Shown: positions 1 to 64,000 of the stretch, in pieces
Position numbering within the stretch: the first letter of the stretch is position 1
Layout of the letters: each line of letters begins with the position of its first letter
NCBI GenBank assembly: GCA_964630405.1
Contig: CAZVUC010000094.1
Location: forward strand, 4,158-68,157
Length of the DNA stretch: 64,000 nucleotides
Direction of reading: 5' to 3'
From: an uncultured Syntrophobacterales bacterium
GTDB lineage: Bacteria > Desulfobacterota > Binatia > UBA9968 > JAJDTQ01
Program-made: the position numbers and the translations under genes
The notes under the pieces: model-generated
Told to the model about the DNA's origin: nothing
What the model saw: only the letters and a program-made list of their open reading frames with translations
Databases searched by the model: none

Positions 1-681
1 CGCCCGGTCGGCGACGCGGCCGTGGGCGGCGGCAGCCTCCTCGTAGATGCCCCAGTTGCGGGCATAGGCGGCCAGCGCTTCGTCGGAGTGTCCGCCGAGG
101 GAAAGAAGTCCGAGCCCGTGGCGGCCGGCCAGCGATGCGCCCGCGGGCGAGCGGATGGTGGTCACCGCCATCTCCATCCGGGGGCGGCTAAATGAGGCGT
201 GCTGCAGCTTGGCCCGATCCAGGGTAAACCAGTCGGTCCTGGCGCTCACCCGCTCGCCTTCCAGGAGCGGGATGATCGCGTCCAGCGACTCGTTCATCAT
301 GCGCCGGGTGCGTCGCGGGTCGATGCCCATCTGAGTGGCGTCCGAAGGCAGGGCTCCGGGCCCCACGCCGAACATGGCGCGGCCGCGGGTCATGTGGTCG
401 AGCTGGACCATGGCGTCGGCGACCATGAAGGGGTGCACGTAGGGCAGGGACTTCACGCCGGTGCCGAGCCGGATACGCCGGGTCTCCCGGGCCGCGGCGG
501 CGATGAAGACTTCGGGCGCGGCGATGGTCTCGAACCCGCCCGAGTGGTGCTCGCCGATCCACGCCTCGTCGTAGCCGAGGCGGTCCAGCAGCACGATCAG
601 CTCCAGGTCGCGCTCGAACAGCAGGGTGGGGTTCTCGTTCAGGGCGTGGAACGGGGCGAGAAAAACGCCGAAACGCAGCAT
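1..681 (-). CDS. LLM-class (luciferase-like) flavin-dependent oxidoreductase; C-terminus runs off the left edge of the window
   Basis: Read manually from ATG at 681: MLRFGVFLAPFH...LGYDEAWIGEHHSGG...RIRLGTGVKSLPYVHP...LDHMTRGRAMFGVGPG; open to position 1, absent from the ORF track because its stop lies outside the window. Confidence 0.9.
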   Translation of the reverse strand, partial: MLRFGVFLAPFHALNENPTLLFERDLELIVLLDRLGYDEAWIGEHHSGGFETIAAPEVFIAAAARETRRIRLGTGVKSLPYVHPFMVADAMVQLDHMTRGRAMFGVGPGALPSDATQMGIDPRRTRRMMNESLDAIIPLLEGERVSARTDWFTLDRAKLQHASFSRPRMEMAVTTIRSPAGASLAGRHGLGLLSLGGHSDEALAAYARNWGIYEEAAAAHGRVADRA

Positions 682-720
682 GGCATCAGACCCCATCGAC
701 GGGAACCGCTGGCTTCCCGC

Positions 721-1857
721 CTAAGCCTCGATCCCGTAGAAATTGATGCAGTTGTCCCACAGGATCTTGCGGGAGTGCTCCACCGGCAACTCCTGCTGCA
801 GGAACGCGTCCACCGCGTGGGGGAACTCGGAGTCGCTGTGGGGATAGTCGGAGGAAAAGACGATGTTGTCGTCGCCCATCAACTGGATCACCGACCCCAC
901 TTCCCGCTCTTCGCCCTCGCACCCGATGACGCACTGGCGCTTGAAGTACTCGCTCGGCTTCATGGTGAGCATGGGGGCGTCCGCGGCGCCCAACTGGCTC
1001 CAGTGGGTGTCCATGCGGCTCAGCCACGCCGGCGCCCAGCCGCAATTGCACTCCAGGAACGCCACCTTGAGCTCCGGGAAGCGTTCGAGCACGCCGCCGA
1101 CGATGATGTCCACCATGGTCACCATCTGGCCGGTGACGTGGCTGCAGATGTGGCGCATGAGGCGGTTGTTCTGGCCGAAGCGCTCGATGTGGGGGTAGTA
1201 GCCGGAGTTGGTGCACTCGTGGAATCCCACCGGCATCCCCAGCTCCTCCAGTTCGGCCCACAGGGGCTCCCAGTAGAGCCCGAACCAGGTGTCGCCGGGG
1301 AGCGGCGTGGCCCGCAGGAAAGCGGTGACGAAGCCGAGATCGTTGGCCGCGCGCCGGGCCTCCCGCATCGCCAGGGAGACGTCGTGGGGCGGCAGCATGG
1401 CGGCGCCCTTGAGCCGCGCCGGGTCCTCCTGGCAGAAGTCGTAGAGCCAGTTGTTGTAGGCCCGGCAGATGGCCTCGGCCAGGAGCGGGTCCATGTCCGG
1501 CACCGTCATGATGTGCAGGCAGGCGGTGGGGAACAGCACCGCCACGTCCAGGCCCTCGATGTCCATGGCCTCCAACTGGGACTTGGCGTTGAAGCCCTGG
1601 TCCCGGGCGAAGCCGATGACGTCCTCGCGCGTGGACGCGCGCCGCTTGCCGATCATGCGCGCGTCGTTGGCCAAGGACGGGCTCTTGGCCCGCGGCTCCT
1701 TGCCGTCCAGCAGGAGCAGGTTGAAGTCGCCCCGGCTGGGGACGTTGACCACCCTCGGCGCATGCTGCTTGAAGGGCGCGTCGACGTAGTTTTCCCAGAG
1801 GTCCGGCGGCTCCATGATGTGCATGTCGGAATCGATGATCTTCAGCCCGTTCTTCAT
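721..1857 (-). CDS. Amidohydrolase family protein (Amidohydro_2 / LigW-ACMSD-like)
   Basis: IIDSDMH metal-binding start, GFHE, GGVLERFPELKVAFLE, FSSDYPHSD. Confidence 0.9.
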   Translation of the reverse strand: MKNGLKIIDSDMHIMEPPDLWENYVDAPFKQHAPRVVNVPSRGDFNLLLLDGKEPRAKSPSLANDARMIGKRRASTREDVIGFARDQGFNAKSQLEAMDIEGLDVAVLFPTACLHIMTVPDMDPLLAEAICRAYNNWLYDFCQEDPARLKGAAMLPPHDVSLAMREARRAANDLGFVTAFLRATPLPGDTWFGLYWEPLWAELEELGMPVGFHECTNSGYYPHIERFGQNNRLMRHICSHVTGQMVTMVDIIVGGVLERFPELKVAFLECNCGWAPAWLSRMDTHWSQLGAADAPMLTMKPSEYFKRQCVIGCEGEEREVGSVIQLMGDDNIVFSSDYPHSDSEFPHAVDAFLQQELPVEHSRKILWDNCINFYGIEA

Positions 1858-1917
1858 CAAGGTCTCCCTTCACGGAGGCGTTGGCTGCTCAACCCGAATA
1901 CCTTTGGCGGTCCCACG

Positions 1918-1960
1918 AGTCAAGGCGCCTTTGACTAGTCTGACGCGGGACTCCTATAAA
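1918..1960. promoter_or_regulatory. Back-to-back sigma70-like promoters of divergent genes
   Basis: Plus strand TTGACT(1931-1936)-N18-TATAAA(1955-1960); minus strand TTGACT at 1918-1923; together AGTCAA-GGCGCCT-TTGACT. Confidence 0.6.
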
Positions 1961-2049
1961 GGAGACTCCGCATTGCCTGCCCCGCCGAGTCGGAGGCAGG
2001 CGTTTCGCGGGAATTACGCGGAGGCGAACAGTGAAGGAGGATCGCACGA

Positions 2050-3231
2050 ATGGCACAAGCCCTTGACGGCATCAGGATACTCGATCTCAGCAGTTACATC
2101 GCCGGCCCGTTCGCGGCCATGTTGCTGGCCGACATGGGGGCGGCGGTGGTGAAGATCGAGAACACCAGCGGCGGCGACCCTTTCCGGAAGTGGGCCCAGG
2201 AGCCGCGCATGTACAGTCCGCTGTTCCGAAGCTACAACCGCAACAAGCGCAGCATGACCCTGAACCTGCGCGATCCCGAGGGGAAGGAGATCTTTCTCCG
2301 GATGGCGGAAGGTGCCGACGTCGTCATCGAGAACTACCGCCCCGGAGTGATGGACCGGCTGGAGGTGGGTTACGAGCGGCTTCGGGAACTCAACCCGCGT
2401 CTCGTCTACTGCGGCATTTCGGCATTCGGACAGACCGGCCCTTACCGGGAGAGGCCGGGGTTCGATACCCTCGGACAGTGCCTCAGCGGCCTGTTGAGCC
2501 AGATCATCGACCCCGGGGCACCTCATCCGCCGGGTCTGGCCTTCTCCGACCATCTGGGCGGCCTGTTCGCCTGCTACGGCATTCTCACGGCGTTGATGGC
2601 CCGGGAGAGGACGGGCAAGGGCCAGAAGGTGGAGACTTCCCTGATGGAGGCCTCCATGGCGTTCATCGGCCGCAGCATCACCCAGTACTTCGCCACCGGG
2701 GACGTTCCGAACGTGGAGAGCCGGGGGCGCTCGGCCGGGGTGTACGCGCTGCTGGCCGGGGACGGGCTCCCGTTCGTCATCCATCTTTCCCATCTCAACA
2801 AGTTCTTCGTGAGCATGGCCGAGGCCCTGGGACGGCCGGAGCTGGCGGAAGACCCCCGTTTCAAGGACCGCGAGGACCGTCTGGTGAACTACGACGAGTT
2901 GAAGGACCTGCTGCAGGAGATCGCCGAGACCAGGCCGCGGCAGCACTGGCTGGACGCGTTGGGCAAGCACGACGTGGCCCACGCCCCCATCAACCGCCTG
3001 GACGAGGTGTTCGAGGACCCCCAGGTGAAGCACCTCGACCGGATCATGGAGCTGGAGCACCCGAAGCACGGCACCATCCACACGGTCAGGAGCGGCGTCA
3101 ACCTGAGCGACACGCCGTTCCAGGTTTCGGCGCTGCCGCCGGAGCTGGGGGAGCACACCGCCGAGATCCTGCGGGAGCTGGGGCTCAGCGAGGAACGGGT
3201 CGAGCGGCTGGTGGAAGCGGGGACGGTGTAG
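2050..3231 (+). CDS. Family III CoA-transferase (CaiB/BaiF)
   Basis: LDLSSYIAGPFAAMLLADMGAAVVKIE, NRNKRS, ADVVIENYRPG, PPELGEHT. Confidence 0.93.
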   Translation: MAQALDGIRILDLSSYIAGPFAAMLLADMGAAVVKIENTSGGDPFRKWAQEPRMYSPLFRSYNRNKRSMTLNLRDPEGKEIFLRMAEGADVVIENYRPGVMDRLEVGYERLRELNPRLVYCGISAFGQTGPYRERPGFDTLGQCLSGLLSQIIDPGAPHPPGLAFSDHLGGLFACYGILTALMARERTGKGQKVETSLMEASMAFIGRSITQYFATGDVPNVESRGRSAGVYALLAGDGLPFVIHLSHLNKFFVSMAEALGRPELAEDPRFKDREDRLVNYDELKDLLQEIAETRPRQHWLDALGKHDVAHAPINRLDEVFEDPQVKHLDRIMELEHPKHGTIHTVRSGVNLSDTPFQVSALPPELGEHTAEILRELGLSEERVERLVEAGTV

Positions 3232-3321
3232 TCGCCCTTGACCGGCTTTCGCGTGGTGTGTTATTCGCGGGCCATCTTTCGGCAACGTGCCACGCACGTC
3301 AGGGAGTGTAGGAGGGCCAGG

Positions 3322-4344
3322 ATGAAACTGATCATTGCGCTCATCGTCGCTGTTTCGCTTGTTGCGGTCACGGGGGCCCAGGCCCAGGACAACGTCAAGG
3401 CCCTCTACGAGAAGGCCAAGAAGGAAGGGCAGGTGGTGCTGGCCGCAGGATCGCCGCCGGTGGCGCTGAAGGCGCAGATCGGCGGCTTCATGAAGCGGTT
3501 TCCGGGAATCCAGGTGAACCACATCCCGTCGACGGGATCCGACGCGTCGGCGAAGATACAGCTCGAGACCCGGGTGGGGATGGCGACCTACGAGGTGGCT
3601 CAGGCCACCACCACGTCGGCGGAGCGGCTGCTCAAGGCCGACCTGCTGGCGCCGTTTCCGTATCACGAGTTCGGCATCGCCAAGAACGAGATCTCGTTCG
3701 GGGAGCGGCTGGTGCCGTGGTTCGACCTGACCCGGGTGCTGGGGTTCAACACCAAGCTGGTCTCCAAGGACCAGGTGCCCACCACCTGGGAGGGGTTGCT
3801 GGACCCGAAATGGAAGGGCCGCAAGATCATCGTCGTGGGGCGGGGGTATCCGTTCGGAGACCTGGTGCCGGCGTGGGGGCTGGAGAAGACGATGGAGTAT
3901 ACCCGGAAGTTCAGGGCCCAGAACCCCATCATTCAGCCCCGGGGCGGACCCCAGACCCTGGAGGCCTTGGTGGCCGGGCAGGCGCCGCTGGCGTTGATCC
4001 AGTTCGACCGTGTCTTCAGGGCCAAGGTCAAGGACAAGGCGCCGGTCGACTTCATCTGGATCACGCCCATGTCGGTTACCCGCTTCTACTCCATCGCGGT
4101 GAAGAAGGTGCGCAATCCCAACGCGGCCAAGCTGCTGACCGGCTATCTCGGCACTCCCGAGGCGTCGGCGCTCATGGAGAAAACCTCCTTCCGGAGCCAG
4201 CTTGGGCCGAGCGCACAAACCGACGCCGCCAAGATGGCGCGCGCGGCCGGCGTCAAGTTCGTCTGGAACGCTCCCACCATGGAGGAAGCCCGGGAGCTCA
4301 AGAAGTGGCGTAAACAGGCCCGGAAGATCCTCACCGGACATTAG
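3322..4344 (+). CDS. ABC transporter substrate-binding protein (Fe3+/thiamine/polyamine-like cluster)
   Basis: Signal peptide MKLIIALIVAVSLVAVTGAQA after GGAGG; AKKEGQVV, PTTWEGLLDPKWKG, NPNAAKL. Confidence 0.85.
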   Translation: MKLIIALIVAVSLVAVTGAQAQDNVKALYEKAKKEGQVVLAAGSPPVALKAQIGGFMKRFPGIQVNHIPSTGSDASAKIQLETRVGMATYEVAQATTTSAERLLKADLLAPFPYHEFGIAKNEISFGERLVPWFDLTRVLGFNTKLVSKDQVPTTWEGLLDPKWKGRKIIVVGRGYPFGDLVPAWGLEKTMEYTRKFRAQNPIIQPRGGPQTLEALVAGQAPLALIQFDRVFRAKVKDKAPVDFIWITPMSVTRFYSIAVKKVRNPNAAKLLTGYLGTPEASALMEKTSFRSQLGPSAQTDAAKMARAAGVKFVWNAPTMEEARELKKWRKQARKILTGH

Positions 4345-4404
4345 ACTGCCGTCGGCGTCCGGCCGCCGGGCCGGGCGCCGCGTCAGCCCAAAGGAGTCCC
4401 GACC

Positions 4405-5532
4405 ATGGCGCGAAACGGCTTCAAGATACTCGATAGCGACATGCACGTCTTCGAGCCGCATGATCTCTATCTCAAGTACATGGATCCCAAATGGGGAGAC
4501 CGGATCCCCAGGGGGGAGCCGCGGACGCGCCATGGACAGGTCAAGTTCAGCTTCGGCGACGGCGCACAGGTGCGGGAGTCGGGACTGACGGCCCGCCCCA
4601 ACGTGACACCCGGAGAGGACAAGGTCGCCCACCGCTACACGAAGCCCCTGGCCAGGAACTACGATGCCGTCTCCCAGGTGGAGGCCATGGACGTGGAGGG
4701 TCTGGACGTGGCGGTGCTGTTCCGCACCTTCCCGCTCCACTGCGACGACCGCCTGGAGCCCGAGTACGCCAACGCCCTGTGCCGCGCCTGGAACGACTGG
4801 GTGGCGGACTTCTGCAAGGAGAGTGCCGAGAGGCTCAAGCCGTCGGCGCTGATCACGCTCCACGACGTGGACATGGCCGTGGACGAGACCCGCCGCGCGG
4901 TCACCGAGCGGGGCGCCGTCGGCCTCTGCCTGGTGCCCGAGCCGGCCAACGGCCGGCACATCCATGAGCGTTATTTCGACCCGCTGTGGCGCGAGGCGGA
5001 GCGTCTGGACGTTCCCATCTGCTTCCACCCCGCGGCCAACCCGCGCATGGACCAGGTGGCGCAACGCTTCAAGGGCCTTCCCAACGAAGGCATCCTGGTG
5101 AACGCCTACCGCAATCCCGTCGAGCTGATGCTCGCGGTGGGGAGCTTCTGCGGCGGCGGGGTGCTGGAGCGCTTTCCCCGCCTGAGAGTGGCGTTCCTGG
5201 AGGGCAACTGCAGTTGGCTGCCGTGGGTCCTCTACCGTCTCGACGAGCGTTGGGATCTCCGCAAGGACCTCTGCGACACACCGCTTTCACTGAATCCCAG
5301 CGAATACTTCCTGCGGCAGTGCTTCATCGCCACGGATGTCGAGGAGGATCTGGTGGCGGACGTGGTGAGCCGGATCGGAGACGACAACATCGTGATCTCG
5401 ACGGACTATCCGCACTCCGACTCGCGCTGGCCGGAAGCGGTGGACAGCTTCCTCAAGATCGACGGTCTGCGCGACGCGTCCAGGCGGAAGATCTTCTGGG
5501 ACAACAGCGCGAGGCTCTACGATCTCCAATAG
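4405..5532 (+). CDS. Amidohydrolase family protein
   Basis: ILDSDMH, CFHP, GGVLERFPRLRVAFLEG, STDYPHSD; paralogue of 721..1857. Confidence 0.9.
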   Translation: MARNGFKILDSDMHVFEPHDLYLKYMDPKWGDRIPRGEPRTRHGQVKFSFGDGAQVRESGLTARPNVTPGEDKVAHRYTKPLARNYDAVSQVEAMDVEGLDVAVLFRTFPLHCDDRLEPEYANALCRAWNDWVADFCKESAERLKPSALITLHDVDMAVDETRRAVTERGAVGLCLVPEPANGRHIHERYFDPLWREAERLDVPICFHPAANPRMDQVAQRFKGLPNEGILVNAYRNPVELMLAVGSFCGGGVLERFPRLRVAFLEGNCSWLPWVLYRLDERWDLRKDLCDTPLSLNPSEYFLRQCFIATDVEEDLVADVVSRIGDDNIVISTDYPHSDSRWPEAVDSFLKIDGLRDASRRKIFWDNSARLYDLQ

Positions 5533-5579
5533 ATGACCGGTGGCCGGAAGCTCCGGCCCCGGGCTTTCATGGTTGGCAC

Positions 5580-7283
5580 ATGCGGGTAAGCGAACGGGAT
5601 GTCTTCAGCTGGCTTACCCTGGGAGCGGTGGCTTGGCTCGTGGTGGTGCCGCTGTTCCTGGTGGTCTTCTTCTCCTTCCAGCGCGAGCCGCTGGCGGAGA
5701 TCAGCGGGCTCTCCCTCTATCACTACCTTGAGATCTACGTCGACCCGGGCACCTACGAACTGATCCTGAACACGCTGCTGTTCGGCGCCGGCGCAATCCT
5801 GACGGGGTTCGCCTTCGCTGTTCCGCTGGCGTGGCTGGTGGAGCGAACCAACGCGCCCGGGCGCCATCTCATGTACGGGCTGATCCTCATTCCCATGGCG
5901 CTGCCGCCCATGATCGCGGCGCTGGGATGGGAGCGGCTGCTGGACCCGCGCATCGGCGTCATCAACCTGGTCCTGCGGGCGTTGCTGGGGCTGGAGGGGG
6001 AAGGGCCCCTCAACGTGTTCACTCTCTACGGCATGTCCTTCGTCATGGGCCTCTCCATGGTGCCCACGGTGTTTCTCATGCTGGTGCCGGTGTTGCGCAA
6101 CATGGATCCGGCCTACGAGGAGGCCAGCATGATCGCCGGGGCCAGCCGCTTCATGACCCTCCTCCGGGTTACCTTTCCGCTCACCTATCCGGCTTTCTTC
6201 GCGGCCCTCATCTGGTTCTTCATCATCTCCATCGAGGCCTTCGAGATACCCGGCGTCATCGGCATGCAGGCCGGGATCCTGGTGTTCAGCACCAAGATCT
6301 TCTGGGCCATCCACCCCCCCATGGGGGAGCTGCCGGAATACGGCACGGCCAGCGCGCTGGCCATGAGCGTGCTGGTGTTGAGCGGCGTGCTCGTCTATCT
6401 CTACCTGAAGGTCCTGGGAGCGGGCGAGAAGTACACCACGGTCACCGGCCGCGGGTACCGCCCCGCGGTCATCGACCTGGGCCGGGCCAGGTGGGCCGGC
6501 GCCGGCTTCTTTTTCCTGTACATGTGCCTGGCCATCGTGTTCCCGCTGTTGGTGCTGGCGTGGGGCAGCCTCCTGACCTTCTATCAGCCGCCCGCGTGGG
6601 ACCTCCTCCCGCAACTGACGACCAAACACTACTACAACGCGGTGACGGGGTACGGCGCGCTTGGGGCCTTCAAGAACACGGCGCTTCTGGTCGTGGCCGC
6701 GTCAACCGCCACCACGCTGCTGGCGGTGGTGTCGGGCTGGATCATCGTGCGGTCCGGCGGCCGGACCGGAAAGATCCTGAACCTGCTGACGTTCGCGCCC
6801 ATCGCCATTCCGTCGGTGATCATCGGCTTCGCGCTCATCCTGATGTACCTCTCGATACCGGTGGGGGTCTACGGGACGGTCTGGGTCATCGTCATCGCCC
6901 ACGTCACGCGCTACATATCCTACGGCTCGCGCGCGGTGATCTCGGCCCAGGTGCAGGTGCACAAGGAGCTGGAAGAGGCCTCCTACACCTGTGGCGCCTC
7001 GCTGGCCGCCACCTTGCGCAAGGTCGTCGTGCCCATCGTGCTGCCCGCGTTGGTGAGCCTGTGGCTATGGGTGGCCCTTCACAGCCTGCGGGAGCTCTCG
7101 TCGGCGGTTCTGCTGGCCACTCCCGGCAACCGGGTGGTGAGCACCATGATCTGGTTCGCGTGGCAGGAAGGGCAGGTGGGAGAGGCCTACGCCCTCTCGA
7201 TCATGCTCATCGCCGTATCCCTGGTCATCGCCATCGCGGCCCGGCGTCTCCTCACCTGGGGAGACCCGGTGGCGATGCACTGA
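5580..7283 (+). CDS. ABC transporter permease with two fused TM domains (FbpB-like)
   Basis: Two EAA loops (YEEASMIAGAS, LEEASYTCGAS), many TM helices; start MRVSERD at 5580. Confidence 0.9.
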   Translation: MRVSERDVFSWLTLGAVAWLVVVPLFLVVFFSFQREPLAEISGLSLYHYLEIYVDPGTYELILNTLLFGAGAILTGFAFAVPLAWLVERTNAPGRHLMYGLILIPMALPPMIAALGWERLLDPRIGVINLVLRALLGLEGEGPLNVFTLYGMSFVMGLSMVPTVFLMLVPVLRNMDPAYEEASMIAGASRFMTLLRVTFPLTYPAFFAALIWFFIISIEAFEIPGVIGMQAGILVFSTKIFWAIHPPMGELPEYGTASALAMSVLVLSGVLVYLYLKVLGAGEKYTTVTGRGYRPAVIDLGRARWAGAGFFFLYMCLAIVFPLLVLAWGSLLTFYQPPAWDLLPQLTTKHYYNAVTGYGALGAFKNTALLVVAASTATTLLAVVSGWIIVRSGGRTGKILNLLTFAPIAIPSVIIGFALILMYLSIPVGVYGTVWVIVIAHVTRYISYGSRAVISAQVQVHKELEEASYTCGASLAATLRKVVVPIVLPALVSLWLWVALHSLRELSSAVLLATPGNRVVSTMIWFAWQEGQVGEAYALSIMLIAVSLVIAIAARRLLTWGDPVAMH

Positions 7284-7298
7284 CGCTACGCAGAATGG

Positions 7299-7377
7299 CT
7301 GGATCCCGGGTCAAGCTTGCCCCGGGCTTGACCCCGGGGTCCCCTCCCCGTCATCCCGGACTTGATCCGGGATCCAG
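7299..7377. repeat. REP-like palindrome cluster between convergent genes
   Basis: CTGGATCCCGGGTCAAGC / CCCGGGCTTGACCCCGGG / CGTCATCCCGGACTTGATCCGGGATCCAG, three related units in inverted orientations. Confidence 0.75.
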
Positions 7378-7403
7378 GGGAGGGCGGGGCGGGGGGAGGC
7401 CCG

Positions 7404-8108
7404 TCAGACCGCCTTCCTGAGCGGCTGCTCCTGGAAGTGCTGCTTCACTTCCGCCAGCTTCATGACGTCCGCGTACTTGTGGTGCAAGTCGAACAGGTTC
7501 ACCTTGTGGGAGGTGATGCTCCGGTCGAAGACGCATTCCTCCACGACGGAGACGTGGTAGCCGTTGGAGTAGGCGTCCACCACGCTGGCGCGGACGCAGC
7601 CGCTGGTGCTCTCGCCGCACACTATCAGGGAACTGATGCCGAGCCGGGTCAGATGGGCGATGAGCGGCGTGCCGTAGAAGCCGCTGGCCCGTTCCTTGTA
7701 GATGATGATGTCCTCGGGCTCCGGTGCGAAGTCCTTGTAGATCTCGTAGTCGTCCTCGTCCATCCGGGTGATCTGCCGGTTGGTGGCGTGGACCGCGGCG
7801 GGTTGGACTTCCTTCCGTGTTTCGCTGGTGGTGTAGAAGATCGGCAGCCCCTGGGCCCGGGCAAGGGCAAACAGCTCCTTGGTGGGCTCGATGGCCTCGT
7901 ATGCATTTACGCCGCAGGAGCTCTTGTACTCCTTGACCACCTCGTGCACCGGCAGGGGACCCCCCCGGTAGGCGAGGTTGTAGAGGTCGATGGCCAGCAG
8001 CGCCGGACGCTCTCCGACGTAGATGTCCCTCCGGTAGGGCTTGTAGATGTCCATGATCTCGTCGCTGATGATGTCCTGCCAGCAGTGATCTTCGAATTTG
8101 TCAACCAT
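7404..8108 (-). CDS. Isochorismatase-family cysteine hydrolase (N-carbamoylsarcosine amidase / NicF-like)
   Basis: Triad AID, YKERAS, GESTSGCVRAS. Confidence 0.9.
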   Translation of the reverse strand: MVDKFEDHCWQDIISDEIMDIYKPYRRDIYVGERPALLAIDLYNLAYRGGPLPVHEVVKEYKSSCGVNAYEAIEPTKELFALARAQGLPIFYTTSETRKEVQPAAVHATNRQITRMDEDDYEIYKDFAPEPEDIIIYKERASGFYGTPLIAHLTRLGISSLIVCGESTSGCVRASVVDAYSNGYHVSVVEECVFDRSITSHKVNLFDLHHKYADVMKLAEVKQHFQEQPLRKAV

Positions 8109-8259
8109 CGAGGTTCTCCCTTTCGCGTTTGATGAAGACGTGATAGCCGGTCACGCTTCGCGGTGTCAACCTTGCGGTCCACGCATCCCCCGGGATGACG
8201 GAAGACGATCAGCCGCCGCATTCGCATTCTCGGTCCGCAGCCGTTAGCTTGTCCTGCTC

Positions 8260-9123
8260 ATGTGGTTCGTATTGGCGCTTCTTTCCGCCTTGTTCCAGGT
8301 GCTGCGGAACATCTCCATGAAGCACCTGGGACACGAGCTCGACGACATCATCAACGTCTGGGGGCGCTTCACGTTCCTGCTGCCCTTCGTGGCCCTGGCC
8401 TCGGCATGGCACGGCATGCCGGAGTTGAAGGACGGCTTCTGGCCCTATGTCGTCGGCTTCGGCGTCACCCAGTCCATCGCCACCCTGAGCCTCTCCAAGG
8501 CCCTCAAGCTGTCGGGTATCGCCATCGTCACCGCGCTGTGGAAGCTGAGCCTGCTGTTCCTGGTGCTGATCGCTTACGTCACGCTGGACGAGACCCCGTC
8601 GGCGGCCGGGCTGGCGGGCGTGCTGCTGAGCGTCATCGGCGTTTATTTCCTCAACGTCCAGAAGAGCCGCATATCGGCGTGGGCGCCGTTGCGCGAGCTG
8701 CTGGTGGACCCGGGCCTTCGTTACACCCTCATGGCGGCGTTGTTCTACGCGCCGTCGGTGGTGCTGATCAAGCTGCTGATCCTCCATTCCGACGTCTATT
8801 TCGCCAATCTGGCGGGTTATCTGGCGGCCTCCCTCATGGTCCTGCCCCTGGCGCTGCGCCGCTCCGCCGCCCACTTCCGCGCCATCCCGCGTCATGGAGG
8901 CGCGTTCATGGCCATGGGGCTCTGCGCCTCCCTCACCAGCATCTGCCACAGCCTGGCCTACGAGTTGACCCTCACCTCCTACGTCGAAGCGGTGAAGCAG
9001 ACCGAGATCCTTTTTGCGCTGGCCGCGGGCTGGCTGGTGTTCAACGAGCGCGCCCGGGTGCGTGAGATCCTGCCCGGGAGCCTGACCATCATGGCCGGGA
9101 TGGTGCTGTTGCGGCTGAGTTGA
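8260..9123 (+). CDS. EamA/DMT family transporter
   Basis: About 10 hydrophobic helices in two repeats; 287 aa. Confidence 0.85.
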   Translation: MWFVLALLSALFQVLRNISMKHLGHELDDIINVWGRFTFLLPFVALASAWHGMPELKDGFWPYVVGFGVTQSIATLSLSKALKLSGIAIVTALWKLSLLFLVLIAYVTLDETPSAAGLAGVLLSVIGVYFLNVQKSRISAWAPLRELLVDPGLRYTLMAALFYAPSVVLIKLLILHSDVYFANLAGYLAASLMVLPLALRRSAAHFRAIPRHGGAFMAMGLCASLTSICHSLAYELTLTSYVEAVKQTEILFALAAGWLVFNERARVREILPGSLTIMAGMVLLRLS

Positions 9124-9769
9124 GGGGTCCGTCCGCGGCGGTGGTCACCCGGTCCCAGGTCCACAGGGACTTGTCCCGGTAGAGTCGTTCGATGTCCTCC
9201 GGCACTTCGACGCCGGCGTTTCGAAGATACTCCGCGATGGTCCGCAACGGCAGGCCGACGGCGGCGAGATAGTCGCCGCGAAGGCTTTCGATCAGTTGGT
9301 GGCCGCGGCCCTGGATGGAGTAGGCGCCCGCCTTGTCCATGGATTCGTCCAGGGACAGGTAGTCGGCGATCTCGGCGTCGGTGGAGGAGCGCATGCGGAC
9401 CTCCACCCGTTCCAGGCGGGTGGACTCCCGGCCCGTGGCGGAGTCGATGAGGGCTACGCCGGTGAGGATGCGGTGCGTTCGTCCGGAGAGCCTGCGGAGG
9501 ATGGACTGGGCGTCGTGCGTGTCCCTGGGCTTGCCGATCTTCTCCTGGCCCAACGCGATCAGGGTGTCGCCTCCCACCACCAGCGCATCCGCGACGCCGG
9601 AGGCTACCGAGCGGGCTTTGCCCAGTGCCAGCTCCAGCGCCTCGGCCTCGGGAGTGAGGTCTTCCCGGGTGGTTTCCAGGAAGTCGGGGTGGCGGACTTC
9701 GAAGGGGAGGCCGAGGAAGGCCAGGATGTCGCGCCGGCGCGGCGAGGTGGACGCCAGGATGATACGCAT
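9089..9769 (-). CDS. maf: Maf nucleoside triphosphate pyrophosphatase
   Basis: IILASTSPRRRDIL, GDT, IGKP, DKAGAYSIQG. Confidence 0.95.
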   Translation of the reverse strand: MRIILASTSPRRRDILAFLGLPFEVRHPDFLETTREDLTPEAEALELALGKARSVASGVADALVVGGDTLIALGQEKIGKPRDTHDAQSILRRLSGRTHRILTGVALIDSATGRESTRLERVEVRMRSSTDAEIADYLSLDESMDKAGAYSIQGRGHQLIESLRGDYLAAVGLPLRTIAEYLRNAGVEVPEDIERLYRDKSLWTWDRVTTAADGPLNSAATAPSRP

Positions 9770-9776
9770 GCGGGGG

Positions 9777-10934
9777 TCAGGCCGGTACGGCTCCGGCCGG
9801 GGCCGTGTGCTCGGGCAAAGACAAGGCCGCGTCGGCGGCCGGGGCCGCGCCGTCTCCGGCTGCCACGATACGTGCGACCTCCTCGGCGTTCCGGGCCCGG
9901 ACCAACTGCGCCCGCCACTGCGCCGCGCCGCGGAATCCCTTGCAGTACCACGCCAGATGCTTGCGCATGGCGGGGAAGCGCCGTTCGCCCCAAAGGCTTT
10001 CGAAGTGGCGGCTGTGCTCCAGCAACACCCTTGTCCGTTCTTCCCGTGTCACGTCGCGGCCGGCGCCGCCGGGACTCGCGACTCCCGCCAGGGTGTCCTT
10101 GGCCCACTGCTTGTCACGGAAGACCCAGGGGTTTCCCATGGCGCCGCGCCCCAGCAGCACGCCGTCGACGCCGGTCTGCCGGATCCGCTCCACTGCGTCC
10201 GCCATGGACTTGAGATCCCCGTTCCCCAGGACCAGCGTCGGCAGGCCCCGGGCCAACTCCACCGCGCGGTGGATGGCGTCCCAGTCCGCGAACCCCTTGT
10301 ACATCTGCTTCAACGTCCGCCCGTGCAGCGAAATGGCCGCCGGGTCCTCGCCCAACAGGACCGGAATCCACTCGTCCACCGCCACCTTGTCGTATCCCAC
10401 CCGCGTCTTGACCGAGAGCGGGAGCAACGGGCGGGCGGCCGGACGCATGCGGCCCCGGTTCATGCGGCGGACCCGTTCCACCACGTCGGGCGCCAGCCCC
10501 GCGTCCTCCAGGCGCTGCCCTCCGGCCCAATCCTCCAGCCCCCGGCGCGCGGCGCGGATGATGGCCACCGCCAGCTCGGGATTGAGGATCAGCCCGGCGC
10601 CGCATCCCTTGTTGGCGACGTTCTTGGCCGGGCAGCCCATGTTGATGTCCAGGCCGTCGAACCCGAGCTCGCCGACGATGTGCGCCACCTGGTAGAAGGC
10701 CCGCGGGGTGCGGCCGTAGATTTGCGCCAGGACGGGACGCTCGCACTCGCCGTAGGAGAAGTCCCGCACCCACCCGTCCGCGCCGCAGCAGATGGCCTCC
10801 ACGCTGGTGAACTCGGTCATGCACAGGTCCGGCCGGCCGTGCCGCGCCGCCACCAGCCGGAACGAGGCGTCCGTGACCCCGTCCATGGGGGAGAGGCCGA
10901 TGATGGGTCTGTCGATCCGGCTCCAGAAACTCAT
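9777..10934 (-). CDS. dus: tRNA-dihydrouridine synthase family protein
   Basis: LSPMDGVTD, DINMGCPAK, SVKTRVG, LHGRT, GNGD, GRGAMGNPW; start MSFWSRID at 10934. Confidence 0.93.
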   Translation of the reverse strand: MSFWSRIDRPIIGLSPMDGVTDASFRLVAARHGRPDLCMTEFTSVEAICCGADGWVRDFSYGECERPVLAQIYGRTPRAFYQVAHIVGELGFDGLDINMGCPAKNVANKGCGAGLILNPELAVAIIRAARRGLEDWAGGQRLEDAGLAPDVVERVRRMNRGRMRPAARPLLPLSVKTRVGYDKVAVDEWIPVLLGEDPAAISLHGRTLKQMYKGFADWDAIHRAVELARGLPTLVLGNGDLKSMADAVERIRQTGVDGVLLGRGAMGNPWVFRDKQWAKDTLAGVASPGGAGRDVTREERTRVLLEHSRHFESLWGERRFPAMRKHLAWYCKGFRGAAQWRAQLVRARNAEEVARIVAAGDGAAPAADAALSLPEHTAPAGAVPA

Positions 10935-10966
10935 GGTGTGAAGGGAATCGCGCGGCCGCGGGGGCG

Positions 10967-12115
10967 TCACCCGGCGGCGTCCGCCCGCCGGGCAATGATG
11001 GCGTCGAGCTCCTCCCTGAGGCGCGGGAGTATCTCGTCGTAAGGGAAGGCCCCCAGCGGCTCGCTGCCGCGCTTGAGGTTGACGAACCTGGGGCCGCACC
11101 ACAGTCCGAGGTCGGCGTCGTCGGTCTCGCCGGGCCCGTTGACGCGGCAGCCCATGACCGCGATGGTGACGGCATGGTCGGCGGCGTAGGCGGTCATCTC
11201 CTTGACCTGCTCCGCCAGCTCCACGAAGTTCTCGTTCTCCACCCGCGAGCAGCTCGGACAACTGATGATGTTGAGGCTGTCGCGGCCGTAGTCCACGACG
11301 CTGCGCACACGGCCTTCGGCGATGTCCGCCAGGATCTCGCGTCCGGCGGCGATCTCCTCCGGCTTGCGGGGGTTGGGTACGGTCAGGGACACCCGGATGG
11401 TGTCGCCGATGCCCCGGCTGATGAGCTGCTCGAAGGCGATGCGCGTCTTGATGATCCCGTCCGGCGGCAGCCCCGCCTCGGTGACGCCGAGATGGAGCGG
11501 CACGTCCGGGCGCCGGTCGGCGAAGCGCCTGTTGACCTCGATGACCTTGGCCGGATCCGAGTCCTTGAGCGAGACGCAGTAGCGGGTGAAACCCAGGCCG
11601 TCCAGCAGTTCGCAGTGCTCCCAGGCGCTGGCCAGCATCGGCGAGATGGAGTCGTCTTCGGGAAACTTCTCCTGCTGGGCGGGGTCCACCGAGCCGCAGT
11701 TCACCCCCACGCGCATGGCGCAGTCGTTGGCCGCCGCCACCTCCGCCAGGAACCGGACCTTGTCTTGCCAGGCTTTCTGGCGCTCGTGGTGATAGAGGTG
11801 GCCGGGGTTGTAGCGGATCTTGTCCACGTGGGGCGCAACCACGCTGGCGAGCCGGTAGTTCTCCTGGAGGTCCACCGAAAGGTTGGCTTCGGTGGCGTCG
11901 CGGATTGCCGCCAGCGCCGCCGCGTCCTTCCTGCTGTCGACGGCGATGCGGACCACGTCGGCGCCGGCCCGGGCCAGGTCGTTGACCTGCGCCACGGTCG
12001 CCTCGACGTCCTGGGTATGGGTGGCGCACATGCTCTGCACGGCGATGGGGTGGTCCCCCCCGATGACGGTGGTGCCGATGCGCACGGAGCGAGTGGGATT
12101 GCGAGGCAGTTTCAC
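10967..12115 (-). CDS. ispG: (E)-4-hydroxy-3-methylbut-2-enyl-diphosphate synthase
   Basis: [59 protein letters not shown]; GTG start inferred. Confidence 0.95.
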
Positions 12116-12250
12116 GGTTTCGTTCCTTCGGGGGACGGGTGATACGGCGGCTCTTTCTAAGCTACCGTGAAAGGCCCGGGGACGCAACATGAAGGAGGAC
12201 GTTGCGCGGCGTCCTTGATGGGGAACCGGCGTTGGTCTAGACTGGGCCAC

Positions 12251-14392
12251 GTGAATTCTGTACTGCCCGTCCGGAGGCCGCCGCCTCGTTGGCGCCTGCG
12301 CGCCGGCTGCTGCTCCGTGATCGCGTTCTGGTTGCTCGCAAGCCTGACGTGGGCCGAAACCGCGGCGGCGCCGGTCCTCACCGATCTCTCGCCGGACACC
12401 CAGCAGTCCGCTCTCGGCAAGGAGATTCTCCACCGCCTGTCCCGGGGACACTACAACTCCATCACCCTGAACGATCGGGTTTCCGGCAGGATCTTCGATT
12501 CCTACCTGAGGGCCATGGACCCGTCGCGAAGTTATTTCCGGTCCTCGGACATCCGGGAGTTCGAAGCCTACAGATCACGGTTCGACGACCTGCTCAAGGC
12601 GGGAGAGCTGGGCCCTGCCTTCAGGATGTTCAATCGCTACCGGCAACGGTTGGCGGAGCGACTCCGTTTCATCGCCGCCACCATCGCTGACGAATTCGAC
12701 GCCCTGGATTTCAGCAAGGACGAGGCACTTGCGCGGAAGCACGATTCCTGGGCCGCGTCGGAGGTCGAGTTGAAGGCCCGTTGGCGCAGGCAGGTCAAGA
12801 ACGATGTGTTGAGCCGCCTGCTGGCCGGAACCAAGCGGGAAGAGGTCAGGACGGCCCTCCGACGGCGTTACGGCAACCAGCTCGTCCGCCTCGGTCAAGT
12901 CGACAGCGCCGATGCGTTTCGTATATATGTCAACGCCTTCCTCCGTGCGGTCGACCCGCATTCCGTGTATTTTCCGCCGCATCAAAGCGAAAACTTCAAC
13001 ATTCACATGAGCTTGTCGCTGGAGGGGATCGGGGCTGTACTGCAGGCGGACGGTGAGATCGTCAAGGTGGTGCGGCTGGTTGCCGGCGGACCCGCGGACA
13101 AGGCCGGCGACCTGCAGCCGGGGGACCGCATCGTCGGCGTCGGACAGGGCGAGCGGGGGGAGGTCGTGGACGTCCTCGGCATGCGTCTGCAGGACGTGGT
13201 GACGCTGATTCGCGGCCCCAGAGGGACCACGGTACGTCTGGAGATCATTCCCCAGATCAGCACCACGGAGCAACGGAAGCTCATCCGCATCGTGCGCAAC
13301 AAGGTGGATCTCGACGATCAGAAGGCGAGCCGCAGCATCCGGGAAGTGAACCTAGGCGACGGTACCCGCAAGGTCGGGATCATTCGCGTACCGGGGTTTT
13401 ATCTGGACTTCGCCGCCCTCAAGGCCGGAGACCCCAACTTCAAGAGCACGGCCGGCGACGTGAAGCGGTTGATCGCGGAGTTGGAAGAGGCGGGCGTCAG
13501 CGGGCTGGTGATCGACTTGCGGGACAACGGCGGGGGGGCGCTCCGGGAGGCCATCGCCTTGGTAAGCCTGTTCATCAGCAAGGGTCCGGTGGTGCAGGTC
13601 CGGGACGGCCGGGGCGTCATCCGCGTCCATTCGGATACGGACGGGAAGGTCGCCTACACGGGGCCGCTGGCCGTCCTGGTGAACCGCCTCAGCGCCTCGG
13701 CCTCCGAGATCTTTGCCGCGGCCATCCAGGACTACGGCCGGGGGCTGGTGGTGGGGGGACAGACGTTCGGGAAGGGGACGGTGCAGACGCTCATTCCGAT
13801 TCGCGCGGGACGTCTGAAGTTGACCCAGGCCAAGTTCTACCGGATCTCCGGGGAAGGCACCCAGAACCGCGGGGTGATACCCGACATCGAGCTCCCCGGC
13901 CTCATCGACAAGTCGCAGGTCGGCGAGAGTTCCCTGGAACACACCCTGGCGTGGGACGCCATCGACAAGGCCCGGTATTCTCCCGCGGGCAGGACCGGCC
14001 CCTTTGTCGAAACATTGGCGCAGCGACACCGTGTACGCGCGAAGTCGGACCCGGACTTCGCCTACCTCCTGGCCACGATCGACCGTCTCGAGCGGGAACG
14101 GGCGGAGACCGTCATCTCGCTGAAAGAGGAAACGCGAAGAGCCCGGAAGCAGGGCGATGAACTCCGGCAGCTCGAAAGCGAGAACCGCCGTCGCGTGGCG
14201 AAGGGCCGGAAACCGTTTGCGAGCTACGCGGAGTTGGCGGCCTACAACGAGAAGAGGACAGGCCCGGGTGCGTCGCGCCAGGAGGATCCGATCCTGAACG
14301 AGGCCGCCCACATCCTGGCGGACTTCATCGAGGTGACCCGAAATCCGGAGGGTCCGAGGCCGGCCGCTACGGATATGCGGACCCGTCCGTGA
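12251..14392 (+). CDS. prc: Carboxy-terminal processing protease (Prc/Tsp, S41A; PDZ plus long C-terminal domain); start uncertain
   Basis: [55 protein letters not shown]. Confidence 0.92.
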
Positions 14393-14401
14393 TCCCGGGG
14401 G

Positions 14402-15190
14402 CTATTCGCCCCCGTTTACGTCCACCACCGAACCGTTCACGAACGAGGCCGCGTCGGACGCCAGGAACAGCGCGACGCCGGCCACCTCGTCGGGCTTGCC
14501 GTGGCGTCCCAGTGCGATGTTCTCCAGGCCTTCCGACTCCAGCCGCGCCAGGCTCGTTCCTCCCGGCCGCGGCGTGTCGATGATCCCCGGCGCCACCGCG
14601 TTCACCCGCACCTCCGGCCCCCATTGATTGGCCATGTGGAAGGTCAGGTTCATGACGGCCGCCTTGGCTGTGCCGTAGGCGGCCATGTTGGGGCGCTCGT
14701 GCTTGGTGGAGCGGCCGGATATGGAGCCGATGTTGACGATGGCGCCCTTGCCCCGCTCTTTCATGTGCGGCACCACCGCCTTGGAGCAGAGGAAAGCGGT
14801 CTTGACGTTGACGTCATAGACGCCCATGAAATCCTCGGGCGAGAGTTCCAGAAGGGTCCCGCGCTGGAACGCCGGCATCTCCGGGTTGCGGCTGTAGGAG
14901 CCGCCGGCGACGTTCAGGAGTGCGTCGATGCGGCCGAACCGGTCCAGGGTGGCAGCCACCAGGCCCTTGACCTGATCTTCGCTGGACACGTCCACCGCCA
15001 GCCCCGCGGCGCCGACGCCCAGGGCTTCGACTTCCTGCACCACCGGCGGTATCGACTCCGCCGGCAGCGAGGCGATCATGACGTTGGAGCCCGCCTGGGC
15101 GAAGGCCAGCGCGCAGCAGCGGCCGATGCCGCCGCTGCCGCCGGTGATGATGGTGGTGCGTCCTTCCAGAGAAAAGCGTGAGAGATCCAT
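14402..15190 (-). CDS. SDR family oxidoreductase
   Basis: TGGSGGIG, NIGS, YGTAK, VNAVAPG. Confidence 0.92.
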   Translation of the reverse strand: MDLSRFSLEGRTTIITGGSGGIGRCCALAFAQAGSNVMIASLPAESIPPVVQEVEALGVGAAGLAVDVSSEDQVKGLVAATLDRFGRIDALLNVAGGSYSRNPEMPAFQRGTLLELSPEDFMGVYDVNVKTAFLCSKAVVPHMKERGKGAIVNIGSISGRSTKHERPNMAAYGTAKAAVMNLTFHMANQWGPEVRVNAVAPGIIDTPRPGGTSLARLESEGLENIALGRHGKPDEVAGVALFLASDAASFVNGSVVDVNGGE

Positions 15191-15224
15191 TCGAGTATCC
15201 TTCCGTGTTGAGGATTGGGTCCGG

Positions 15225-16148
15225 TCAGCCTTCCCACAGGTGGCGGAACTGCACCGCGACCACGTCCTCGTAGGGCACGGGCGCGGAGAGCAGGCCGATA
15301 TCCTGGGCGAACCGGTTCATGCTGGACACCACCGGTTCCGGGATCCGGGGATCGTAGTAGGGGATGTCGCGTTCGATGAGGGTGGCGATGAGCCCGGCCT
15401 CCTCCGGCGGGTACAGGGCCTTGCCCACGTCCGCCGCCCGTTGCGGGTCCTCCACCAGCGCCTTCTGGGTCTTGACCAGCGCCCGCACCGCGGCCGCTGC
15501 CGCGTCGGGGTTGTCGGCGATCACCCGGTCCGAGGTGATCAGGGCAGGGAAGGTGTACCCGCGCGCCTCGGCGGGGCCCTCGCCGCGCCGGATGTCCAGC
15601 ACGACGGTGCCGGCGCCGTGCCGCACCGCCACCTCGGCCCCCATGCCGTTGGCCCAGAAACCGTCGATGGCGCCTTCGGAAAGGGCCTTGGCGGCGGTCA
15701 CGCCGAAGGAGACGCCGGGTGCGGTGGCTCCGGGCACCGGTGCGATCTGGATGTTGTCGGCCTCGGGGTCCAGTCCGGCCGCCGCCAGCATCCGCTTGAG
15801 TCCCAGGTCCACGCCCGGCGCCGCGCCGATGCGGAGCCCCTTGACGGCCTCGACGTCGCCGCGCCTGGCGCCCAGGTCGGACCGCAGCACCAGGAACCAG
15901 TACATGTGCTGGGCCAGAGCCGCCAGCAGCTTGGCGCCTTTCCAATCCGGAAACTTGGTGAGGGTGGCGTGGGACGAGGCGGCCACGAAGTCGAGCTTGT
16001 GGTCCCTCAGGGTCTCGAAGGTCTTGGGCACGGGAAAGATGGACTCCAACTCCATGTCCAGGCCTTCGGCCTTGAAAAAGCCGAGCTCGACCGCGGCAAT
16101 GGCGGGGAAGTAGGAGTTGGAAACGAAATCGGGCAGTCCTATGCGCAT
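15225..16148 (-). CDS. NitT/TauT (SsuA/THI5-like) substrate-binding protein
   Basis: AVELGFFKAEGLDME, VKGLRIG, GAIDG; no obvious signal peptide. Confidence 0.8.
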   Translation of the reverse strand: MRIGLPDFVSNSYFPAIAAVELGFFKAEGLDMELESIFPVPKTFETLRDHKLDFVAASSHATLTKFPDWKGAKLLAALAQHMYWFLVLRSDLGARRGDVEAVKGLRIGAAPGVDLGLKRMLAAAGLDPEADNIQIAPVPGATAPGVSFGVTAAKALSEGAIDGFWANGMGAEVAVRHGAGTVVLDIRRGEGPAEARGYTFPALITSDRVIADNPDAAAAAVRALVKTQKALVEDPQRAADVGKALYPPEEAGLIATLIERDIPYYDPRIPEPVVSSMNRFAQDIGLLSAPVPYEDVVAVQFRHLWEG

Positions 16149-16242
16149 GGCGTTCCTTTCGCAACGGGGCGTTGGGGTCAGGGTGTAACGGATTCAGTGC
16201 GCGGATGCAAAGCGATCCGGGAAGACAAGGGAAGCATTGCAG

Positions 16243-16316
16243 CACGGTGGTGGATCATGCCTCAGGGGGATGGAGGGCGGACCCAACATCCCCCTGAGGC
16301 ATGATCCACCACCGTG
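16243..16316. repeat. Perfect 30-bp inverted repeat (long hairpin)
   Basis: CACGGTGGTGGATCATGCCTCAGGGGGATG (16243-16272) and its exact reverse complement (16287-16316), 14-nt spacer. Confidence 0.92.
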
Positions 16317-16347
16317 TCCGACGGCAATTGATCAGAGTTTCAAAACT

Positions 16348-17793
16348 TCAGCCCCAGTACGTGGTACGGTCCACCGGGATCGAATCCACCACCTCCCGGG
16401 GCAGGTAGTCTTCCACCCGGATGCGCGCCATCGCCTCGTCGGGGCACTTGGACACGGGTGAGAAAGGCCGGTCCAGCGGGCGGGTGGCGTCCACGATCAT
16501 GGCCGAGGTGCGGATCCCCTCGTCCATGGACGGGTCGATCAGGGGGCCGCGCATGAGGTCGGTGATGAGCGACACCTGCCGGTGGGGCTGTACCCGCGTG
16601 GCCAGCGCCCACAGGATCTCGGTGGGGTTGTAGACGTCGATGTCGTCATCGAAGATGAAGACGTGCTTGCACTGGTCGAAGCTCAGGGCCGCGGCCGCGG
16701 CCCGTCCCGGGTCCCCTTCGGACATCTTGTTCATGGCGATGAACACGTTCATCAGGGCATGCCGTCCGTTCTTGCACACCGCCGTCACCCCGGGCACGGC
16801 CTCGCGGCAGCGCCGCAGGTAAGCGCCCTCCCGCGCCAGGTCCATCCACGGCTTGTCGCCGTCCGGGGTGATGACCGACTGGTGGATGGCGTCCCGCCGG
16901 CGGGTGAGGGCGCGCACTTCCAGCGAGGCGGCCTGGCGGAAGCCCTGGGGCCCCACGTAGCCGTGGACCTCCCCGAACGGCCCCTCCACCACGCGTTCTC
17001 CCGGGACCAGCACCCCCTCGATGACGATCTCCGCGTCCGCCGGCACCATCAGCCGGTCGCCGAAGGTCTCCGACGGGGTCAGCCGCAGCGGCTCCCGCAG
17101 GTAGCCGCCGATGATGTCGAGCTCGTCGGCCTCGAACGGCCCCCGGTAGCAGGCGCCGATGTTGAAGGCGGGATGGTGCCCGCTCACCACCGCCACCGGG
17201 CATTCCTCGCCGTGGTCCTCGTAGTCCCGGAAGATGCGCCACATGTGCTGCAACGACAGGTAGAAGCCGGTGTGGTTCCGGCCCTTCACCTCCATGCGGT
17301 GGTAGGAGACGTTGTACACCCCCGTGTTCCGGTCTCGGCCGAGGCTGGGCATGTCGATGTAGGGCCCGCCGTCCAGGGCGTGGTGGCGCATCACCGGGAG
17401 CTCGAGGAGGTCCACCTCCGAGCCCAGCCGGACGATTTCCTTGACCGGCGCCTCGCTTCGATCCACCACCACCGGCGGAATCGGGTTGGCCTCCCGTCTC
17501 AGGCATTCCAGCGCCAACTCGGCCCGGTTCATCGCCGGCGGCACTCCGAGGGCGGTCTGGAACTTGCCCATGGAGACTTCGCAGTTCATGGCCAGCCGGA
17601 CTTCGGAGGTGTTGCCGCGGAGGTCTTGCGGTTGCTCGAACAGCAGCACCGGGAACTGCTTCCGTTCCGCCAACTGGGCGACCAGGGCGGAGACGTCGTG
17701 ACGCGCCGGGTCCACCGGGCGGGCGACGTGGACCAGCTCCCCGGGCCGCTGGCGCCTCAGGTCGTCGAGAAAGGTCCGTAGGCTCTTGGCCAT
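16348..17793 (-). CDS. UbiD family (prFMN-dependent) decarboxylase
   Basis: DGGPYI, YNVSYHRM, VPADAEIVIEG, EGPFGE, DDDIDV, WALATRV; start MAKSLRTF. Confidence 0.92.
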   Translation of the reverse strand: MAKSLRTFLDDLRRQRPGELVHVARPVDPARHDVSALVAQLAERKQFPVLLFEQPQDLRGNTSEVRLAMNCEVSMGKFQTALGVPPAMNRAELALECLRREANPIPPVVVDRSEAPVKEIVRLGSEVDLLELPVMRHHALDGGPYIDMPSLGRDRNTGVYNVSYHRMEVKGRNHTGFYLSLQHMWRIFRDYEDHGEECPVAVVSGHHPAFNIGACYRGPFEADELDIIGGYLREPLRLTPSETFGDRLMVPADAEIVIEGVLVPGERVVEGPFGEVHGYVGPQGFRQAASLEVRALTRRRDAIHQSVITPDGDKPWMDLAREGAYLRRCREAVPGVTAVCKNGRHALMNVFIAMNKMSEGDPGRAAAAALSFDQCKHVFIFDDDIDVYNPTEILWALATRVQPHRQVSLITDLMRGPLIDPSMDEGIRTSAMIVDATRPLDRPFSPVSKCPDEAMARIRVEDYLPREVVDSIPVDRTTYWG

Positions 17794-17821
17794 GAACGTG
17801 CCGGGCGAATGGGCCGACGCG

Positions 17822-18568
17822 TCAGTAGACGATGTCGCCACCGTCCACCACCAGGGTCTGGCCGGTGACGAAGTCACTGTCCGCGGAAGCGAGGTAGAGC
17901 ACCACCCCGGTGAGGTCTGCTGGCACTTGCCGGCGCTTGATGGACCTGGCGTCCACGCGGCTGGCCGAAATCTCGGGCGGCACGGTCTGGCCCTCGTGCT
18001 CCACCAGGCCGGGGGCGATGGCGTTGACGTTGATGCCGAAGCCGCCGAGCTCCCGCGCCATGGAGCGGGTCATGCCGATCAGCGCGGCCTTGGAGGCCAC
18101 GTAGTGAAGGAAGTTCGGCGTGCCCGCCATCACCGTGTTGGAGGAGATGTTGATGATCCTGCCGCCGCCTCGATCGCGCATGCCCGGCAACACGGCCTTG
18201 GCGCAGAGGAACACACCCTTGATGTTGACGGCCGTGACCCGGTCCCATTCCTCGGCGGAGATCTCGTGGAACGGCCGCCGGTTGATGCTCACGTAGATGG
18301 CGGCGTTGTTCACCAGGATATCAATGCCACCGAAGGCATTGACGGCCGCCTGCGCCATGCGCAGGGTGTCGTCTTCCCGGGAAACGTCGACCTCGACGGC
18401 CACGGCCTCGCCGCCGCCGGCAACGATGGCTTCAGCGGCCGCCGAGCCGTCCAGCACGTCCGCGACCACCACGCGCGCGCCTTCCGCGGCCAGCGTCTTC
18501 GCATACACCGCGCCGATGTTGCGGGCGCCGCCGGTTACGATGGCCACCTTTCCTTCAAGACGACCCAT
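17822..18568 (-). CDS. SDR family oxidoreductase
   Basis: TGGARNIG, LVNNA, NISS, YVASK, NAIAPG. Confidence 0.93.
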   Translation of the reverse strand: MGRLEGKVAIVTGGARNIGAVYAKTLAAEGARVVVADVLDGSAAAEAIVAGGGEAVAVEVDVSREDDTLRMAQAAVNAFGGIDILVNNAAIYVSINRRPFHEISAEEWDRVTAVNIKGVFLCAKAVLPGMRDRGGGRIINISSNTVMAGTPNFLHYVASKAALIGMTRSMARELGGFGINVNAIAPGLVEHEGQTVPPEISASRVDARSIKRRQVPADLTGVVLYLASADSDFVTGQTLVVDGGDIVY

Positions 18569-18609
18569 GCATGTCCTTGTTCAAGATGGCGTCCTTCGAC
18601 TTCGCTCCG

Positions 18610-20262
18610 CTACCCCGCGGCGCTGCTCGCCGCCGCCCGTTCGTTCATCTCCTGGAGCTGCCGCCGCAGATCGAGGGGCTCCCACCAAAGCTTCAGGCCC
18701 AGGTCCCGTGCGATGGTCTGGGCGGCGTTGTATCCCGGCGCGCCGGTGATGTTGCCGCCGGGATGGGTCGAGGAGCCGCACAGATAGAGTCCGGAGACCG
18801 GAGTGCGGTAGTGGCCCCAGCCGGGGAAGGGGCGGTTCTCCAGCGCCTGGTCGCCGGTGTACTCCCCCACCATCCAGTCGCCTTCGTACATGTTCCGGTC
18901 GTGACGCTCGATGTCCAACGGAGTGGTGGAGTCGCGTGACAGGATGTTGTCGTCGGTGAGGTTGGGCGCGTATTGGCGCCACACTCCCAGTTGCCGTTCG
19001 AACCACTCGCCCCTCGCCTTGTCCCAGTTGAGCGGATTGCCCCACAGGTTGTAGGCGGCGAGCTGCCACATGAACGCGGTGGCCTTGCCCGGCGGCGCCT
19101 GGGTCGGATCGTGATGGGACGGCGTGGCGCCGTTCATGAAGGGCTTGCGCGGCAGTTGCCCCGAGCGGCAGTCGTCGAACAGGTTGCGCAGGTCCTCGTA
19201 GGTGTCCAGGCCGACGATGTGCATGAAGCTGTCGGCCACTTCCGGATGCTCGTCCTCGGTGATGTAGCGCGGCCGTTCGTTGAGGGCCAGGTTGGTGGCG
19301 AAGATCGGCGTGGTCTTGGAGAACTTGAACCCGGCCGCCTTGGCGCTGAACCCGGCGTCCAGGTTCTCCGACCCCACCAGCTTGATGAAGGTCTCCACCG
19401 GGTTGACGTTGGAGGCGATGAAGCGCTTGGCATGCACCACCGTCCCGTCCTCCAGCACCACGGCGGTGGCCCGGCCCCCGTCCACCAGGATCCGTTCCAC
19501 CCCCACCGCCTCGATGTAGTCCACGCCGTTGTGGGACAGCATGTGCGCGAGGTTGTCGCCCAGGGCGTGGGAGGTGCCGCGGCAGAGCTGAGGGTTGACG
19601 CCCCAGGCGATCATGGCCGGGACCAGATAGCCGGTGTTGGGCGCGTCCAGCTCATAGCCTCGCATCACGGCCAGGAAGCCGATGAACGCCCGCACCCGGG
19701 TGTTCTCGAAGTGCTCCAGGATGAACTGCTCCGGCGTGGTGTCGAAGTAGCGCAGGTACTCCCGGCCCTCGGCCAGCCCCTCCAGCAGGGGCCGCTTCTC
19801 GTTCATGGGGACGGGCGGGCAGTAGGTCTCGGGGAAGACGATGTTCTTCACCACCGGCTGCCACCGGGTCCAGATGTCGCGGAAGGTGTCGGCGTCCTTC
19901 CGGGAGCACTGCTCGATGGTGGCGATGGTCCGCTCCACGTCGGCGAACCAGCCCAGGTAGGTGCGGTCGAGGAAGTGCTGCACCACCCCCGGGTCGGGCT
20001 TGTAGTAGTGGATGCCCATGCGCTCCATCTCCAGGTCCTGGAACCAGGGCAGCATCATGAGCCCGCGGTGAAACACCGAGTGGATGTTGTGCCAGAACCC
20101 GGGATAGTTCCGGTCCTCGTGGGAGTCGAGCCCTCCGCCCACCTCCATGTTCTTCTCGACCACCAGGATCTTTTGGCCGGACTTGCCCAGGTAGCCGGCG
20201 CAGATCATGCCGTTGTGGCCCGCGCCGATCACCACGCCGTCGTAATGCATCACTTTCGCCAT
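18610..20262 (-). CDS. Phytoene-desaturase-like (CrtI/PYROXD2-type) FAD-dependent oxidoreductase
   Basis: IGAGHNG, QAPPGKAT, YAPN, YRTPVSGLYLCGSSTHPGGNITGAPGYNAA. Confidence 0.88.
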   Translation of the reverse strand: MAKVMHYDGVVIGAGHNGMICAGYLGKSGQKILVVEKNMEVGGGLDSHEDRNYPGFWHNIHSVFHRGLMMLPWFQDLEMERMGIHYYKPDPGVVQHFLDRTYLGWFADVERTIATIEQCSRKDADTFRDIWTRWQPVVKNIVFPETYCPPVPMNEKRPLLEGLAEGREYLRYFDTTPEQFILEHFENTRVRAFIGFLAVMRGYELDAPNTGYLVPAMIAWGVNPQLCRGTSHALGDNLAHMLSHNGVDYIEAVGVERILVDGGRATAVVLEDGTVVHAKRFIASNVNPVETFIKLVGSENLDAGFSAKAAGFKFSKTTPIFATNLALNERPRYITEDEHPEVADSFMHIVGLDTYEDLRNLFDDCRSGQLPRKPFMNGATPSHHDPTQAPPGKATAFMWQLAAYNLWGNPLNWDKARGEWFERQLGVWRQYAPNLTDDNILSRDSTTPLDIERHDRNMYEGDWMVGEYTGDQALENRPFPGWGHYRTPVSGLYLCGSSTHPGGNITGAPGYNAAQTIARDLGLKLWWEPLDLRRQLQEMNERAAASSAAG

Positions 20263-20282
20263 GATTCACCCGCCTTCGTGCT

Positions 20283-21866
20283 TCAACTCCCCAGGTCCAG
20301 GTCCTGCCGCATGACGCTCCAGGCGGCTCTCCCGGACCCGGCGATGACCGCGTCCGCCGGATGGGTGGCCACGCCCACCTGGTAAAGCCCCTGAATCGGG
20401 GTCCGGTATTGCGCCAGTTGCGGGATCGGGCGGTTCTCGCCCATCTGGTCCGGGTCCTTGCGGGCCACCCACACCGAGCCCCGCCGCATGTTCTGCCAGC
20501 GGCCGGCCAGGTAGCACGGGTCCATGGGAACCTTCATCACGATATTGTCGTCCGTGAGGTTGGTGGCGACGGCGCGCAGCGCCGACAGCACCTGTTCCAT
20601 GAAATCGTTCTTGAGGCGTACCCAGTCCTCCGGCTGCCGCTCCTTGAGCTGGTAGGGGACGGGCATGAAGACCGACGCCGTGTGCTTCGCCGGGGGCGCC
20701 TGCAGCGCGTCGAACCACGTGGGGCAGGTAACGTGGAGGCAGGGGTGCGCCGGGAATTCACCGGCGCGGATCTCGCGCCACATGTCTTTCAGGTCCTCAA
20801 CGGACCGGGGGCCGTAGTTGACGTTCATGGCCTGGCCCACGAAGCTGTCCGCGGCCTCGTGCACCGCGAACCGAAGCGGCGCCTTGAGCGCCAGGTGGAC
20901 CTGAAAGTACGAGAACTCGTCGGGCTCGATGGCGCGGACGGCCTGCGCGAAGCCGTCGTCCAGGTGCTCTTCGCCCACCATGTCGATGAAGGTGCCGTAG
21001 GGATCGACGTTGGATACCACCGCCCGCCGCGCCTTCCACTCGCGCCCGTCGCGCAGGCGCACGCCTACCGCCCGCCCGTCCTCCACGAGAATCCTGTCCA
21101 CGTGGTGGAGAGCCCGGATCTGGCCGCCGTGCATCACATAGGCGCGTTGCAGCACCTGGGCGATGGAGTGGGAGCCGCCACGGGCGAGCTGCGGCTTCTC
21201 GTCTCCGGCGATGAGCGCCAGCACCTCGCGTCCGCCGCCCTCGTAGTCGAGCGCCCAGCCGCGCGGAATCGCCATCTGCGAGAGCACTAAGGTGCGCACC
21301 GCCTCGCTTTCGAAGAGGTGCTCTGCCGCGTCCGCCGCGCTCATGCGCGCGAGGCGCAGGAAGTCGGTTCCGGCAGGGTCCGCGGCGATGCGTTCCTCCA
21401 GCGCGCCAGCGGCCTCGGGCGGGGCGTAGTAGGAGGGGATCACGATGTCCCGGACGATGCCGCGAAACCTCCGGTGCACGTCCTTCCAGGCCGCGCGGTC
21501 GGCGGCGGAATGGTGCGCCAGTGAAGCCAGCGTGCCGTCCAGGTCCTGGTGATGGGAAACCGAGGCGCCGTCGGGGAGCAGCAGGGAGCTGATCACCGGC
21601 GGCGTGACGAACTCGGCGTGGTGGCCGTTCTCCCAGTCGAGCTCCCTCCACACCGGGGAGATCTCGCGGTTGTCCTGGAAGTAGGCGAGGCTGTTGTGCC
21701 AGTAGCCCGGGAGGGTGATCTCCTCGGAGAAGAGCCGGCCGCCGTTCTCCAGCCGGCTTTCGCAGATGACGGTCTCGAGGCCCGCCATGCCCAAGTAGGT
21801 GCCCAGGGCAAAGTTGTTCTGCCCCGCGCCGATGAGGATGACGTCCCAGTTTTCGTCCACGGCCAT
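20283..21866 (-). CDS. Phytoene-desaturase-like FAD-dependent oxidoreductase, divergent paralogue
   Basis: IGAGQNN, QAPPAKHT, YRTPIQGLYQVGVATHP. Confidence 0.85.
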   Translation of the reverse strand: MAVDENWDVILIGAGQNNFALGTYLGMAGLETVICESRLENGGRLFSEEITLPGYWHNSLAYFQDNREISPVWRELDWENGHHAEFVTPPVISSLLLPDGASVSHHQDLDGTLASLAHHSAADRAAWKDVHRRFRGIVRDIVIPSYYAPPEAAGALEERIAADPAGTDFLRLARMSAADAAEHLFESEAVRTLVLSQMAIPRGWALDYEGGGREVLALIAGDEKPQLARGGSHSIAQVLQRAYVMHGGQIRALHHVDRILVEDGRAVGVRLRDGREWKARRAVVSNVDPYGTFIDMVGEEHLDDGFAQAVRAIEPDEFSYFQVHLALKAPLRFAVHEAADSFVGQAMNVNYGPRSVEDLKDMWREIRAGEFPAHPCLHVTCPTWFDALQAPPAKHTASVFMPVPYQLKERQPEDWVRLKNDFMEQVLSALRAVATNLTDDNIVMKVPMDPCYLAGRWQNMRRGSVWVARKDPDQMGENRPIPQLAQYRTPIQGLYQVGVATHPADAVIAGSGRAAWSVMRQDLDLGS

Positions 21867-21885
21867 GATCTACCCAACCGCCATG

Positions 21886-22749
21886 TCAGCCCAGCCGGGC
21901 GGCGGCCTGTTCGACGGCCCGCCGTACGAACACCGCCGCAAGCTCGCGCTTGTAGTCGGAGGAGCCGCGCACGTCCTCGATGGGGTCGGACGCTTCCGCC
22001 GCCGCGGCGCCTGCCTCCTCCAGCCGGGCCGGGGTCAGCTCCCGGCCGCGCAGGACGTCTTCCGCCGCGCGGGCGCGGAAGATGGAGGGGCCCACGGAGT
22101 TGAGGGCGATGCGCACATCTTCGCAGCGGTTGCCTTCGCCGGTCATGGTCACGGCAACGCCCACGGTGGCGAAGTCCTCCTCGCTGCGGGGCGTGAACTT
22201 GACGTGGGACCACGCCGGCCCTGCGGGCGGAGGCACGCGGACCGAGGTGAGTATCTCGTCGGGCTCCAGGGCGGTCTCGTAGTAATCGACGAAGAAGTCT
22301 TCCACCGGCAACGTGCGTTCGCCGCGGCTGCTGCGCAGGGTCACCTCCGCGTCCAGGGCCATGAAGCTGGCCCCCGGGTCGGTCATGGGGTCGCCATGGG
22401 ACAGGTTGCCGCCCACCGTGGCCATGAGCCGGATGCGCGGCTGCGCCACCTTGTAGAAGGTCTCCCGGAGCAGGGGATAGTGCTCCTGCACCGCGGGACA
22501 CAACTCCACGTCCCGGTGCTTCACGCCCGCGCCGATGCGCAGTCCGTCCGCCGGATCGTAATCGATGCCGTCGAGGTCCGGCACGCGCTCCAGGTCGATG
22601 ACGAAGCCGGGGCTCAGAAGGCCCATGCGCAGCCACATCACCAGGGCGGTGCCGCCGGCCAGGAGCTTGGCGTCGCCTTGATGTTCCCGGAGCAGCCCGC
22701 AGGCTTCGTCGAGGCTCGTCGGCGCAAGGTATTCGAACTTGGCCTTCAT
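21886..22749 (-). CDS. Xanthine-dehydrogenase-family FAD-binding (medium) subunit
   Basis: FEYLAPTSLDEA, LAGGT, ATVGGNL; start MKAKFEY at 22749. Confidence 0.92.
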   Translation of the reverse strand: MKAKFEYLAPTSLDEACGLLREHQGDAKLLAGGTALVMWLRMGLLSPGFVIDLERVPDLDGIDYDPADGLRIGAGVKHRDVELCPAVQEHYPLLRETFYKVAQPRIRLMATVGGNLSHGDPMTDPGASFMALDAEVTLRSSRGERTLPVEDFFVDYYETALEPDEILTSVRVPPPAGPAWSHVKFTPRSEEDFATVGVAVTMTGEGNRCEDVRIALNSVGPSIFRARAAEDVLRGRELTPARLEEAGAAAAEASDPIEDVRGSSDYKRELAAVFVRRAVEQAAARLG

Positions 22750-22751
22750 GT

Positions 22752-25040
22752 TCAGCTCCCGTTCTTCTTCTTTTCCTGAATGGCCCGCAGCACCTTCTCC
22801 GCGGTGATGGGGAGTGTCTTGATGCGTACCCCCACGGCGTCGTAGATGGCGTTGCTGATGATGGCCGCCACCGGGTCCATGCCCAGCTCGCCCAGCCCCT
22901 TGGCCCCGAAGGGGCCGGTGGGTTCGTAGGAATCGGCGAACTCGTGCACCAAGTCGGGCATGTCGCGCATGGACGCCAGCCGGTAGTCGCTGAAGTTGGG
23001 GTTGATGGGGCGCCCTTCCTCCATGCGGATGCCTTCGATGAGGGCGTAGCCCAGCCCCTGGGCGATGGAGCCCTCCACCTGGCCTTCGGCGCCGATGGGA
23101 TAGATCACCGTGCCGCAGTCCGACGCCACCGCGTACTGGATCACCGTCACCCGTCCGGTATCCGGGTCCACCTCCACCTCCGCCGCCTGGGCGCCGAAGT
23201 TGTAGGCGCCGGACTCGTTGCCGTAGCGCAGGGCGTCCTGGCTCACCGAGTCGGCGTCGAAGCTGCCCGACGCCACCACCGGCGCGCCGCCGCGCCGGAA
23301 CTGCCGCCCCCGCACCACGTCCGCCACGCTGATGGCGCGCTGCTCGGCGCCCTTGACGAAGATGAAACCGTCCCGCGACACCAGGTCCCCGGCGTCCGCC
23401 TCGAGCATTTCGGCGGCGGTCTCGTGCAGGATCTCCTTGACGTTGGCGGCGGCGTTCTTCACCGCGTTGCCGGCCACGTAGGTGAGCCGGCTGGCGTAGT
23501 TGCCGAGACAGAAGGTCGTGAGGTCGGTGTCGGCCTCGGAGATGGCCACGTCGGAGAAGGGGACGCCCAGCTCCTCGGCGGCGATCTGGCACATGGCGGT
23601 CCAGTGCCCCTGGCCGGTCTCGCCCTCGCCGCTCAGGATGAAGGCCTTGCCGTCCTCGTTCATCTTGATGGTGGCGGAGCTGCCGTCGTAGTCGCCGAAG
23701 TGGCGCTTGCCGCTCACGTGTACGGTGCAGCCCATGCCCAGCCCGCGGTTGGGCTTGCGGTCGGCGCGCTTTTCCTTCCACCCGATCATGCGCTCGGTGC
23801 GGTCGATGCACTGCTTCAGCTCGCAGCTTATGACCCGGTTGCCGTGGGGGGAGACGTAGCCCGGCTCGGCGGCGTTGAGGCGCGCCATCTCGAACGGATC
23901 CATGCCCAGCTCGTCGGCGGCGATGTCCATCATCTGCTCCACCGAGAACTCCGCCGACGGGTTGCCGAAGCCGCGGAAGGCGCCGGTGGGGATCTTGTTC
24001 GTGTAGACCAGGTAGGCCTCGGAGCGGACGTCGGAATACTTGTAGCAGGTGTCGTGACGCAGCGCGGCCACGCCGGTGATGGCCGGCGCCTTGCCGCTGT
24101 AGGCGCCGTTGTCGGCGATGACGCGCATGTGCTTGGCGCGGATGCGGCCGTCGCTCTTGAAGCCCATGCGCACCCACACCTTCATGTTCACCCGGGGCCG
24201 GCTGCCGGCCAGGAACTCCTCCTCCCGGGTGTTGATGATCTTCACCGGCCGGCGCGCCTTGCGCGCCAGGATGGCGGCCACCATGGCGTTGTTGTCGTCG
24301 CAGGACTTGCCGCCGAAGCCGCCGCCCACCGCCGTCTGGATCACCCGCACGTCGGCTTCCCGCACGCCCAGGGCGGTGGCGAGGCGCATGCGGGCCATGA
24401 ACAGCGTCTGGGTGTTCATGTAGACCGTGTACTTGCCGTTGGCCGAGTAGTCGGCGACGCTGCCGATGGTCTCGATGGCCGAGTGCCACTGGGGCACGCT
24501 TTCGAAGGTGTCCTCGACGACCAGGTCCGAGTCCTTGAAGGCCGCGTCGATGTCGCCCCGCTCCACGTCGATGGTGAGGGCGATGTTGCTCTCCTTTTCC
24601 TCGTGGATCAGGGGCGCGCCGTCCTGCATGGCCTCGGCGGCGTCGAACACCGCCGGCAGCTCCTCCCAGTCCACCTCGATGAGCTCCAGCGCTTCCTCCG
24701 CGGTGTCCCGGTCGATGGCCGCCACCGCCGCCACCTCCTCGCCCACGTACCGTGCCTTGCCCACGGACAGCGGGTACTGGTCCGGAAAGAAGACACCCCA
24801 GCCCTTCTTGATGGTGTCCTCCGCGGTCACCACCGCCTTGACGCCGCGAAGCTTCTCCGCCCGGCTGGTGTCGATGTTGCGGATGCGGGCGTGGGGCAGG
24901 GGGCTCCTTAGGATCCGGCCGGTCAACATGCCCGGCAGGAATACGTCGGCGACGTAGGCAGCGCTCCCCGTCACCTTGTCGTGGCCCTCGAAGCGGTCGA
25001 CGTTCTGGCCCAGCACCGCGAATTTTTCTGCCTTGCTCAT
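22752..25040 (-). CDS. Xanthine-dehydrogenase-family molybdopterin-binding (large) subunit
   Basis: KVTGSAAY, LRSPLPHARI, GGGFGGK, AFRGFG, GQG, GPFGAKGLGE; start MSKAEKF at 25040. Confidence 0.95.
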   Translation of the reverse strand: MSKAEKFAVLGQNVDRFEGHDKVTGSAAYVADVFLPGMLTGRILRSPLPHARIRNIDTSRAEKLRGVKAVVTAEDTIKKGWGVFFPDQYPLSVGKARYVGEEVAAVAAIDRDTAEEALELIEVDWEELPAVFDAAEAMQDGAPLIHEEKESNIALTIDVERGDIDAAFKDSDLVVEDTFESVPQWHSAIETIGSVADYSANGKYTVYMNTQTLFMARMRLATALGVREADVRVIQTAVGGGFGGKSCDDNNAMVAAILARKARRPVKIINTREEEFLAGSRPRVNMKVWVRMGFKSDGRIRAKHMRVIADNGAYSGKAPAITGVAALRHDTCYKYSDVRSEAYLVYTNKIPTGAFRGFGNPSAEFSVEQMMDIAADELGMDPFEMARLNAAEPGYVSPHGNRVISCELKQCIDRTERMIGWKEKRADRKPNRGLGMGCTVHVSGKRHFGDYDGSSATIKMNEDGKAFILSGEGETGQGHWTAMCQIAAEELGVPFSDVAISEADTDLTTFCLGNYASRLTYVAGNAVKNAAANVKEILHETAAEMLEADAGDLVSRDGFIFVKGAEQRAISVADVVRGRQFRRGGAPVVASGSFDADSVSQDALRYGNESGAYNFGAQAAEVEVDPDTGRVTVIQYAVASDCGTVIYPIGAEGQVEGSIAQGLGYALIEGIRMEEGRPINPNFSDYRLASMRDMPDLVHEFADSYEPTGPFGAKGLGELGMDPVAAIISNAIYDAVGVRIKTLPITAEKVLRAIQEKKKNGS

Positions 25041-25089
25041 GTTTCCCCCAAGGACGGCGGTTGTTGTCGTCTGACGATGCCGGAGGCCG

Positions 25090-25644
25090 CTAGTCGGAAC
25101 TGTCGCTCTTGTAGGTGTCCGATTTGTAGAGGCTCTGGATCCTGGCTTCACGCACGGCTTCCTCACGGCCCCCCTGGTCTACCTTGCCTTCCACCACGGC
25201 CATGACCGACTCGAGGATCTTGTAGTAACCCGTGCAACGGCAAAGGTTGGCCGACATCCACTCGCGGACCTGGTCGGTGCTGGGGTTCGGATTGTGGTCC
25301 AGCAGCGCCTTCGCGGCCATGATCTGTCCGGGCGTGCAGATGCCGCACTGAAACCCGCCGTATTGTATGAAGGAACGCTGGAGCGGATGCAGCTCGTCGT
25401 CGTGCGCCAGTCCTTCGATGGTCTCGATCATCTTGCCTTCACAGGCGACCGCCAGGGTCAGACAGGCGCTCACCAGCCGGCCGTCGACGATGACGCTGCA
25501 CGCCCCGCAGACGCCGATGCTGCAACCCTCCTTGGTGCCGGTGAGGCCAACGTCCTCGCGCAGGGCCTCCAGCAGCAGGCGGTCGGGCGCGATCTCGACG
25601 TCGTGTTCCTCGCCGTTGACGTTCAATACCAGTTCTCTTTTCAT
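25090..25644 (-). CDS. Xanthine-dehydrogenase-family 2x[2Fe-2S] (small) subunit
   Basis: GTKEGCSIGVCGACSV...SAC; QCGICTPG...NLCRCTGY. Confidence 0.95.
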   Translation of the reverse strand: MKRELVLNVNGEEHDVEIAPDRLLLEALREDVGLTGTKEGCSIGVCGACSVIVDGRLVSACLTLAVACEGKMIETIEGLAHDDELHPLQRSFIQYGGFQCGICTPGQIMAAKALLDHNPNPSTDQVREWMSANLCRCTGYYKILESVMAVVEGKVDQGGREEAVREARIQSLYKSDTYKSDSSD

Positions 25645-25669
25645 GGTTGCCCTCGTCCCCCGACGGTAG

Positions 25670-27325
25670 TCACACCGAGCGGCCGGAATGGGTCCTGCCC
25701 CATTCCAGACGGATGGATTTCAGGGTCTGTCCCTCGCCCACGCTGACCCGTGTGCCCTTGAGCTTCTCGCCCACCTTCTCGTATTCGCCCTCGGCCGCAA
25801 GCCGGGCCTCCTCGTCCAGCTCGTCGGGCCACAGTCCCATGAGGTAGCCGTGCCAAGGTTCCTTGAGCTGGAGCTCGGGGAGTTCGAGCTCCTTCCAGAG
25901 CTCCATCGCCCGCTCCATGTACGGTTTCTTGGGTAGCGACAGCGGGGGCAGGTCCGCCTTGCGGGTGGCGTCGATCAGGAGCGCCGAGTCGGTGCTGTCG
26001 TAGCGGCTGGAAGGATGGCTCACCACCATGCCGATAGGGGTGGCGCCGAAGGGCCGGTCGGGCACGATGGTGACGTCCCGATGGGGCTGGCAACGGTGGG
26101 TGATGGCCCAGGTCACCGCTACCGGATCGTTGACGTTGATGTCCTCGTCCACCGCCACGATGAACTTGCCGACCCGGTCGCCGTACTGCAGCACGGCGTC
26201 CATGACCCGCCGGGGCTCCCCGTCGTCTTCCTTCTTCATCCGCACCGCGACATAGGGCCGCAGGTTCACCAACTCCTCCATCATGTACACCTCCTTCACC
26301 GAATCGAAGCCCTTGCGGTTCAGGTAGCGGTGCACCAGGGTGCTCATGCCCATGGCCTTGATCTTGGAGCTCTCGCTGGGGGTGACCTGGCTGATGATGG
26401 AGACCCAGATGGGGTCCTTGCGGTGCATGACGCAGGTGAGCTCCATCACCGGGCCGACGGTGCGGGGGTCGACGTAGCCCATGGATTCGGCGAAGGGGCC
26501 TTCCTCTTCCAGATAGTTGGTGGGGATGATTCCCTCGAAGACCACCTCGGCCGTGGCCGGCACCTCCAGGTCCACGGTCTGGCACTTGACGAGCTGGACG
26601 GGGGTGCGGGCGAGCCCGCCGGCCAGGGCCAGCTCGTCCATGTCCGGCGGCACCTTCTGGGTGGCGGTGTAGGAGGCCGCCGGCACCGTGCCCACGGCAA
26701 TGGCCACCTCCAGCGGGATGCCCCGTTCCCGGCATCTCTCCCAGTGGGCCGACAGGTCCTGCGGCGTGCCCGAGTTGGCGCCGCACCGTAGCGGCGACTT
26801 GACCAGCCCGCGGTAGTTGCCGACGTTGCGCGCGCCGGTGACCGGGTCCTTGGTGATCCAGTGGCCCGCGGTGATGTACGGTCCGTTGTCGAACCCGGGA
26901 GTGGAGATGGGTATGGGAAACCGCGCGAATCCGCCACTGGCGGCAAGGTCGTCCCCCTTGTGGATCACCTCCATGACCGGACCCTGGGATACCATCTCCG
27001 GAGGAATGGGGTTCTCCATGGCCTCCACCCACCGGTCGGGGACTTCGTCCGGACTGCACTGGAGGCCGAGGCAGTAGATGTCCGTGGAACCGGACAGGCC
27101 TCCCACGAGCACCGAGCCGTCGTAGTGGCGACCCTTGGAATCGATCACGTTTTCGAACAGGAAAGCCTTGCGCCGGTCGTCCGGAAGCCCGCGGAATTGC
27201 AGCCGCACGAGCGGGTGCAACTCCGTGTCTTTGTTGACTTCACGGGTGATGCGGATGAGCTTGCCGGCGTCCTCCAGCACGGAGAGGAACTCGCGGAGGT
27301 CCTCGTAGGGTCTTGGTCTTGTCAT
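25670..27325 (-). CDS. UbiD family decarboxylase (second copy)
   Basis: DLREFL, DNGPYITAG, NVGNYR, EGPFAE, VDEDINV; start MTRPRPYEDL at 27325. Confidence 0.92.
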   Translation of the reverse strand: MTRPRPYEDLREFLSVLEDAGKLIRITREVNKDTELHPLVRLQFRGLPDDRRKAFLFENVIDSKGRHYDGSVLVGGLSGSTDIYCLGLQCSPDEVPDRWVEAMENPIPPEMVSQGPVMEVIHKGDDLAASGGFARFPIPISTPGFDNGPYITAGHWITKDPVTGARNVGNYRGLVKSPLRCGANSGTPQDLSAHWERCRERGIPLEVAIAVGTVPAASYTATQKVPPDMDELALAGGLARTPVQLVKCQTVDLEVPATAEVVFEGIIPTNYLEEEGPFAESMGYVDPRTVGPVMELTCVMHRKDPIWVSIISQVTPSESSKIKAMGMSTLVHRYLNRKGFDSVKEVYMMEELVNLRPYVAVRMKKEDDGEPRRVMDAVLQYGDRVGKFIVAVDEDINVNDPVAVTWAITHRCQPHRDVTIVPDRPFGATPIGMVVSHPSSRYDSTDSALLIDATRKADLPPLSLPKKPYMERAMELWKELELPELQLKEPWHGYLMGLWPDELDEEARLAAEGEYEKVGEKLKGTRVSVGEGQTLKSIRLEWGRTHSGRSV

Positions 27326-27433
27326 GGAGACTCGATGTATTGGTTTTTCGGGACTTCCGCAACCCTGTTGTCCCGGGCGCCGGACGGGTGCGCATTTTGC
27401 AAATCCCACGGCGTGACGTAAGATGAAGCCCGC

Positions 27434-28843
27434 ATGCCTCTCTGCGTCACCAACACCATGAGCGGCCAAAAGGAGCCGTTCGTTCCGCTGAACCCGGGCG
27501 TCGTCACCATGTACGTGTGCGGCGTCACCGTCTACGATCGGTGCCACATCGGTCATGCCCGCGCCTTGCTGACCTTCGACGTGATCTACCGGTACCTGTG
27601 TTTCCTCGGTTACGATTGCCGTTTCGTCAGGAATTTCACCGACGTGGACGACAAGATCATCAACCGGGCCCGCGAGGAAAGCGTCCCGCCGGAAGGGTTG
27701 GCTCAGCGCTATATCGACGAGTTCCACCGCGACGCCGCCGCCCTGGGCCTGCTGGAGCCGGCCGTGGAGCCTTGCGCCACCGGCCACATACCCGAGATGA
27801 TCGACATCATCTCCAGGCTGGTGGAGGGCGGCAACGCCTATGAGATGGGCGGCGACGTCTACTTCGCGGTGGAGAGTTTCCGGGACTACGGCAAGCTGTC
27901 GGGCCGCGGCCTCGAGGAGATGATGGCCGGGGCGAGGATCGAGGTGGACGACCGCAAGCGGCATCCCATGGATTTCGCGCTGTGGAAGGCGAGCAAGGAG
28001 GGGGAGCCCTTCTGGGACAGTCCGTGGGGGAGGGGACGGCCGGGATGGCACATCGAGTGCTCGGCCATGAGCACCAAGTACCTGGGCCAGCCGTTCGACA
28101 TCCACGGCGGCGGACAGGACCTGGTCTTTCCCCACAACGAGAACGAGATCGCCCAGTCGGAATGCGCCGCCGAGGCGCCCTTCGCCCGGTACTGGATCCA
28201 CAACGGCTTCGTGCAGCTCGCGAAGGAGAAGATGTCCAAGTCCACCGGGAACATCCTCAGCATCAGGGAGGTGCTGGAGCGCTTCGACCCCGTGGCCCTG
28301 CGTCTCTACATGCTGACGACCCACTACCGAAACCCCATTGAGTTCTCGGAGGAAGCCCTGGTGGAGGCCCAACGGGCCGTGGGCCGGGTCTACGAGACCG
28401 TGGGCCGGGCGGACCGGGCTCTGGGTCCGTCCTCCGACGGCGCCGTGGAACCGGGCCCCCTGGATGACTTCCGGCGGGAGATGGATGACGACTTCAACAC
28501 CCCGCGGGCCCTGGCCGTGGTGTTCGAGGAGGTTCGGGCCGTCAACCGGCTGCTGGACAGGGGAGGAAACCTCGACGCCCGGCGCAATGCGCTCCGGGCC
28601 ATGACCGAGACGCTGGGGCTCGTCCAGACACCCCCCGAGCATTTTCTCGCGGACAGGCGCAGGGCGGGCCTTTCGCGCCTGGCCTTGTCGGAGGAGGAGG
28701 TCCGGCAGCTCATCGAGGAACGGAACGAGGCGCGGAGGGTCAAGGATTGGGGGCAGGCGGACGGCATCCGTGACGGGTTGAAGGAGAAGGGCATCGTCTT
28801 GAAGGATGGTCCTTCCGGGACCACGTGGGAGCTGGCGGAGTGA
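27434..28843 (+). CDS. cysS: Cysteine--tRNA ligase
   Basis: MYVCGVTVYD, HIGH, GRPGWHIECSAM, HGGG, KMSKS. Confidence 0.98.
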   Translation: MPLCVTNTMSGQKEPFVPLNPGVVTMYVCGVTVYDRCHIGHARALLTFDVIYRYLCFLGYDCRFVRNFTDVDDKIINRAREESVPPEGLAQRYIDEFHRDAAALGLLEPAVEPCATGHIPEMIDIISRLVEGGNAYEMGGDVYFAVESFRDYGKLSGRGLEEMMAGARIEVDDRKRHPMDFALWKASKEGEPFWDSPWGRGRPGWHIECSAMSTKYLGQPFDIHGGGQDLVFPHNENEIAQSECAAEAPFARYWIHNGFVQLAKEKMSKSTGNILSIREVLERFDPVALRLYMLTTHYRNPIEFSEEALVEAQRAVGRVYETVGRADRALGPSSDGAVEPGPLDDFRREMDDDFNTPRALAVVFEEVRAVNRLLDRGGNLDARRNALRAMTETLGLVQTPPEHFLADRRRAGLSRLALSEEEVRQLIEERNEARRVKDWGQADGIRDGLKEKGIVLKDGPSGTTWELAE

Positions 28844-28891
28844 CCCCTGGCGCGGCCGTTGCCGGCCGACGGGACGGATAGAGCGGTATCC

Positions 28892-30280
28892 ATGTTTCTG
28901 CCTACGAAAACTACGGGCATGGTGGGCGTCGTCGTCCTGGCGGTGCTGGTCGTGGCGGGTGGCTTCTTCGCCGCGTGGCAATTCGAATGGCACCCGCCCG
29001 TCATCCGGGTGGAGCCGGAACGGTCCACGCTGGGGCGCCGTCCTTTCGCCGTCCATGTCCAGGACCGCGGCAAGGGGCTTGCGGTGGTATCGGTCAAGCT
29101 GATCATGGACGGGGAAACGAGTCTTGTCCACTTTCAGCAGTTCGACCCGGCCGTGAACGCCGCCGAGGTCCCGGTCAAGCTCGACGCCGCGCAGCACAAG
29201 TTGAAGGACGGTCCCGCGGTGTTGCAGGTCACGGCCGCCGACCGCTCCTACTGGAGCTTCTTCAGGGGCAACAAGACCGTCTTCGAGAAAGAGGTGACCG
29301 TGGATTTTACGCCCCCGCGGGTGGAGGTCCTCTCGGAGGACCGCTACATCACCCAGGGAGGCACCGGTTTCGTCACCTACAGGGCGTCCCCGGACACGGA
29401 GCGAAGCGGGATCCGGATCGGCGGCTACTTCTTCCCCGGCTACAAGGGACATCTGGCCGAGCGTGACGCATTTCTGGCGTTCTTCTCCCATCCTTACGAT
29501 GTCCCGGTCCGTGAACGGGCGGTGGTGGTGGCGGAGGACCATGCGGGCAACGAGCGGGAATCGGGTCTGGTCTACAACGTGAGGCCGCTCAGGTACCGGC
29601 GTGTCAAGGTGCCGGTGTCGGACGACTTCATCCGCCGCAAGATCGTCCCCCTGATGTCCGAGGCCGGCGGCTCCGGCGGCGCACCCGGGGACCAGTTCCT
29701 CAAGGTCAATCATGATCTCCGGCGCGTGAACGAAGAAACCATCGCCAGGACCTGCCGGGCTTCCGCCGCGAGGAAGCTCTGGGAGGGCCGCTTCGTGCAG
29801 TTGGCCAACTCTTCGGTGCAGGCCAACTTCGCCGATCACCGTTCCTACTACTATCGGGACCGGAAGATCGACGAGGCGCGGCATCTCGGATACGACCTGG
29901 CGGTGACCCGGCGGTATCCGGTGGCGGCCGCCAACAGCGGCTCCGTGGTCTTCGCCGGGCCGCTGGGAATCTACGGCAACACGGTGATCATTGACCACGG
30001 CTTCGGCTTGTGCAGCCTTTACTCCCACTTGAGCTCCGTGGCCGTCAAGTCGGGCGAGGCCGTCAAGAAGGGTGCCAATATCGGCCGCACCGGCGAGACC
30101 GGGCTGGCCATCGGCGATCATCTCCACTACGGCGTCTACATACAGGGCGTGGCGGTGCTGCCCCTGGAGTGGTGGGATGCCAAGTGGATCAGGGACAACG
30201 TCACCGGCAAGCTTCGCCGCCCCAAGGACCCGCAAGGCGCTGCCGCCGCCGGCCGTGCGCCGCGGGCCCGCGCCGGTTGA
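28892..30280 (+). CDS. M23 family metallopeptidase with N-terminal membrane anchor
   Basis: HLGYD, YGNTVIIDHG, YSHL, DHLHY. Confidence 0.92.
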   Translation: MFLPTKTTGMVGVVVLAVLVVAGGFFAAWQFEWHPPVIRVEPERSTLGRRPFAVHVQDRGKGLAVVSVKLIMDGETSLVHFQQFDPAVNAAEVPVKLDAAQHKLKDGPAVLQVTAADRSYWSFFRGNKTVFEKEVTVDFTPPRVEVLSEDRYITQGGTGFVTYRASPDTERSGIRIGGYFFPGYKGHLAERDAFLAFFSHPYDVPVRERAVVVAEDHAGNERESGLVYNVRPLRYRRVKVPVSDDFIRRKIVPLMSEAGGSGGAPGDQFLKVNHDLRRVNEETIARTCRASAARKLWEGRFVQLANSSVQANFADHRSYYYRDRKIDEARHLGYDLAVTRRYPVAAANSGSVVFAGPLGIYGNTVIIDHGFGLCSLYSHLSSVAVKSGEAVKKGANIGRTGETGLAIGDHLHYGVYIQGVAVLPLEWWDAKWIRDNVTGKLRRPKDPQGAAAAGRAPRARAG

Positions 30281-30282
30281 AC

Positions 30283-30708
30283 ATGGTGCTCCGGGTCGTG
30301 GCAGGGATCCTATCCAGGGGCGGCCGGTTCCTGGTCTGCCAGCGGCGGGGCGAGGGCGCGTTTCCGTACAAGTGGGAGTTTCCCGGGGGGAAGATCGAAA
30401 CCGGAGAGGAAGCGGCCGCGGCCCTGGCGAGGGAGCTCCGGGAAGAGTTGGGCATCGAGGTGGAGAGCGCCCGTGAGGTATTCAGGCACGCTCACGCGTA
30501 CGCCGGCGGGCCCCGGGTGGAGCTGGCTTTCTTCGCCGTGCTGGCGTACGACGGAGAGCCGCGGAACCAGGCATTCCGGCGCATCGCATGGGTGGCGGCC
30601 GGCGAGCTCGAAGAGCTCGATTTCCTGGAAGGAGACTTGCCGCTGATCCGCGAGCTTCGGAACGGCGGGCTGGAACGGCTGTCAAAGCAGAAGGGATTGT
30701 CATCATGA
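30283..30708 (+). CDS. MutT-like NUDIX hydrolase
   Basis: WEFPGGKIETGEEAAAALARELREELG Nudix box. Confidence 0.92.
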   Translation: MVLRVVAGILSRGGRFLVCQRRGEGAFPYKWEFPGGKIETGEEAAAALARELREELGIEVESAREVFRHAHAYAGGPRVELAFFAVLAYDGEPRNQAFRRIAWVAAGELEELDFLEGDLPLIRELRNGGLERLSKQKGLSS

Positions 30709-31793
30709 TTCTGGTATTGCGTCCGGAAGACATTGACGGGTTGATCACCATGAAGGATGCCATCGAGCTGGTCCGGGAAGGGTTCGCCCAGTGGGCTCGC
30801 AACCCCGACATCAGCATGGTGCGGCACCGCACCCACATGCCGTCCAACGTGCGTGTCAGCGTGCACCAGGGAGGGCTCCCGCAGGTGGGGGTCACCGGCC
30901 TCATGACCCATTGTGAGTGGACCAAGAACCCGGTTCGCGGCGAGCATTCCATCGAGGCGTTTCCGGTCCGCGGACGGCCGACGCAGGTGCTGTTCGACTC
31001 CGAGACCGGAGAGCTGCGCTGCATCGTCATCGGCGAGCCCAGGCCTCGGGAGCTTTCCCTGAGCGGCGTGTCCGCGTTGCGTACGGCCGCCAACAGCGCC
31101 GTGGGCACGGACGTGATGGCCAGGCCGGACGCCAGCACCATCGGCATGCTGGGGTCCCAGAACCAGGCCAAGTATCATCTGCTCGCACTGAAGGAGATCC
31201 GCGAGTTGAGCAGCGTCAAGGTGTTCAGCCCGAACCCGGTGCACCGCAAGGAGTTCGCTGACGAGATGGGCGACCTCACCGGCCTGGACATCCGCCCGGT
31301 GGAGAGCGCCAGGGAGGCGGTCGATGGCGTCGACATCGTGGTTGCGGCCACCAGCTCCAACGTCCCGGTGCTGGACGGCGAGTGGCTGGAACCGGGAGTT
31401 CACCTGACCTCCATCGTGGTGAGCAACATCGGCCTCAAGCGCGGCGGTTTCGTCCCCAAGATGCGTCAGGAACTGGACGACGAGAGCATGCGGCGGGCGG
31501 ATGTCATCGGGGTCAACTCCTGCGAGACGCTCCGGGTGGACCAGCCCGGAGACTTCATGGAACGGCTGGAGAAGGGCATCATATCCTGGGACAAGATCGT
31601 CGAGGTGGGCGAGATCCTGAACGGTACCAAGCCGGGACGCACGGACGCGGACCAGATTACCCTGTTCAAGAACACCGGCGGCGTGGGAATCTCCGACGTG
31701 GCCATCGGCGGCAGGCTGTACGAGCTGGCCCGCGAGAGGGGATTGGGCATCGAGCTGCCCATCGACGGCGCCGAGGCGCGGGAGCCCCTGTAG
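30705..31793 (+). CDS. Ornithine cyclodeaminase / mu-crystallin family protein 1
   Basis: LFDSETG, LRTAA, VVAATSS, GRTDADQITLFKN, GISDVA. Confidence 0.88.
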   Translation: MILVLRPEDIDGLITMKDAIELVREGFAQWARNPDISMVRHRTHMPSNVRVSVHQGGLPQVGVTGLMTHCEWTKNPVRGEHSIEAFPVRGRPTQVLFDSETGELRCIVIGEPRPRELSLSGVSALRTAANSAVGTDVMARPDASTIGMLGSQNQAKYHLLALKEIRELSSVKVFSPNPVHRKEFADEMGDLTGLDIRPVESAREAVDGVDIVVAATSSNVPVLDGEWLEPGVHLTSIVVSNIGLKRGGFVPKMRQELDDESMRRADVIGVNSCETLRVDQPGDFMERLEKGIISWDKIVEVGEILNGTKPGRTDADQITLFKNTGGVGISDVAIGGRLYELARERGLGIELPIDGAEAREPL

Positions 31794-31815
31794 AGGGGTG
31801 GATGAGGACGTTGCC

Positions 31816-32919
31816 ATGACCTTGATCCTGAACAACGACGATGTGAAGCAGGTGCTCACCATGGACGCCACCATGGCGGCGCTGGAAAAGGCGTATATCG
31901 AGCTGGTGGAGCAGGAAGCCGTCTGCCGGCCGCGTATCGATCTGCAGGTGCCGACCCCGGATCCCGAAAAGATGTACCAGTGGGGCACCATGGAGGGGGG
32001 CTCCACGTCCGGTTATTTCGCGATCCGGATGAAGTCGGACATAGTCTACGAGCAGGAGTACAACGGCGCCGTCACCCAGGAGAAGTACTGTGTGCGGCCG
32101 GGACGCTTCTGCGGGCTGATCCTGCTCACCAGCATCCACAACGGAGAGCCGCTGGCGCTGCTGAACGACGGGCATCTCCAGCACATGCGGGTGGGCGCCG
32201 ATTCCGGCATCGGCGCCAAGTACATGGCCCGGGAAGATGCCGCGGTGGTGGGCATGGTCGGGTCCGGCGGCATGGCGCGTTCCCACCTGGAAGCGTTCAT
32301 GCAGGTCCGCCGCATCCAGCGGGTGCAGGTCTACAGCCCCACCAAGGCCAACCGGGAGCAGTACGCCAGGGAGATGACGGAGCAGTTCGACGTGGAAGCC
32401 GTGCCCTTGAGCGATCCGGATGCCGTCTACAAGGGAGCCGACATCATCGCCGGCTGCACCGACTCCGCCGTGGACATCATCAAGGGGGCATTGGTCGAGG
32501 AGGGCACGCACATCACCTCCATCGGCGGCCGCCCGGACGCGGAGACCTTCGACCGTATCGACGTTTCGTTGCGCCTGGGCACGTCGCCCGCGCCCTGGGG
32601 CCTCGAGGACCTGGGCCTCCCTGACGAGTACATCACCTACGCGGCACGGCCGGAAGACGACGCGGGCTTTAAGATGAAGCGCAAACGCCGGCGCGCCCAC
32701 GGCGTGCAGGGCGGAGACAAGAACGTGATGCTGGCGGAGTTGCTGGCGGGCGGGCGGAAAGGGCGGACGTCGGCGGCGCAGGTTACGTATTCTGAGCGGG
32801 GCAACGTCCAGGGCGCCCAGTTCTATTCGGTGGCGGGAAAGGTCTACGAGCTGGCCAGGGAGCAGGGGTTGGGGAAGGAGATCCCCACGGAGTGGCTGCT
32901 TCAGGATATACGGGACTGA
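31816..32919 (+). CDS. Ornithine cyclodeaminase / mu-crystallin family protein 2
   Basis: NGEPLAL, MRVGA, GSGGMA, VYSPT, GRTSAAQVT. Confidence 0.88.
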   Translation: MTLILNNDDVKQVLTMDATMAALEKAYIELVEQEAVCRPRIDLQVPTPDPEKMYQWGTMEGGSTSGYFAIRMKSDIVYEQEYNGAVTQEKYCVRPGRFCGLILLTSIHNGEPLALLNDGHLQHMRVGADSGIGAKYMAREDAAVVGMVGSGGMARSHLEAFMQVRRIQRVQVYSPTKANREQYAREMTEQFDVEAVPLSDPDAVYKGADIIAGCTDSAVDIIKGALVEEGTHITSIGGRPDAETFDRIDVSLRLGTSPAPWGLEDLGLPDEYITYAARPEDDAGFKMKRKRRRAHGVQGGDKNVMLAELLAGGRKGRTSAAQVTYSERGNVQGAQFYSVAGKVYELAREQGLGKEIPTEWLLQDIRD

Positions 32920-32935
32920 CTATGTGCGACGGGAA

Positions 32936-33068
32936 CAGCGCGTGGGGCACTCCGAAGTCCGGAGACGCTTTCTGCTCCGATTCAGCGAGTCCGCGACGCG
33001 CGGACCGCGTTGTCAGTCGTTGCCACGCTCGCCCGGCGTCAACGGATTTCGGAGTGCCTCACGCGCTG
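32936..33068. repeat. MITE-like or structured intergenic element with 26-bp terminal inverted repeats
   Basis: CAGCGCGTGGGGCACTCCGAAGTCCG (32936-32961) pairs with CGGATTTCGGAGTGCCTCACGCGCTG (33043-33068), two G.T mismatches; internal hairpin GTCCGCG-ACG-CGCGGAC. Confidence 0.75.
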
Positions 33069-33127
33069 CTCCGACTCACCGGCGCCAGAGTTCTTGGACC
33101 GCGGTATGTGAGACAAAGGACCATGCC

Positions 33128-34228
33128 ATGTTGATTCTTAACAATGACGAGATCGAGGGCCTGCTCTCGATGGACTCATGCCTCGAGGTGTTGGACAAGG
33201 CCTACCGCCAGCTCGCCAACGGCGAGGCCGTGAACCGTCCGCGCACCGATCTCTATCTGCCGTTCCCCGAGACCTCCGGGGTGTACGCCTTCAAGTCCAT
33301 GGAGGCGGGCCTGTTCGACCCCAAGGTGGTGGCCCTGCGGCTGAACTCCGACGTCATCCGCTGGGAGGACCGCGGCGGCCGCATCGTGAAGGACAAGCTT
33401 CCCAAGGCCCCCGGCGGCAAATGGGTGGGCCTGGTGCTGCTGTTTTCGGCGGAGACCGGGGAGCCCCTCGCCATCTTCCCCGACGGGGTCATCCAGGCCT
33501 TTCGGGTGGCGGCCTCGAGTGCCCTGGCCGCCCGGTACATGGCGCGGGAGGACGTGACCCATCTCGGAATGTTCGGCTCCGGCTGGCAGGCCCGCGCCCA
33601 CGTGGAGGCCTTCTGCAAGGTGCGCACCTTCGAGAAGGTCCTGGTTTTCAGCCCCACCAAGGCGAACCGGGAATCGTTCGCCGAGGAGATGGCGGCGCGG
33701 GTGGGCTTACCGGTGGAGCCGTGCGGAGACGCGGACAAGGTGGCGGAGCAGGCACAGATCCTGGTGGCCGCCACCAACGCCATCACGCGCGTGATCCCGC
33801 CGGAATGGGTGAACCCCGGCGTGCACTTCACCTGCGTCAAGACTTCCGAGCTCGGCGACGACACGATCGGACGGGCCGACCGGGTGGTCATCCACACGCG
33901 CAAGATCGCGCCGGAGAACTACATCGCCGGCATGGGAGACGAGAAGGTGGAGGCCCACGACCCCATCGATTTCCTTACCGCCGCCGACAAGGATGCGGTG
34001 GCGCGGCCCGAGACCCCTTCCTGGATCGACGCTCCCGAGTTGAAGGACGTGGTGGCGGGGAAGGTGGCCGGGCGGACCCGGCCCGACGAGTCGACCTGCT
34101 TCGTCAACAACATCGGACTCGGCGTCCAGTTCGCGGCGGTCGGAAGCGCCGTCTACGCGGACGCCATGGCCAAGGGCCTCGGCCGGGAGATCCCGACCGA
34201 GTGGTTCCTCGAATCGGTGCATCCGTAG
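33128..34228 (+). CDS. Ornithine cyclodeaminase / mu-crystallin family protein 3
   Basis: LFSAETGEPLA, FRVAA, GSGWQA, VFSPT, GRTRPDE. Confidence 0.88.
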   Translation: MLILNNDEIEGLLSMDSCLEVLDKAYRQLANGEAVNRPRTDLYLPFPETSGVYAFKSMEAGLFDPKVVALRLNSDVIRWEDRGGRIVKDKLPKAPGGKWVGLVLLFSAETGEPLAIFPDGVIQAFRVAASSALAARYMAREDVTHLGMFGSGWQARAHVEAFCKVRTFEKVLVFSPTKANRESFAEEMAARVGLPVEPCGDADKVAEQAQILVAATNAITRVIPPEWVNPGVHFTCVKTSELGDDTIGRADRVVIHTRKIAPENYIAGMGDEKVEAHDPIDFLTAADKDAVARPETPSWIDAPELKDVVAGKVAGRTRPDESTCFVNNIGLGVQFAAVGSAVYADAMAKGLGREIPTEWFLESVHP

Positions 34229-34252
34229 CGCCCGGTCCCGGGCGGTTTTGCG

Positions 34253-34975
34253 TTACCGCGCCCAGTGACGGGCCACGTTGGCCACCGAGACCTCGCGGCT
34301 GCCGTTACGTATCTGATACAGCGTCCGTTCCGTAGTCTCGAGGCAGCTCAGAACGTTGCCGTAGACGAGGCCCGTATCGAGGCCGATCTTGTAGGGCAGG
34401 TTGAAGAAGACGTCCTTCATCGGGGTGTGGCCGAACAACACCGTCCGGGACAGCCCGTGCGGATTCGTGATGAACTCGTGCCGAATCCAGATGAGTTCCT
34501 CGTCCACCTGGTGCTCCCATGAACGTTGCGGATTCACACCGGCGTGGACGCAGAGAAAACCGTCCATGAAATACCAGGGTTCCAGTCTCACGAAGAACTC
34601 GATGTGGTCCGGCGGCAGGGCCTCCAGCAGCCGCTGGCCGTCGGCGGGGCCCGGCCTTCCCGCCGGCGCCGTCACGCCGTAGCTCGTCAGCGTCGCAACC
34701 CCGCCGTTCAGGAGAAACGCGTCGCCGTGATTCCCCGAAAGGCCCATGAACGACAGCATCATGTCCTCGTGGTTGCCCCTGAGGAACACCGTCTCCTGCT
34801 CGCCCCGCCCGCGCAACGCCAGCAGATAGTCGACCACGCCCCTGGAGTCGGGCCCGCGGTCGATGTAGTCGCCGAGGAAGACCACGGTGTCGCCGCGTTC
34901 CAGCGGCAGAAACTCGACCAGCGCGGTCAACTCGGGCAGGCATCCGTGCACGTCACCGATCACGTAGGATTTCAT
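34253..34975 (-). CDS. PPP-family metallophosphoesterase (Ser/Thr protein phosphatase-like)
   Basis: GDVHG, GDYIDRG, RGNHE, VHAG, FGHTP, LDTG. Confidence 0.93.
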   Translation of the reverse strand: MKSYVIGDVHGCLPELTALVEFLPLERGDTVVFLGDYIDRGPDSRGVVDYLLALRGRGEQETVFLRGNHEDMMLSFMGLSGNHGDAFLLNGGVATLTSYGVTAPAGRPGPADGQRLLEALPPDHIEFFVRLEPWYFMDGFLCVHAGVNPQRSWEHQVDEELIWIRHEFITNPHGLSRTVLFGHTPMKDVFFNLPYKIGLDTGLVYGNVLSCLETTERTLYQIRNGSREVSVANVARHWAR

Positions 34976-35028
34976 CGAGCCCTCCGTGTTGACCCCTCAA
35001 CAAGGGTTGGTTATCGTGCGAGACGGCC

Positions 35029-35391
35029 ATGAAGTCGACGCATCTGTACCTGAACCCGTTTTTCGCGTTCGGCATGGTGCTCGTGCTGCTTGGCGCCGGC
35101 AACTGGATCGTCGGCGCGGTGCAGGTGGCGCATTACCGAGCCTTGGTGGACGCCGGTTCGAAGGCGAGGGCGGAGGACCGACCCGGCGGCTCCAGGGAGT
35201 TGAGTACGACGAAGAGCACGGAGATTTTGGGCCGGATCCATGAAGAGAGGGAGAAGTACAACGCCGCCCGGATCAAGGTGGACTTCTTCTACGTGGTGCT
35301 CAGGGGCGGCTTGCTGCTCTTTTTCGCGGGGTTGGGTTTCAGCATTTTCGCCCTGGTCAAAACCGTGCGCCGGCACGCTCCGACGCCGTGA
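35029..35391 (+). CDS. Hypothetical membrane protein (2 TM helices)
   Basis: ATG start, N- and C-terminal hydrophobic segments, fills the gap between minus-strand genes. Confidence 0.7.
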   Translation: MKSTHLYLNPFFAFGMVLVLLGAGNWIVGAVQVAHYRALVDAGSKARAEDRPGGSRELSTTKSTEILGRIHEEREKYNAARIKVDFFYVVLRGGLLLFFAGLGFSIFALVKTVRRHAPTP

Positions 35392-35399
35392 CGGTGCGG

Positions 35400-36464
35400 T
35401 TACCGGGAAGGCTTCGATTTCTGATATTTCCGGTAGTCGTACCCGGTGGCCATGGACAACAGCAGGTCTTCCATGCCGCCGTCCTTTTCCCGCCGGAGGA
35501 TCAGGAGCCGTTCGAAGAAGTCGATGAACGTCTTCTGGATGCGTTGCCGCTCGCCCTGTTCCCGGAGATAGAAGTCGTACAGGCTGGTGACGGCCGTCCT
35601 CAAGGCCGAGAAGCGGAGCTCGTTGGGGAAGGAATCCCACTCGGGCAGCGACAGCGGCCGTAGACCTTCGTAACCCAGAATCAGCTCTTCGAACCGCTCC
35701 AGCCGATACCGCCCCTCGTAATAGCAGACGGCGTTCACGGTGGTCGCCAGGTCACAGATGAACTTCCCGCGGCAGGCCCTGTCGAAGTTCATGATGCCGA
35801 CGAGACGCGAGCCCTTGAACTTCATGCTTTCCCAGGACAGATTCCCGTGGATGATGCCCTTGGGCAGGTTGTTGTCGAGATATCCTTCCAGGTAGTTGAC
35901 CTCGTCATCCAGCACTCGCACGATAGTCTTGAGATGCGCCGGCAGGTTTCTCCTCACGTCCTGGTACATCGCCGCCACCCGTGGAAACGAAAAGCGGTTC
36001 TCGACCCCTTTCTTGTAACCCCTGCCGATGAGGTGCAGGTCCGCGAGCACGTGTCCCGCGGCCGAAAGCTGCGCCAGCGTGAGATCGCCCACCGGCACCT
36101 CGGTGCCGTCGATGTTGCGGCTGGCGGAAATGAAGCGGCCGTCCGCCTGGAGGTAGTGCTGGCCGCCGCGGCTCTTCAAGGGCTGCAGGCACTGGAAGCC
36201 GTGGCGCCGCAGGAACAGCAGCAGCTCGATGTCGTGCTTGACCTCGTTCTCGCTCTTGATCCCCTCGATGGAGACGACGAACTTGCCGCGTTTGGTCTCC
36301 ATTATGAAGAACGGTTCGGCGGATTCTCGATGAAGCCCCGCGGCGGAGAAGAATTCGCCCAGGGAGAACTCCTCGGCTATGCCGGCAAGTTCTCGTGCCT
36401 GGGGTTGGGACAAGGTTTCGGCGGCGAAGTTCTTTTCCAGCGGTTTCGCTTCCGTGGACAGCAT
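35400..36464 (-). CDS. APH / homoserine kinase type II fold protein with degenerate catalytic motifs
   Basis: LADLHLIG, LPKGIIHGNL, GIMNFDRAC, DLA, GYEGLRPLS, LRFSALR match the ThrB-II layout. Confidence 0.8.
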   Translation of the reverse strand: MLSTEAKPLEKNFAAETLSQPQARELAGIAEEFSLGEFFSAAGLHRESAEPFFIMETKRGKFVVSIEGIKSENEVKHDIELLLFLRRHGFQCLQPLKSRGGQHYLQADGRFISASRNIDGTEVPVGDLTLAQLSAAGHVLADLHLIGRGYKKGVENRFSFPRVAAMYQDVRRNLPAHLKTIVRVLDDEVNYLEGYLDNNLPKGIIHGNLSWESMKFKGSRLVGIMNFDRACRGKFICDLATTVNAVCYYEGRYRLERFEELILGYEGLRPLSLPEWDSFPNELRFSALRTAVTSLYDFYLREQGERQRIQKTFIDFFERLLILRREKDGGMEDLLLSMATGYDYRKYQKSKPSR

Positions 36465-36588
36465 ATTAGATCTTTCTATTACTCAGTTGGGGACTATTTG
36501 TCAACATTTTCCCGGTTGAGCCGTGAACAACTCGCGTTTCGCGAACGCACTTGGGCGCGACCGCGCTCCGGCTCACGCATCGGATAGC

Positions 36589-36604
36589 TGCATTTTTCGT
36601 GCCA
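36589..36604 (-). promoter_or_regulatory. Sigma54 (-24/-12) promoter
   Basis: Minus strand TGGCACGAAAAATGCA versus consensus TGGCACG-N4-TTGCW. Confidence 0.8.
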
Positions 36605-36609
36605 TTGGC

Positions 36610-36622
36610 CAACTTGTTGATA
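36610..36622 (-). promoter_or_regulatory. IHF binding site
   Basis: Minus strand TATCAACAAGTTG equals consensus WATCAANNNNTTR, just upstream of the -24 box. Confidence 0.65.
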
Positions 36623-36647
36623 TTTGGACGGTTTCGTTTGGCGGGAC

Positions 36648-36732
36648 TCGACGAAATCGTCGATGCGAGTTGGGGTATATGCATATTTCTTTCATGAAAA
36701 CAGTAGGTTATGCGTTTCGACGATTTCGTCGC
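36648..36732. promoter_or_regulatory. Two palindromic boxes, putative enhancer (UAS) sites
   Basis: TCGACG-AAAT-CGTCGA (36648-36663) and TCGACG-ATTT-CGTCGC (36717-36732) flanking an AT-rich spacer. Confidence 0.6.
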
Positions 36733-36847
36733 CACCCGGGACTCGAGAACTCGGCAAGGCCGCTTCCGGTTTGAAGTTCGCGGTCCGTAGAGATAGGATG
36801 AAACGTCTGTCCAACCGGTGGACGACCGGAACGAATGGAAACGGTTG

Positions 36848-37261
36848 ATGGTTGAAGACGATGGCAAGGCTGACGTGGACACGGTCGCCCCGATGCCCGA
36901 GGAGCAGCCGGACCTGTACTATCACGGGATCATTCGGCGCCTTTCACCGCGAAAGGGCACGGGAGTCGTCCGCACGGCCAGCGGCAAGGACGTACGGTTC
37001 TCGTACCAGATGGTTCTGATGTCCGGCCCGGTGAAGTCGCCCAAGGGCCTCAGAGAGGGGATGGTGGTCGGGTACGATCTCGGCTGGACGAGCCACGGGC
37101 TTCGGGTAATCAAGATAAGGACATACCCCCGAAGGGACTGGGCCCCGGGAGGCCGGAGGCGCGAGTCGGACGGGCTTCTAGCGGGGCAGCAGGGTCAGGG
37201 CGAGGATCTGGCTGGAGAGAAGCTCCCCCACGAAGACGCCGAGCAGGGCGATGTAGAATAG
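36848..37261 (+). CDS. Hypothetical protein with degenerate cold-shock (OB-fold) domain
   Basis: HGIIRRLSPRKGTGVVRTASGKDVRF...LREGMVVGYDL...GLRVIKI follows CSD spacing; 3' end overlaps the convergent gene. Confidence 0.65.
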   Translation: MVEDDGKADVDTVAPMPEEQPDLYYHGIIRRLSPRKGTGVVRTASGKDVRFSYQMVLMSGPVKSPKGLREGMVVGYDLGWTSHGLRVIKIRTYPRRDWAPGGRRRESDGLLAGQQGQGEDLAGEKLPHEDAEQGDVE

Positions 37262-37999
37262 GCCCGTGGCCGCCATGGTGTTCTTGAAGTCCGCGAGGGT
37301 CTTCCAGATCATGTATGAAAGCAGGAGCGGGCCGAGCTGGGCGACGAAAAAGCGCGAAAGCAGCAGCAGCAGGTGGTGGCTGAACAGGCGTTCGATGGCC
37401 GCCACGGTTTCTCCGGTGCCGAGCAGGTAGAGGAGGGCGGTGGAGACGACCTCCAGGCCGGTCTGGATGACCAGCATCGTTACGAAGAAGCGGAAGACCC
37501 GGAAGAACGGTTCGAGGCTCTGGCCGGTTTCAATCAGGTACCAGTGGCCGATCAGCATGCCTACGGTGACGGCCCCCAGCAGCAGCGAGGATACGACGAA
37601 GCTGACGGGAAGGAATACGGCTTCCACCGGTCCGAGAGGGCCGTGGGAGAAACCGAAGGAGGCCACGATGATCCCGGTTACGCCGACCAGGATCGCGGTG
37701 GAGAAGAAGCGCGCGCGCAGGAACGCCCGTTCGCCCCACAACGTTATGAAGTAAAGGACCAGGAACAGGGTGAAACACCCTAATAGAATGAGATTTATGA
37801 TTTGGCCGAACCCCTGCGCCCGTGGCAGGAGGTCGAGTTGCCCCCACAGCGCCAGCACCGCGGCGGCCACCAGCACCCCGGCGGTGGATTTGTAGAAGCC
37901 CCTCTCCAGATCCGTGAACGGGGTCACGGACAGACCCACCAGGCCGCCAACCGACAACTGGTAGAGAAACATCACGAACGCTGCGGCGTAAGGGTTCAT
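37178..37999 (-). CDS. Polytopic membrane protein of unknown function (GHWYL motif)
   Basis: About 8 TM helices; MLIGHWYL and MAATGLFY motifs; co-oriented with ubiE/menG. Confidence 0.8.
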   Translation of the reverse strand: MNPYAAAFVMFLYQLSVGGLVGLSVTPFTDLERGFYKSTAGVLVAAAVLALWGQLDLLPRAQGFGQIINLILLGCFTLFLVLYFITLWGERAFLRARFFSTAILVGVTGIIVASFGFSHGPLGPVEAVFLPVSFVVSSLLLGAVTVGMLIGHWYLIETGQSLEPFFRVFRFFVTMLVIQTGLEVVSTALLYLLGTGETVAAIERLFSHHLLLLLSRFFVAQLGPLLLSYMIWKTLADFKNTMAATGLFYIALLGVFVGELLSSQILALTLLPR

Positions 38000-38023
38000 C
38001 GGCTTGGCGGCTTTCTTGGCGGG

Positions 38024-38737
38024 TTACCGGGGCTTGGCCGCCAGGTGAAGACATACGGCGCCCCGCATGTACCGCACGGTGCGGGTCTCGACGAAGCCGG
38101 CCGACGCGATGGTGTCCGCCACGGTCCCGGGGGAGACGAAGGCCCGGACCGAGTCGGACAGGTACCGGTAGGCGGCCGGATCGCCGCTAACCAGGCTGCC
38201 GATACGGGGCATGAGCTTTCCGAAGTAGAGCCAATAGAGCCGCGAGAATGCGCCTTGGGGAGGCGGGAACATGTCCAGGCACACGATCCGGCCGCCCGGC
38301 TTCAGCACCCGGTAGGACTCGCGGAAGAACGATTCGAGATTTCCAACGTTGCGAAGCACGAAGGCGCTCATGACCGCGTCGAAGATCCCGTTCCGAACGG
38401 GTGCGGCGAGGGCGTGGGCCAGCACGAAAGCGGCCCGGCTCTGGTGCCCGGCCCGCGCGGTCTGCTCTCTGGCGCGGTTGAGCATGGCCCGCGAAAAGTC
38501 CAGCCCCACGACCCGGGCGCCGGGAGCCAGGACCTTGCATGCATCCAGGGCCAGAGCGCCGGTCCCCGTCCCCATGTCCAGGACGAGGGCGGGCCGGTCG
38601 GCGATGCCGAGGGCGGCGATGGCCTTTCGCCGCCACAACGAGTCCAACCGAAAGCTGATGATCCGGTTGAGCAGGTCGTAGCGCCATGCGATCCGGTCGA
38701 AGATGTTTCGGACCAGGGTGTCGTGAGGGGCAGGCAT
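38024..38737 (-). CDS. ubiE: UbiE/MenG quinone C-methyltransferase
   Basis: FDRIAWRYDLLN, LDMGTGTG, GLDFS, RVLKPGG, AYRYLSDS. Confidence 0.92.
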   Translation of the reverse strand: MPAPHDTLVRNIFDRIAWRYDLLNRIISFRLDSLWRRKAIAALGIADRPALVLDMGTGTGALALDACKVLAPGARVVGLDFSRAMLNRAREQTARAGHQSRAAFVLAHALAAPVRNGIFDAVMSAFVLRNVGNLESFFRESYRVLKPGGRIVCLDMFPPPQGAFSRLYWLYFGKLMPRIGSLVSGDPAAYRYLSDSVRAFVSPGTVADTIASAGFVETRTVRYMRGAVCLHLAAKPR

Positions 38738-38770
38738 GAGCCGGTCACGGAGCGCCCGGGGGCGGGGGCT

Positions 38771-39784
38771 TCAACTGTCGCGGTCCGTGAGCAGGCCTAC
38801 AAGCGCCCGGAGGCCGTCCCGCCCCGTGCACTCGGGCAGTTGTTCGATCTCCCGTGACGCCCTGAGCGCGTACTTGCGGGAGAAGCTCCTGGCCCGCTCG
38901 ATGACCGTGCCGTTGCCCATGGCGTCCAGCGCCCGCTGGATGTCGTTCTCGGTGGGGGTCTGGGACTGAAACACCTGGGACACGGTCCGGTGGCCGTCGA
39001 GCAGGGAAAGCACGATGGGCAGGGACGGGTTTCCGTCGCGAAGATCCATTCCCGTGGACTTGCCCAGCAGGTCGCGCCTTCCGACCACGTCGAGCACGTC
39101 GTCCATCATCTGGAAGGCGATGCCCAGGTTGAGCCCGAAACTCGCGGCCATCTCCACCTGCTCGGAAGGCGCCCCGGCGATATAGGCGCCGAGCTTGGCG
39201 CCGGTCTGAAAGAGCGAGGCGGTCTTGCGCTCGACGATGTGGAGATAGTCCTCGGCGGTTACCGTGCGGTTGCGGTTGAACGAGCCTTGCAGGATCTCCC
39301 CCTCGGTCAGGCTGGTGCATGCGTCCGCGGTCCACTGGACCACGGTCTCGTCGAACTTGCCGGCGAACTCGAAGGCCTTGATGAAAAGGAAGTCGCCCGT
39401 AACCAGGGTGCGCGTCAGTCCGTAGCGCTTGTAGGCGGACTGCTTCCCGCGCCTGAACTCCGCGCCGTCGATGATGTCGTCGTGAAGCAGCGTGGCCGCG
39501 TGGATCAGCTCCATGGCCGTGGCGATGTCCACCGCATCCTGTTCCCGCCCGCCGTGGAAGGCCTCGAAGGTCAGCAGCGTGATCACCGGGCGGATGCGTT
39601 TGCCGCCGCCCCGTATGAGGTGCGAGGCGATCTCGGTAATCTCGGACTCCCTGGAGCGGGTGCAGTCGGCGAGCTTCTCCTCCACCCGTTGCAGCTGGCG
39701 GGCAACGAGACTGTAGGGGTCGACGTGGTTGGAGGAGGGCAGGGACTCTTCGGCGCCGTCCGTCAGAAGGTCCCGCGGATCCAT
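38771..39784 (-). CDS. Polyprenyl diphosphate synthase (IspB/HepT-like)
   Basis: GGKRIRP, LLHDDIID, RRG, KTASLF, FQMMDDVLD. Confidence 0.95.
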   Translation of the reverse strand: MDPRDLLTDGAEESLPSSNHVDPYSLVARQLQRVEEKLADCTRSRESEITEIASHLIRGGGKRIRPVITLLTFEAFHGGREQDAVDIATAMELIHAATLLHDDIIDGAEFRRGKQSAYKRYGLTRTLVTGDFLFIKAFEFAGKFDETVVQWTADACTSLTEGEILQGSFNRNRTVTAEDYLHIVERKTASLFQTGAKLGAYIAGAPSEQVEMAASFGLNLGIAFQMMDDVLDVVGRRDLLGKSTGMDLRDGNPSLPIVLSLLDGHRTVSQVFQSQTPTENDIQRALDAMGNGTVIERARSFSRKYALRASREIEQLPECTGRDGLRALVGLLTDRDS

Positions 39785-39865
39785 CTCATGCGGTTGCTGG
39801 GACAGAAGTGACTCCGTTCAGGCTGGTGTTGTCGTACAGATGGCACATATCACTGGGACGGGAAA

Positions 39866-39953
39866 TGGTGCGAAAGGGGGGAATTGAACCCCCACGGGAT
39901 TGCTCCCACAGGATCCTGAATCCTGCGCGTCTACCAAATTCCGCCACTTTCGC
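39866..39953 (-). tRNA. tRNA-Leu(CAG)
   Basis: GCGAAAG acceptor stem, D-loop GGAATTTGGTAGAC, anticodon arm CAGGA-TTCAGGA-TCCTG, long variable arm, GGTTCAATTCC, encoded CCA. Confidence 0.97.
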
Positions 39954-40045
39954 ACGAACGGGAAAGGTTCTATATGTATCAGCGCCCGCGGCCTTGTCAA
40001 GCTCGTCGCACGGTATATTGTCTGCTACTATGTGACTGCATTGAG

Positions 40046-40504
40046 ATGGCCAGCATCCTGATCATCGAGAGGCACCCGATCCTGCGCGAGGCGCTGCGGC
40101 AGTTCCTGTTTCCAGAGCATCAGACCCTGGCACGGGACCGCTGGGCCGGGCCCGGAGACCTTCAGCGCTATGATCTCGTCATCGTGGACCGGGAGACTCT
40201 CGAGGAAGGCGGGCGCACCGTGGACGCGCTCCGGGCGCTGCAGCGCCTGAAGGTCCCCAGCGTCTGGCTGCACCAGGGGCCGGCTCCCTCGTTCAAGCCC
40301 GGGAGGCTCACCGAAACGGTGGCCAAGCCGGTGGAAGGCCCGGCCCTCGAATCGGCGGTGCGTTCGCTGCTGGGCGCGGCCCCCGTTTCACGGAAGCGGC
40401 CGCGGCGGCGGCCGGACGAGCCTGCGGCGGACGAGCCCACGGGCGGCATCATCGAGCTCACCGAGGTGGTGGAGGAGACCGATCCCGGAGAGCCGGACGA
40501 CTAG
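40046..40504 (+). CDS. Atypical receiver-domain protein with short Pro/Arg linker and acidic tail
   Basis: SILIIERHPILREAL, YDLVIVD, VAKPV; C-terminal IIELTEVVEE. Confidence 0.7.
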   Translation: MASILIIERHPILREALRQFLFPEHQTLARDRWAGPGDLQRYDLVIVDRETLEEGGRTVDALRALQRLKVPSVWLHQGPAPSFKPGRLTETVAKPVEGPALESAVRSLLGAAPVSRKRPRRRPDEPAADEPTGGIIELTEVVEETDPGEPDD

Positions 40505-40531
40505 AAATGACGACGGATTCATAGGAGTTCC

Positions 40532-43285
<2,754 letters not shown>

Positions 43286-43322
43286 ACCGCGTGATCGCGG
43301 CCGCCGGACCCGCCTCCGAACC

Positions 43323-44156
43323 ATGTCTTCCACACCGGAGCTTCCCGGCGGACCTTCCCCGGAGGGGTTGACCGCCGATGGGATTCAGGACGGCCTGGAA
43401 ACGAATCGGCTGGGCCGCCGCGTCCACGTGTACCCGGAGCTGGCGTCCACCAACCGGACGGCCCACGCGCTGGCGGAGGCGGGCGCGCCCGAAGGCACCG
43501 TGGTCATCGCGGAAACCCAGACCCGGGGTCAGGGAAGGTTGGGCCGGCATTGGGTTTCCCCCGCCAATCTGAACCTCTACATCTCCTTCATCCTGCGTCC
43601 CCGGCTGGAGCCCGAGGAGTCGGCGAAGATCACGCTGCTGGCCGCCGTGGCGGTCGCCGACACGCTGAAGGATCGGGTTCCCTGCGCGCCACGCATCAAG
43701 TGGCCCAACGACGTGCTGCTGCGCGGCAGGAAGACGGCCGGCATCCTGAGCGAGCTGGCCTGCGAGCCCGGCCGGACGCTGTTCGTGATCGTCGGCATCG
43801 GTCTGAATCTCAACTTTCCGCGCGCGCTCATGCCGCCGGACATCCGCGAACGCGCCACCTCGGTGATGGAGGAGGCCGGCGCTCCGGTGGACCGGCTGCG
43901 GGTCACCCGCTCGCTGGTGCGCAATCTGGAGAACCGCTATATCGAGTTCGAGGAGCGTGGGTTCGAGTCCATCGCCCGGAGTTGGAACGCGTACGCGCGG
44001 ATGGAAGGGCGCCGGGTCCGCGCCCGGACGGCGGACGAGGAGGTGGTGGGGCGGGTGCGCAGGCTGGACGGGAACGGCTTTCTGGTCCTGGAGTGCGGTG
44101 ACGGCCGCATCGAGCGTGTGGTAAGCGGGGATGTTTTCCTGATGGAAGGAGCCTAG
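43323..44156 (+). CDS. birA: Biotin--[acetyl-CoA-carboxylase] ligase lacking the N-terminal HTH
   Basis: STN, QTRGQGRLGRHWVSP, IKWPND, KTAGIL, GIGLN. Confidence 0.93.
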   Translation: MSSTPELPGGPSPEGLTADGIQDGLETNRLGRRVHVYPELASTNRTAHALAEAGAPEGTVVIAETQTRGQGRLGRHWVSPANLNLYISFILRPRLEPEESAKITLLAAVAVADTLKDRVPCAPRIKWPNDVLLRGRKTAGILSELACEPGRTLFVIVGIGLNLNFPRALMPPDIRERATSVMEEAGAPVDRLRVTRSLVRNLENRYIEFEERGFESIARSWNAYARMEGRRVRARTADEEVVGRVRRLDGNGFLVLECGDGRIERVVSGDVFLMEGA

Positions 44157-44948
44157 ATGCTGCTGGCCATCGATATCGGAAACAGCAACATCGTCCTGGG
44201 CGTGTACCAGGGCCGGGAGCTGGTGACCCATTGGCGGCTGGTGACGCAACCGGAACGGACGGTGGACGAATACGGCGCGCTTATCGGCCATCTCGCCGCC
44301 GCCGGGAACATCGGCAGCGACGCCGTGGACGCCATCATCGTGTCCTGCGTGGTCCCGCCCATGGTGGGCATGGTCGACGAACTGGGGCGCCGGTTCTTCG
44401 GAGTGAAGCCGCTGCTGGTGGGACCGGGTCTCAAGACCGGCATGCCGATCCTCTACGACAGCCCCCAGGACGTCGGCGCCGACCGCATCGCCAACGGGGT
44501 GGCGGCCTATGACCGCTTCGGCGCGGCCTGCGTGGTTATCGACTTCGGCACCGCCACCACCTTCGACTGCGTTTCCGACAAAGGGGAGTACCTGGGCGGC
44601 TTGATCGCACCGGGTCTGATGATCGCCGTCGAGGCGCTGTTCCAGCGCGCCTCGAAGCTCCCGCGGGTGGAGGTGGTGTGTCCGGCCAGCGTCATCGGCA
44701 AGTCCACGGTGCACTCGATCCAGTCAGGGATCTACTACGGCTATGTCGGCCTGGTGGACGGCATCGTTCACCGCATCGAGCGGGAGAACCGGATCAAGGC
44801 GCGCGTGGTGGCCACGGGGGGCGTGGCCTCCCTCATCGCCCACGAATCGACGGTGATCGAGGACGTGGACGAATTCTTGACGTTGGAAGGGTTACGGCTT
44901 ATTTTCGAGAGGAACGCGGCTTCGCCGGCGCGCAAGCGGAGGTCGTAG
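44157..44948 (+). CDS. coaX: Type III pantothenate kinase
   Basis: LAIDIGNSN, VGADR, IDFGTATT, ATGG. Confidence 0.96.
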   Translation: MLLAIDIGNSNIVLGVYQGRELVTHWRLVTQPERTVDEYGALIGHLAAAGNIGSDAVDAIIVSCVVPPMVGMVDELGRRFFGVKPLLVGPGLKTGMPILYDSPQDVGADRIANGVAAYDRFGAACVVIDFGTATTFDCVSDKGEYLGGLIAPGLMIAVEALFQRASKLPRVEVVCPASVIGKSTVHSIQSGIYYGYVGLVDGIVHRIERENRIKARVVATGGVASLIAHESTVIEDVDEFLTLEGLRLIFERNAASPARKRRS

Positions 44949-45019
44949 CGGCCTGCCGTGCCGGATTTTCCGAATCCGCCCGGAGCGCGCGGCGCGAGCC
45001 GGTCAAGGGAGGTTGATTC

Positions 45020-47101
45020 ATGGCTGCAATTGAAGCTGCCCGGTTGAGGAACGTCGGTTTGCTTGGACACCGGGGCTCGGGGAAGACGTCCCTGGGCGAG
45101 GCGATGCTGTTCACGGCGGGCCGGACGAACCGGCTGGGCCGGGTAGAGGACGGGACCTCGGCGTTCGACCACGAGCCCGAGGAAATCAACCGGCAGGTCT
45201 CCATCTCAACGGCCTTCCACTCGCTCGAGTGGAACAAGACGGCGTGCGTCCTGGTGGATACGCCGGGCTTCGCCACCTTTCTGCCGGAGACGGTCCATTC
45301 GTTGGCGAGCTTCGGCGGCGCCGTCTTCGTGCTGCACGCGAGCGCAGGCCTGAGGGTGGAGACGGAGCGGCTCTGGGGCTACGCGGCGGAACGCGGGTTG
45401 CCCCGTATGTTCTTCGTCAACCGCATGGATCGGGAAGAGGCGGACCCGGTGGAGGCGGTGGACGCCATCGCGGCGGCTCTGGGCGTCAAGGGGATCCACG
45501 CGCAGCTTCCCATCGGCCACGGCGAGGGCTTCCGCGGGGTCGTCGACCTGATCCGCATGAAGGCTGTATGCGCGGACGCGGACGGCAAGGAGACCGAGGA
45601 GGACATACCGGCGGAGCTTCGGGAACGGGCCGAGGAGATGAGAGTCAATCTCATGGAGAACGTGGCCGAAACCCAGGACGCCCTGCTGGAGAAGTATCTC
45701 GAGGGCCAGGAGCTGACTTCGGAGGAGTTGTCGGAGGGCCTTCGGGACGGGGTCCGCGCGGGCACGCTCTTTCCCGTCCTCTACGGCGCGGCCAGCCGCG
45801 CCGTCGGCGTTGCGGCCTTGCTCGACGCCGTGGTGGAGTGGCTGCCTTCACCGTTGGAGGAGCCGGCGGCCGAGGGAAAGAACCCGGTGACCGGGGAGCC
45901 CGAGACCCGCTCCAAGAGCCCGGACGAGCCGCTTTCCGCCTTCGTGTTCAAGACCATCGTGGATCCCTTCGCCGGCCGCCTGTCCATCATGAGGGTGCTG
46001 TCCGGCACCGTGAAGGCCGACAGCACGGTCTACAACACCGGCAAGGAGGCCAAGGAGAAGATCACCCACTTGTTCCGGCCGGAGGGCGGCAAGAACGAGG
46101 AGGTGTCGGAGGCGGGAGTCGGCGAGATCGTGGCCGCCGCCAAGCTCAAGGACGTGAGTTCCGGTGATACCCTCTGCAGCGAGTCGGCCCCCATCGAATA
46201 CCCCAGGCCGATGGAGTTCAATCCGTCCATCTCCTTCGCGCTTTCCCCCAAGACCCGCGCGGACGAGGACAAGGTCCCCCAGGGGCTCCAGCGGATGATG
46301 GAAGAGGATCCTTCGATCCGGATGCACCGGGACGAGCAGACCCGCGAGTTCATCCTGTCGGGAACCGGCCAGCTCCACATCGAGGTGGTGGTGGACAAGC
46401 TCAAGCGGAAATACGGCGCGGAGGTGGAGCTCAAGGCGCCCAAGGTTCCCTACCGGGAGACCATCAAGACCGCCGCCAGCGCCCAGGGAAAATACAAGAA
46501 ACAGTCCGGCGGCCGGGGCCAGTTCGGCGACACCTGGCTCAAGCTCGAGCCCCTGCCGCGGGGCAAGGGCTTCGAGTTCGTGGACAAGATCGTCGGCGGC
46601 GCCATCCCGCGGAACTACATTCCCGCGGTGGAAAAGGGCATCGTCGAGACCATGTCCAACGGTTATCTGGCCGGCTATCCGATCATGGACGTGCGCGCCA
46701 CCCTGTATGACGGCTCCTTCCATTCGGTGGACTCGTCGGACATGGCCTTCAAGATCGCCGCCTCCATGGGCTTCAAGAACGCCATGGAGGGCGCCAAGCC
46801 GGTGATTCTGGAACCGGTGATGTCCCTGGAGGTGTCGGTGCCCGACGACTGCATGGGGGACGTCATCGGCGACCTGAACAGCCGTCGGGGCAAGGTCCTG
46901 GGCGTGGACGCCAAGGGCAACAGCCAGACCATCAAGGCCCAGGTGCCCATGGCGGAGGTGCTTCAGTACGCATCCGACCTCCGTTCCATGACCAGCGGCA
47001 GGGGAGAGTTCCAGTCCGAGTTCTCCCACTACGAAGAGATGCCGGCGCACCTGATGGAGAAGGTGCAGGCCGAGGCCAAGGCCGAGGCGGCCGGAGACTA
47101 G
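45020..47101 (+). CDS. fusA: Elongation factor G paralogue (EF-G2 type)
   Basis: GHRGSGKT, DTPG, GQLHIE, KKQSGGRGQFG, DGSFHSVDSS; not in an rpsL-rpsG operon. Confidence 0.92.
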   Translation: MAAIEAARLRNVGLLGHRGSGKTSLGEAMLFTAGRTNRLGRVEDGTSAFDHEPEEINRQVSISTAFHSLEWNKTACVLVDTPGFATFLPETVHSLASFGGAVFVLHASAGLRVETERLWGYAAERGLPRMFFVNRMDREEADPVEAVDAIAAALGVKGIHAQLPIGHGEGFRGVVDLIRMKAVCADADGKETEEDIPAELRERAEEMRVNLMENVAETQDALLEKYLEGQELTSEELSEGLRDGVRAGTLFPVLYGAASRAVGVAALLDAVVEWLPSPLEEPAAEGKNPVTGEPETRSKSPDEPLSAFVFKTIVDPFAGRLSIMRVLSGTVKADSTVYNTGKEAKEKITHLFRPEGGKNEEVSEAGVGEIVAAAKLKDVSSGDTLCSESAPIEYPRPMEFNPSISFALSPKTRADEDKVPQGLQRMMEEDPSIRMHRDEQTREFILSGTGQLHIEVVVDKLKRKYGAEVELKAPKVPYRETIKTAASAQGKYKKQSGGRGQFGDTWLKLEPLPRGKGFEFVDKIVGGAIPRNYIPAVEKGIVETMSNGYLAGYPIMDVRATLYDGSFHSVDSSDMAFKIAASMGFKNAMEGAKPVILEPVMSLEVSVPDDCMGDVIGDLNSRRGKVLGVDAKGNSQTIKAQVPMAEVLQYASDLRSMTSGRGEFQSEFSHYEEMPAHLMEKVQAEAKAEAAGD

Positions 47102-47156
47102 CGGCCGCCTCTCGACGGACCGCCGGGGTTTCCTGGTCCGGCGGCGTCCCGATGCC

Positions 47157-47372
47157 ATGGGGAAGAGCTTCGAACAGTTGTCGGCGTCGTTGCTCTACTG
47201 CAACAAGTGCGGTCAGGCCATGCCGGTGCGCGAGCGGCTGCTGCTGGTCCTCCCCGACGGCGACCTCTATGACTACAGTTGCCAGCGTTGCGGCTCTTCG
47301 GTGGGCTCAAAGACCGTGAAGGCGGAGACGGAATTGCCGCAGGCTCCGCCGCGCATCCTACGAGGAATCTGA
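47157..47372 (+). CDS. Small zinc-ribbon protein
   Basis: CNKC...CQRC, 71 aa. Confidence 0.75.
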   Translation: MGKSFEQLSASLLYCNKCGQAMPVRERLLLVLPDGDLYDYSCQRCGSSVGSKTVKAETELPQAPPRILRGI

Positions 47373-47377
47373 CCACG

Positions 47378-48397
47378 ATGATCATCGATTTCCAGAGCCA
47401 TGTCTTCCCGGAGCGCTACATGGAGACCATGGGCCGGCGGGACGGCGCCGTGGTGCTGGAGGAGCCGGACCCCTACAGCGGCATGGCCTATCTCTATGAC
47501 AAGACGCTGGGCTGCCGTATCAACACGGCTATCTTCAAGGGCCGGAACGTCGAGCAGCGGCTGGAGCATATGGACCGGGAAGGCGTGGACGTCCAGGTGG
47601 TGAGCATCCCGGCGCCCGGCGCCGACCGCTACGACCCGGACGACGCGGTGGCCATGGCCCGGGTGGCCAACGACGAGCTGGCGGCCATGTGCAACCGGCA
47701 TCCGGACCGTTTCGTCGGCCTGGCGACTCTGCCCACGGCCTCCATCGAGGCGTCGCTGGAGGAGCTCGACCGGGCGGTCCAGGATCTCGGGCTTCGGGGG
47801 TTCGGCTGCTTCACCAACCTCAACGGCCGGCCGCTGGACGACGAGGTCTTCTTTCCGGTCTACGAAAAGCTCGCGGAGTATGATCTGCCGGTCTACCTCC
47901 ACCCCACGGCGCCCCTGGCCACCGAGGCGGTGGGCCTGGACATCATGCCGATCCTGATCTACGGATGGGCCTTCGACAGCACCGTGGCCATGACCCGGCT
48001 GGTGTACGGGCGGGTGATCGAGCGGTTCCCGACGCTGCCCTTCGTGGTGGCCGACGTCGGCGGGGTGCTGGCCTTCTTCGGCCAGCGCGCAATCAACATC
48101 TACACCGGCCGCACCGACGAGATGCGCGAGCGCTACGGCCTCCAGGAGAATCCGCTGGACTCGTTCCGGCGGTTCTTCGTGGACACCGCGGACCACCCGG
48201 CTAACACGCTCAAGTGCGTCATGGACTTCTTCGGCCCGCGCCAGTTGGTCTTCGGCACCAACTATCCCTACGGTCCGGAGGACGGCTGCGGCTTCATCCG
48301 CAACAGCCTCAAGGCGGTGGACGACCTGGGCCTGGCGCCGGATGCCAGGGAACGGATCCTCGGAAGCAACGCCGCCCGGATCCTGCATATCGAGTAG
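47378..48397 (+). CDS. Amidohydrolase family protein (ACMSD-like)
   Basis: IIDFQSH, VYLHP, ERFP, FGTNYPY, ILGSNAARIL. Confidence 0.9.
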   Translation: MIIDFQSHVFPERYMETMGRRDGAVVLEEPDPYSGMAYLYDKTLGCRINTAIFKGRNVEQRLEHMDREGVDVQVVSIPAPGADRYDPDDAVAMARVANDELAAMCNRHPDRFVGLATLPTASIEASLEELDRAVQDLGLRGFGCFTNLNGRPLDDEVFFPVYEKLAEYDLPVYLHPTAPLATEAVGLDIMPILIYGWAFDSTVAMTRLVYGRVIERFPTLPFVVADVGGVLAFFGQRAINIYTGRTDEMRERYGLQENPLDSFRRFFVDTADHPANTLKCVMDFFGPRQLVFGTNYPYGPEDGCGFIRNSLKAVDDLGLAPDARERILGSNAARILHIE

Positions 48398-48441
48398 CGT
48401 CGTTGCGAAACGGCATACGAGAGAGGTAGCGCCCCCCGAAT

Positions 48442-48620
48442 CGTCATTCCCGCGAAAGCGGGAATCCAGGAGGGGTGAGGCGGGGAAACGCTGTTGTGGC
48501 GCCTCGCCGCCCTTCCACCGCCCCTGGATTCCCGCTTTCGCGGGAATGGCGGAGAAGGAAGGCGGGAATGGCGGAGAGGGAAGGCCGAAATGACGGAGAG
48601 AGGAAAAGCGGAAATGACGA
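48442..48620. repeat. REP pair followed by degenerate 22-24-nt tandem repeats
   Basis: CGTCATTCCCGCGAAAGCGGGAATCCAGG (48442-48470) inverted with 48523-48551; then GGGAATGGCGGAGA(A/G)GGAAGGC twice and decaying copies. Confidence 0.8.
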
Positions 48621-48669
48621 ATTCGGAACTTGCGCACAAGGGAATACACATTCCGGGAGAATCGTTGTC

Positions 48670-50286
48670 ATGACGCAAACTTTACACGAAATCCGGTACG
48701 GCCACGCGGCGCGCACGCTGGTCATGGGCACCCGGGGTGTCATCGCCGCCGGCCATCCGCTGGCCTCCGTGGCCGGCCTCAAGATCATGCAGCGGGGCGG
48801 CAATGCGGTGGACGCGGCGGTGGCCGCGGGCTTCGTTCTGGCGGTGGTCAAGCATGAGGCCTGCGGCCTGGGCGGCGACATGTTCTCGCTCGTCCACATG
48901 AAGGACGAGGGCGGGGTCCGGGCCCTCAACGCCAGCGGCCCGGCGCCGGGCAACGCCACCATCGAGGCGTTCAAGAGCCGCGGCCTGGATGCCGTGCCGA
49001 CCTCCGGGCCCTTGAGCATCTCGGTACCGGGAGCGGTGGACGGATGGCTGGAGCTGCACCGCCGTTACGGCACCGTCGACCTGGCCGAGATCTGCGCCGA
49101 TGCCATCACGCTGGCCCGTGACGGGTTTCCCCTGTACCTTTCGCTGGCCCAGTCCATCCAGGAATGGGCGCCCGCCTGGCCCGGCATCCATCGGTACTTC
49201 CGGGCGCCGCTGGAGGACCTGACGCCGGGCAGGCTGTTGCGGCAGCCGGAACTGGCGGAGGTGCTGGAGGCCATCGTCCGGGACGGACGGGAGGGCTTCT
49301 ACGGCGGCGACGTGGCGGCGCGCATGTGCGCCGGCATCCAGGCCCAGGGCGGTCTGTTGGAGGAACGGGATCTGGAAGGCGGGTTCGCCGAGTGGATGGA
49401 ACCGCTCAGCACCGACTACCGGGGGTATCGGATCCTGGAGCAGCCGCCGGTGTCCCAGGGGTTCGTCGTCCTGACCATGATGAACCTGCTGGAGGGCTAC
49501 GACTGCGACGCGCTGAGCCGGACGGAGCTGGCGCACGTCATGGTGGAGGCCAAGAAGATCGCCTTCGAGGACCGCATCCGGCACCTGGACGATCCGCGCT
49601 TCGGCGATCCGGAAGTACAGCGCCTTATCAGCAAGGAATACGCGGACGCGCGCCGCGCGGACATCGCCGACGTCGCGGGCCCGGTGACCTCGTCCTATGC
49701 CGCCGCCGGCGCCGACACCACCTATCTGTGCGCGGCGGACGGAGACGGCAACGCCATCTCGCTCATCGAAAGCGTGTTCTCCGTGTTCGGGTCGCGGGTG
49801 GTGGCGGGGGATACCGGCATCGTTATGACCAACCGCCTGTGCAGCGCCATGCTGGACCCGGGGAGCGCCAATGCCCTGCAGCCCGGCAAGCGGCCCGCCC
49901 ACACCCTCAACTCCTACATGGTGTTCCACAACGGCGAGTTCCTGGCGGTGGGGGGCACGCCCGGAGCGGACGACCAGCCCCAGACCAACGTGCAGGTGCT
50001 GCACAACCTGCTCGACCTGAAGATGGACCCGCAGTGCGCGCTGGAGACGCCCCGCTGGAGCCACGTACCCGGCACTCCGCCCAACGTGGGCTATCCCGAG
50101 ATGTTGCGGTTGGAGCAGGGCTTCCCGGAGGAAGTGGTGAAGGGCCTGGCGGCCAGGGGTCACCCCGTGACCGTGGTGGAGCCCTGGTCCTTCGGCGGCG
50201 CGGCGCTCATCGCGAGGGATCCCCGGAACGGCACGCTCATGGCCGCCGCAGACCCGCGCCGGGACGGCTACGCGCTCGGCTGGTAG
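48670..50286 (+). CDS. ggt: Gamma-glutamyltransferase family protein
   Basis: GGNAVDAAVA, SVPGAVDGW, DTT nucleophile, PGKRPAHTL, GTPG, ADPRRDG. Confidence 0.93.
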   Translation: MTQTLHEIRYGHAARTLVMGTRGVIAAGHPLASVAGLKIMQRGGNAVDAAVAAGFVLAVVKHEACGLGGDMFSLVHMKDEGGVRALNASGPAPGNATIEAFKSRGLDAVPTSGPLSISVPGAVDGWLELHRRYGTVDLAEICADAITLARDGFPLYLSLAQSIQEWAPAWPGIHRYFRAPLEDLTPGRLLRQPELAEVLEAIVRDGREGFYGGDVAARMCAGIQAQGGLLEERDLEGGFAEWMEPLSTDYRGYRILEQPPVSQGFVVLTMMNLLEGYDCDALSRTELAHVMVEAKKIAFEDRIRHLDDPRFGDPEVQRLISKEYADARRADIADVAGPVTSSYAAAGADTTYLCAADGDGNAISLIESVFSVFGSRVVAGDTGIVMTNRLCSAMLDPGSANALQPGKRPAHTLNSYMVFHNGEFLAVGGTPGADDQPQTNVQVLHNLLDLKMDPQCALETPRWSHVPGTPPNVGYPEMLRLEQGFPEEVVKGLAARGHPVTVVEPWSFGGAALIARDPRNGTLMAAADPRRDGYALGW

Positions 50287-50302
50287 TACCGGCGGATCGC
50301 CT

Positions 50303-52717
50303 GTGAAGAACAAGGCATTGACCATCCACGCGAAACACTCCCTCTCGTTGTCCGCGATGGTCCTGCCGGTGCTTGCCGTTGCTCTCGGCCTCAGCGCCTG
50401 TGGCGGTGGTGGTCAAACCGCGCCGGTACCACGGGCGGAGAAAGCTGCGGCGTTCAACTGGACGCACGAAGCGGTCCGCGTGCGGGGCGCCCATGAACGG
50501 GTGCGGGACCGATACGGCGCGGACGTGCTGCCGGGAGAGGGGATCCGTATCGCGATCATCGACAGCGGGATCGACCTCGAGCACTGGGCGTTCGACCGGG
50601 AGCGGGTCACGGAGGTGAACCTGGACCGCGAGGATGCGACGGAAAGCGGGTTTGTGCTCAGCCACGGCACGTCGGTCGCCAGCGTGATCGCGGCGCAGCC
50701 GGGTGCCGCGCCACGAGAGTTCGAGGACATCGGCGTGCGCGGGGTGGCGCCCGGCGCGAGGTTGACGGTATTCGCGGTGGCCGAACGGGGGCCGGAGGGG
50801 CCCACCGCCGAGGAGGAACTGGGGTGGTTCGGCTCGGCGCTGTCGCCGGAGGCTGGCGTCGACATCCTGAATATCAGCTTTGGGAACAAGTACGACCTGA
50901 TCTCCGACTACCCGGACGAGGTTGCCGTGCGGGGCCGCTACGGCCGTCTGATGGACCTGCTGGCGCAAGGCGGCAAGGAGGATCCGTCCCTGATCGTCTT
51001 CGCGGCCGGCAACGACAACGGTCCTTGCGACCCGGCACTGGTTGGAGCGTTCGGCGATCCCTCGCGATGTGTTGCGAACCCCGATGTCTCGGAGTTCTAC
51101 GGGAAACCCAGCGGCCTGTTTTTCGCGGATTCGCCGGGCGTGGATGCGGCGCTGCAGGTGCACGGCGAGGCGCTGCGGGGCCATGTGGTCTCGGTGGTTG
51201 CGTCGCGTCGCGATCGAGGGCTGGCGTCGTTCTCGAACCGCTGCGGGGTTGCGGCGCAGTGGTGCATCGCCGCGCCCGGCGTCGATGTTCCGGTGGCCTA
51301 CTATGGCCCCGAGGACCCCGCCGATCCCTACGCGAGCAGTTTCGCCGGCCCGCGGCGGGGTCAGGAACTCCTTCCCGGCACCTCGTTTGCGGCGCCGCTG
51401 GTAGCGGGCGGGCTTGCGGTGCTGAAGCACCGGTTCCGCGGACAACTCGGGAACAGGGCGCTGCTGCAGCGTCTCTACGCGACCGCCGACAAGCAAGGTC
51501 CAGCATCGCCGGATGCTGTGCCGGAGCTTGGCGTGTGCCCGCCGCATCTCGACTTGGACGGGGACTTGTCGGCGTGCGAGCTTTCGTCCACGCACGGTCA
51601 GGGGATCATGGACCTCGAGGCGGCGACGCGGCCCGTCGGGGAGGTGCGAGCGGCGCGGGGAAGCAGGCTCGCCCAGGGTACAGTGTCTTTCTCCGGGAGC
51701 GGCCTCGGGGCGAGTGCGGCGGTCGGGGACGCGCTCGCGCGGGGTTTGGCGGATCAGGAGCTGGCACTTTTCGACGCCCTGGACGCGCCCTTCTGGCTCG
51801 ACTTGGGCTCAGTGGTGCGGCCCCCCTCACGCCCGAGCCTCGGCGGGCGGTTGGACGCTCTCCTCAGGCCCGACGCGGAGACGGTCGACACAGGCGCCGG
51901 ACGCGTCACTCATGCACCGGGCGGCGCGGCCACCCTGCTGGACACGCCGCTCGGGTTCACGCGCCTCAGGCTCGGACTACACCTTGCGAGCGGCGTCCAC
52001 GAATGGACCGGGGGCCACGCGTCCCTGGCGGCACCGGATACCGGGCGGACCTCGCTGAGCATCGGCGAGGAACCACTACAAATCTCGCTTTTCACGACGG
52101 CGCATGCGTCCGAGGGCCGCAGGGACGTGCTGCCGTACACGGGCGTCGTCGCCGGCTGGCGGACCGGGCGCATCGGCCTGCGGGTGGGCGTCGTCAATGA
52201 GCCCAGGAGCGCACTGCGGCTGCGGGCACGGGGCGCCTTCGGTCGCTTCTCGTCCTCGCTCGTTTATGCCGGTTTCGGCGGCACCACCCGAGTGGGAGCG
52301 TGGACGGTCGCGGCGGACGCCGAGGCGGGCATTGCCGACGTGGATAGTGAACGCGGGCTGATCGCCGAGGTCTCACCGCTGGCGACCAGCGCTTTCGGTA
52401 TCTCCGCGGCGCGGACGTTCGACGCAGGCGCGCAACGCCTGCGGTTCTCCGTCTCGCAACCGCTCCGCGTCGAGCAGGGCCACGCCCGTCTCGACATGCC
52501 GACGGGCCGTACGTCCGATGGCGGGGTCACGCGGCAGGTCGTCGCAGTGCCGCTCTCGCCCTCCGGCAGGCAAGTGGATATGACGGCGGACGTTCGACAG
52601 CGTCTGCGAGGCGGCACCGAGCTGCGGCTGAGGTCCACGGTGTCGTTCCACCCCGGGCACGGCGCGGGCGAAGAGCCGGAGTTCAGCCTGCTCGCGGCGT
52701 TACTGCGGCGCTTCTAG
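50303..52717 (+). CDS. Subtilisin-like S8 serine protease with lipoprotein signal and probable C-terminal beta-barrel
   Basis: Lipobox LSAC; IIDSGID, HGTSVA, AAGN, GTSFAAP; amphipathic beta-strand C-terminus ending in F. Confidence 0.88.
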   Translation: MKNKALTIHAKHSLSLSAMVLPVLAVALGLSACGGGGQTAPVPRAEKAAAFNWTHEAVRVRGAHERVRDRYGADVLPGEGIRIAIIDSGIDLEHWAFDRERVTEVNLDREDATESGFVLSHGTSVASVIAAQPGAAPREFEDIGVRGVAPGARLTVFAVAERGPEGPTAEEELGWFGSALSPEAGVDILNISFGNKYDLISDYPDEVAVRGRYGRLMDLLAQGGKEDPSLIVFAAGNDNGPCDPALVGAFGDPSRCVANPDVSEFYGKPSGLFFADSPGVDAALQVHGEALRGHVVSVVASRRDRGLASFSNRCGVAAQWCIAAPGVDVPVAYYGPEDPADPYASSFAGPRRGQELLPGTSFAAPLVAGGLAVLKHRFRGQLGNRALLQRLYATADKQGPASPDAVPELGVCPPHLDLDGDLSACELSSTHGQGIMDLEAATRPVGEVRAARGSRLAQGTVSFSGSGLGASAAVGDALARGLADQELALFDALDAPFWLDLGSVVRPPSRPSLGGRLDALLRPDAETVDTGAGRVTHAPGGAATLLDTPLGFTRLRLGLHLASGVHEWTGGHASLAAPDTGRTSLSIGEEPLQISLFTTAHASEGRRDVLPYTGVVAGWRTGRIGLRVGVVNEPRSALRLRARGAFGRFSSSLVYAGFGGTTRVGAWTVAADAEAGIADVDSERGLIAEVSPLATSAFGISAARTFDAGAQRLRFSVSQPLRVEQGHARLDMPTGRTSDGGVTRQVVAVPLSPSGRQVDMTADVRQRLRGGTELRLRSTVSFHPGHGAGEEPEFSLLAALLRRF

Positions 52718-52767
52718 CCGTCGGCTGACAGGAGGACTTCAAACCCGCCAGTGTGTGGAGGACAAAC

Positions 52768-53592
52768 ATGAGCACGGACTTTCTGCATCGTACGCTTCGG
52801 GTCGGCGGCATCGAGACCCACTACCTGGAGGCGGGGGAGGGGCCCGACCTGGTGCTTCTCCACGGGGGCGAGTACGGCGCCTCCGCGGAGGCCACCTGGG
52901 GCCCGGCCATCGGCAAGCTGGCGGAGACCTTCCACGTCATCGCTCCGGACATGCTGGGGTACGGCCGCACCGCCAAGATATACAGTTTCTCAGACCCGTC
53001 GGGGTTCCGGATGACGCATCTGGCGCAACTCATGGACGTGGCGGGCGTGGGCGAGGCGTTTTACGTGGGCAACTCGGCCGGGGGCGGCACGCTGCTGCGA
53101 AGCGCCGTGCGCAGCCCGTCACCCCTGAGAATGAAGAAGATGGTCACCATCTGCGGCAATGCCGGGGTGTTCAAGAGCGACTCGCAGGCCGACCTGGAGG
53201 ACTACACGCCGAGCCTGGAGAACATGCGCAAGCTCGTCAGGCTGCTGTTTCACGACGAGAAGTGGCTCACCCCCGAAAACGTGGAGTCGCGCTATGCCGA
53301 CTCGATCCTGCCCGGAGCCTGGGAGGCGCTGTCGGCGGCCCGCCTGAAGCGGCCGGGACTCGAGCGGGGCTCCACGGTCGAGGCCTTCGTGCGGCAACTG
53401 TCCACCGTGAGCGTGCCGCTGCTGATCGTGTCCTGCGATCACGATCCCCTCAATCAACCCGACTGGGACGAGCGGTTGCAGGCCATCGTCCCGCGGTCCA
53501 AGGTGTACCGGTTCCGGGACTCGGCCCACGAGCCCCAGATCGAGGAACGAGATACCTTCGTCCAGGTGGTCGCCGATTTCCTGTTATCTTGA
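52768..53592 (+). CDS. Alpha/beta hydrolase (BphD/MhpC-like)
   Basis: LLHGG, APDMLGYG, GNSAGG nucleophile elbow, AHEPQIE. Confidence 0.9.
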   Translation: MSTDFLHRTLRVGGIETHYLEAGEGPDLVLLHGGEYGASAEATWGPAIGKLAETFHVIAPDMLGYGRTAKIYSFSDPSGFRMTHLAQLMDVAGVGEAFYVGNSAGGGTLLRSAVRSPSPLRMKKMVTICGNAGVFKSDSQADLEDYTPSLENMRKLVRLLFHDEKWLTPENVESRYADSILPGAWEALSAARLKRPGLERGSTVEAFVRQLSTVSVPLLIVSCDHDPLNQPDWDERLQAIVPRSKVYRFRDSAHEPQIEERDTFVQVVADFLLS

Positions 53593-53658
53593 CATCGTCA
53601 AGGAGCGGGATTACCTTCGAAACAGGGGGTAAGGACCCTTGTCGGTCCGGCGGATTGC

Positions 53659-54099
53659 ATGGTCATCTACGATCTCACATGTGACAACGGTCATGGTTTC
53701 GAGGGATGGTTCTCGGGGCCGGAAAACTACCAGGAACAGTGGTCCGGGAACCAGATCGCCTGTCCGGTGTGCAACTCGACGGTCATCACCAAGCTCCCTC
53801 ATACCTGCGCGGTCCACATGAAGAAGGACGAGGCGCCGTCCCCGCCTCCGCGCCCGGCGGCGAAGTCGGTGACGGCCACGCCCGAGCAGCTCAAGGAGGC
53901 GCTGATCCGGGTGCACCACTACGTCCGCGACAACTTCGAGGATGTCGGCTCGCATTTCGCCCAGGAGGCGCGCCGCATTCAGGCGGGCGACGCCGACGAG
54001 CGGCCCATCCACGGCACCGCCACGGAGAAGGAACGGGAAGCCCTCGACGACGACAGCATTCCGTACCTGATGGTGCCCAAGCCGGAGCTCGACAGTTGA
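53659..54099 (+). CDS. DUF1178 family protein
   Basis: YDLTCDNGHGFEGWF, CPVC, DVGSHFAQEARRI, RPIHG; TTGACA-N17-TACCTT upstream. Confidence 0.9.
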   Translation: MVIYDLTCDNGHGFEGWFSGPENYQEQWSGNQIACPVCNSTVITKLPHTCAVHMKKDEAPSPPPRPAAKSVTATPEQLKEALIRVHHYVRDNFEDVGSHFAQEARRIQAGDADERPIHGTATEKEREALDDDSIPYLMVPKPELDS

Positions 54100-54237
54100 G
54101 TTCCGGCCCCGTTCAAGTCATCCCTCAGTCCGTCATTCCACTTCAGCGCGGGCGGTTTTCGGCTCACGAGTCGACGGTTTGGGCCGGCGTCCACGGGTGA
54201 TTGACAACGCGCCGCCCGGTCTGTTACCCCGTGCCCC

Positions 54238-54714
54238 ATGGACGCACGCGAGATCCGGCATGTGATGGGACACTTCGCCACCGGCGTGACCATCGTCACC
54301 ACCAAGGACAAGGACGGAGTCCCCACCGGCATCACCGCCAATGCGTTTTCGTCCCTTTCGCTGAACCCGCCGCTGGTGCTGGTCTGCATCGACAAGAAGG
54401 CCAACTGCTACGACTGCTTCGAAGATTCCGGCGTATTCGCCGTCAACCTGCTGGGGGAGCACCAGGAGCAGCTCGCCAACCGATTCGCCACCAAGGGCAT
54501 CGAGAAGTTCCAGGACACGCCCTGGCACATGAGCGGCAACGAGGTCCCCGTCCTGGACGAGACCATCGGGCACATCGAGTGCAAGGTCACCCAGGGCTAC
54601 GACGGCGGCGACCACACCATCTACCTCGGCGAGGTCATCCACGCGCAGGCGGCGGGCGAGCGCCCGCTCCTCTTCTTCAAGGGAAAATACCAGCGGCTTC
54701 CCGGCGCGGATTGA
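54238..54714 (+). CDS. Flavin reductase family protein
   Basis: FATGVTIVT, SLSLNPPLVL, GGDHTIYLGEV, PLLF. Confidence 0.93.
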   Translation: MDAREIRHVMGHFATGVTIVTTKDKDGVPTGITANAFSSLSLNPPLVLVCIDKKANCYDCFEDSGVFAVNLLGEHQEQLANRFATKGIEKFQDTPWHMSGNEVPVLDETIGHIECKVTQGYDGGDHTIYLGEVIHAQAAGERPLLFFKGKYQRLPGAD

Positions 54715-54768
54715 TCCGTACGCCAGGGGACGCGTCTTGTCAGGGACGTCGCCGGAGGACTCCGGCGC

Positions 54769-56349
54769 TCATTTCAGCTCGATGACTACGTTTGTCGCGC
54801 CGGGCTTCACGGGATTCCCCTCGTAGGCGCCCGCCGGCTCTCCGGGTCCGCGCGTCAGGGGGTCTCCGTCCCGGTCCAGGCGCGCGCTGAGGTCCAGCGG
54901 GCCCTCGAAGGCCATCCCGGGCATCATGACGTCGCCGGGACCCAGTGAGAACGAAACCGGGAAGGCGGGTGCGGCGACGCGCTTGACCGCCAGCGGAGGG
55001 CCGCCGCCGGCCCCGGCCGGCCTCGCGACGATGTAGAGGATGGCCTGTCCGCCGGTCTGGCCCGCGCGCCTCGGATCCAGCCGGACGGTGCCCCCGATGC
55101 CCGGCGCCGCCGGCGCCTTGGGCGTCTCCTTCGGCGCCTGACCGATCTGCGCGATGATCTCCCGGACGGCGTCCTTCTGCTCTCCTGCCGGCAGCAGCCG
55201 CTCAAGCCGCTGGAGGTGCTCCCGGGCGCCGTCCGCGTCGCGCCCCTCCTGGTAGAGAATCATCCCCTTGGCCCACAAGGCCAGGGGCAGGTTGGGGGTC
55301 CGGGACAGCGCCCGGTCCAGCGCTTCCAGGGCGGCGTCGGTGTGGCCGGCCTGTGCCAGCACCATCCCCATGTAGGCGTTGGCGACGGGGTGGCCCGGGT
55401 CCTGGCCGAGCACGGCCCGGAATGCCTCGATGGCGGTCTTGAAGTCCTGTCGCCGGAATGCCTCCTGGCCACGGCGAAGCGCCGCCTCGGGGTTCCCGGA
55501 AGCGCCCGGGCGGCCGATCCCCTGGGGGCCGGTGCCGGTCATGAAGTCGCCGGTGATGCTGTCGTCCGTGGAGGTGCGGGGCCGTAGCGATTGGCCCAGC
55601 AGCAGACCGAGCGTAATACCGCCCGCCAACAGCACCACCGCCCATGCGGCCGGCGCCCAGCTTCGCCTGCTTCGCCTGTCGCCGGTGGTCTGCGTCATCT
55701 CGGGCTCCGGGTCCGGCGCCGCGCTCTTGCGGCTCTCCGCGAGCCGGCGCACCGCCTGACGTTCGTAGCGTCCCCTGAGGGCCTGGTAGTCGGCCTCGGA
55801 CAGCTTCCCGGCCTCGCGGTCGAAGTCGAGCTCGCGAAGGTCCTGGTACAGACGGGTCCGTTCATCGTCCGGCGGCTCCGGACCGGCGCCGCCGGGGAAA
55901 TCCGCGCGTGCGGCCTCGGCGCGGACCTGCTCCAGCAGTGCCGGGTCCAGGGGTTCTTCGGGCTCGTCCCTTTTGCGGCGGCTCCATCGGCGGAGAAACC
56001 ACGCCGCCCAAGCCAGCCCGGCGAGCAGGACGGCGAAGGGCAGGAGCCAGACGGTCAGGTTGAAGCCGTGGGCCGGGGGCGCCAGCAGGACCCACTCGCC
56101 GTACTTTGAAACGAAGTAGCTCCGGATCTCGTCCGGAGTCCTGCCGGCCTTGAGCTGCTCGCGCACGATGCCGCGCATCTGTACCGCCATCTCGGCCGGC
56201 GAGTCGGCCACGGACAGGTTCTGGCACACCACGCAACGGAGTTCCGAGGCGATGGCCCGCACGCGGTCCTCCAGCACCTCGTCGGCGTTGGCATTGAAGG
56301 AAAGAGTGAGGAGAAGCCCCCAAACGACTGTTTTCGCTACGATCTTCAT
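54769..56349 (-). CDS. ccmH: Cytochrome c biogenesis CcmH-CcmI(TPR) fusion
   Basis: LRCVVCQNLSVADS, FVSKYGEWVLLAP, LRELDFDREAGKLS, TPRs, PPLAVKR C-terminal domain; start MKIVAK at 56349. Confidence 0.88.
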   Translation of the reverse strand: MKIVAKTVVWGLLLTLSFNANADEVLEDRVRAIASELRCVVCQNLSVADSPAEMAVQMRGIVREQLKAGRTPDEIRSYFVSKYGEWVLLAPPAHGFNLTVWLLPFAVLLAGLAWAAWFLRRWSRRKRDEPEEPLDPALLEQVRAEAARADFPGGAGPEPPDDERTRLYQDLRELDFDREAGKLSEADYQALRGRYERQAVRRLAESRKSAAPDPEPEMTQTTGDRRSRRSWAPAAWAVVLLAGGITLGLLLGQSLRPRTSTDDSITGDFMTGTGPQGIGRPGASGNPEAALRRGQEAFRRQDFKTAIEAFRAVLGQDPGHPVANAYMGMVLAQAGHTDAALEALDRALSRTPNLPLALWAKGMILYQEGRDADGAREHLQRLERLLPAGEQKDAVREIIAQIGQAPKETPKAPAAPGIGGTVRLDPRRAGQTGGQAILYIVARPAGAGGGPPLAVKRVAAPAFPVSFSLGPGDVMMPGMAFEGPLDLSARLDRDGDPLTRGPGEPAGAYEGNPVKPGATNVVIELK

Positions 56350-56915
56350 CGTATGGCCTGGTGCTCTCCGCGGCCGCTGCCGGTGCTGACGAGGTCGCGC
56401 CGGGCATCCTCCAGCTTGGCCGTCAGGATCGGCGGCGGGATGGCGCCCAAGTGCTTGTAGGTGATCCGCCCGGTGGGGCTGACGAAGAAGGCTTCCGGGA
56501 TTCCCCACACCCCGTAGTCCACCGACACCTTTCCGTCGGGATCCTGGACGTTGACGAACGTGATGCCGAATTCGTCGATGAATTTCAGCGCCTCGGCCTT
56601 GCTGTCCTGGATGTTGATGCCGAGGAAGACGACGTCGTCTCCCTGACGCTTCCAGGCCGCCTCCAGGTCCCTGGCCTCCGCCCGGCAGGGCAGGCACCAG
56701 GAGGCCCAGAAATCCAGCAGGACGGTCTTGCCCCGCAGGTCCGAAAGACGCACCGTTTCGCCCTCGAACGTCTCCAGCGAGAAGTCCGGGGCGGCGCCGC
56801 CCACCAGCGGCGAGGGGATGTAGCGCGGGTCCTGGTAGAATCCGTAGCCCAGCAGGATCAGCACCAACCCCACACCCATGAGGGTGAACAGCAGTCTTCG
56901 CGCCGCGGGACTCAC
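56346..56915 (-). CDS. ccmG: TlpA/DsbE thiol-disulfide oxidoreductase
   Basis: FWASWCLPC, YGVWGIPE. Confidence 0.88.
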   Translation of the reverse strand: MSPAARRLLFTLMGVGLVLILLGYGFYQDPRYIPSPLVGGAAPDFSLETFEGETVRLSDLRGKTVLLDFWASWCLPCRAEARDLEAAWKRQGDDVVFLGINIQDSKAEALKFIDEFGITFVNVQDPDGKVSVDYGVWGIPEAFFVSPTGRITYKHLGAIPPPILTAKLEDARRDLVSTGSGRGEHQAIR

Positions 56916-56918
56916 GAT

Positions 56919-58877
56919 TCAGTTCCGGCGCCCGGCCGAGCCCATGGGCAGGATGGTCATGAGCGTGCCGAGGGTGATGACGAAGCCGCCGAGCCAGATC
57001 CACAGCACCAGCGGGCGGATCAGCACCTTGAGGGTGGCCCGGTTCTGCTCCACCTCGCTGAAGCCCGAAAGGATGAGGTAGACGTCCTCCTTGAGGGTGC
57101 TGCGGAATACCGCCCGCCCGATGGGCGACTCCTGGGCCGGGAAGAACTTCAACGCCGGTGACAGGCGCCCCAGGGCATGGCCGTTCTGCGACACCTGGAA
57201 CGCTCCTTCCACCCGGTAGTGGGTGGCTTGCTGCGAGCCCCGCAGCCCCTCGAAGGCCACCCGGTAGGGCCCTGCCTGGAGGGTCTCGCCGACGCTGAGA
57301 GTCGCCTCCCGCTCGATGCTGTAGGCCATGGAGCCGGCGATGCCCAGCACCACCAGCACCACCCCCAGGTGGACCACGAAGCCGCCGTAACGGCGCTGGT
57401 TGCGGCGCACCAGGGTGGCGAGTCCGCGCAACGGGCCTTCTCCGGCCTGCCGCCGGCGCGCGCGCAGGGAAAGGAAGGTGTCGAAGAGCATGGTCCAGAC
57501 CGTGAAGGCGCAGAGGGTGAAGCCCAGCAGCGACAGGAACGTGCGTATCCCGCCGGCGAACAGGCCCACGGCCACCGCCAGCGACGCGATCGCGGGCCAG
57601 GTGAAGTTCCGCTTGAGGTTGTCCCACGAAGCCCGGCGCCAGGCGATGAGCGGGCCCACCCCCATGAGGAAGACCAGCAGCAGGAACAGCGGCGCCGTGA
57701 CGCTGTTGAAGTAGGGGGCGCCGACGCTCACCTGGACCCCGGCCACGGCCTGGGACAGCAGCGGGAAGACGGTGCCCAGGAAGATGGTGAACAGGGCGGA
57801 CACGAACACCACGTTGTTCAGCACGAACGCCGATTCGCGGCTCACCACGGAGTCGAGCTCCGGCTGGCCGCGCAGTTGGTCGCTGCGCCACGCCAGGAGT
57901 CCCAGGGACGAGATCAGCACGAAGGCGAGAAACCCCAGGAAGTACATCCCCACCGGGCCGGACGAGAAGGCGTGGATGGAGGACAGGACCCCCGAGCGCG
58001 TGAGGAAGGTGCCGAAGATGGTCAGGCTGAAGGCGATGATGATCAGCAGCAGGTTCCAGGTCTTGAGCATGCCGCGCCGTTCCTGGACCTGCACCGAGTG
58101 CAGGAACGCGGTGGCCGGCAGCCAGGGCATGAAGGCGGCGTTCTCCACCGGGTCCCAGGCCCAATATCCGCCCCAGCCGAGCACGTGGTAGGACCACCAT
58201 GCTCCCACCAGGTTGCCCAGGGTCAGGAAGAACCAGGCGGTGATGGTCCAGCGCCGGGTGGCGACGATCCAGCTTTGGTCCAGCTTGCCGCGGATGAGCG
58301 CGGCCATGGCGAAGGCGAAGGGCACGGTGAGCCCCACGAACCCGGTGTACAGGAGCGGCGGGTGGCTCAGCATGTTGGCGTCTTCCAGCAGCGGGTTGAG
58401 CCCGCGGCCGTCGGCGGGGACCGGGAACTGGGTCTCGAAGGGGTTGGAGCCGAAGGCGATGACCGCCAGGAAGAAGGCCGAGACGATGGAGAACACCATC
58501 AGCACCCAGGGCATGAACTCCTGCATGCGCCTGCGGTAGCTCCACGCCACCAGGGCCGAGAAGATGATGAGGATCCACTCCCACAGGAGCAGCGAGCCTT
58601 CCAGGGCGCCCCACAGGCCGGTGACGCGGTAGTAGACGGGGGTGCTCCGGGTGGTGTTGAGGGCCACGTACCGGATGGAGAAGTCGGTGGCCACCAGGGC
58701 GTAGATCAATGCCGCCGCGGCCACGGTCACGAGCACGAACTGGCCGGCGATGGCGTACCGCGCGGAAGCGTGGAAGCGTTCGATGCCGGTGCGCGCGTGC
58801 AGGACCGGGGCCGCGATGCCCCACGCCGCCAAGGCCAGCGCCAGCAGCACGCAGGTATGTCCCAGGGTCGCGGTCAT
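56919..58877 (-). CDS. ccmF: Heme lyase CcmF
   Basis: EGSLLLW, GLNPLL, HPP, WGGYWAWDPVENA, FLTRSG...SIHAF. Confidence 0.97.
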   Translation of the reverse strand: MTATLGHTCVLLALALAAWGIAAPVLHARTGIERFHASARYAIAGQFVLVTVAAAALIYALVATDFSIRYVALNTTRSTPVYYRVTGLWGALEGSLLLWEWILIIFSALVAWSYRRRMQEFMPWVLMVFSIVSAFFLAVIAFGSNPFETQFPVPADGRGLNPLLEDANMLSHPPLLYTGFVGLTVPFAFAMAALIRGKLDQSWIVATRRWTITAWFFLTLGNLVGAWWSYHVLGWGGYWAWDPVENAAFMPWLPATAFLHSVQVQERRGMLKTWNLLLIIIAFSLTIFGTFLTRSGVLSSIHAFSSGPVGMYFLGFLAFVLISSLGLLAWRSDQLRGQPELDSVVSRESAFVLNNVVFVSALFTIFLGTVFPLLSQAVAGVQVSVGAPYFNSVTAPLFLLLVFLMGVGPLIAWRRASWDNLKRNFTWPAIASLAVAVGLFAGGIRTFLSLLGFTLCAFTVWTMLFDTFLSLRARRRQAGEGPLRGLATLVRRNQRRYGGFVVHLGVVLVVLGIAGSMAYSIEREATLSVGETLQAGPYRVAFEGLRGSQQATHYRVEGAFQVSQNGHALGRLSPALKFFPAQESPIGRAVFRSTLKEDVYLILSGFSEVEQNRATLKVLIRPLVLWIWLGGFVITLGTLMTILPMGSAGRRN

Positions 58878-58886
58878 CGACAGGAC

Positions 58887-59324
58887 CTAGCCGCCGGCGG
58901 GCCGCGCGGGCACGAAGCTCCGTTTGCCGGCCGGGTCTTCGCCTTCGGGGTGCGGGCTGTACTCCTCGGCGTGCTTGGCCATGACGGTGGACGCCTTGAA
59001 GACGCCGTCCTCGCCGAGCCGTCCCTCCACCACCGCGCCCTTGCCCTCGGAGAAGAGGTCCGGCGGCACGCCCTGGAAACGCACGGCCAGGGACTCTTGG
59101 CCGTCGGTGATCCGGAAACGGAAGGTGCGCCGGCCGAGGTCCTTCTCGAGAGAGCCCGGCAGCACCATGCCGCCCACCCGAAGGAACCGGTCCTGTGGCG
59201 TGGTCTCGGAGCGCAGCTCGGTGGGCGTCACGAAATAGACCACGGCTTCCTGCATGGCGCCGTAGATGAGATAGGCCAGGCCGCCGACGATGATCAGGCC
59301 GCCGATGAGATACCTAGGCTTCAT
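58887..59324 (-). CDS. ccmE: Heme chaperone CcmE
   Basis: RVGGMVLPGS, PDLFSEG, AKHAEEY (HxxxY). Confidence 0.95.
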   Translation of the reverse strand: MKPRYLIGGLIIVGGLAYLIYGAMQEAVVYFVTPTELRSETTPQDRFLRVGGMVLPGSLEKDLGRRTFRFRITDGQESLAVRFQGVPPDLFSEGKGAVVEGRLGEDGVFKASTVMAKHAEEYSPHPEGEDPAGKRSFVPARPAGG

Positions 59325-59469
59325 GTCCGTCCGCCTTGCTTGAAGTCCGGGGGGTCTTTCCGCCGGCCGCCGCCGCCCTCTGAATGCGCCGTTTCAGGAG
59401 CACGGTATAGATGAGGATGCTGCACCAGACGATGCCGTAGGCCAGAAAGACGAAACCCCAGTGTCCCAT
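59314..59469 (-). CDS. ccmD: Heme exporter protein CcmD (51 aa, not in ORF track)
   Basis: Manual translation MGHWGFVFLAYGIVWCSILIYTVLLKRRIQRAAAAGGKTPRTSSKADGHEA*; single TM then basic tail, between ccmC and ccmE. Confidence 0.8.
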   Translation of the reverse strand: MGHWGFVFLAYGIVWCSILIYTVLLKRRIQRAAAAGGKTPRTSSKADGHEA

Positions 59470-59494
59470 GGATTCATGCTCCCAAAAACGCCGG

Positions 59495-60175
59495 TCACGC
59501 TGCGTCGTGGAGCCGGCTTCGACGCGCCTGGTCCTCCACCTCGCCCAGGTGGATGCGCAACGACAACAGATAGAAGAACAGCAGCAGAAAGGCCACGAAG
59601 TTGATGCCCAGGGGCCACAGCATGGCCGGATCGATGTTGTCCCACGGCGCCTTGTCGGGGCGCAGGATGGAGGGGGGCTGGTGCAGGGTGCGCCACCAGT
59701 AAACCGACATGTGTATCAACGGGATGTCCAGGAAGCCGATGATTCCGAGTATCGCGCCCGACACGGCCGCCCGCCGCTGGTCCTCGATGAGCGATCGCAG
59801 CAGCAGGTAGCCGGCGAAGATCAGCAGCAGGATGGCGGTGAGCGTGAGCCGGGCGTCCCAGGTCCACCACACCCCCCAGGTGGGTTTGCCCCATATGGCC
59901 CCTTCGACGATGGTGAGGGCGGTGAAGAGCACGCCGATCTCCGCGGCCGCGTGGGCCAGGTTGTCGTCCCGGCGCTCGCCTTTCCAGAGGTAGAGGCAAC
60001 TCCCCACGAACACGATGAAGAACGACAGGTACGCTACCAGGATGCTGGGGATGTGGAGGTACATGATCCGCTGGGTATCGCCCTGCCGGGCGTCCGGCGG
60101 CGCCTCCACCAGACCCCAGTACAGACCCGTGACGATAAGGATGAGCGCCAGCGTGCCGAGAATTCTTCGAGCCAT
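59495..60175 (-). CDS. ccmC: Heme exporter protein CcmC
   Basis: RIMYLHIP, WGKPTWGVWWTWDARLT, WWRTLHQ; start MARRIL at 60175. Confidence 0.95.
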   Translation of the reverse strand: MARRILGTLALILIVTGLYWGLVEAPPDARQGDTQRIMYLHIPSILVAYLSFFIVFVGSCLYLWKGERRDDNLAHAAAEIGVLFTALTIVEGAIWGKPTWGVWWTWDARLTLTAILLLIFAGYLLLRSLIEDQRRAAVSGAILGIIGFLDIPLIHMSVYWWRTLHQPPSILRPDKAPWDNIDPAMLWPLGINFVAFLLLFFYLLSLRIHLGEVEDQARRSRLHDAA

Positions 60176-60294
60176 GGAATCCTTGTTCACATGCCTCGGG
60201 CGGGTGTCCCCGAGGCTGACTCCCGTTCCGTTCGGGAGCCGCGGTGAGTGATCCGTCAATGATAGCACCCGCGTGTGACAGTTCCCAATCGCGG

Positions 60295-60971
60295 TCAGCC
60301 GTCGAGCACCCACTCCAGCAACAGGAAGCCGGCGGTGACGAAGATCAGGTCGAAGCCCACAAGCAGGCGGAACCAGGGCACCAGATCGGGGGCGGCGCCC
60401 GCCCCCAGGATGATCTGGAGGGTGCGGACGGTGCCCAGGATCACCGGGATCATCAAGGGAAAGAGAAGCACGGGAAGCAGCAGGGCGCGGGCCCGGGCCC
60501 GTAGCGTCACTGCGGCGAACAGAACGCCCACGACACAGAAGCCCAGGGTCCCGAGGAGCGTGTAGAGCAGCACGTTCGGCAGCAGGTGCCAGAAGTCCAG
60601 GCGGAACAGGATTCCGAACAGCGGCAGGATGAAGATCTCCAGCAGCGCCATCAGCGAGAAGTTGAAGAGGACCTTGGCGAGGTAGTAGGCGCCCCGGTCC
60701 ATGGGCGCCAGCAGCAGCGCGTCCAGGCAGTCGTTCTCGCGGTCGCCCTGGAAGAGCTGGCCGAGGGCCAGGGTGCCGCTGAACATGAACGCCAGCCACA
60801 GCAGCCCCGGCGCCATGCCGGCCACGTTGTCGGCGGTGATCTCGAAGGCGAACGAGAAGAGGAAGAGCAGGGAGAGGCCGAAGAAGAACATCGACAACAG
60901 GTTGTCGCGGCGGCGCACTTCCAGCAGGAGGTCCTTCCAGAGCAGCCAGTAGACCTGTCGCAAGGCGCCGG

Positions 60972-60975
<4 letters not shown>
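60295..60975 (-). CDS. ccmB: Heme exporter protein CcmB
   Basis: WKDLLLE, PGLLW, LDALLLAP, LLPVLLFPL. Confidence 0.93.
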
Positions 60976-61697
<722 letters not shown>

Positions 61698-61964
61698 GCT
61701 CCGAATCGGGAAAACCCGCCGCGGCCATCAATATAGCGGGTTCGGGGGGAAATCGCATGGGCGCTGCCGGCCCGGCACGCGCCGGCGGAGTCCGGGCTCT
61801 CCCTTGACTCGCCAACGGAGATTCGTTAATGACTACTCAGACCCCACTCATGGCCTGGGCCGGATGGGCGGACTCGCCGAGTCCGCCGCCGGATCCGGGA
61901 TCACCGAGACCGGCCGCGGTCCTCGGGCCATCTCAAAGATCAGAGGAAAGATCAGAGGAGAACC

Positions 61965-63227
61965 ATGGCAAGCTATCTACACGTCAATGTGCCGTCCGAG
62001 GGTGCGAAGGTTTCTCTTTCCGACGGCAAGCTTCAGGTACCGGACAATCCCATCATCCCCTTCATCGAAGGCGACGGCATCGGCGTCGACATCTGGGCCG
62101 CCGCGGTCCGGGTACTGGACGGCGCCGTGCAGAAGGCCTACGGCGGCAAGAAGAAGATCTCCTGGATGGAGGTCTACGCCGGCGAGAAGGCCGAGGCGGT
62201 GTACGGCGACGACTGTCCGCCCAGCCTGCTGCCGCAGGAGACCGTGGACGTCATCCGGGAGTACCTCGTGGCCATCAAGGGTCCCCTGACCACGCCGGTG
62301 GGCGAAGGCTTCCGCAGCCTCAACGTGACCCTGCGGCAGGTGCTGGACCTTTACGTCTGCCTCCGGCCCGTGCGCTACTTCAAGGGCGTGCCGTCGCCGG
62401 TGGTGCGGCCCCACCTGGTGGACATGGTGATCTTCCGCGAGAACACCGAGGACATTTACGCCGGCATCGAGTGGGAGACCGGAACCCCCGAGGCCGAGAA
62501 GGTGGTCAAGTTCCTGCGCGACGAGATGGGGGTCAAGAGCATCCGCTTCCCCGACACCGCCAGCATCGGCATCAAGCCCATCTCCATCGAAGGGTCGGAA
62601 CGGCTCATCCGCGCGGCCATCCGCTACGCCGTGGAGCACAACCGGCGCAACGTGACGCTGGTGCACAAGGGCAACATCCAGAAATACACCGAGGGCGCCT
62701 TCATGCGTTGGGGCTACGCGCTCGGCAAGCGGGAGTTCGGCGACAAGGTGGTGTCGTGGGAAGACTGTGGCGGCAGGCCGGAGGAGGGGCAGATCCTCAT
62801 CAAGGACGCCATCACCGACGCCTTCCTGCAGCAGATCCTCACCCGCCCCGACGAATTCGACGTGATTCCCACCATGAACCTCACCGGCGACCTGATCTCG
62901 GACGCGCTGGCTGCGCAGGTGGGCGGCATCGGCATCGCGCCGGGCGGCAACATCAACTACGACAGCGGCCACGCCCTGTTCGAGGCCACCCACGGGACCG
63001 CGCCGAAATACGCCGGCCAGGACAAGGTCAACCCCGGCTCGGTCATCCTTTCCGGAGAGATGATGCTGCGCCACCTCGGCTGGGACGAAGCCGCGGACCT
63101 GGTGATCCAGGGCCTCGAGGAAACCATCGCGCAGAAGACCGTAACCTACGATTTCGAGCGGCTCATGACCGGCGCCAAGCTGCTGAAGTGCTCGGAATTC
63201 GGCGACGCCATCGTGGCGAACATGTAA
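61965..63227 (+). CDS. icd: NADP-dependent isocitrate dehydrogenase
   Basis: [52 protein letters not shown]. Confidence 0.98.

Positions 63228-64000
<773 letters not shown>

Follow-up and report, generated by a model that had tools for sequence, protein, structure and literature searches.

A predicted pseudokinase related to type II homoserine kinases in a putative sigma-54 regulon of a Binatia genus

To our knowledge, bacterial pseudokinases derived from the CAK group have only been predicted so far, and none has a known role. The BSK/CotS proteins are predicted pseudokinases of this group whose closest structural relative is HSK2; their catalytic Asp is gone, along with further motifs, yet they remain conserved. 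The parts of the paper describing them on which we draw read this conservation as a non-catalytic function and state that assays of any BSK were still lacking (Scheeff et al. 2010, PMC2860764). Homoserine kinase goes unmentioned in the portion available to us of a review on bacterial Ser/Thr pseudokinases from 2025 (PMC12599244). The Binatia protein described here resembles BSK/CotS, as far as that partial account goes, in being CAK-like and conserved despite the lost catalytic Asp, and both are predictions from sequence. It belongs, however, to another family and phylum and has no spore context, and unlike in BSK/CotS, a regulon can be identified for it, as can the point of loss and the active orthologues that resemble its ancestor. 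With type II homoserine kinases (ThrB-II or HSK2; models NF003558 and TIGR00938, and the Agrobacterium structure 2PPQ) it shares a common fold, being closest to them by both sequence and structure, whereas its HxDxxxxN, DFx and nucleotide-loop motifs are degenerate and its tail is longer and nearly invariant.

Two-component systems of the NtrC family activate sigma-54 promoters through upstream inverted-repeat sites, with or without IHF. The locus follows this layout in its −24/−12 box, in inverted repeats about 50–150 bp upstream, and in an activator, encoded in a predicted autoregulated operon, that carries REC, AAA+ and Fis-type HTH domains; it departs from it in the place of the IHF-like core, which is next to the −24 box and not midway. 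We know of no description of the site TCGAC-N6-GTCGA or of the regulon reported here, which comprises an HtrA protease, a 75-aa protein and the pseudokinase. A literature search for Binatia with sigma-54 found no paper, and one combining sigma-54, enhancer binding protein, HtrA and two-component gave nothing related, as judged by titles and the beginnings of abstracts.

The gene lies in a 64,000-nucleotide stretch of an uncultured Binatia genome, referred to here as the window, together with three neighbours.

34253–34975, minus strand: metallophosphoesterase, ApaH/PrpE-like, 240 aa (PF00149, E 5.4e-18), downstream on the same strand
35029–35391, plus strand: convergent predicted membrane protein, 120 aa, syntenic with the kinase-like gene throughout Binatia
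35400–36464, minus strand: gene for the ThrB-II-like protein, 354 aa (APH/CAK fold, degenerate catalytic motifs), from translation, profiles and model
36848–37261, plus strand: divergent small gene for a cold-shock-like small protein (ORF listed from 36818, conserved part from near Met 11)

The neighbours offer little by way of named families. The metallophosphoesterase has NCBIfam matches under cut-off and is syntenic in canonical and degenerate loci alike, the membrane protein has weak matches only, to DUF6249 and Trp_oprn_chp, and the divergent small protein has no Pfam match and a weak one to NF038236 (22.9 bits against a cut-off of 82). By tblastn, residues of about 10–107 of the latter are conserved in 25/25 genus loci and also at many canonical ones. 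Around these genes, a terminator scan found one weak terminator-like site, at 37264–37278, and none after the stop codon, and an Rfam search of positions 35000–37500 gave no match at E≤1.

The 354-aa protein has the ThrB-II/APH fold. It scores 45.9 bits against the APH profile PF01636 (cut-off 23.2), which places it in the APH/CAK fold, and matches the solved ThrB-II 2ppq with an E value of 2.7e-23; when its AF2 model (pLDDT 75.2, pTM 0.76) was searched with Foldseek, the same structure came first (TMt 0.82) among 299 PDB matches at E≤0.001, which include other CAK kinases. The fold assigned in the preliminary description is thus borne out by the profile as well as by 2ppq as best match in sequence and predicted structure. 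Equivalog thresholds of the ThrB-II models are not reached, with 121.5 bits for NF003558 (cut-off 271) and 116.7 bits for TIGR00938 (cut-off 255.9); canonical, catalytically intact Binatia relatives obtain 197–224 bits on these models. HGNLSWES (residues 206–213) and NFD (residues 226–228) occur in the translated frame where they had been reported, opposite HADLFQDN and DFY of 2ppq, and the nucleotide loop reads RESAEP where the canonical one has NGSVNT. The combination of HxDxxxxN with the metal-binding Asp of DFx that marks a homoserine kinase type II is missing, a state fixed genus-wide, and on these features we would not file the protein under that name.

The changes reach well beyond a single strain. 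A motif table of 27 genus species has Asn in place of the catalytic Asp (HGN) in 26, with HGD in the remaining one; the Mg-binding Asn of HxDxxxxN is replaced by S or G in 27/27, the GSVNT nucleotide loop is gone in 27/27, and the DFx Asp is replaced by N in 19 species and kept (DFD) in 8. Alteration of all three residues, as first described, therefore holds throughout the genus for the Mg-binding Asn, whereas one species keeps HGD and eight keep DFD. Outside the genus, HGD is retained by every one of the 135 relatives examined (5 from other families of the order, 75 from metagenomes and 55 from genome contigs), and DN by all but one. Intermediate forms exist: P0008, P0009 and P0012 represent lineages with HGN but DFE, and the metagenome fragment L060, which is additional to the 135, reads HGNLSWEN. 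L060 is the one metagenome locus of this kind, cut off and lacking upstream DNA, and the genomes of the order hold no P0012-like gene above 67% identity.

In 112 distinct canonical sequences, 186 positions reach a conservation of 95% or more. The genus retains 143 of them, distributed as 15/33 in the N-lobe, 18/25 in the catalytic/DFx segment, 49/59 in the rest of the C-lobe and 27/29 in the tail, so that losses are concentrated in the N-lobe and the catalytic/DFx segment, that is, at the ATP/Mg site. The C-terminal tail, 34 residues and longer than in ThrB-II, is nearly invariant. Position 65, Lys in canonical Binatia and Ser here, was considered as an ATP-binding Lys and given no weight, the solved ThrB-II having Thr there.

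A decaying pseudogene, or a kinase broken in one strain, would account for the lost catalytic residues. This explanation has next to no probability left and we regard it as refuted: the frame is intact (349–362 aa) in 25/25 tabulated genus loci, the median dN/dS is 0.073 (289 of 300 pairs; N-lobe 0.077, C-lobe 0.059, tail about 0), and the substitutions are fixed across 27 species. Because the motif losses are fixed in the genus under strong purifying selection, with HGN in nearly all of its species, the Asp-to-Asn change is not strain-specific decay. With catalytic residues lost, the fold retained and purifying selection in force, the protein is a predicted pseudokinase, and its kinase activity has presumably been lost. 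All genus genomes form one clade, and so the motif loss and its association with the promoter described below count as one evolutionary event, not 25.

A harder alternative to set aside is that the protein has remained a functional kinase, perhaps the only homoserine kinase of the genus, with an unusual active site in which Asn stands in for the catalytic Asp and Glu212 or other residues bind the metal; sigma-54 would then regulate the supply of threonine/methionine precursors. The inventory of homoserine kinases gives this idea its weight. GHMP ThrB above cut-off is found in 0/41 genomes of the order, TIGR02535 has no match in the genome, 25 genus genomes lack an apgM/HomK-like gene, and the sole other APH-fold protein of the genome is AmgK-like and encoded beside a MurU-like gene. 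No known route to O-phosphohomoserine is visible, for which the genus deserves to be flagged. Since no other recognisable homoserine kinase is present, yet five ThrC-like genes exceed their cut-off in the genome, there is room for residual or unusual kinase activity. Strong selection across the whole protein, N-lobe included, and the Asp residues kept by the species with DFD or HGD point the same way. The catalytic Asp, the Mg-binding Asn, the GSVNT loop and, in most species, the DFx Asp have nevertheless been lost jointly, the changes concentrate precisely on the ATP/Mg site, and the ThrB-II model score falls from about 200–224 to about 120 bits. A 2026 preprint on GapMind, in the part on which we draw, bears on both sides: 8% of prototrophs have an unfilled gap at thrB, and the absence of thrB does not predict what fills the gap. 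On balance we consider a working kinase unlikely.

Upstream of the gene, five elements were delineated.

36476–36504, minus strand: conserved leader element TTGACA-N17-TAATAG, from the genus alignment, ending 12 nt before the ATG
36589–36604, minus strand: sigma-54-type −24/−12 element TGGCACGAAAAATGCA, read directly and conserved upstream of orthologues
36610–36622, minus strand: IHF-consensus match TATCAACAAGTTG (exact WATCAANNNNTTR), alternatively a third activator site in degenerate form
36648–36663: proximal palindrome TCGACGATTTCGTCGA, a predicted UAS read directly, centred at about −77 from the predicted +1
36717–36732: distal palindrome, TCGACGATTTCGTCGC on the plus strand, read directly, centred at about −146

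The element TGGCACGAAAAATGCA (36604–36589) has a single mismatch to TGGCACG-N4-TTGCW, an A for the first T of TTGC. Its GG and GC doublets lie 10 bp apart upstream of the gene, and the genome contains rpoN along with the bEBPs whose listing the preliminary description had proposed, four in number and none encoded next to the kinase-like gene. Taking the C of the GC doublet (36590) as −12, arithmetic puts the predicted +1 at 36578, the value suggested earlier, with a leader of ~114 nt. The string TGGCAC-N6-TGCW has two occurrences in the window where 0.25 are expected (a count attained by 3 of 100 shuffles) and 12 in the genome against about 13.6 (the window shuffle expectation scaled up); as a bare string the box is therefore not above chance, and support for this putative promoter comes from its position and conservation. 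A box at this place, claimed in the preliminary description, proves to be a footprint upstream of the orthologue in 25/25 genus loci (24 with TGGCAY, one with CGGCAC), and all four genus-type metagenome loci have both the box and the sites. Among canonical loci, the box together with paired CGAC-N6-GTCG is found in none of the 75 from metagenomes (57 of which span the full 450 nt), none of the 54 readable ones from genomes and none of the 4 that belong to other families of the order.

The IHF site proposed between box and palindromes fares less well. TATCAACAAGTTG at 36622–36610 is indeed an exact WATCAANNNNTTR, its core ending 5 nt short of the −24 box; the consensus has one match in the window against 0.22 expected, and 19 of 100 shuffles reach 1. 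Scoring the 45 nt that precede the box for their best match at 25 genus loci gave no mismatch in 6, one in 6, two in 4 and three or four in 9, where shuffles give one mismatch or fewer 2.6% of the time. A third CGAC-N6-GTCG copy lies upstream in 8/25 genus loci, in at least 5 of them at the columns of the IHF match. The consensus is thus exact where it was first reported but in only 6/25 species, with a third palindrome copy appearing elsewhere, and an IHF reading can be called half supported.

Both palindromes were found as described. Read on the minus strand they are TCGACGATTTCGTCGA at 36663–36648 and GCGACGAAATCGTCGA at 36732–36717, with a spacing of 69 bp, and the distal one lies about 85–115 bp upstream of the divergent small gene. 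The proximal site forms an invariant CGAC...GTCGA block in a 25-species alignment and is the top genome match of a matrix built from genus sites; the distal site is a CGAC-N6-GTCG-AA block conserved in 25/25 genus loci. These are real phylogenetic footprints, with two or three CGAC-N6-GTCG copies in register upstream of the gene at each of the 25 loci. Bare CGAC-N6-GTCG is not rare in itself (2 in the window against 3.58 expected), and the genome scan suggested for the palindrome placed its A/T-core form, CGACGA-WW-TCGTCG, at these two places and nowhere else in 3.47 Mb.

This kind of site and promoter is not confined to the kinase-like gene. TCGAC-N6-GTCGA lies 91–113 bp upstream of a TGGCAC-N6-TGC box before htrA in 28/28 loci from 27 genus genomes, and a kinase gene follows htrA in 28/28 genus loci. 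The operon order is htrA (a DegP-like protease with Trypsin_2 and PDZ), a Cache histidine kinase (sCache_3_2, HisKA and HATPase_c) and an NtrC-type activator (REC, Sigma54_activat and HTH_8). The same site also precedes a genus-specific gene for a 75-aa protein, located at C26:7134–7358. Searched as one pattern, site and box give 2–4 matches per genome in about 27/28 genus genomes, with one match each in G018 (76% complete) and G013, and the matches fall at three recurring, unlinked loci; the reversed pattern, used as control, matches once over all 28. A matrix match at C26:6996 is the third regulon promoter. Other matrix matches, C33:22236 among them, were rejected as members for want of a sigma-54 box nearby, and a pattern match at C16:47008 was rejected because it does not recur in other genomes. 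The ‘dedicated’ sigma-54 control proposed initially has consequently to be given up, palindrome and promoter being present before the htrA operon and the 75-aa gene as well; because they are, the module appears as an identifiable two-component sigma-54 regulon.

The arrangement of site and promoter is also present in a sister family, before orthologous kinase or htrA genes (pattern search), which suggests that the regulon predates the recruitment of the gene. The best HtrA matches in that family are mostly paralogues without the promoter. Inverted repeats about 70–150 bp upstream that recur before the activator's own operon are what is expected of a UAS, and from linkage we infer that the NtrC-type regulator encoded at C38:22744–24207 binds the palindromes, with the other three bEBPs remaining candidates.

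The palindromes might instead be operators of another regulator, a repressor or one acting on the divergent gene, with the promoter served by another bEBP or from elsewhere. Their divergent intergenic position, with the distal one about 100 bp from the small gene's start, would suit such operators, as would the third copy of eight species, which in at least five abuts the −24 box at a repressor-typical position, and the lack of an adjacent bEBP gene. Against this, the site stands a set distance upstream of a sigma-54 box at each of three unlinked loci across the genus, with a single match for the reversed control, one of these loci encodes an NtrC-type activator with a Fis-type HTH, and the arrangement recurs in the sister family; we find the operator explanation quite improbable.

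Sigma-54 may not be the sole input to the gene. The leader element, whose TTGACA is kept in about 23/25 genus loci on our reading of the alignment, could be a sigma-70-like promoter or an operator. That it is a housekeeping promoter providing most of the expression, with sigma-54 as a conditional boost and not as strict control, is an idea we doubt, even with a perfect −35 hexamer and 17-nt spacing conserved at that many loci. TAATAG is a poor −10 in this genome, and a sigma-70 scan flagged nothing at the element, whose second hexamer ends in G, while calling two promoter-like sites, both within coding sequence. Moreover, a start there would leave a leader of about 5 nt and remove a GGAGG-like ribosome site in most species, and the element might just as well serve as an operator or be an RNA feature.

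Taken together, we lean towards a predicted pseudokinase that arose from a Binatia ThrB-II kinase and was recruited into an older bEBP/sigma-54 regulon, and hold this to be somewhat probable. Its ancestor would have been a Binatia small-molecule kinase of the ThrB-II type (homoserine kinase 2-like). In the lineage leading to the genus, the catalytic Asp would have become Asn, and the Mg-binding Asn and the nucleotide-positioning loop would have been lost; the DFx Asp would have followed to Asn in most species, with the C-lobe and the 34-residue tail left almost invariant. As these parts stayed so despite the motif loss, the protein was probably kept for a non-catalytic job, in which it may bind its former substrate, a ligand akin to it or a partner; the role of ‘ligand sensor or scaffold’ put forward in the preliminary description would be of this kind. 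Within the same lineage, the gene would have gained the sigma-54 promoter along with TCGAC-N6-GTCGA in two to three copies. After phosphorylation by its kinase, the response regulator would bind these sites and activate three promoters, those of its own operon, the 75-aa gene and the kinase-like gene.

A more specific version can be put forward tentatively, as a rather improbable proposal: the former homoserine kinase might bind homoserine or a related metabolite through its C-lobe and tail and couple amino-acid status to the HtrA/Cache-kinase/NtrC stress response, perhaps with the 75-aa protein or the phosphoesterase. The genus would then make O-phosphohomoserine by a kinase of a new kind, which is proposed because every known type is missing.

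With the predicted site and its promoters, the uncultured class Binatia would gain its first regulatory motif and regulon. Furthermore, because active sister-family orthologues, a dated loss, and a regulon with a candidate activator and site are at hand, the role of a dead metabolic kinase becomes testable with a handful of recombinant proteins.

The kinase-like gene (35400-36464, minus strand) encodes a predicted pseudokinase derived from ThrB-II. Its translation, 354 aa long, carries HGNLSWES at residues 206-213 and NFD at 226-228, matches the Pfam APH family (45.9 bits) and matches two ThrB-II equivalogs far below their cut-offs (121.5 versus 271 and 116.7 versus 255.9). The sole sequence match in the PDB is Agrobacterium ThrB-II, 2ppq (E 2.7e-23), which places HADLFQDN opposite HGNLSWES and DFY opposite NFD; Foldseek with the AF2 model (pLDDT 75.2, pTM 0.76) also ranks 2ppq at the top (TMt 0.82), with other CAK kinases below it. 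Searching 5.8 billion proteins returned 1087 relatives, most of them 340 aa long and about 60-65% identical, which keep HGDxxxDN, DFE and the NGSVNT loop, and five of these catalytically intact, canonical forms reach 197-224 bits against the ThrB-II models. The family is present in 103 of 123 genomes of the order (100 of 120 without three unpublished genomes).

Across 27 species of the genus, HGN is found in 26 (G021 alone has HGD), the Mg-binding Asn is replaced by Ser in 26 and Gly in one, the DFx Asp is Asn in 19 and Asp in eight, and the GSVNT loop is missing throughout. HGD is kept by every relative examined outside the genus (5 loci from the order's other families, 75 metagenome and 55 genome_contigs loci, sets whose genomes partly overlap and which do not count as independent). 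The Asp-to-Asn change, noted at first in a single gene, is conserved across nearly the whole genus. The metagenome fragment L060 has an intermediate form, HGNLSWEN, and three further metagenome relatives (P0008, P0009 and P0012) combine HGN with DFE, two of them still with the Asn; these HGN/DFE intermediates fit a history that began with loss of the catalytic base. In 112 distinct canonical sequences, 186 positions reach at least 95% conservation, and the genus keeps 143 of them: 15/33 in the N-lobe, 18/25 in the catalytic/DFx segment, 34/40 in the linker helices, 49/59 in the rest of the C-lobe and 27/29 in the C-terminal tail. Median pairwise dN/dS within the genus is 0.073, computed over the 289 of 300 pairs whose dS was usable; by region it is 0.077 (N-lobe), 0.059 (C-lobe) and about 0 (tail). 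Motif loss and selection together are the signature of a protein that has probably given up catalysis and kept a function.

At the sequence level, no known type of homoserine kinase is visible in the genus. GHMP ThrB is over cut-off in 0 of 41 genomes of the order, this genome has neither a TIGR02535 match nor a second ThrB-II-like gene, its sole other APH-fold protein adjoins a MurU-like gene, and the apgM/HomK-like gene (TIGR00306), found in 16/16 genomes of two other families, occurs in 0/25 genus genomes. The GapMind 2026 preprint states, in the part available, that 8% of prototrophs have thrB as an unfilled gap, and it warns against taking such gaps as auxotrophy. Together with the missing kinase types and the five ThrC-like genes over cut-off, this would suit a protein that still phosphorylates homoserine; we consider that reading unlikely, given the joint loss of several separate catalytic and nucleotide elements. 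The best ThrC-like gene (G000:C17:33625-37028, in the window's genome) bears a Cys-rich ribbon at its N-terminus and is flanked by a ThiF/MoeB-like and a cysteine-synthase-like gene, a neighbourhood reminiscent of the thiocarboxylate-dependent sulfur amino-acid pathways named in the part of that preprint available to us.

Canonical and degenerate loci have a common gene order: polyprenyl synthase, UbiE, a 273-aa membrane protein, a divergent small gene, the kinase-like gene, a convergent 120-aa membrane protein and a metallophosphoesterase. In canonical loci the small gene and the kinase gene are set apart by a further 1.3-2 kb that includes a NuoB-like gene, and in canonical Binatia loci the small gene comes after the NuoB-like gene. 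The small protein (36818-37261, plus strand) has the look of a cold-shock/OB-type domain and weakly matches a retron Se72 effector model (22.9 bits versus 82). In two sister-family genomes the canonical locus appears twice near contig ends with identical scores (G025:C1:2690-3688 and 3303200-3304198; G027:C1 and C2), possibly an assembly overlap and not a duplication.

Re-reading the DNA upstream of the kinase-like gene bore out all coordinates of the preliminary description, with four elements, each read directly, in this minus-strand order:

36732-36717, first in minus-strand order: distal palindrome, plus strand TCGACGATTTCGTCGC
36663-36648, minus strand: proximal palindrome, TCGACGATTTCGTCGA
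36622-36610, minus strand: exact IHF consensus, TATCAACAAGTTG
36604-36589, minus strand: sigma-54 box, TGGCACGAAAAATGCA

The ORF begins 114 nt downstream of a +1 placed by arithmetic at 36578. As bare strings, the elements give mixed evidence of exceeding chance, and the comparative evidence is decisive. The box string occurs twice in the window (0.25 expected) and 12 times genome-wide, against about 13.6 by our own scaling of the window expectation; with 2 copies in the window against 3.58 expected, the skeleton CGAC-N6-GTCG is not rare; the A/T-cored CGACGA-WW-TCGTCG matches nothing in the 3.47-Mb genome but these two palindromes; and the sole IHF consensus in the 64-kb window is the one at this promoter. 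The second TGGCAC-N6-TGCW string (28046-28061, plus strand) lies within a long-ORF region and was taken as chance.

Closer to the gene, a TTGACA-N17-TAATAG-like element (36476-36504, minus strand) ends 12 nt before the ATG and is kept, by our reading of the alignment, in about 23/25 genus loci; a sigma-70 scan did not call it, and transcription starting there would yield an almost leaderless mRNA. In roughly ten genus species (loci L012-L023) the leader has a DnaA-box-like TTATCCACA, with a degenerate version, TTGTTCACG, at 36522-36530 (minus strand) in the window; loci L024-L029 have tandem TTGTTGATAG-like repeats instead.

The window's genome comprises 96 contigs and is 93% complete. Each of the 24 other genus genomes sampled carries one orthologue, at 85-99% identity, as do 27/27 in a family-wide draw. 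The proposed promoter recurs upstream of these orthologues: in 25/25 genus loci the start codon is preceded, at 94-167 nt, by a TGGCAY-N6-TGC box (one as CGGCAC), and two CGAC-N6-GTCG blocks stand in register in all 25 as invariant islands amid otherwise diverged DNA. Box and sites are also present in 4/4 genus-type metagenome loci and, by the strict pattern, in 24/25 genus-type genome_contigs loci, the 25th being the CGGCAC variant. Together they occur in 0/75 canonical metagenome loci (57 with the full 450 nt), 0/54 readable canonical genome_contigs loci (a 55th was too short; two have a box-like string without a palindrome) and 0/4 canonical loci of the order's other families. Gain of this predicted promoter is tied to motif loss, and the two count as one event because all degenerate forms belong to one clade.

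Ranking the genome with a matrix built from 58 genus sites placed the two window sites first and, fourth, a site at G000:C38:19192, about 100 bp upstream of TGGCACGAAAGGTGCT and ahead of a three-gene operon:

Gene 1: DegP/HtrA-like protease (Trypsin_2 and PDZ)
Gene 2: Cache-domain histidine kinase (sCache_3_2, HisKA, HATPase_c)
Gene 3: NtrC-type response regulator (REC, Sigma54_activat, HTH_8)

In all 28 htrA loci (27 genus genomes), TCGAC-N6-GTCGA lies 91-113 bp upstream of TGGCAY-N6-TGC and the histidine kinase gene lies downstream of htrA. The combined pattern, TCGAC-N6-GTCGA-N30-110-TGGCAY-N6-TGC, gives 1-4 matches per genome in 28 genus genomes and one in total for the reversed control. 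By our reading of the list, three loci recur among the matches: the htrA operon in 27 genomes, the kinase-like gene in 12 (by the strict combined pattern) and the G000:C26:6997-7089 type in 22-24. At the last, the C26 promoter (G000:C26:6997-7361) places a palindrome and the sigma-54 box TGGCACGTTGTTTGCG ahead of a 75-aa ORF without a Pfam family, present in 24/25 genus genomes and 0/16 from other families; the ORF lies upstream of pyrB- and pyrD-like genes. The predicted sigma-54 control that the preliminary description called dedicated is therefore shared with the htrA operon and the 75-aa ORF locus. A fourth match (G000:C16:47008-47142, TGGCACGAAACCTGC) is peculiar to this genome, with 0 counterparts that match the pattern in the other 27 genus genomes.

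The combined pattern also occurs in 14/31 sister-family genomes (14/29 without two unpublished genomes, neither of which had a match; control matches 0), and among 20 loci fetched it lies upstream of the orthologous sensor kinase in five and htrA in two. The site-plus-box module would thus predate the genus, and the kinase-like gene would have been recruited to it. We infer that the palindromes are bound by the operon's NtrC-type regulator, a role that one of the other three bEBPs (sigma-54 activators) may fill instead. Directly downstream of the regulator, about 300 bp after it, lies a 505-aa RpoD-like sigma factor gene (G000:C38:24518-26035) with regions 1.2, 2, 3 and 4.

The supposed IHF site, exact in the window, is an exact consensus in only 6 of the 25 species; it departs from the consensus at one position in 6, at two in 4 and at three or four in 9, and 2.6% of shuffles come within one mismatch. 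Between the IHF-like core and the -24 box lie 5 nt. Eight species have a third full CGAC-N6-GTCG copy upstream, in at least five of them at the columns of this element, and at the promoters of htrA and C26 the palindromes are followed by TTTCrAC-NN-sTTGG-related strings. The 36622-36610 element may be a candidate IHF site or a weak third activator site.

Predicted CAK-group pseudokinases with HSK2 as nearest structure are described among the spore kinases, in the part of PMC2860764 available, and the word 'homoserine' is absent from the accessible text of a 2025 review of bacterial Ser/Thr pseudokinases (PMC12599244). The limited literature searched yielded, among the matches listed, nothing on the present case of a homoserine kinase as pseudokinase, nothing on Binatia with sigma-54 and, by title, nothing related on sigma-54 and enhancer binding protein with HtrA and two-component systems. 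Overall, the observation from which we started stands and its interpretation is partly supported: on comparative grounds, the kinase-like gene is a predicted recruit to an older NtrC-type sigma-54 regulon that includes an HtrA protease.
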